Assembly (NCBI GenBank): GCA_001179505.1 | Contig: CDMY01000399.1 | Coordinates: forward strand, 22,685 to 86,684 | DNA: 64,000 nucleotides | Source of the DNA: Vitrella brassicaformis CCMP3155 | Lineage: Eukaryota; Protista; Chromerida | Direction: 5' to 3' | Shown here: piece after piece, positions 1 to 64,000 of the stretch | How the letters are laid out: the number at the start of each line of letters is the position of its first letter | Position numbering within the stretch: position 1 is the stretch's first letter | Notes under the pieces: model-generated | Databases searched by the model: none | What the model saw: the letters and a program-made list of their open reading frames with translations, nothing else | What the model was told of the DNA's origin: nothing | Translations under genes and position numbers: made by a program

Positions 1-25200: not shown

Positions 25201-28200
25201 GAGACCAAGCAAAAACAGGTTGTTTGTCTGACGGCTCTCGAGCGTGTGTGTGCTGACGTGCGTACGTCTGCACTGTATGCCGGTGAGTGTCCAGACGCCA
25301 TCCTGACAGTCAGTGCTGTCCATCGGCCGCGAGAGAGTCGACATGAATCCCCCTGTGGTGTTGCAAGTGACTAGAAGCCGGTTGCCGTGGATGTAGAGAG
25401 GCAGCGACCTGTTCTTCTCGTCGACTCGGGGCACGTTCTCCCCCGACGGCGGCGTGTTGGCGAGTGAGTCTGATATGACGTAGCGGAATGGCTCCTCGTC
25501 TGGGCGGTACAGACGAAGGTCTATCTGGGCCAGGCACGGACCTGCGCACACACACACATCCATCCATCCATCCATATCTCACTGTCCGTCTTGGTGTCTG
25601 TCCGTCTGTGTGGTGCTGTCATATACGTGGGCATGATAGTGTGGACCGTTCCCACTCGCCGTCGTTGCACCTGACCGTCTCGTTCTCTGGCGCCGGGTGG
25701 GGGCAGTACTTGGACTCGCACTTGAGGATGAATGCCGTCCCGTGGCGCGAGCAGCTGTCACCACCCGCATAAAAGGGAGACGCCTTGTCCTTCTGCACAC
25801 ACAACATACCACCGCCTGTGGTGCCGTGGTGGGGTGTGCCTCGATCGCCTGCTTGCTTGTCTGAGTTGGTCTTTGGTCATGCATGGCCCGGGCGGCTCGC
25901 ACTTCATGCGGTTCCCTCTTGTCGGCTTCACAAACGGCGGACACCGACGATGGCAGAAGTGCTGCATGTCGGTCCACACAGCGTTGCGGCACTGCACGTC
26001 GCACTGGTGCTTGCTGCAGTCCTCCACGTCCCTTGGAATCCACTCGGGATCGGTCTCACGCATGGTCGCCAGATGCTTCCGCATCTGTGTCATGGGGCTG
26101 GCAAGGTCATACTCGCCCTTGCACATCAGCTTCATGAACGAGCCGTCGTCGTAGAGCTTCGTTCGGTCGAGCGGCTCGTAGAAGAACCGATCAAGAGTCT
26201 CGTTGAGCGTGTCGGCTCCCCCTCCCCCGCCGACAGAGAATTGAGGGCCGGGTGCCTGCTCCTCCTCCTCGTCTTTCCCTGGCTCAGACGGACGGCCGCT
26301 GAAGAGCACCTCATACCGCGCTGGGCTTAGCTCCCAGAAGGCGTCGCCGCGACACTGGGCTGCACACAGAGACGAGAAAGCGCCCTCATCTGTTGATTTG
26401 CTTCTCTGTCTCCTTCGTGCTGTGCTCACGTTTGCACCGGATGGCCTGTCGCGACCAGGTCCCATTGAGGCACCGCACCATGTCTGGCTCGTCGGACTTC
26501 CACTCGGGGTCGCTCCAGCCCTCCACACACCTGATGAACCGCTGGCTATTGTGGCGGAAGTAGGGCTCCACCGCTCGCATGGCGGCCTTGGCCTCCGCTG
26601 ATGGACTGGCCATGTAGTTGAAACCCTGCTGGTCGACCTTGAGCTCCTCTGGCGCGAATGTGGGAACCGGGGAGGAGACATACATTTGGGGTGGGCTGAA
26701 GGGCGACTGGTAGGGGAGACACCGCTCTGTGCAAAGCAAACACACCAGACGACAGATGGCTGCGCTGCTGTGTGAGCGTGTGAATGGTCGGCTGGTCGGT
26801 TAGTTACTTCTGCATTGCATGGCGATGTGTTCGAACCGGCCGTTGTCACACGTGATGGCCTCTACGTGGTCATAGCCCACAGGGGGCAGCGCAGTGAAAC
26901 CACTGACGATCTCGTCGCTGTCTGAAGGGCACGGAGACATGCGAATGGTGAAGGGGTGAGGGGGCAGGTGGAAGAGCGTGTTTGCCTTTGCATTGAATGT
27001 AGGCGGTCTCCCCGTGCGTGTACAAGGCTTTGCTGTCGTCTGATGGGGGCGCATACACCACACCAGGCCGGAAGAACCGAGACAGCGGGGCCACACACGG
27101 ATCTGCACACACATCACATACACCCAGACACCGCAGCCACTGCTGCATTGTGTTCCACCCACCCCGCCACCCATCCGTCTATGGCTGACCTTTGCAATCG
27201 AACTCCCTCGGCGTCCAGTTGCCGTCGAGGCAGCTCAGTGTGGTGCATTCGTTGCTGCTGAAGGCCGGCTTCCAAGTGGTGCCCCTATCGTCCCCATCCG
27301 CCCCACAGCTGATGCTCCGCCACTCGCGCGGCTGCACATCGGGTGTCTCATCCTTGGCACACCCGAACTTGACGCAGGACGAGTGGCGGGGAAAGTCGCT
27401 CAGATGGACGCCGAGGGCGAGGGCGGCGGGTGTGGACCCCTGTGGGCGGACGATGCCCTCACAGGCCCGATCATCCGTCAGCTGGGTGGCGTCTTCCAGC
27501 TGACGGAAGGCGTACCTCTTGAGGTCGACCACCTCACTAAGATCGCGACACGTCTCTGCATACACAGGCAGGGAGGGGCGATCGTATGTGTGTCAGCGTG
27601 ATGGGCCTCGCTCACTTTTGCAGGTGAGATAGGGATCGGGTTCGCTCCATTTGCCGTTCTGGCAGGCGATGGTTGCGATGTCGACGTTCTCCCCGGCCCT
27701 GTGTTTGGTTCCCTCTGTGATGTTGAAGTAGCCCCTTTTGTTTGCGCATCTCACTCGAATCCTCTCTTGGTGGTTGTACAGGTCCTTGTACTTGTCCAGC
27801 CGCTCAAACGACAATACCGCTTCGGGTGTGGCCGTGAGCTCGGGGGCCTTGCACTCCCCTGACACAGACACACACACACGCACACACACGAACACCTCCT
27901 GCCCCTTTTCCCCCTCTGTCTATGGATGTGTGTGGGGTACTTACTTGTGCAGACGAATGGTGGTGGCACGGGCGTGAAGGTGCCGTTAGAGCAGACAGCC
28001 GAGACGAAGCCCGGCTGGGCTGGGGAAGGGGCAGTGTCGTTGACGAGGGAGCACCTGACAGTGACGTGTGTGCCGTGGGGATACGGGAGGGTGGCGTGGC
28101 CTTGGGGCGGCTGGATGGAGTAGAACGAGGGGTTGCGGATCTCGTGAAGCGGGTAGTCCTCACACGGAGCTGACACACACACATCCATCCATCCGACCAT

Positions 28201-31200
28201 GCCATGATACACACGTCCATGGATGCACCTTTCCAGGGAGCTCTGTGTGTCCCTTCCCCCCCCCTCCCCCCCGACGCCCCACCCACCCATGCACTCGAAG
28301 GGCGCCCCGGTGATGCGCCCCCGGTCACATGTGAGGACGTCGGTGCGGTCCACGGCACCCCCGTTGGGCGCCAACTTCTTCCTCTGGCTGCACTGCAAAG
28401 TCAGCTGCATCCCGTGGGGCTGGAAGGGCTGCTGCAGCAGCTCCTGTATCTTGGCCGCATCGCTGACGGCCACACTCTCCCATGGCACGGCGCCGCGCGC
28501 AGCGGGGAACGCGGCGGGGTCGAGGGACGATGCGCGGCGAGTCATCTTGGGGTAGGTGTAGGCCTCCGTTGGGAAGAGGGGCTGGACGGTGGGGCAGTCA
28601 GGTCCGCAGATAAGGTTCTGTTTGCTCCACTGCCCCTCGTTGCAGACGATGTCCATCTCATCCGGGCCCACGATCGGGTGGAAGTGCTTGGACGTGGCGC
28701 ATGCGATGGTCACCCTCGTGCCGTGGGGGGACGGGCCACGCAGCACCGACTCGTCGCTGATGACGTACATGTCGCTCACCGCCCCTGGTTGGGGCACGCT
28801 GTTCTCCGGCCACACGTAGGTCGTTTGGGGCGCCAGGGTCGCCGAGACGTCCTTCAAGGAAAAGGGAGGGCACCCCACTGACACACAGAGACAAAAAGGA
28901 ATCGGAGGCAGCCATGAGAGTGTCTTCCTCAGTGTACGGTGGCAGGCAATGTGCAAAGGCGTCCAGTGGCCCTCGACGCACGCCAGCTCCTGCTGCTCAT
29001 TGGCCGACGCCAGATTGCCCGTCGTCTTGCTGGGGTCCCTCTGGCACTCGATCGTCACCTTGAAGCCGTATCTGAACGAGGCCGCCTTCAAGAGCTCATC
29101 CTGCGGCGGGTGCGTCATGAAGCGGTCGTCCGCTAGTTTCTGCCAGGGGCCGCAGTCCTCCTTGCATCTCAAGGTGAGGTCCGTCCACTGCCCGTTGCTG
29201 CACACGGTGGTCTGGTGGTCGGGCATGTTCTCATCGGCGGAGTGGGAGTTGGCGGCACACCGAACGTTGGCTGTGGTGGAGTGGCGGAATGGGGGGTGGG
29301 GGGGACCGGTGAATGGCACATTGTACTCGAGGCTGTACTTGATCGCCTCCTCTTTCTTGATCGGCGGGCCGCTCGTGCACATTGCTGGGCGCACAGAGGG
29401 AGGGAGACGGGTGTCGCGTAAATGTGTGTCTCTGCAAGGGGGCCTGGCCTACTGGAGCATCTGTAGTCCTGTCGCGTGTACTCGTCTTCAGGCGGCCACG
29501 CCCTCCCCGTGCACTTGACCAGCTCCACCTCAGGGTCACCCACCGCACGCGCAAACCCCCCCGTCTCGTTGCATGTGATCCGCATTTGGCCAAGGTAAGG
29601 CACCTCGTACTCGGTGGCATTGACCCCCTCCAGCACGTAGTGATGCACATTCTGCCGAAGACGGAACAATGGGCAGTGGCCTGACACACACACACGCCAG
29701 GCACCCACCATGTTTGCTGGGGCGCGGTGCACGGCTTTGCTTACCGGCGCACTCGAGCAAGAGAGCGGTCCACTCGCCGCCGACGCAGTAGATGTACTGG
29801 AACTTCTGTTGGAATGCGGCATTGACGGGCTGCGCGTAGTCGGGCATGCACATGACCTTCCGCGATGCCCCCTCCATCCTGCCGATGTCCTGCCCCTCGA
29901 CCTTGTACCGCACAGCCGATATCGGGTGCTCGTAGAAGGGCGGCTCCAGGATGTCATGCGGACACATCTCCTTGCACTGCAAGTCCATCACGTCCAGTAT
30001 GCCGTCGTTGCAGAAGAGCGCCGTCTCGCTTTGCATCCCCAGTGGCGGGAGGTAGCTGTCGCCGCACTGCAGCTGGGCGCTCTCGCCGTGCCGCAGCTTG
30101 GTCGGCCGACGGGGGCTTAGCAGGCGATAGAGAGGCCGCTGCTCCAACATCGGTGCTGTTCCACCAATCCAGCCTAGTGGGGTCACTTGCACACACACAT
30201 ATATAGAGAGAGAAAGATGACAACAGGGCGAGATTGGATGGCGTGTTGTGTGATTGTTCCGCTCACTGAGGCAATCCAGAATCCGTGGCGGGAGCTCCCC
30301 GCTCTTAACTGCCCCACACTTGACAATGTCCGTGTCGACGAAGCCGTGGTAGGTGGCACCCGACTTGGTGGTGGGCAGCCCCTCATCCCCTGTGGCGCAC
30401 TTGAGCGTGAGCACACCACCGAAGGGCATGGATCGCTCCAGTGCTCTGTAGGTGAAGGGAGACGTGTCACTGGAGCGGCCGAGGTATGCTTCTGAGGGGG
30501 CGCCCTGGCTGGCCAGGGCCTTGATGTAGGGCGGGCACTTCTCTGGCACACGTGAGACATCACGATATGCAGTCGGGCTGCATTTTGTGTCTCTGTCTCT
30601 CTGTGTGTGTTACTTTTGCAGTTGCACGAGCAGTCGTCTGGCGTCTTTTCGGGGTCGCACTCCTCCGTCTCGGCATCGACCTCACCATCGCCACAGCGCT
30701 GAACGAGATCTGACCCACACACACACAGAGACGGCCACATGAGAGAATGAATGTGTGTAGGCATCAGATCAGCTCTCTCTTTGCCCACTGAGAAGGTCGG
30801 CCGCTTGGTCCGTAGCTCCCTTCATGTCTTTGACGAGCCGCCCCTGGTTAGTGTAGTGCATGTACCGCACCCGGCCCCTAAAGCAATTATTCTGAAAGTA
30901 TTCAGAAAAACACCAATCTATTCGGGCAGTTTATTGCATCATAGCTCAGAAGTATATCTGATAAGGCTTTCTTACGCCCCGGTGATCGCACCCCAGCGAC
31001 AGGGGGCTCGGCGTCAGCATGTTCGCCGCGATTTTGGCCGGCACAGCCACCTCCCCCGCCAGCCTGCCCATCTTGAAGATCTGCAGTGTCGACTGCGACA
31101 TCACAAAGTGGTAGAGAAACCCAGCGGCCGACCGCCAGCAGACGCGGATCATGCCTTTGGGCGGGTCGGGGTCCGTTACATTGGTGGGCGTGTGAATGTC

Positions 31201-32057
31201 GATCAAACCAAGGTACACCGACTCAGGATCCACCTCGATCGTCGTGCCCTCAGCGTCTTGATGGACGGTGTATGCGGCCGATGCGCCCAGCCGGAAGCCC
31301 CAGAAGTTGTCGAGAAAGACGACTGGCTGCCCTGGTGGGGGAGGCCGGTCGAACGCCAGGAGAAGGGCGAAGGTGAATCCCTCGCTTTGGGACTCGGCCC
31401 ATCGGTAGCAAACGCGCAAATGGCCGCTTGGTGGCGTGATGAGATACCGACCAGGCCCGAATCCTGCATTAAGATTGACATTACATCATGAGAGCAGTGA
31501 GTGCAGGACTTAACTGACTTCACTCACTTGTCCTTACCAATCCATGTGACGACACCGCCTGTGTGTGGGTCATCTCTGCAGCCACAAGGAAACCCGGCAC
31601 AGCCACGTACGGTACCGAAATGTCAGTCTGTGTGCATTGATAGCATATGAGCTTACGACTGGTGCAGCAGCGGCGGATGGTCCTCTGCATCAAACACCTG
31701 CATATTGACGCCCAGCGCCCGGTCCCGCCAGCTCCACGGCAGCCACTTGTCCTCAGCCGAAACCTTCAGCGATATCACCTCCGCCCGACGCACATCGCAC
31801 TCGGGCACCTTGTCGCCCTTCTCCAGCTCAGCCTCCACCTCCTTCCACCGATTCTCGCCTATCTGCGCCCGCAGCACATCCGAATCGGACGGCGCCGGCT
31901 GCTGCTGCCGTACCAATTTATGGCTCTGTATTGCGCTGAGCCGCCCGACCTCTGCACTGCTGCCTGGGCCGCTTTGCAGTGGCTGGCTGGCCGATACAGT
32001 GATGAAGACAGCGCAGGTGACGGCGAAGATGGGGAGCGAAATGCGCCGGGCCGCCAT
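22178..32057 (-). CDS. Giant secreted protein: signal peptide, LamG-like, CGDG..EECD Cys repeat, ~20 Sushi/CCP-like modules, C2 domain, IPT/TIG-like start
   Basis: Signal peptide MAARRISLPIFAVTCAVFITVSASQ. LamG-like LYHFVMSQSTLQIFKMGRL..PLSLG..CFRGRVRYMHY. RCGDGEVDAETEECDPEKTPDDCSCNC. Repeated C..(Y/R)HG.....C.....C..G.W....L.C modules (about 20 by eye, 30.5-23.7 kb). C2 motifs DDDLVGVGDFY and LALWDQDPIKDDFVG..GRVTITAQY. SPYHG..GRNITVRGGGF. Confidence 0.85.
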
Positions 32058-32588
32058 GTGAAGGCGGGCGCTGATGATTGAATGCAGGCGCTTCGCGGAA
32101 AAAAGGGAAGACAGACGAGACGCGGACACCCCGCCCACAAGCTAAGCTCGCAGGGAGAGAGGGGAGGGAGGGAGGGAGGGAGGGAGGGAGGGAGGAGGGA
32201 GCGGCAGAGGTATCATTTAGTGCCGTGCATGGCCTGTTCCGACAGAGGAATCCCATCGCATCAGACCCCTGTCTGTCTGTTTAATTAATGTCTGTCTGTC
32301 TGTCTGTACAAAACGGATACATGTGTGTGTACTGTACGTACGTATGTATGTTTCTGTCTCTGTCTCTTCATGCCTCCTTCCTTCCCATGCCGGGTGGTGC
32401 CCCATCACCCGGCCGCAACGCCCCAACCCGCCCCGATCCCGAGCTCATTGTCAGCTCACTTCCCCGCCTAGCTATACACATACATTCACCAGTCAGTCGC
32501 AGCCAGCCAGCCATCCATATGTATTGAGCAAATCTGTCACCCACTGTCCCAGCAGGCAGGGCCCGGCGGGCGCCTGTCCATCACTCCA

Positions 32589-33791
32589 TCACATGATGGC
32601 GCAGCATCTGCGGTTCACCTTCTGGGCCGTTTTGAAGAACGCCTTGGAAGAAGCTGCACACACCGCACACGTGCACACAGTAGTGTACTTGTGTAGAAGT
32701 CTGATTATTGACAATTAGTGAGTGAGAGTGGCTTTCTGTGCACTGCACCACCCCGCCACTCACTCACCTGAGAGGTCATCGCTCTTGGCCACCAGTGCGT
32801 CGAGATTCTCACCCCGCTTCAGAATGTTCTTCATCGTGGTGTGCATGATGTCCTGATCAGTGAGTGGACCAATCACACACACACACGCACACACGCGCAC
32901 ACACAAATGGTGATATATCGACCATTTACTGTGCTGCCGCGCGCGCATCTGTCTGCTGCAGGTGGGTACCTTGGTCTCGTCGACCTTCTGTTGTGTTCTG
33001 CTGAGCGCATCGACTTGTGTGGGGTCCTGCACTGACCACAGGCCCATAGCAACAGGCAGGAGCTCATGGCGGCGTGCAACACACCCTGCTCCCCCACCTG
33101 GTAGAGCTTGAGGATGCCCATGAGCTCCGTGTTCCAGCTCCTGGAGAGGGCGAAGTCCCTGCCGGCAATCCGCCACTCGCCTGAAGGGTAGGCCTCCAAG
33201 AAATCCTCACGCACCTGAGCCACACCCTTGTACGCCACCCTGCACACACGCACACGCAGCTCCACATGGATGCCCGGCCACTTGTGTGTGTGTGTGTGCC
33301 TGCCTCTGTGGGTATTCGTCGCTGGCAATGAAGACGATGGCGATGCCGTCGCGGTACCTAAGGCAGTGCGCCACCCACTCCTCCTCATGCTCGACGGACT
33401 GACGACGGTCGACAACCAACTGCACACACACACACACACACACAGAGTCAGGTTGTCTGAGCAGGGGAGGAGGGACGCATTGCTTGTGTATGTGTTCCAT
33501 GCACGGGAGCATACTTACGTGTGGAATTGCGGTGCGTGCGAGGAAGTTGCAGGTCTCCTTCATCGCCGAACGCTCCAGGAAAGGAAAACTGAACAATCAC
33601 ACAAACACACAATCACACACACACATCCCATACATGACGGCATGTCGGGGCTTCCTTCGTGTGTGTCGGATTGGATTGTCTCCTCACCATGACACGTCGT
33701 GTGCTGCCGCGAGAAATATGACGGTGTCGTCGCCGGGCGGGCACCTGGCGACGATGAGACCGATGGCATGAGGGCCCGCACGAGGCGCCAT
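32589..33791 (-). CDS. YKT6: Longin R-SNARE Ykt6
   Basis: FSFPFLERSAMKETCNFLART, VAHCLRYRDGIAIVFIASDEYP, RVAYK, YQDPTQVDALSRTQQKVDETK, IMHTTMKNILKRGENLDALVAKSDDLS, and C-terminal FFKTAQKVNRRCCAIM* (prenylation CCaaX typical of Ykt6). Confidence 0.93.
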
Positions 33792-34193
33792 CGCTCATGC
33801 TATAAGGGCACTATGAATGAATCAACAATCGCTTGTGAACCAAGCTGGAGTGCTGGCTGACGCGCGCCCTGACCCTTCTCCCTCTCTCCCTCCCCTGAAA
33901 TTCCCTCTGTTCGCGAGCTTTATTGCGAGCTCAGATGTGGGATACTCTGAGAGAGATCTGGCAGCGATAGGCAGAGCAGCGCACTCGTAGCGTCGGCCTG
34001 AGAGGTTCTGAAGAGAGATCTGACTGCATCAGCATCGGAAGGTTTTCCTACTTCTTTGCTCGCAAGGGAGAGCCTCACGCGGCGACGAGTGGGTGAGTTT
34101 CAGCCCGTCTATCTATCGGCCTTGCAGCTGACGACTCAGCTGTCTGTCAACAGTCTATCGGGACCTCTGGAGCCTGTTACGACGCTACGCGAG

Positions 34194-35558
34194 ATGTTGG
34201 GCGCCGCTGATGTGGAGGAGGAGCATGTGCCCGTGTGGAACCTCACCGTGGAGCTCCCCAACGGCTGCACCATTCCATTCGGTAGAGAAAGGAGATGGGC
34301 TGGCTGCGAGGGTGCATGTGACGTGGATCGGGGTGTGTGTGTGTGTGTGTGTGCATGTGCAGAGATGTCCCCTGCCGCCACTGTGGGGGAGCTGAGGGCC
34401 GAGGTGAACGACCTCACGCCCGCATGCTTCCTCACGGCAGTGCACGTGAGACGCGGCAACACGCAGAGACACTCACTCATGTGTGTGGAGATCGTGTGTG
34501 TCTGGTCTGGTCTGCGTTGCCTTGTGTGCAGCTGGAGTGCGATGGCGCCGTGCTGATGGACGAGGTGCAGCTGAGGGCGGACCCTCGCATCTATGACGGG
34601 GCAACCATCAAGCTTGTCGACGGTCAGTCAGTCAGCACACACAGCCGGTTGCAACCACGCCCCACCACGCACACACGCCATATGTGCTGTGTTTCTCCCC
34701 ATCAGATCGCTACACCGACGCGGGTGTGCGGCGCCACGTGAGACGGCTCCGGCAGGTCATGAGCGGCAAGTGCACCCTCACTGCAGCCGAGCCGTCGATG
34801 CAGCCCCCCCAGCCCACCCAACCCCCCGACAGCAGCGCCACACCCGCCGGCAAGGGCAGCAAGGCGGCGTCAAGGGCATCAGGTGGCAAAAAGAGAGACA
34901 AGCGACGGCGGCCGAGGCGTGAAGACGCCGAGAGTGAGGCACCTGAGACCCAGAGAGATGACGGTGGGGGCAGTGGCAGTGGTGGCGGTGGTGCGTTTGG
35001 TGAGGTGGGTGAGGCGGACGGGTTTGAGCCGCAGGACCTGATCGACGAGAAGCCTGAGGACGTGCTAGCCGTGCTGCTGGGGCCCAAACCCGGCAAAAGG
35101 GAACGGACACAAGGGGTGGCCATGAAGGTCAGCCACAGCACGGCCAGCAATCTCATCTCCCGGCGCTCTGCTCTCACAGGCTGATTGTATTCCCCCGTGT
35201 GTGTGTGTGTGTGCAGGGTGTGCAGTGGCTTCGTTCGAGCGGCTTCAACCCTCCCCCCTCCAGCAGGCGGCTCCGTGGCGAGATCTGGTACTACGAGGCC
35301 CTCACCCTCGAAGGCACTCTCCTGCACATCGTCGCCACCGAGAACGGATTCACCCTCTCCAGTGCACAGCCGCAGACACAGCCGGCCACGGCAGCGGCAG
35401 ATGGGGGAGCAGCAGAGTCCACTAGCAGCCCGGAGGCTAGCAGCACTGCAGCGCCCTTCGATGCGCGCGGGGACGGCAAGAGGGCGAGAGACGCACGCAG
35501 GAGGGGAAATGGTACGAACGAACAAACGGGTCACAGAGAGACAGAGAGACACCACGCA

Positions 35559-35591
<33 letters not shown>

Positions 35592-38500
35592 TGTGTGTGC
35601 AGATCGGTCGCTGGAGACCCCTGACAGCAACGGCAAGAGCGGTGCAGTGACGCCCACCGCTGCACCCACGCCCAATGGCGGCGGGCCGTTATCCCCAGCC
35701 CTGTCTTCACCCACACAGCTGCCCCCATCGCCATACAGACGGCTGGACGACGTCTACCCCCTGCCGGTGCCGGCCGCACCAACCTCCCCACCACCGTGCC
35801 CCACCACGCCCATCGGTACAAACAAAGGCCTGCCGTGCAGTGCACGCCTGAGCACCTTTGTTATGTGACTTGTGATGGCTGCAGGTGGGTCGTCACCGCC
35901 GCCGCCTTCCTTGTCAGGAGGTCAGTCGGCCTCTCCCTGGCTGGGCCTCACTGTCAGCGGCGATATGGGCGCCGGCGGCACGATGGGCGTGGCGGCTGCC
36001 GAAGGGGGCGGCAGAGTGTGCTTCACCCTACTTGCCGACCTGCTGGCGCACTACAGCCCGGCGTTTGCGTCAGCACTGGTGCGGGTGGCGGTTGAGGCGC
36101 CGCCAGCGCAGGCCTCGCCGCTCGACAGGCGGTCCTACCTCGCGTCACTGAGAGTGCCGCCCTTCGCCGGACCCTGGGTCGTCAGAGGTGGCACAGCCAG
36201 TGCTGCTGATGGGGAAGATGCGGACACGGTGGGTGAACAGACAGAAGGGCAGCACAGAGAGAGAGAGGGCGTGGTGTGTGTGGTGTGGTGTGGTGTGGTG
36301 TGTGTGTAGGATGATGACCATCCGTTTAGTCCGGATCGTGTGGAGGGCGTGCTTGAGTGTGAGGCGGTGGGTGCGGCGGCGCCTCAGCGTGACTGGAATG
36401 AGGAGCTCCAGCGGATCCGTGAGATGCCATCCGACACAGAATTCGCCAAGCGCGTCAGAGACAAGGCATTCACCCAGGTACGTGCGTGAGGGCTGGCGGA
36501 CACGGAGAACCAGGGAGGGACATCTTTCGCTTTGTCTGTTGACGTCTTGTGGTGTGGTGTGGTGGGATCAGTACTACTCGTCGTTCACACAGGCGTCGGG
36601 TGCGACGGCGATGCGGATCCGCCACGGGATGGTGGAGCCCTACCCCACACACAGGTCCATCCACGGACCCACCGCACCACCACACGCACCCACGGTAAGG
36701 CACACACACGCACACACAGGGGACAGCACTCACCGCCCCCAGAAAGGATCAAGCTGCCTGCCTCTCATGTCGTGTCATGTGTGTGGTGTGCAGGTGCCTC
36801 CGTGTGACGACGCATCGAAGCCGGTCTACGTCGACAACGGCCTGCTCTTCACCGCCGCTGGATTTGCTGAGGAAGACGACACAGACACGGGTACACACAG
36901 GGGTGGGTGGGTGAGGCGCCATGCATGGCCATCACACACACATGCATGTGTATGTGTTGGTGGTGGATGGATGGATGGATGGCAGCTGCCCCGTTCACCC
37001 CCGTCCCTCCCCGACTCCCCGCCCATTGCCGCGGCCTCGGGCGCCATCTCGGCCGACCCCCACACAGACGTGACGTCGCTCGCACGCAAGCAAGCGCCAC
37101 ACAGCTCATTGGCAACATCGACAACTACGATACCGACATGGCTACCTCTGCTGCTGCTGGTGGGGCTGATGGCGAGACCCACAAAGCCGCTGATCAGGTG
37201 GACTTCTCCGATCCGAAGGACTCGGCGCACAGGCGTTTCGAGCGGAGGATGGCCGAGAGGCGGCGAGAGCTGACGGAGGAGATCCGGGAGAGCCGCGCCA
37301 TGGCGATCGCCATCGAGGGCGACGAGGGTGAGAACGCCTTGGTGCAGAGGGAGGTGGAGAAGCAGCTGCAGAAGGAGAGGAGGGCGATACTGGCGTCGTG
37401 CTTCCCTGGCGGCATCTGTCCCGGCGTACCTCCGACGAGCCAGGCCACCAAAGACAAGAACGTGTACACGCCTGCCGTGTGTGTGGTGGACTATGGGGGC
37501 GTGAGGTTCCTGGCCGAGAGCCTTATCCCTGGGGCGCTTGACGCACGGCCGGAGAGGTCAGAGGGAGGGCTGGCAGAGATGGATGGGGCGGTGCGGTGAT
37601 AGCGGTGCGGTGATACTCGAGTGTGTTGTGTGTGCTGTGCAGTGTGGTGTATGGTCTGTCGGGTAAGAGGGAGTTCGGTGTGCCGTCGGCGGAGACCAAG
37701 AAGCTGCTGTGGAAGAAGGTACACCATACGTCTGAGCTGCTCACTGCAACGCGACACGGTTGTGGAACGAACGAATGCATGGCATGGCTGTGCGTCAGGT
37801 GGGTCGGCACATGGCCTATCAGCCTCACGACATCGTCGACAAAGATGGGCAACAGGTGGGTGGGTGCACACTCAACTCACACGTGTGTGGGGGTTGTCTG
37901 TCTGTCTGTCTGTCTGTCTCACACGTGTGTGTGTGTTTGTGTATGTGTGTGTGTATGTATCAGCACCGTGTGTTGCTGCCTTGCGAGAGCAAGCTCTTCC
38001 GGGGCACTGACGGGCGGCAATATCTCACCGGCTTGCAGAAGGCCACACCAAGAGACCTCAACAGGTGACAACGAGCCGCACACCACACAACACAACACAA
38101 GATCCAGCCTTTCTCTGGTCCCCCTCCCTCCCCCCGTTGCCCCCCTGCCCCGCGCAGCCCCTCCCCGCGCGACGCGTCCTTCATCCTTCGCCCCGAGATC
38201 GTGTGCGACTACCTCCAGCGGCGGCAAACGCATTTACAGAAGCGCGACAACATCAAGAAGGAGGCCACCATCACCCCCTCAACCACCACAGAGGCAGAGG
38301 ACACGCCATCCGCCCCATCCAACTCCACCAACAACACCAGCAGTGGCGCATCCACGGCGGCTCACGATGCGTGGGATCCCCCCTCTGATGACGAGATTGA
38401 GGACGAGGAGAGTGCCTGGATGGGTCAGTGCGACCGTGAGCTGCAGGAGCAGATCAAGAAGCGGCAGTACCAGACCCGCCAGCCGGTGGAGCACCGGTAC

Positions 38501-41500
38501 CACGCCAAGGACGCCCTCCCGTCATTCTACGGCGCGCAGATCTGGTACGGCCCCTTCGAGTGGCCCCTGCACGACGCGAGGCGCAAGTACGAGCACAACA
38601 TCCTCAGGATGAGACTCAAGGAGATCAGCATCCACAGGAACGCCGACGAGCAGCAGACACAGCCCACGGCTGACACAGCAGCAGCAGCAGCAGAGGCGGC
38701 CAATGGGGGTGGCAGCAGCAAGGACGGTGGTGGTGGGGGCGGCGCCGACGAAGCAGATAATGACGAGGGCAAGAGGGCGGAGCGAGTCGAGCGGTGGCTG
38801 AAGGAGAGGGAGGGCGAGTTGCTTCACTACCCCCCTCGCGTCTTCCAGATCAACCAGGGCACTCCCTGGCTGCCCATCCCACTGGTGCCCGAGCGCAAGT
38901 CGGCCACACGGACGGCTGCTGAGAGGCGAAGCGCCGAGTCTCACGCGGCACTCGAGGCGATGGCTGGCGAGGTGAAGGAGTACGCCATTCCGGAGCTGTG
39001 TTGCGTGCTGGCGGTACTGCAGCAGCACCAGCACCTCCCGATGGACTCGGAGCGGCTCAAGCAACTCTTTCACCGCTATGGCGTCAACATGCGGTACCTT
39101 GGGCACGTCCTGTCGCGCATCGAGCATACCGACACTCTCTATAATCAGCCTTACACGCACCAGCAGCAGAGAGAGCAGCAGCAGCAGCAGCCCCACTCGG
39201 TGCCGGCCGCGGAGCTGCTGCTGCGGGACATCATAGGGCGGTCGGCCAGCTACCACTTCAGCCGCATTCTCGCCCAGCAGCCCGCGGGCGCCCTTCTCGC
39301 CACAGCGGCACACCTGCTGCAATGCCTCTTCGGTGACAGCGAGCCTGATGCAGAGGCCACCGTGACGGTGCCCATCGAGGCGTCCCTGCCGGCCGCCCTG
39401 CACTCGATGACCCAAGACCGGCTGTGGCGGAGCATCTGCGACCGTGCCAAGAAGCACTTCAGCTACGTGCTGCCGGCGTCTGTCGTCCACTGCACCCCCC
39501 TCAACCGCCACGACGGACGGTTCGCCATCCTGCGGACCATCTGCAGAAAGGTCGGCATCTGCATCAAACACACAGCCCTGCGCAAGGTCGTCAAGCAGTA
39601 CGTTGCACCGTGGCCGTCGCCACACGAGCTGCAACAGGGGAGCGGACCTGACAACAACAAGCAGCAGCAGCAGCAGCAGGCAGCCCCCTCCCCGCCCCCA
39701 TCAGCCACGCCGCCCCCCACTCCCACTCCCACCCCTCCGGCCCAGACAGATGATGGGCTCCCTGTGTCAGAGGAGGCCACCACAGCGGCTCCCGACGGGC
39801 CATCGGCGGCGAGTGACGAGCAGGCCGACATCGACAATGCGACGCTCTCTTTCGAGATGGTGGATGAGCAGCAGCAGGAGAGTGACGACCAGCAGCTGGA
39901 GAGTCATGAGACAGACAGGGAAAGGGACAGGGAGAGGGAGAGGGAGAGGGGCACCGCCAGCCATGGCTTTGTGATCGTGTCGAGCGACTTGGTGGGGATG
40001 GTGCCTGTGGTCAAGTGCGAGGGGTGGGGTGCGCTGCGGTCGGTGTGGTCGGAGATCGTCGCTGCACAGATTGCCGGCATGCAGGAGTTCATGGCGCTCG
40101 CCATTCAGTCCTACGAGAACGCCATCAAACTCATTAATGAAAACGGACGGGCCGTCTCACGGTGAGCAAGAGAGAGAGAGCAGTGAGAGAGACAGAGAGG
40201 GAGGGAGGGAGGGAGGGAGGGTGAGTGAGCCACACACCAACACACACACACACACGTGTAGTCCTGTGTCTGCCTGTCTGTCTGTGTGCATGGCTGCAGC
40301 GAGGGTTACATTTGCCACAGTGGGCTGGGGCACGTCCACATGCACGCCCAGCACTTTGACCAGGCGGCCCATCACTTCGCCACCGCCCTGCTAATTCTGG
40401 AGGCTCTCGAGGGCGCCGACCACCCCGACGCCATCGAGATGCACCAGAACCTTGGGCTGTGCTGCATTCCCATCCTGCAGACCTTCCAGAAGCACACCCC
40501 CCCAGCTGTGTGGAATTCCTACCGACTCCGCTGTCTGCGGCACTTCAAGAGCGCCCTGCTGCTGCAGCGGGTGTGGGCGTGCGCCGAGAACCAGCCCCTG
40601 CCGCAGCTCGAGATCATCTACTTCTACATCAAGGCGGCGTTCATCAGCTTCTCACAACAGGCGCTCGGCCTTAGTGGCGGGACAGAGGGGATGATGGGAG
40701 GGCTGCAGAGGGGGGCAGCAGAGGACCAGCAGCAGGCGGGCGGCCTGGCGGTGATGGCCATCCCTTATGTGCACACGCTGGCCTACTACATGGCCCACAT
40801 GCTCAGAAACGGACAACACGCGATGCAGGACAGAGCCCAAATACGCGTGAGCAAAAGAGAGAGAGAGAGAATGGATGGATGGATGGATGGACACTGTGTT
40901 GTGTGTTGTGTGTGTGGATCGCTTCACTCTGTGGTTCTGTCTGTCAGTACCATGAGTGCCTTCTGCAGGTGTTCCAGCAGTTTGAGAACTACAAGCAGGC
41001 ACTGTACCACGCCCGCCAGCAGCGGACCCTCCTACTCAACATCGTCCCCTCCAAGCACGAGAAGATTCAGGTCAGTGAGGTGCAGTGCGCCTCGGGGAGG
41101 CGCCCCGCCCGTGGTGGGTCAGCCGTCCGGTCACCCAATCCATCGGCAGACGGATTCACCACACCACAGATGTGTGTGTGTGTGTGTGTGTGTATGTTTA
41201 TGTGTTTATGTGTAGGAGCTGGACATGTTGCTGCATCAGCTGACGCGCAAGGCGGTGCAGACGGCCAAGCGGGGCACCCCCTACGGCCCCTTCGCCTCCA
41301 TCGCCACTGGCGGCCCATTCCCCTACCCCGAGTGCTCAACCGAACACCGCACATACCTCCTCAGCAAACTCAGATCCGCACTCGGACAGGCAAGAAAGCA
41401 TAATATATGCGGCCCACTGCAGCCACACGCCCCCCTGTGTCTGTGCGTGGCTGCATGTGTGTGTGTGCGCTCCTCCACTCAGAAGCGGTCGTCTCGTCAC

Positions 41501-41632
41501 AGCCGTGCGGTGCAGCTCAACGCCCGGCCGGACCCCAACGCGCCGCTGGTGGTGCCCGCCGAGGCCATCGCGCCGAACAGGGGCCTCCCGGACAAACTGC
41601 CACCGGGCACAATGATCAAGCTCAACACATAG
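34194..41632 (+). CDS. Clustered mitochondria (CLU/TIF31/CLUH)-like protein
   Basis: Ubiquitin-like CLU_N (LTVELPNG..MSPAATVGELRAEV..RYTDAGVRRHVRRL). SSGFNPPPSSRRLRGEIWYYEALTLEG..HIVATENGF. DWNEELQRIREMP. CVVDYGGVRFLAESLIPG. CESKLFRGTDGRQYLT. MDSERLKQLFHRYGVNMRYLG. RFAILRTICRKVGI. C-terminal TPR-like helices. Confidence 0.9.
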
Positions 41633-42554
41633 CTGATGGATGGATGGATGGAGCAGCCAGTGCATTGTGGTGATCGAGGCGTGTGCATGATGGTGTGCCG
41701 TGAGTGCATCAGGTGATTTTTTCGCTCTGTGTGTCTATGTGTAAGGAATCGGCCGCTCTGTGTGCGTTGGTGCGTGCGTGTCGGCCGACTGTTGACAATG
41801 GGCCCGGCCCCATCAGACAGTCTGATGGCTCATACTCCCTCGTTTTGGCTGCCAAGCTTTGAATCCTTCGGTCGCTTTGTGTGCGTGTCTGTTTGTGTGT
41901 GTTGTGTGCCATTGACGCGTGTGTGCGTGATAAGACCTACCTATCTCAGAAGGCTCTAGGCAGGCTCCTCTTTCTCCCCCACAGACACGTATACGCATTT
42001 CTTGGGTGCGTCGGCCGGCCGGTCGGTGTCCATGGCCGTCAGTGTCTCTGTCTGGGCTGCGTGTATCTGTATGTGTATGTGTGTGTGTGAGACCCATTTG
42101 ACATACAACCAAAATGACTGACAATTCACCTTCATTAATTGCCCACCATATTCACCGCTCACACCGACAGTGACAGCTTGTTGCGATGTGGGGATTAGTG
42201 CACTCTGTGCAGGAGACACGAAGGTCAGTGTGTCTGTCTCAATCAACAGTCTGTTATGTCAACAGAAGAGCCATCCATCGAAATATAAAATGTAGGCAGC
42301 CATGCCGTTGACGGCATCCTCCATCCGCCATCCATCGGCCATGGCAGCCAGGCAGGAGTATCCAGAAGTGGGCGACACAAAGTGGGGGAGGTGGTGGGTG
42401 TGGTGTCTGCTTCCGCCTGTATGCCTTCCTGTCTGTCTGCAGGACACACAGAGGGTGGGCTAGCTGAGCTGCTGGCATCAATCCAATCCCCACACACACG
42501 GCACACAGACGTCGCTGCTGTCGCTGCTGCCCCCGTGCGCCGCGTGGTTGGTCA

Positions 42555-43111
42555 TCATGGGAAGCTCACTGGCGCCAGCAGCAGGAAGCCCGACACCAGC
42601 AGCAGCTGCCCCAGCGGCCATGAAGACATGGCCTCCTCCCTCAGGCTCGTAATGGCGTGCAGCTCAGTGCGGCCCAGACGGTCGATGAGCTGTAGACGAG
42701 GGGACGGCCGGGTAAGTGAGGGTGAGGGCGAGAAGGGGACATTGGCTTTTGGGCGGGGAGGGATCTGTCGTGAGTAGAGAGGGGCGAGAAGGTCGGTCTC
42801 GAGACGCACGGCGCGGTAGGACGGCAGCAGACAGAGCGGTCCAGCAGGAAGGAGAGGGACAAGTAGGCCTCGGCCTGGGTGCGCAGCAAAATGGTCGACT
42901 TGAAGAGGTCATGGTCCTCATCCAAACCTATGCAAGAGCCACACACCGAAGGGAAAGGTGCTTGTGATGTGTGAGCTGAGGTCTCTTCTCTCTCCCTGTG
43001 TGTGTGGTTGCTTTGCTTACCGACTGGTATCATTTCATCGTCGACCTCTCCGTTGACCTGGTTCTCCCCTCCCGCCTCTTCCTCAGCTGGACACACACGC
43101 GGCCCTGGCAC
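42555..43111 (-). other. Possible coding exon fragments of unknown function
   Basis: In-phase junction DEMIPV|GLDEDHDLFKSTILLRTQAEAYLSLSFLL with canonical splice sites; the downstream frame cannot be resolved. Confidence 0.3.
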
Positions 43112-43202
43112 TAAAACTTATCTGTCCTCCCACCCCACCCTCAGACTCACACAACCCCGCTTGTTGCCGGGGAGAAGGCCTTATGGCCGCCCAACACCAA
43201 AA

Positions 43203-43406
43203 CCATCCATCCATCCGCACGGTCACACGCGCGCACACACCCACTACACAGATGGCCTCTATCTCTTCCTCAATGGCCATCAAAGGAAAGGCATCCACTA
43301 CACGACAGACATAAATCACAGCACTCCAGACAAAGGGCATCACACGACAAATCGGTCAGTCAGCCAAACGTGCATTGCAGCACACCCGCTTCACGACAAC
43401 AGACAC
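43203..43406. repeat. ~204-bp direct repeat, copy A
   Basis: Identical to 44417-44620 except one substitution that I could see (ccatcaaa vs ccaccaaa). Confidence 0.9.
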
Positions 43407-44416
43407 TAAAAACGCAGACAGACTGTGTCATCCATCCATCCATTCACCTGTGAGTGTCACGGCGTGTGTGGTGTCGAGTGCAGGTGCCGTTGATCCATCC
43501 GTCGTTCCTTCCTTGCCCGTCGGTTGGCGGTGAGTGAATGAGTGTGTGTGTTGTGCCCTCTCTTCGCGCATGCACACATCTATCTCTCTGCTGCCATGCC
43601 ATCCCATTCCATCCATCCATCCATCCACGTACGCACACCACACACGAGTCATGATTCTGCGTGCATGGGTGCCCTCCCTCGCTCTCACAAACCGCCACCA
43701 TTGCTCGCGCACGTTGCTTTGCCACAGGCAGGCAGGCAGGCAGGCAGACAGCCATCCATATGCACACACACACACACTGCAGACGCACCAGACTCCACCG
43801 CCCCCTTGATTGAATCTGTCTGGAGTGGGTGCTTGGCACGCCACCCACACAGACACACACAGACAATACGCACATGGAAACATCTGTGTGTGTACCAGGG
43901 AGAGAGAGGGGGCTCAGCTCAATTCGGCTTGGCTGTCTGTTTATCAGAGGGGCATGGCAATGTGTGTGGGTGTGGGGGGGAGGTGAGGGCAAGACAGACA
44001 GACACACAGACAGACGAGCAGACTGACTGACTGAGTGGTCGATGGGCTGGCTGCATCGCCACACGAGGCGATGGATGGATGGACGCTGCACATTTCACAC
44101 ACGGCGGCCAAAAGAAAAGTAAAACAGACGGGCAAAGACACTGCAACCCGTCCCCCCATCCATCCGTCCGACCGACAGACTGATCGATTAGCCTCATGGA
44201 TTTTGCCCTCCCATCAGCTCTTCAAGGAAGCGGCCAGAGGAAGGAAAAAGCAGTAATGGGCTGACTGGTTGCGAGGCGGTGTGGGGACGAAACGAAAAAA
44301 CAACAACACGCCCTGCCCGTCCGTCCACCGCTACCCGTCGATCCCCCACTATCTCCTGGAGAGCTGCAAGGTCAGGGAAGCAGTGGACTGACTGACTGAC
44401 TGACGGGCAAGGGAAT

Positions 44417-44620
44417 CCATCCATCCATCCGCACGGTCACACGCGCGCACACACCCACTACACAGATGGCCTCTATCTCTTCCTCAATGGCCACCAAAGG
44501 AAAGGCATCCACTACACGACAGACATAAATCACAGCACTCCAGACAAAGGGCATCACACGACAAATCGGTCAGTCAGCCAAACGTGCATTGCAGCACACC
44601 CGCTTCACGACAACAGACAC
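44417..44620. repeat. ~204-bp direct repeat, copy B
   Basis: See 43203-43406; spacing is ~1.2 kb. Confidence 0.9.
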
Positions 44621-44703
44621 CAAATCTAGAGTGTGTGGTAAGGGGCATCGATCGGCCTGTCTGTCTGTATGGGTGTCTGTCTGTCTGGCTCGATCGGTGT
44701 GGG

Positions 44704-45457
44704 CTAGTTGCGCGCCACACGTGCTGGAGTGCGGCGGAAGGGGTAAGTGCGCTCTGCGTCTTCCGTGCCGTTCTTCCACACCTTCATCTCCCCCTGATGC
44801 CTGGCCGCCCCCCGCCACTCCATCGTGTTCTCGATCTCGGCGCACATCCGGCACCGCTTGCCAGAGTGACCCTCCCCGCCCTGACGCTTCCGCTCTGTTG
44901 CCCGGCATCAGTCATCTCGATGTCTCCAGCACCGAGTGGCCTGTTGGCGGGTGGGCCGCGTCGCACCCGACGGCGTCGGCGACCATGGCTCGGTGTGGGG
45001 TGAGCGGCAGCGGCAGCGGCAGCGGCACCATTTGGGTTGGGTTTGGGGGGCACGGAGTCGTCGTCCACCGGGAACGCGCCGGCAGCGTCGTTGAATGGCT
45101 GCACATGGCGTCTGGCGGCGGCGAGGTCGTCCCCCGTCTCAAACACCACCAAAACGCCCTGAGATTCAGAGGATACATACAATGAAAAGGATGATTGATG
45201 CACGTGCAGCGCACAGAGATGTGTTGGTTGTGTGGGTGTGTACCTCGATGTACCGCTGCTCTCCGAAAAGATACTGCTGGCCGGCCCTTTGGAGGCGATC
45301 GGCGAGTTCGTGGGTGTTCAGCAGGCGGTAGTCGGCTCGGTGGCGTATGGGGTCCAGGTCTCCCCAGAAGCCCCGCTCGAGAGGCCGCACAGGCACGAAG
45401 TGGGGAATCCTGTCAAACGCAGCAGCCAGCAACTCAGTGAATGGGTGTGCCTGTCTC

Positions 45458-45490
<33 letters not shown>

Positions 45491-45987
45491 TGCTTGCTGA
45501 TTGCCGTACGTACGTTTGGCCGTCACCGAGGAGGTCCAGCTGCTCCGTCAGAATGATCCCCCTCACTCGCCCCCGCCCCATGCCCATGAGGGTCTGCAGC
45601 CTCTCGAACACGGACTCGCCACGCACCTGAATGCACGCCAAACACCCACAGGTGCCTGTGCCTCATAGACCCACATAGATGCCACCATACCTGAGCAAGG
45701 CACATGGCCCGCAGTGGGGGGCCCCGGCGACTGCTGAGGTTGATGCATCGGTGCATATTGGTGTTGATTATCACGTCGTAGTCCTCCACTCGGCCCCCGC
45801 TCTCGCTGTGGCGGTAGAGCGGCTCGTTCCCCAGCTGCTCGCGATCGAACAGGCTGTTGATGGCGTACTGGCCACAGTTGAAGTCGAAGACGGGCTTGCC
45901 GTTGGCGATGCGGTAGAGCTCCTCCTGCTCGTACCATGGGAACGATGCGAGCACGGCATTGGGGTCCCGATGTGCAGAGCTACCTCA
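44704..45987 (-). CDS. Hypothetical multi-exon protein, no family recognised
   Basis: Codon-like exons with GT-AG borders: LASFPWYEQEELYRIANGKPVFDFNCGQYAINSLFDR..; VRGESVFERLQTLMG..; DRIPHFVPVRPLERGFWGDLDP..; GVLVVFETGDDL..; GKRCRMCAEIENTMEWR..ARN*. The 5' end is not found. Confidence 0.45.
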
Positions 45988-46177
45988 AAGAACAAGTCGT
46001 GCGCACGAGCGAGGTGAAGCGAGAGGAAATTCTGCACGGATTAACCGATTAACCAAAAAAGGAAGAAAAGAGACTGTCTCGTGTTGCCGCGTTTCTCGAC
46101 ACAAAAAAGCAAGTGGCAAGTTTTTCGCTTTCTCTGCGTCTCTCCGAAAGAGTCTTAAGTTGCCGAAGCCGCGCACG

Positions 46178-46271
46178 ATGATGATATCGATGCGTCGTTT
46201 CAGACTCATTGCCATCCTGTTCGTTGGCCTGGCCGGGATGGGGAAGGCGGCCCAGAGCAACGACGCCTCGC
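46178..46271 (+). other. Orphan signal-peptide-like first exon
   Basis: MMISMRRFRLIAILFVGLAGMGKAAQSNDAS followed by a consensus donor C|gtaagc; the duplicated block starts ~35 nt later. Confidence 0.35.
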
Positions 46272-46712
46272 GTAAGCACAGCGGGACCGACCATGTATCA
46301 TGGCAGATCTGTGTCTGGTGTGTCTAGAGTAGTCGTGACATGACTTGACTGTGAATGGATGGAGGTCTGTGGGCGTGTCGTTCTTTGCTGGCTGGCTGTA
46401 CGTGTTTGGCGTGTGGTGCATGTGCTTTCGTGTTTGCTCTCATAGTGTGGGCGGGCCGGGGGGCCGCGAGGGGCGTGTAACGGACCTCAGGTGTGTGTGC
46501 GGTGTTTGTTTGGTCATGTGTATCACCCATTGTAACTGATCGATGAGTGTAGCTAGCAGTGAGTGCACTTATGGAATGGACGTCACACACAGTTGTGTCG
46601 ATGTATGTGTGTGTATGTGTGGAGACACGTAAGCTTCAAGTGTGTCGGTCCGAAACGTCAACTCAATCGCCCACTCACCGCTAAGCCACCCACCCCCACC
46701 CAGCTAGCTATT

Positions 46713-48771
46713 CTACTGCAGCACGCCAGCCACCTCGCCTGAGGGAAAACAATATGGACGTGAAAACCCGTCATAAAGGCAGACATGCAGCCTCTCATAA
46801 ATGTGTGCGTCTGTCTACCCCTCCGCCCTCTCCCCCCCACTATCACCCTCCAGCTGGCCGACCCCCTTCCCCTCTCCGCCGCCATCGCTGTCTCCATCGC
46901 TACCGATGTCATCATCCTCCCCCACATTCGTCTCCACCTCGTCGGCCTGCACCACCTGGATCACACCCGCCTGCATCAAGGCCTCCAATCGCTGTGCGTC
47001 GACGCGAGTAGGGAAGTGGCTTATGAGACACACGATCGCCTGAATGAATGAAGGGCACACTGACAGTAGTATCCCCGCTACACGTGGGGCTACCTGTAGT
47101 GCGACTCCCATGTCATTGTGTGTTTGCAGCGCCGCCATTTTGTCCACACCGCCCGCCTGCGTGAAACGTAATAGAGGACAGCCGTGTAAATGGTGGTGTC
47201 CACTATCCAATCATTCTCTCTCTCGCCCTCTGACCTGTTCTATCAGCGTGCAGTAGGGGGTGTCGGGGAGGCCCTCCTGCTTCTGACGACCCGCTCTGCA
47301 CACACAAAAGCAGCACACGTCGGGTATCACACACGCGGCAGCTTGTTGACCTACCTTAGTATCTTGTCCAGCAACCAGAGCATGGCTGTAAGTCGATTGT
47401 CATTCTCGCCGTCGAGCAGGTAACAGAGGGGCTGGATGCCGCCGCACTCGACCACATGCTCAACCTGCATTGCACGATTGAACGAGGAATGCACACACAC
47501 ACAGGCCCGTGAGTGTGGGGCTGTCAGCGGTCAGCGGAGGCACCTGTCGCTGCAAACCTCCTCGGACTATATTTCCGATGATCTTCACTGCAATCTCCTT
47601 CAAGTCGGGATCGGTCTCCTCGCCGGCCGCCAGGTCGACCAGCAGCGGCACCAGGTCAGCATCGATGATCGCCTGGAAGTGGGCAGTGCTACCTGTATCC
47701 AAGCAATCCGCACACAACCACGGCCCCACACGTGACGTCGTCGGAATCAGGGAGTGTGTGTGATGATTCTCTCTTACCTTCACCGATGAATTGCACTATC
47801 AGGCACCCCATGACAGTGAAGTCGTCATCGGCCATCTCCAGCAGTGTCTTAATCGAAGTCACGGCGCCACACTCCACCAACGCGTCACGGTCAGCAACCG
47901 TACCTGAGACGGTGGGCAGGCAGGACAAAGCCGACCCTGCATCTCAGGACATTCTCTCAGGCACTCAGGTGTACTGACCGTCTTTCTCGGCGCACCAGCC
48001 GGCGAAGTCCGCTAAGGCCACTCGTGCGGGCTCCAGCACACACTCATCCTGCTGAGGTGCGGCGATCAGGTTGATCAGCAGCGGCAGGAAGGGGGCAAAC
48101 TCGGCCAGAGGAGCAGGAAGGGGCGCATTCTCGGAGACAATCCACAGATTGCGCAGCAGGTGGGCACTCACGGTCAGCATGGCGGCGTTGCTGCTCTCAC
48201 GCATCACCTTCAGCAGCGGCTCCAGGATGCCCGCCGCCACCACGACATCGCGACGGGCCGCCGATCCGGCCGTGACGTTGCACAGCGTCGCTATGCCCCT
48301 TCCATGCACATCGTCATCGGGTGACGACAGGAGCTGCACGAGGGGCGGGACCGCACCCGCATTGACCACCGCATCGCCATTCTGAATCGCCAGCACGCTG
48401 AGGGCCTGTCCTGCTGCGGCCTGCAAATCTTCGCACTCACTCAGCTGCTCCACCAACAGCGGCACCACACCGATGTCCACAGTCTTCTGCCCGATGCCCT
48501 CTATATGCTCGATGAACAGCAGCCCGGCGAGCTGCCGCACGGCCTCAGTCCGAACCTGCGGATCACTGGCCGACGCCATGAGGTAGCAGATGTCGGTCAC
48601 GACGGCGGTGATCTCGGCCCCGACGGACTCCAGCCCTCGCTGCTGGACGGCCTCGTCGTATGCCTCCTTGGTTTGGATGGCATTGTAGAGCTTCCTCGCC
48701 TTGGTCAGCACTGCTTGGGGGGGTGGATGGCCAGCTGTGGTGCAGGCGGCATCGGCTGTGCAGTCCTCCAT
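46713..48771 (-). CDS. Importin-alpha-like ARM-repeat protein, copy 2 (intact, no IBB domain)
   Basis: Open through all hand-spliced exons: VNAGAVPPLVQLLSSPDDDV..IATLCNVTAGSAARRDVVVAAGILEPLL; GSTAHFQAIIDADLVPLL..KEIAVKIIGNIVRGG; VEHVVECGGIQPLCYLL; PYCTLIEQAGGVDKMAALQTH. Confidence 0.85.
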
Positions 48772-49297
48772 TGCCTCACACTGCAAAGACCAACATACAC
48801 ACAATGTGCAGACTGGTCCACGGCTGCTCTCTGCCGTCCTTCTGACCTAGTCAGTGCTCGGCGGCCCTTCACTTTGGTCCCGCCCTCCGGCTGCTGTCCG
48901 GTGCAGATGTCACAGCTCACATCTGCAGAATCAAAGACACCACGAAATCAGATTGGATCAGGGCTGCCCGTGGATGCTTTCTGGTCCCCGCTCATGGCTG
49001 CTCACTCACCGACAGAGATCTCCTCCACAGGCCGCGAGATGGACCGCAGCTGGCAAGGCACTCAACACCGAAAGAGAATACAACACGCCTCTGCAGAGGT
49101 CTTGGCGGCTCACGGGAAGGACATCTCCATCGCCAGCTTCCGAAAACGCCTTCACTTCCTCCCCTTTCAAGCTCACATCCATCCTAGGCCCTTTTCGTCG
49201 CTTCCAGCGCTTGTGATGCCTTCCATAGGGCAGCTGGAGCCCCATCAGACACAAACTGATGGTTTCAACTCATCGCTGAGGCCCATCGCAGGGCATC

Positions 49298-52200
49298 ATG
49301 GCGGCTGTGACGGTGAAGTGAGCAATACAATGAAAGAGAGGGAATGATGACTGATCAATCAAGAGGTGCTCTGTGTTCGGTTTGTCTGACAAACAGGTCG
49401 GTAGCATGAAATGGCCGCAGCAGAGAGGTATGCCCGACTCGCACACACAACAGCGCACCACAGATGCCCTCAGAGGTGTGCTGTGCTGTCTGTGATGTGT
49501 TGCAGCCGTGTTGGTGGACGGGATGGTCAAGAGAGCGGCGTCGATGGGCTGCCGCGACGCGACCCTCATGCGGGCGGTGCGGCTGCTGGATGCGTGCCGA
49601 GCCGATAAACTCATCGACCCGAACAACGCCAGACAGGCAAAGAGATCTGAATGACAGACAGAGAGTGAGGACTCATGGGACTCGTTTGTATCACTTGGCT
49701 GGCTGCTGACACACAGGTAGCAGATGCGTGTGTGGCCGCCTGCGTCGAGCGGCTGGAGCCACACCTGCTGATGGACGACATGCCGGTTGACCCCCCACAC
49801 ACGCAGGCACAGGTATTGAAACACAGACACAGACACAGACACAGACACGCACACGACGCTCACCTGTGCAGCGCCGACATGTCTGTCTGTCCGTTTGACT
49901 CTGTGTGTGCAGGTGGTGGGTCGTGTGGCGGCTGATAGTTCTGAGTGTGGCGTTGAGTGTGTAGAGAGGCTCTTCACTGCGGCCGGCATGGACACCCACG
50001 GCCGCCTGTTCTCATTCGCCAAATACCTCATGGTCAGTCAGTCCGCCAGCCACACACACACACACACATATACACATACACACACACACACACCTCCAGC
50101 TATCGAATTTCTCCCTGTCTGTCTGCTGTCTGTCTGTGCAGTTCTTGTCGATGTGTGACGTCGATTTGGCCGCGTGCGATGTCCACCTGCTGGCCGCCAC
50201 GGCCGTCTACATCACACGCAAGACCAACCAGAAGCAGATAGCGGGCGGCATTTGGGTGAGCCAAAGCGACACGTGTCATGGCCTATCTATGGCCTGTGTG
50301 GGTTTGTGTGTCCCGTTGTTCATTGTCAGAGTGCGCCCCTTGTGGCTGAGAGTTCGGTCAGCGAGTCGGCTTTGGAGTCGAGCATGACGACGTTGAGGAT
50401 GCAGCGGCTCATGTGGGGCGACACACAGACCACCAAAGGGGTGAGCATGGCAGAAGACCAGTAGAATCGCCAACACAGCACCGTCTTGATGTCGGTGTCT
50501 GTCGTTTGTGTGGTGTGTGCAGATCGTGACCGATGCAGTAGACGAGCTGTTCGCCTCGCCCGACCGCCACGGCGTCGCATCGACCCGCAGCCACCCGCAG
50601 CAAGAGCAGCAGCAGCAGCAGCAGCAGCAGGTGGGTCTGACACAACCGACCGCCATGCACCAGATGTGCCTTCTGTGTGTATCGATCTGCATTGTCAGTA
50701 ATACGTGTGTGTGCGATCTGCAGGGGGGCAGCCAGAAGCACCCCCTCGCCCATCTGTTTGCCGAAGACCGCTGCCGCATCCCCGACATCAGCACCACACT
50801 GCAGCTGAGAGCAGCCGCACGAGACATCAGAGACGCCTTCTCATCAGACCAGCTGCGCAGCCGAGTGGACAACTCACTGAGCCGTGACGGCGATGGCATC
50901 AACACCCCACAGCTGCAGCAGCTGGTGCGGTTCGACCCATCGCTGGGGATGGGTGAGCTCATGGCGGCGGTGTGGATAGCCGAGGAGGGCGGGCGGTGGG
51001 ATGAGACGCGGGAGGTGCTGCAGTGGGCCAGCCAGTGTGGCTGCTGCACACTGCCTGTCAACCTCACGGCCGATGACATCAACACACACGCCAACAAGAC
51101 GGTAAGGCACACACACAGAGGGGCGGGGAGAGAACAGAGAGGCCTCATTCCCTCTCTGTCTGTCTGTGTGTGTGTGTGTGTGTGTCTGTGTGTGATGTGG
51201 TGTAGGCGTATGGATCGGTAGCTCGTGTGTTAGCGCAGCTGGTGGTGGTCGGCCGCCACATCGACCTCGGTGACGGCAGCTGCCTGCAGATCTGCCGCCA
51301 CGCCAATGGTGAGGTGCGGGCCATCAAGGACCAGCCCGGCTTCCGGCTGGCCATCAACCCGCCCCTCGCTGCCCACCATCTGTATCAGCAGCACCGACAG
51401 CAGCATGACCCACCAGTGCGGAGCAGCATCTTCTACCGGAGCGGCACCGGCGGATGGGTGTCGACCGGTTTCCCGACCATCTATGTGTCATTGTCGTCGT
51501 TTGCCAAGCGCATGATCAACCAACACTTCTGCTCGACTCCCCAGACCAATCGCACATCGATATCACTCAACAGGTACCACACCAATGGCACCAGTGGCCA
51601 GAGGGGTGCGTGTGTGCTTGTGTGTGTGTGTGGTTGCTTCAGGCGTGTTGGTGGCGGCCGTCTGGATGGCCTCCTCACCCAGTCGCCCCACACACCGGTG
51701 GCCGGCTGCACCACCACACGCAGCTGGGAAGACGGCATCGGTGAGGTGCGTGTGCTGGTGCTGACCAACAGCAGCCACAACTTCGTCGCGTGGATTGTCA
51801 TTTCGGAATGGGGGGACGGCACCGGTAAGGCCGACAGACAGGCAGCTCTGCTGTTCAAATGTTATCAGCGTTTTCTTCCTGCTTGTCTGTCCGCAGTGGA
51901 TGTGTGTGTCGCGACGACCGAGGCACCTGCGGCTGGTGTGAGTGGTGCCTTCAAGGACCGCTTCCCCGTGACCACTCGACTGGCCCGCGTGGCGTTGGGG
52001 CGAGTGGCGCCATACGTCTTCGACGGACAAGTAGACGATGACAATGACGACGATGATGGTGCGGACAGGGGAGAGAGGGACACACACACATGGTGGCGAT
52101 GGATGTGTGGCATTTCATCTCTGTCTGTCTTTGTGTGTGGTGTAGATTCCGACGGCCATGGCGGCGGTTGGGATGATATGGATGACGACAGCGACGGAGA

Positions 52201-52880
52201 GGACAGCGGAGGTACACATGAGGGGGAGGGATACACAGCACAGTTCACACAGATGCCCTTTGTCAATCCACCCCAGCCGAGGAGGACAACGACGAGGGTG
52301 ACGGCGACAACGACGACGACAGCTACAGTGGTGGCGGTGCTCACAGAGGGAGGGAGGGACGCACACACTCGTGAAGGGATGGCTAATGGACCTTCTCTAT
52401 GTGTGTGGTGCAGACGGCAATGGTGGCAATGAGAGTGACGGGATGGACGACGGCAGCGGAGGTGCACACGAAGAAGAAGACTCACAGCACTTCGCGTCAA
52501 ACACATGTGTGTGCGAGCTGGCTGCAGGGGCGCCATATGTCTTCGACGGACGAGTAGACAATGACAGCTATGATGACGACAGTGACGATGGTACGACAGG
52601 CAGAGGGAGGCGGCAAGGAGAGACGTGGGTGTGTGACGGGCCCTTTGTGTGGTGCAGACGGCCATCGTGGCGGTGGCTGGGACGATATGGACGTCGACAG
52701 CGGAGGTGCACACGAAGGAAGGCACACACAGCACACCACACGCCCTAATGCCCGTCGCCATCACACAGCTATGCGTGTGTGTGTGTGTGTGTGGGTGTGT
52801 TGATCTGTGTGGCAGTTGAGGATGCACCAGCCGAGGAGGACAATCAAAACGGCGGCGGTGACGGCAATGCATCGCTCTGA
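49298..52880 (+). CDS. Cyclin-fold + lineage-specific domain fusion protein, copy 2 (intact), with acidic tail
   Basis: Same exon series as copy 1 with no stops in my splicing: WPQQRAVLVDGMVKRA..RAVRLLDAC; AACVERLE; FAKYLM|FLSMCDVDL..LLAATAVYITRK..W|SAPLVAESSVSESALESSM; then CGCCTLPVNLTADDIN..VVGRHIDLGDG..NRTSISLNR..FPVTTRLARVALG. The 3' acidic micro-exons are less certain. Confidence 0.8.
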
Positions 52881-54532
52881 GGACACACACAGAGACCGAT
52901 CTCAATACTCACTGGTGCGCCACAGACACACTGCAATGTGATCGGCTGGCGCCATGCCCCTCTGTGTGTGTGTGCGTGTGTGTGTGTGTGTTGTGGTCAG
53001 GAGGGTGGCGGAGTGCTGTCTGCCATCCTCTCTGTTCAGTAGCCCGCTGACCGGTGTAGATCACTGCTGATGTCGACCCACCAATGGCTGGCTGTGTGTG
53101 TGTCAATGCCCCCGGTGGGAGGGTGTGTGTGTGGGTCGCTCTCTCTCCCCTCCCCTCCCCTCTGTGTGTGGCCCTCCTCCATCTCTCTCTCTATCTCTCT
53201 GCCTGTGTGCTGTCGATATGTATTGGCCTGGCTGGGTGGACGGCCGACGTCCTGACGTCCTGACAGACAGACATGGTGTGTGTGTGTGTGTGTGTGAATG
53301 CGTTTCATTGCATCGCTCTCGCGTCCGTCTGGTGAATGATGCGCGTGTTGATCCACGCATCACACGTAAAATTGATGAGTATGCACACACACTCACACAC
53401 TCCTTGGCTGCGCTGCCGTGTCTATCTGTTTTGCCCCTCCCTCTCCATCTGGATGGCTGGGCGGTCGGTGCTTTAATTTCTTGGGCTGATGATTGACATC
53501 TTCTCTCTCTGTGAACGTGTACACACATGTGCATATGTATTCACCCAGACAGACAGACAGGCCGATCGACGCACCACACTCTTGTATGGTGTGTCCATCC
53601 ATCCAGCCATCCATCTGCGCCGCATTGTTCGCTGCACACACACATACGTGGCAGTGTATCTCTCTCTCGCACTCGTGGTCCATCCATTCACACCGTCACA
53701 CCTAACAGACGTACAGGCTGCTCCGATGCAGTCAGTTGTCTTTGCCTACTTGTTGTTTCCCTCGGGCTGTGGGCGGCTTCCTGAAATTCACATCGGGCGC
53801 GGCTGCTGCATGGCACTCGGTCATGTGTATACGCCTCCACACCACACACACTGGAGCGAGACGCTCCAGCCCTCATGACTTAATTACTCGTGGTGGCGGT
53901 GGTGCATGGGGGTGGTAGGGCGGCTCGCTGCATGCGGTGTGTATGTCTTGCTTTGTGTCCATCTCTGCTGCCTAACTGCCTTACGTCGACTGCCTCTCTC
54001 CCCTCTCTGTGTCCGTCGATCTCTGTACACACCGATATGTATATATTATTATTATGTGAGTACACATCCGCATACACTGACTGACAGACTGACTGAGTAT
54101 GGCCAGGGATGAGTGTGGCACCTGACTGACGCGTTCATTGATTCAGTCACAGGTGGGCAGGCCTGGGCATGTCGGTCGTAGCGACGACGATGTGTGGCTC
54201 TCCCCTCTCTCTGTGGTCCATATGAATGTATTGGCCTGGCTGCCTGACTGTGTTGATGGACTGACTGACTGACAGGTGTGTGAATGAATGAATGAATGCG
54301 ATGTGTTGCCCATATTGGTGTGCACTCAACACACTCCTTCTTCTTGACCTCAAACCACAGTGGCCATCCCGCACACATCATGGCACTGGCAGGCATTCGC
54401 AACACTCACACGCACTTGAAGCTGAGCCTTTCTCTTCTCGCCATCTCGGGGAGCAATGAGTTCGATCATGATTCATTGCGAGCTTCAATGATGACAACCC
54501 TGTAGCGTAGGAGGTAGCCTTTGCGACAAGCG

Positions 54533-55000
54533 ATGGGTGCGGTCAACAGCAAGAGCACCGACGAGGCGTCGCCCGCCATCAACGGCCAGGTGCTCGACGT
54601 CGTCTATCGGGACGACAGCGATGAGCTGCACAACGTCAAGGACCTCGGCCACATCAGGAGGTCGGCCCTGTTCTTCAGCAAGGTCGACTTCCCCGCCCAG
54701 ATCCTCCGCAGCCGACTCAACCGCTCACTCCATCGCATTCGCCTCACTGACGGCACCCGGCTGGACGCGGTGCTGACGTTCGACGCCCAGACGGTGTCTG
54801 AACCTCGTGAGCTGCTGGCGGCCGTGTGGCTGGTGGAAGAGCAGAAGTGGGACGAGGTGGCTGAGGTGCTGCAGTGGGCCAGTGAGTGCGGCTTCTGTCA
54901 GCTGCCCCTCAACCTCACCGCAGATGACATCAACAGACACGTCAACAAGACGGTAAGGGGCACACACACGGGCGGTGAGAGATAACAGAGAGGCCTCATC

Positions 55001-55035
<35 letters not shown>

Positions 55036-56185
55036 TCTGTCTGTGTGTGATGTGGTGTAGGCGTATGGATCGTTAGCTCGTGTGTTGGCGCAGCTCATGG
55101 TGGTCGGCCGCCACATCGACTTCGGTGACGGCAGCCGCTTGCAGATCTGCCGCCATCCCAATGGTGAGGTGCGGGCCATCAAGGACCAGCCCGACTTCGA
55201 GCTGGACGTCGACCCGCCCCTCGCTGCCCACCACCATCTGTATCAGCAGCACCGACAGCAGCATGACCCACCAGTGCGGAGCTGCATCAACTACCGGAGC
55301 AACAGCGGCGGATGGGTGTCGTTCGGTTTCCCGACCATTGATGCGTCGGTGTCGTCGTTCGCCAAGCACAAGATCCTCCGCAACTTCTTCGGGACTCACC
55401 AGGCCAATCGCACATCGATACATCTCAACAGGTAACACACCAATGACACCAGTGGCGAGAGGGGTGCGTGTTTGATTGTGTGTCTGTGTCTGTGTGTTTG
55501 CTTCAGGTTTGTTGGCGGCGGCCGTCTGGATGACCTGCTCACCCAGTCGCCCCACACACCAGTCGCCGGATGCTCCGCCACACTCACCTGCTGGGACGGC
55601 TGGCATGGTCGTCTGCGGTATCTGGTGCTCACCGACAGCAGCTACGGCTTCGTCGCGTGGATTACCATTCAGGATATTGGATACGCGACCGGTCAGGCCG
55701 ACAGACAGGCAGCTTTGGTCATTAAATCTCGTCTGTCTGCCTGCAGTGATGGTTAGTGTCCTGACGACCGAGGCACCTGTGAGTGAGAGTGGCGCCTTCA
55801 AGGACCGCCTCCCTGTGACCACTCAGCTGGCCCGTGTGGCGCTGGGGTCAGGTGTGGCGCCATTCGTGCTCGACGGACGAGTAGTGCCACAGCAGCAGCA
55901 ACAGCAGCAGGATGACAGCGACGATGACGACGGTACGGCCAGGGAAGAGACGGAAGCATGTGAGTGAAACCGTGTGTGGTGGATGGGCCTTCTGTGTGTG
56001 TGGTGTAGACGCCAGTGATGGTGACGATATGGCTGACGGCAGCGGAGGTACCAACAAAGGAAGAGAGGCACACACATCTGGTGGCAATCCGCAACACACG
56101 AGTGTGCGTGTGTGTTTATTTGACAGGCGAGGACGCCGCAGCTGAGGAGGAGAACGGCGCTGACGACACTGCATCGCTCGGATGA
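54533..56185 (+). CDS. Lineage-specific family protein (cyclin-less copy 3) with predicted N-myristoylation start
   Basis: MGAVNSKS..; CGFCQLPLNLTADDINRHVNKT|AYGSLARVLAQLMVVGRHIDFGDGSRLQI..NRTSIHLNR|..LPVTTQLARVALG; acidic tail ending NGADDTASLG*. Confidence 0.85.
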
Positions 56186-56973
56186 CCAACCAACACAAAG
56201 TACCGGTACGCCACAAATCGATTTGTCGGGCCAATGGATGGATGGATGTCGTGCCCTCTGTGTGGCTGTGTGTGTGTCCAGGAGGTTATCTGTAGCTGTA
56301 GCTGGATTGCACACATACCACTGACTCCGTAGCCAGTGGTGGGTGACTCACCGATGCTGCCAGCGGCTGGCTGTGGATGGGGGGCGCCTATGTCTGTGTT
56401 GCCGTCTGCAGAGCTGTGTGCGTATCTGGCCCTCCCTCCCTCACTCTGTACGTGTCGATTGTATCTGTCCGTTTTGCTGCGGCTTGCCTGGCTGTGGGTG
56501 TGGGTGCCGGGGACAATGGGGGACTGCCTGCCTGCCTCAATTCTCAATCATTGTGTGGTTGTACAGCCCCCTCTCTCATTGCGATGTGGATGGAGTCGGT
56601 GTACTCCCGTGTGTGCCGTGAACGAATTCATCAAGTATCAACTGAGATATGCGCAATGTCCCCCATACACACAAGTGACAGACAACACGTATACATATCT
56701 TTCGTTGAGTGTGCCTATCTGTCTGTCTGTACACCCGAGAGCCAGTCCCCCCTCCCAATCGGCTACCGACATACCCACACACATACACACACACGCCCCG
56801 ACCCACCAGTCAGTCATACACAGGCCATCCATCCATCCATCCATTTATGAATGCATCATGGATTGATCTATGCCATTCGGCTACTCACATACCCACACAC
56901 ATACGCCGTAAGGGCCCTTCACTTTTCCATACTTGCGTTACGGATTGAGCTGTCTGTCTATCTATCCATCTTT

Positions 56974-58953
56974 CTATGCCTCGCCGCCCGCCCCCTCCCC
57001 CTCCCCCTCCCCACCGCTACGGCTGTCGTCCTCGCTGACGTCGGTGTCTACGTCGCTCTCGCCATCCTCATCATCGCCGCCCTCCTCAGCGGCCGCCTGC
57101 ATCAATGCCTGCAGCCCCTGGGGGTCGACGCGGTCCGGGTAATGGTCGGCGACAAGCATGACGGCCTGCAAACGAATGAAGGACAACGCACTGACAGTGT
57201 GTTGTATGCCGGTGCCCCTTGTCGCCACGTGTGTGTTTGTGTGTGCCGTGCAGGCGATTTACCGGCACTGCGATGTCGACGTCTTCATGTGTCTGCAGCT
57301 CGACTACCTTGTCCACACCGCCGGCCTGCGTCAAACGTAATACAGGACAGCCATGTGAATGGTGTCCACTGTCCTCATTCTCTCTCTCTCTCTTTGTTCC
57401 CTCACCTGGTCTACTAGAGTGGAGTAGGGGTTGTCGGGGAGACCCTCGTTGGCCTGCTTCTGACGACCCGCACTGCACACACGAACGCAGCACACAGCAC
57501 AGCACAGCAGGTGATAGGCAAATGCGGTGTGTGTCCTTTGACCTTCTCCTGTTACCGTAGTATGTTGTCCAGCGCCTTGATCGTATTCTCCCGATTGTCA
57601 TTGTCGTCACCGAGTGCGTCGCAGAGGGGCTGGACGCCGCCACACTCGACCACATACTCAGCCTGAACAAACGAATAGACACACACACCCAGACAGCCGT
57701 GACACATCAACAAGCTTGTCGCCTGTGGCCTACAAACACACCTGTTGCTGCGACCCGTGGGCTACATTTCCGACGGCCCCTGCTGCTATGACCTTCACTT
57801 GGGGATGGCTCTCCTCGCTGACCGCCATGCTGATCAGCAGAGGCACCAAATCACCATCGATGACCGCCTGCACGTGGGCAGGGCTACCTGCATCCAACGA
57901 ATCCACACACAAACACCGCCCCACTCATGACGTCCTTGTTGCGGTGTGTGAGTGTGTGTGATGGTGTGTTCCACCCGCAGCGATAAAGATGACGATCAGG
58001 CCCGCAACTTCATGCGCACCCCGCCCGGCCCCCACCGCAGCCATCGTCTTCAGCGATCCCACGGCGCCACACTCGACCAACGCATCACGGTCACCATCGG
58101 TACCTGAGCGACCGATCAGCCATATAATGGACAAACAAGACGATCTTCCCCCCAGGCTCTTTAGAAGGGATACTGATGGCTTGATCGACTGACCGTCTTG
58201 CTCGTCGCACCAAGTGGCGAAGTGCGCCAGGGCCACTCGTGCGGGCTCCAGCACACCATCATCCTGCTGAGGTGCGGCGATCAGGCTAACCAGCACCGGC
58301 AGGAAGGGGGCGAACTCGGCGAGTGGGGCGGGGAGGGGCGGGCTCTCGGTGACAGCCCACACATCGCACAGCAGGCAGAGACCCACGGCCATCACCTCGG
58401 TGCTGGCGGCCTCACGCACCACCGTCAGCAGGGGCTGCAGGACGCCCGCCGCCACCACGGCATCGCGACGGTCCACCGACCCCGCCATGATCATGCGCAG
58501 CGCCCCCATCGCCCCCTTACACACACGGTCGGTCCGTGACGACACGAGCTGCACCAGGGGCGGGACGGCACCAGCATCGGCCACCGCAGCGGCATGGTTC
58601 ACCGCCAGCATGCCGAGCAGCCAGGCTGCTGCTCCACTCTCCATCTCGTGGCGCCCGCTCAGCTGCTCGACGGCCGCGGGCAGCACACCGACACCGATGG
58701 CCTTGGCGAAACGATCGATGTGCTTGATGGGCAGCAGCCGATTCAGCTGCAGCATGGCGTCAAGCCGAAGGGGGCTGCTTGACGCCATGAGCTGGCAGAT
58801 GTCGGCCATGACGGCGGTGATCTCGGCCTCGACGACATCCAGCCCTCGCTGCTGGACGGCCTGGTCGTATCCCTCTTTGGTTTGGATGGCATCGACGAGG
58901 CTGCTCGCCTTGGCCAGCACTGCTTGGGGCGATGTGCAGCCCGCCGAGTCCAT
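56974..58953 (-). CDS. Importin-alpha-like ARM-repeat protein, copy 3 (no IBB domain)
   Basis: MDSAGCTSPQAVL..ADAGAVPPLVQLVSS..VVAAGVLQPLL; AHVQAVIDGDLVPLL..AAGAVGNVAHGSQQQ; EYVVECGGVQPLCDAL; NPYSTLVDQAGGVDKVVELQTHE. Confidence 0.85.
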
Positions 58954-59116
58954 TGCCTCACAGCTGCGAGGAACAAACACACACACACACCCAATGTGCA
59001 GAACTCTTCATGGCTGCTCTCCTTCATCCTTCTGACCTTCTTGTGTGCTCGCGGCCCTCCACCTCGGTGCTCAATGGTCCCGCTGCCGCTATCACACCAC
59101 ACTACTCGTCCATCTC

Positions 59117-59180
59117 GTGGCGCAGATCTATCTGCTGAATGAAATGAATTGCGACACGAAATGAGATAGATCTGCACCAC
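59117..59180. promoter_or_regulatory. 17-bp inverted repeat in the ARM3/CSN5 divergent intergenic region
   Basis: gtggcgcagatctatct (59117-59133) and agatagatctgcaccac (59164-59180), one mismatch, 30-nt spacer. The regulatory role is inferred from position only. Confidence 0.4.
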
Positions 59181-59337
59181 AGATGACTTCGGCTTACCAT
59201 GATGCGCAATCCTCTGGTGCTCTACGACCACAACGACCGCGAGGTTGTTGCGAGCTTTTGAAGATCTCATCCCTTTCCATTCGCCTAACGTCTTCCATTC
59301 CCATTGCGCAATGGACCGTGTGAGTGTGCCTGGCGGT

Positions 59338-60056
59338 ATGTCGGCGGGTGCCTCATCTTCGTCGGCATCCGCGTCGGTGCCGTCCGGACAGACGGCGATG
59401 AAGCAGTGGGAGTTGAACAACAGCGTCAAGGAGGACGACTCGGTCTACAAATACGATGCGGTCGAGCAGGAGAACATTCTCAACAACAGGCCATGGACCA
59501 ACGAGTGAGTCAGTGAGGCCACAGGAGCGAGGCGGGCTGCCTGCTTGCAGGTGATGGGAGATCTGTGATGCGTGTGTGTGCGTGTTTGTGTCAGTGTGCT
59601 GTATTTCAAGAAGTGCCGCATCACGGCTGTCGCCCTGATCAAGATGGTCGGCACCTACAAAGAGGGAATGGGGACGCTCCTGACATCTGTGTGTGTTGTG
59701 TGTTGTGTGCAGGTGATGCATGCCCGGAGCGGCGGTCGTCTGGAGATTATGGGTCTGATGCAGGGCAAGATCATCAAAGACGCATTCGTCATCATGGACG
59801 CATTCGCACTTCCCGTCGAAGTAACCAAGCACAGCACCCCCAAGGCCACCCACCCATCTACACACACATCACGAGGCTTGCTGATTGCTTGCAGGGCACT
59901 GAGACTCGTGTGAATGCCGGCGCTGGTGCCAACGAGTACATGGTCAACTATCAAGAGGTCTCGGAAATGGTAACCTAACCTGGATCATGAGAAGCACTCA
60001 CTGCACAGTGGGGGGGAGCACTGGTATGCACGTGTCTGTCCGGGTAATGCTGCCTT

Positions 60057-60112
<56 letters not shown>

Positions 60113-61041
60113 AGGTTGGTCGCATGGAGAACATAGTGGGCTGGTACCACAGCCACCCTGGGTACTTGGCCAACCATCACACACACACAGACACACACAC
60201 ACACACAGGGAGGAGAGGAAGAGGCGACACCACCACCACCACCACCAACCACTGTGTGATGCCTGTGGTGTGTGTAGGTATGGGTGTTGGCTGAGCGGCA
60301 TCGACTGTCAGACCCAGATGCTCTACCAGCAGCACCAGGAGCCATTCGTCGCTGTCGTGGTCAGCATCCAGCAAACCACAAACAGACAAACACACACGCG
60401 CAAGAGAAGCCACACTGATGCTCACGTGTGGCGTGTTTTGTTGTGTTGTGTGTGGTCATGTCAGGTGGATCCCATTCGAACATGCGCTTCGGGCGCAGTG
60501 GACGTCAGACAGACAGACACCGAATCACACATTGGTGTGGTTGCCCTTCTCTGTCTGTGTGGTCGTGTGGCTGGCGTGTGTGTCAACCAATATAGATTGG
60601 TGCGTTCCGCTGCTACCCGAGTGGATACACGCCGCCGGAGGACGGGCCCAGCGATTTCCAGCCCATCCCGCTGCACAAAATCGAAGACTTCGGACTGCAC
60701 TGGAAACAGTAAGTACGTAGGTGGACAGACAATGATTGATGGTGCAGTGCAGTCAGTGAGGCAGACAGACAGACAGAGAGGCTGACACACAACACATCGG
60801 TGTGTGTGTGTGTTGTGGTGTGTGTTGGTTGTGTGGTAGGTATTACCCGTTGCAGATAGAGGTGTTCAAGTCGTCTCTGGACGCCAAGCTGCTGGACCTG
60901 CTGTGGTCCAACTACTGGGCCTCCACACTCGCATCCTCGCCGCTGCTCAACGTACTGTACCCACACCAACACACCGACACACCCACACACAGCCAAACCA
61001 TCCATATCACACAGCCAAGTTTACCATATCACAAGGCCTCC

Positions 61042-61072
<31 letters not shown>

Positions 61073-61825
61073 CAGAACAAGGAGTACTACAACTCGTTGG
61101 TGCAGGACGTGGCCGACAAACTCGCCAAAGCGGAGACCACACTCTCAAGCAAACAGTCAGCTCAGCCAGCACAGCCACACACGTGATGTACCCGACCGAC
61201 CGGCACACCGCGGTGTGTGCGTGTGTTGTGTGTGTGTGTAAAGGTACGGTGGTCAGATTATGGGTGGTAGCGGCAGCAAGAAGAATCAGGGCGAGGCCGA
61301 CCTCACAGAAGTCGCCAAGCTCAGGTACGTGCGTGGGTGGACACATCAATGAGTGGACGGATGGATGGACACGCACCTGACATCAGGGATGTGTGTGTCC
61401 CTGCCTGCCTGTCTCCCTCTCTGTGCGTGTGTCTGTCTGCAGTGCCCGTGCGTCGTCTGAGCAGCTCAAGGGACTCGCCAACCAAGTCATCAAGGCAAGT
61501 CGTCACACACAACACACACACAGCGCAGTCAGATCTATACCAACACACACGCCACAAGGGACTGCTCTGCTGATCATTCATGTGTGAGCTCTATGTCGGT
61601 CGGTCTGTATGGGTGCGTGTGCAGGATCTGCTGTTCAACCAGGCCCTCCGCTCATCGCCCGGCCAGTGCGGCCGTCACCGCAGCGACGTGTCGACGGCCG
61701 CCGCCTCGTCCATCATGACCAACGGCGTCACCGCAATGGCCACCGACCCACCCGCTGCTGCTGCTGCCGCTGCTGCTCCTGCTGGTGGTGGCAACCGACC
61801 CGCACCCATGGACACCTCTACCTAG
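59338..61825 (+). CDS. COPS5: COP9 signalosome subunit 5 (JAB1, JAMM metalloprotease)
   Basis: [19 protein letters not shown]|[27 protein letters not shown]|[11 protein letters not shown]|[17 protein letters not shown]|[26 protein letters not shown]|[30 protein letters not shown]|[25 protein letters not shown]; JAMM motif intact. Confidence 0.97.
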
Positions 61826-62522
61826 CGCTAGCGGTCATGTCATGGGGAGCTCCCGGCCAACACACACAGAGAGGTGGACAGGGCGATGCACGGAGTGTGG
61901 TTGTGCAGACAGAGGCGAGAGAGAGAGAGACGGGACGTGTGGCAGTGACTGGTTTGTTTGATTCGATGAGTGAGGTGTTTCCATTCCCACCCACTCGACG
62001 TGACGTGTGTACTTTAGAACGAAACGACGGCAGACCCGACTGCATCCATGTGTGTGTGTGTGTGAATCCCTTTATATATCTCAACGACATTTGACTGATG
62101 CATCAGTAAGGCATCCCATCCAGCCACACCTTCATTCATCTCTGTGCCGGGCGTCTGCCGCACCAGTCAGCACACACACACACATCCACACACACACACA
62201 CACACAAATGCACCTCCGACATGGATTTCGGAGCCCTCCATTTATCCACACGTCACACGTCACAGGTCGCTAATGAATGGCTATCGACCCACACACAGTT
62301 CACCGAAGGACACTCACCGAAGGACACACAGACAGACAGCTGCTCACTCACACGTACCTAGTGTGCAGAAAAACCAACAACGGCCCGAGAACGGGCCTTA
62401 AGGCATCGCATCCATCGACAGGTGGGAAGACATGCAGACACACACGCCCCGCCCCGCCCCGCCCTGCCCAGCGGCACTGCACGCGGCGCCGCGCAGTGCA
62501 CCATGTCATGTATTGTATGCTA

Positions 62523-62822
62523 NNNNNNNNNNNNNNNNNNNNNNNNNNNNNNNNNNNNNNNNNNNNNNNNNNNNNNNNNNNNNNNNNNNNNNNNNNNNNN
62601 NNNNNNNNNNNNNNNNNNNNNNNNNNNNNNNNNNNNNNNNNNNNNNNNNNNNNNNNNNNNNNNNNNNNNNNNNNNNNNNNNNNNNNNNNNNNNNNNNNNN
62701 NNNNNNNNNNNNNNNNNNNNNNNNNNNNNNNNNNNNNNNNNNNNNNNNNNNNNNNNNNNNNNNNNNNNNNNNNNNNNNNNNNNNNNNNNNNNNNNNNNNN
62801 NNNNNNNNNNNNNNNNNNNNNN
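62523..62822. other. Assembly gap (300 N)
   Basis: Run of n characters. Confidence 1.
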
Positions 62823-62889
62823 ACCACACCACATCACAGCACACCACACCATCCCACACGATCCCATCCCACCCACTCCGTCCCTCCGT

Positions 62890-63193
62890 ACCAATGTTCC
62901 TAAAACCCATTCTCCCGAAGTAGAATGTATGTGGCACCTCCATTTTGTAGCCCCGCGGCAGGATGTTCTCCATTCCCGAGGCCGGTCCACCAGAGGTGGG
63001 GTTCTTCTGCACCCTCGTCAGGTCGGCCGGCCCCCGAGTGAAGCCGAAGAGGAAAGAGCCTGCCGGCTGTGGCTGTGCGTATGTGGCGGTGAAGTTGAGG
63101 CGGATCATCTCGGGGCCGGCGGGGCTGTCTGTGATGTGGGCGTGGGAGAGGTACACACAGTGGCACCCAGAGTCCTGGATGCACAAGTCCTGA
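62890..63193 (-). other. Possible coding exon of unknown gene next to the gap
   Basis: Acceptor ccttcag followed by an open, microsatellite-free frame DLCIQDSGCHCVYLSHAH..MEVPHTFYFGRMG; no family recognised. Confidence 0.3.
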
Positions 63194-64000
63194 AGGAAGC
63201 AAGCAAGGAAACAGACACACACACTGGCATGCAGACTGGGGGCGGCACTCAGTGAGAGAAAGACGCGCAGAAAAAAGGTGCAGGCGAGAAACTGAGGGCG
63301 CGTGTGCAAGATAATGTGACTATGGGCTATCAGGCCTTACCAAGCAGAGGGAATGAGGTTGTGTGTGTGGGTCGTGAGGGGAATCCGAAGTTGCTCAAAA
63401 GGTATCGCCTGAAAGGAGTTGAAGTAAATAACATACAGGCCTCTCCAGCTCAGAATCGCACCTTCATCAAGAGGTCAGGAAAGCTTTGCTAGGGCCCTTC
63501 ACGGCATGGCCGGTCCCTTGAGATCGAGCAGCATCTCTGTGAGCAGACAAGCGCACAAACAGAGAGAGATGTCATGTGGGAGGCCTTCCGGCTGCTTCTC
63601 GCTTCGTGTGTGGCCTTTGTGTGTGTGAGCCTCTCTGGTGCTGTTGTGTTTTTGGAGAGGGCATGTGCCGCTAGCGACCCCTAGCACCACTCAAGCTCGC
63701 AATTGTAAACACTCTCTGATTTTGAGGGCTTTTTCCCATTGCAGGGGGGCGGGGCGGCGGCTGACGTGCTCAACTAAACCCTAATTATGCGTAGGGTTTG
63801 CAAAATTCGTGAATGCGCGTGTGCAGCAGTGCGTGGCAGACAGACAGACTCACTCACACACAGGTTCATGTCAAAAGGGGGTCCATGTGCAGAGAGGGAG
63901 GGGGGAAAGGCCTGTGTGTGCAGTGCGTTTGCACGCGCGCGCGCGCGTGTGTGTGTGTGTGTGTGTGTGAGGGTGCGCGTGTGCCATGGTATAGCGATGG

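What the first reader, a model, noticed from the sequence alone, without database searches (positions are those of the whole stretch)
49298..52000. Cyclin box fused to a lineage-specific domain
Spread over seven short exons and invisible in the ORF track, the N-terminal ~200 aa align by eye with both cyclin folds. QRAVLVDGMVKRA matches MRAILVDWLVEV; RAVRLLD matches LAVNYLD; Q..V.C.AAC.KRLE (copy 1) matches QLVGV..L.IASKYEE; AKYLM.LS..D matches the Cyclin_C start; LLAATAVYITRK matches LIAAAAVYLARK; W...L..ES..SE..L matches W...L..Y+GY+E..L. The cyclin is joined in frame to the C..C.LP.NLTADD / VVGRH.DFGDG family domain. I know of no such fusion. W-to-G in the VDW motif and K-to-E in copy 2 suggest altered CDK or substrate binding.
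Basis: partly seen in the sequence, partly recalled or inferred. Interest (0 to 1): 0.8.

Follow-up and report, generated by a model that had tools for sequence, protein, structure and literature searches.

The report
Divergent cyclin fused to F-box-like protein
This gene of the alga Vitrella brassicaformis joins a very divergent cyclin to a member of a large Vitrella-only protein family that probably starts with a worn F-box, so it looks like an independent counterpart of animal cyclin F, though no binding or full-length transcript has been shown.

Summary
At 49298-52880 (+) lies an 18-exon gene of Vitrella brassicaformis. The public model (P0001, 644 aa) starts inside exon 3 and omits three intact upstream exons.

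- **Cyclin part.** Exons 1-7 encode a two-fold cyclin. Pfam Cyclin_C scores 28 bits on P0001, above the 22-bit cut-off. Cyclin_N is sub-threshold (18.5 bits) on the in-window paralog P0031. In the ESM Atlas, 19 of the 20 nearest clusters carry Cyclin_N and Cyclin_C and one is cyclin-I, and its own model fits cyclin A/B at TM 0.78-0.79 over 217 residues.
- **Fusion.** It does not depend on splicing. The 93-nt intron before exon 8 has no in-frame stop, and exon 8 lacks the ATG that family-only paralogs have. Twelve fused paralog models form one clade. No RNA contig bridges the junction.
- **The "lineage-specific domain".** It is Vitrella-restricted, with 155 hits among 1.84 billion proteins. It folds confidently (pLDDT 80.5) but matches no known fold. 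It probably begins with a degenerate F-box; every line of evidence for this is sub-threshold.

Closest known: cyclin F, with the domain order reversed and a new C-terminal domain. I rate it a new variant of a known kind. UniProt already labels it automatically, and this scan has noted the family and the cyclin fusion on other DNA of this genome.

The parts
49298..49312 (+). Exon 1 (MAAVT), proposed start codon; not in the public model P0001
   Evidence: Sequence read. Same start as the annotated paralogs P0031, P0010 and P0046. GT donor at 49313.
49397..49427 (+). Exon 1b (VGSMKWPQQR + 1 base); start of cyclin helix 1
   Evidence: Homologous exon is used in the annotated copy 1 (P0031 aa 8-16).
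49506..49636 (+). Exon 2: cyclin fold 1, helices 1-2 (AVLVDGMVKRA..., RAVRLLD)
   Evidence: 84% identical to copy 1. Cyclin_N hit on paralog P0031 residues 10-74, E=0.0017. This exon alone gives no Pfam hit.
49637..49716 (+). GC-AG intron between exons 2 and 3
   Evidence: No GT donor is possible before an in-frame TGA. The same CAG|GCAAAGAGATCTGAATGACA donor occurs in 5 of 7 paralog loci and is used in the annotated P0031.
49717..49812 (+). Exon 3: cyclin fold 1, helix 3 (VADACVAACVERLE); the public model P0001 starts at the internal Met at 49771
49913..50630 (+). Exons 4-7 (49913-50032, 50142-50255, 50330-50440, 50523-50630): end of fold 1 and the whole second cyclin fold
   Evidence: Pfam Cyclin_C on P0001 residues 32-149, 28.1 bits against cut-off 22. 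An RNA-like contig joins 50439/50440 to 50522 with GT..AG ends.
50631..50723 (+). Intron 7, 93 nt, no in-frame stop: the cyclin part and family domain stay in one frame even if unspliced
   Evidence: Frame-0 translation. ORF 50508..51221. Some paralog models retain it (P0046, P0071, P0022).
50724..50889 (+). First part of exon 8: F-box-like helices (HPLAHLF...IPDISTTLQLRAAARDIRDAF)
   Evidence: AlphaFold helices 7-13, 22-31, 33-36 and 41-53. F-box regions of Cdc4, beta-TrCP1 and FBXW8 align here at Z 3.2-3.4. Pfam F-box-like is the commonest sub-threshold hit, 6 of 71 members. Distant relatives P0198 and P0199 hit F-box-like and are named F-box by UniRef.
50890..51101 (+). Rest of exon 8: helical linker with the conserved W.E...A.QC..C.LP.NLTADD block
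51206..52058 (+). Exons 9-11 (51206-51573, 51643-51824, 51897-52058): alpha/beta core of the family domain (VVGRH.D.GDG ... APYVFDG)
   Evidence: AlphaFold pLDDT mostly 80-95 here. Only weak SRPBCC/Bet v 1-like matches; best VIA Z 5.5.
52143..52880 (+). Six short exons of an acidic, Asp-rich tail made of a duplicated three-exon unit; stop codon at 52878-52880
   Evidence: Mapping of P0001 residues 529-644. pLDDT below 50.
11975..15281 (-). Paralog copy 1 (P0031, 678 aa): same cyclin + family architecture, used here as proxy for the N-terminus
   Evidence: A 5.8-kb inverted segmental duplication, 46310-52080 against 18266-12498, 83% identical.
54533..56182 (+). Paralog copy 3 (P0007, 419 aa): family domain without cyclin, in tandem downstream

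Best explanation
This is a real multi-exon gene of Vitrella brassicaformis. Its product, about 720 aa once the omitted 5' exons are added, has four parts.

1. A very divergent A/B-type cyclin with both five-helix folds. It has no N-terminal regulatory region, and the usual hydrophobic-patch Trp and CDK-contact Lys are not conserved.
2. A degenerate F-box-like three-helix motif and a helical linker.
3. A Vitrella-specific alpha/beta domain with no known fold.
4. An acidic disordered tail.

Parts 2-4 are the core of a family restricted to Vitrella (155 hits). The cyclin head was added once, upstream of the core's first coding exon, and was then spread by duplication to about 12-15 loci.

The most likely mechanism is inferred, not shown. 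The protein would be a substrate-receptor subunit of an SCF-type ubiquitin ligase, docking on Skp1 through the F-box-like motif. As in cyclin F, the cyclin head would act as a protein-docking module for a CDK or for cyclin-binding substrates, not as a classical kinase activator.
For: **Cyclin**
- Pfam Cyclin_C is above the gathering cut-off in 10 of 10 fused members, including this gene.
- Cyclin_N sits directly upstream, in the right order, at E=0.0017-0.19 in 4 of 10 members.
- Of the 20 nearest ESM Atlas clusters by features, 19 carry Cyclin_N and Cyclin_C and one is cyclin-I (Cyclin_N only); scores are 0.92-0.94. The Atlas model of P0031 residues 1-229 fits 'Cyclin A' and 'B-like cyclin' at TM 0.79 and 0.78 over 217 and 216 residues.
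- My low-confidence AlphaFold model has 5+5 helices. The large majority of its top 50 Foldseek hits are cyclin A and most of the rest are TFIIB-type cyclin folds, though E is 0.24 or worse.

**Fusion**
- Intron 7 has no in-frame stop.
- Exon 8 has no ATG where the family-only paralogs P0004, P0011 and P0035 start.
- There are 12 fused public models. They fall in one 20-member clade of the family-domain tree, SH-aLRT 93.
- Exons 1-3 are intact and match the annotated copy 1 exon for exon.
- The exon 6/7 splice is seen in an RNA-like run.

**F-box-like motif**.

**Restriction to Vitrella**: 155 hits at E<=1e-3 among 1.84 billion proteins. Of 10 distant ones checked, 8 are Vitrella records; the other two are unnamed JGI sequences, one of them clustering with a Vitrella protein.

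**Constraint**: median Ka/Ks among 7 paralogs is 0.53 for fold 1, 0.44 for fold 2, 0.45 for F-box-like plus linker, and 0.69 for the alpha/beta domain.
Against: - No transcript across the exon 7/8 junction or over exons 1-3 was seen. The one RNA-like run has zero depth on 49082-49845, and contigs break at the CAG repeat that ends exon 7. No MMETSP protein carries the cyclin part.
- The F-box evidence is all sub-threshold. The best Pfam E-value is 0.05 in the core family and 0.0037 in a distant relative, against cut-offs of 24.3 and 20.5 bits. The family profile finds no PDB F-box protein. Structural Z scores of 3.2-3.4 are within noise.
- The cyclin profile finds no PDB cyclin by sequence, and my own cyclin model is poor (pLDDT 43.8).
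- Ka/Ks of 0.44-0.69 is weak constraint.
- Two other loci are annotated as cyclin-only proteins that end by reading into intron 6 (P0235, P0236).
Confidence: 0.55

Rival explanations
1. The cyclin head is a working CDK partner. The protein would be a cyclin whose C-terminal family domain serves localisation or regulation, with no link to ubiquitin ligases; the F-box likeness would be chance.
For: A complete double cyclin fold of A/B type. The Glu read by eye as the second CDK-contact residue (C.EKLF) is mostly kept. The F-box evidence is sub-threshold throughout.
Against: The Trp of the MRAIL patch is absent in all paralogs. The Lys equivalent alternates between K and E among close copies. There is no N-terminal helix or destruction box. 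Most family members (about 90 of 104) have no cyclin at all, so the core works without it. Distant family members carry a clearer LPxE...L..LR..TCK F-box pattern.
Confidence: 0.15
2. The fused copies are decaying by-products of a rapidly duplicating and recombining family. The cyclin head would be a captured gene fragment with little or no function.
For: Ka/Ks is 0.44-0.69. The public models are heterogeneous, with lost exons, retained introns and split genes. There is no full-length transcript evidence. Cyclin-less members are nested in the same clade with no cyclin exons within 6 kb upstream.
Against: All exons of this copy and of copy 1 are intact, with conserved splice sites. Ka/Ks is below 1 in every region across 21 pairs. 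The second cyclin fold has about 55 invariant columns among 12 paralogs. The exon 6/7 splice is seen in RNA-like data.
Confidence: 0.15
3. The cyclin exons and the family-domain exons are two adjacent genes that gene prediction and reading by eye have merged.
For: No contig bridges exon 7 to exon 8. At two other loci the cyclin part and the family part are annotated as separate genes (P0236 with P0021/P0050).
Against: Only 93 nt, without an in-frame stop, separate exon 7 from exon 8. Exon 8 lacks a start codon at the family's usual start. P0021 and P0050 themselves begin with the last 33 residues of the cyclin part. The arrangement is kept in 12 or more loci.
Confidence: 0.1

Closest known systems
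Cyclin F (CCNF / FBXO1) of animals
   Same: One polypeptide carries an F-box and a cyclin box. Cyclin F does not activate CDKs; it is the substrate adaptor of an SCF ligase and uses its cyclin domain to bind substrates (PMC12232547, PMC9699750). Here too the cyclin lacks hallmark CDK and patch residues.
   Different: The order is reversed: cyclin F has its F-box at residues 30-76, cyclin box at 281-587 and PEST region at 582-776 (PMC12232547), whereas here the cyclin is N-terminal to the F-box-like motif. There is an extra alpha/beta domain of unknown fold and an acidic tail. The F-box is below every curated threshold. It occurs in a chromerid alga as about 12-15 recent paralogs, so it is an independent origin and not an ortholog.
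A/B-type mitotic cyclins (Pfam Cyclin_N PF00134 + Cyclin_C PF02984)
   Same: Two five-helix folds in the same order. The best structural and feature matches are cyclin A and B-like cyclins.
   Different: Only about 14 residues precede helix 1, so there is no destruction box or N-terminal helix. Cyclin_N is below cut-off. The patch Trp is lost and the Lys is variable. About 480 further residues follow the cyclin.
Lineage-specific expansions of 'FBXO'-type F-box proteins (plants, nematodes)
   Same: A short N-terminal F-box-like motif, a helical linker and a fast-evolving C-terminal domain. There are more than 100 paralogs in one lineage, and the C-terminal domain evolves fastest (Ka/Ks 0.69).
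   Different: The C-terminal domain is not WD40, LRR, Kelch, FBA or any Pfam family. The F-box is not detectable at curated thresholds.
SRPBCC / Bet v 1 helix-grip fold
   Same: The alpha/beta core (model residues ~200-355: antiparallel sheet plus a long C-terminal helix) gives its best, weak, Foldseek and Atlas matches to this fold.
   Different: E is 0.014 or worse, and TM by target is 0.24-0.45. It is not recovered by VIA-align, whose best match is an adaptin appendage at Z 5.5, within noise. This is not evidence of membership.

Membership tests
Cyclin (Pfam clan Cyclin-like) | Cyclin_C domain above the Pfam gathering score | tested here: met
   P0001 (this gene) scores 28.1 bits against 22, E=2.2e-6, residues 32-149 on profile positions 8-115 of 119. 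10 of 10 fused paralogs score 27-32 bits.
Cyclin (Pfam clan Cyclin-like) | Cyclin_N domain above the Pfam gathering score | tested here: not met
   The best is paralog P0031 at 18.5 bits against 23 (E=0.0017, residues 10-74 on profile 26-89). It is seen in 4 of 10 members. Exon 2 of this copy alone gives no hit. The joined exons 1-3 of this copy were not searched.
Cyclin (Pfam clan Cyclin-like) | Two five-helix cyclin folds superposable on a known cyclin | tested here: met
   Tested on paralog P0031. The ESM Atlas model of residues 1-229 gives TM by query 0.79 (Cyclin A) and 0.78 (B-like cyclin) over 217 and 216 residues. Of 20 feature neighbours, 19 carry Cyclin_N and Cyclin_C and one is cyclin-I. 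My AlphaFold model has 10 helices but pLDDT 43.8. Its Foldseek hits are mostly cyclin A, only at E 0.24 or worse.
Cyclin (Pfam clan Cyclin-like) | Conserved CDK-contact Lys/Glu pair and MRAIL hydrophobic patch | tested here: inconclusive
   The alignment is by eye only. The patch reads QRAVLVDG, with G/R/Q/E at the Trp site in all paralogs. The Lys site is K or E (E in this copy). The Glu is mostly kept. No tool-based residue alignment to a real cyclin was available.
Cyclin (Pfam clan Cyclin-like) | Binds and activates a CDK | not testable with these tools
   Needs co-IP, a kinase assay or a multimer prediction.
F-box proteins (SCF substrate receptors) | F-box (PF00646) or F-box-like (PF12937) above the gathering score | tested here: not met
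   None of 79 members hits at E<=0.1. On N-terminal segments, F-box-like is the most frequent family but only 6 of 71 hit, best E=0.05. Distant relatives: P0198 scores 17.4 bits (cut-off 24.3) and 15.2 bits (cut-off 20.5); P0199 scores 14.8 bits. This gene's own segment gives no hit.
F-box proteins (SCF substrate receptors) | LPxE...(I/L)...L...DL..L..V(C/S)(K/R).W sequence pattern | tested here: inconclusive
   The pattern is clear in distant members (P0199 LPPEV..IFPFL..LARLRRTCK; P0228 LPLEL...LLSFLLSVCDLVNVRSTSR). It is recognisable in the main family (HPF.YIF....LLS..DILRLRATC.WLR.LF). It is worn in the cyclin clade (HPLAHLF...IPDISTTLQLRAAARDIRDAF).
F-box proteins (SCF substrate receptors) | Three-helix F-box fold followed by a linker and a C-terminal binding domain | tested here: inconclusive
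   The AlphaFold model has helices 7-13, 22-31/33-36 and 41-53, then a linker and an alpha/beta domain. The F-box regions of 1nex_B (Cdc4), 6ttu_T (beta-TrCP1) and 7z8b_F (FBXW8) align to model residues 1-92/138 at Z 3.2-3.4, within the noise range.
F-box proteins (SCF substrate receptors) | Binds Skp1 | not testable with these tools
   Needs a pull-down, two-hybrid or multimer prediction with Vitrella Skp1.
Cyclin F orthologs | F-box N-terminal to the cyclin box, with orthology to metazoan CCNF | tested here: not met
   The order is reversed. No relative of the cyclin part was found outside Vitrella by word search, and the best matches are cyclin A/B-like. The gene works like cyclin F at most by analogy.

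The most novel reading that the evidence does not exclude
Vitrella independently invented a cyclin-F-like ubiquitin-ligase adaptor. A degenerate cyclin serves as one of several interchangeable N-terminal 'heads' mounted on a lineage-specific F-box plus new-fold core; a CBM20 fragment and RRMs are seen on other members. This gives a modular, fast-diversifying substrate-receptor repertoire, part of which is wired to the cell-cycle machinery.
Probability: 0.3. Interest if true: 0.7.

Novelty: new variant of a known kind. Interest (0 to 1): 0.5.

Why it matters
If the F-box reading holds, this would be a second, independent joining of a cyclin to an SCF adaptor, in an alga close to apicomplexan parasites. 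It would offer a natural test of what a cyclin fold does when it is not a kinase activator.

It also gives a handle on a family restricted to Vitrella (155 hits), whose confidently predicted C-terminal domain matches no known fold. In practical terms, the public gene model is truncated: it misses the first cyclin fold.

Tried and rejected
**Searches that gave nothing**
- Exon-by-exon Pfam gave only one weak Cyclin_C hit, on exon 5 (E=0.099).
- Profile-to-PDB sequence searches found no cyclin for the cyclin part. They found nothing for the family domain, its N-terminal 130 residues, or a 59-column F-box-like profile that included distant members.
- AlphaFold of the cyclin part with 12 paralogs gave pLDDT 43.8. 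Its fold search is only indicative.
- The Foldseek, VIA-wide and Atlas searches of the good family-domain model gave no significant fold. The SRPBCC likeness is rejected as membership.
- The ESM Atlas search with the cyclin-less paralog P0007 gave nothing usable.
- The literature search found no paper on this family.

**Read laying**
- Three of the four runs behave as DNA.
- The RNA-like run supports only the exon 6/7 splice. Because of near-identical paralogs, it cannot be assigned to this copy alone.

**Ideas rejected**
- The + strand ORF 48505-49347 is not an upstream coding extension. It is in another frame, has no Pfam hit, and overlaps a spliced minus-strand ARM-repeat gene.
- An alternative GT donor downstream of exon 2 is ruled out, because an in-frame TGA precedes it.

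**Steps not done**
- I did not search or fold a joined full-length model of this copy. I used the public P0001 and the paralog P0031 instead.
Full report
**Where and what.** The window is from Vitrella brassicaformis CCMP3155. All close protein hits are from that genome, and earlier notes of this scan say the same. It has about 60% G+C and short GT-AG introns rich in CA/TG repeats.

**Gene model.** Reading the three + frames of 49200-52700 and locating the exons gives one gene:
- exon 1: 49298-49312 (MAAVT)
- exon 1b: 49397-49427
- exon 2: 49506-49636
- exon 3: 49717-49812
- exon 4: 49913-50032
- exon 5: 50142-50255
- exon 6: 50330-50440
- exon 7: 50523-50630
- exon 8: 50724-51101
- exon 9: 51206-51573
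- exon 10: 51643-51824
- exon 11: 51897-52058
- six short acidic-tail exons, ending at the stop codon 52878-52880

All introns are GT-AG except 49637-49716, which has a GC donor. No GT donor is usable there, because an in-frame TGA follows at once. The same CAG|GCAAAGAGATCTGAATGACA donor is present, letter for letter, in five of seven paralog loci. It is used in the public model of copy 1.

**Public model.** The word search returned the annotated protein of this gene, P0001 (644 aa). It maps exactly to exons 3-18 but starts at an internal Met at 49771. It therefore lacks exons 1, 1b and 2 and the start of exon 3, which is most of the first cyclin fold. Those exons are intact in this copy. They match, exon for exon, the annotated N-terminus of the paralog in the same window, P0031 at 15281-11975 on the minus strand. 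P0031 serves as proxy for the N-terminus; it is 84% identical over exon 2 and 81% over the aligned part of exon 3.

**Is it a cyclin?** The evidence for:
- Pfam Cyclin_C hits P0001 at 28.1 bits (cut-off 22, E=2.2e-6) over nearly the whole profile. It hits all ten fused paralogs tested at 27-32 bits.
- Cyclin_N lies directly upstream in four of ten, best 18.5 bits in P0031 (cut-off 23, E=0.0017).
- The ESM Atlas holds P0031. For residues 1-238, 19 of the 20 nearest clusters by language-model features carry Cyclin_N and Cyclin_C and one is cyclin-I; scores are 0.92-0.94, with 168-174 shared features. The Atlas's own model of residues 1-229 superposes on 'Cyclin A' and 'B-like cyclin' clusters at TM 0.79 and 0.78 (by query) over 217 and 216 residues.

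The weaker evidence:
- My AlphaFold run on 12 paralogs was poor (pLDDT 43.8) but gave 5+5 helices.
- The large majority of that model's top 50 Foldseek hits are cyclin A, and most of the rest are TFIIB or Brf cyclin folds. All are at E 0.24 or worse, so this is only indicative.
- A profile of the cyclin part finds no PDB cyclin by sequence. The cyclin is therefore very divergent.

By eye, the MRAIL box reads QRAVLVDG. The Trp site is G, R, Q or E in every paralog. The Lys of the 'ASKYEE' helix is K in some copies and E in others, including this one. Only about 14 residues precede helix 1, so there is no destruction box.

**Is the fusion real?** Four arguments rest on the DNA alone.
1. The 93-nt intron 7 (50631-50723) has no in-frame stop, so exon 7, intron 7 and exon 8 form one ORF, 50508..51221. 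Some paralog models simply read through it.
2. Family-only paralogs start with Met exactly where exon 8 begins ('MA.QEHP...'). This gene has GGSQKHP there, and its first Met comes about 75 residues later.
3. Twelve public models carry the same cyclin + family layout, and three short models carry the cyclin part alone. Two of these (P0235, P0236) end by reading into intron 6. The third (P0237) continues into the family domain and is a truncated fused model. Two 'family-only' models begin with the last 33 cyclin residues, so these are split annotations.
4. On a tree of the family domain, all 12 fused members fall in one 20-member clade (SH-aLRT 93), and three changes of state suffice. Two cyclin-less members of that clade truly lack cyclin exons within 6 kb upstream. 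Loss, or exchange of modules between copies, has therefore occurred.

RNA evidence is thin. Of the four runs laid, three behave as DNA because their contigs span introns. The RNA-like run shows a GT..AG joint from 50439/50440 to 50522 (exon 6 to 7) and a minus-strand intron in the upstream gene. It has no depth on 49082-49845, and no contig crosses exon 7 to exon 8, where a CAG repeat breaks the contigs. No MMETSP protein carries the cyclin part.

**What is the 'lineage-specific domain'?** It is lineage-specific. A profile of 79 members (A2) scored against 1.84 billion representative proteins finds 155 hits at E<=1e-3. Of ten of the most distant or longest ones, eight are Vitrella records; the other two are unnamed JGI sequences, one of which clusters with a Vitrella protein. 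Pfam finds nothing, and so does a PDB sequence search.

AlphaFold with the 79-row alignment gives a confident model (pLDDT 80.5, pTM 0.77) with three regions:
- an N-terminal helical part (residues 7-53)
- a helical linker carrying the C..C.LP.NLTADD block
- an alpha/beta core (about residues 170-355) ending in a long helix, followed by a disordered acidic tail

No known fold matches it. Foldseek's best E is 0.014, to Bet v 1/SRPBCC proteins, with poor TM. VIA-align over 48,161 chains has a best Z of 5.5, below the noise level stated by the tool. The Atlas gives weak SRPBCC rows with TM below 0.5.

**F-box reading.** Several weak lines agree.
- Among the VIA rows, the F-box regions of Cdc4 (1nex_B 277-360), beta-TrCP1 (6ttu_T 186-280) and FBXW8 (7z8b_F) align to the first 90-138 model residues at Z 3.2-3.4.
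- On the N-terminal 130-residue segments, Pfam F-box-like is the family hit by most members, but only 6 of 71, best E=0.05.
- Two distant Vitrella relatives hit F-box-like or F-box at E=0.0037-0.025. UniRef names both 'F-box domain-containing protein'.
- The family profile aligns its L..D.LRLRAT....R..F block to the corresponding part of the P0199 F-box (residue 50 onward); for P0198 the F-box position fits only by extrapolation.
- Distant members show a plain LPxE...L..L..DL..(L/V)R.T(C/S)(K/R) pattern.
- In the cyclin clade the motif is more worn (HPLAHLF...IPDISTTLQLRAAARDIRDAF).

No curated threshold is met, and the profiles find no PDB F-box protein. I put the F-box reading at about 60%. 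Two earlier follow-ups of this scan, on other pieces of this genome, reached the same reading for what appears to be the same family. That is not independent proof.

**Selection.** Codon comparison of seven fused paralogs (21 pairs, Nei-Gojobori) gives these median Ka/Ks values:

| Region | Median Ka/Ks |
|---|---|
| Cyclin fold 1 | 0.53 |
| Cyclin fold 2 | 0.44 |
| F-box-like + linker | 0.45 |
| Alpha/beta domain | 0.69 |

Constraint is weak to moderate everywhere and weakest in the putative recognition domain. Between the two window copies, the cyclin exons are more alike (Ks 0.12) than the family exons (Ks 0.30). This suggests gene conversion or module exchange.

**Mechanism proposed (inferred).** The protein would be an SCF-type substrate receptor. 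The F-box-like motif docks on Skp1, the alpha/beta domain recognises targets, and the cyclin head adds a second docking surface for a CDK or for cyclin-binding proteins. This is how cyclin F uses its cyclin box without activating CDKs (PMC12232547; PMC9699750, abstract). Cyclin F has the opposite order, with the F-box at residues 30-76 and the cyclin box at 281-587. The Vitrella cyclin is closest to A/B cyclins, so this is analogy and not orthology.

**Novelty.** The fusion is already in public databases under an automatic name. I found no paper on it. It is a new variant of a known kind, a cyclin combined with an F-box-like adaptor.

- Reads were laid on 5,701 letters.
- The joined spliced model of this copy was not searched.

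Noticed in passing
window 47965-48801 (-), and 46310-49200 generally: An armadillo-repeat gene (Pfam Arm, E=2e-12) lies head-to-head upstream of the cyclin fusion. It is part of the 5.8-kb inverted duplication shared with copy 1 (46310-52080 against 18266-12498, 83%). ARM-repeat genes also sit upstream, on the opposite strand, at the P0019 and P0047 loci, so the pair seems to duplicate as a unit.
   Followed up: partly
window 54533-56182 (+): The tandem downstream paralog P0007 has the family core without a cyclin. It starts MGAVNSKS, an N-myristoylation-like MGxxxS motif shared by its subclade.
   Followed up: no
window 49637-49656; L003-L005; window 14941-14922 (-): The first 20 nt of the GC-AG intron (GCAAAGAGATCTGAATGACA) are identical in five paralogs, although the exon just before it varies. 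Read through, it would end the protein after AKRSE.
   Followed up: partly
window 50441-50470: Reading into intron 6 gives ...TTKGVSMAEDQ-stop. Two other loci are annotated exactly so, as about 205-aa cyclin-only proteins (P0235, P0236). Retention of intron 6 could therefore yield a stand-alone cyclin-like product.
   Followed up: partly
P0107, P0116, P0185 (family members): Other members carry different N-terminal heads before the same F-box-like motif: a partial CBM_20 (P0107, 23.2 bits) and RRM domains (P0116). P0185 ends in a ubiquitin domain. It was not checked whether these are real genes or merged models.
   Followed up: partly
window 52034-52877 (+): The acidic tail is a duplicated three-exon unit (APYVFDG.VD.D.. 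/ DGH.GGGWDDMD.DS..ED.. / AEEDN..G.GD..) with one extra exon between the two copies.
   Followed up: no
window 49505-50630 against 15073-13963, and 50724-52058 against 13875-12521: Between the two window copies, Ks is 0.12 in the cyclin exons and 0.30 in the family exons. On the family-domain tree, copy 1 sits with cyclin-less members. This hints at gene conversion or transfer of the cyclin module between paralogs.
   Followed up: partly
window 49771: The public model P0001 (Vitrella CCMP3155 annotation) starts at an internal Met and omits three intact upstream coding exons, so the first cyclin fold is missing from the database entry.
   Followed up: yes
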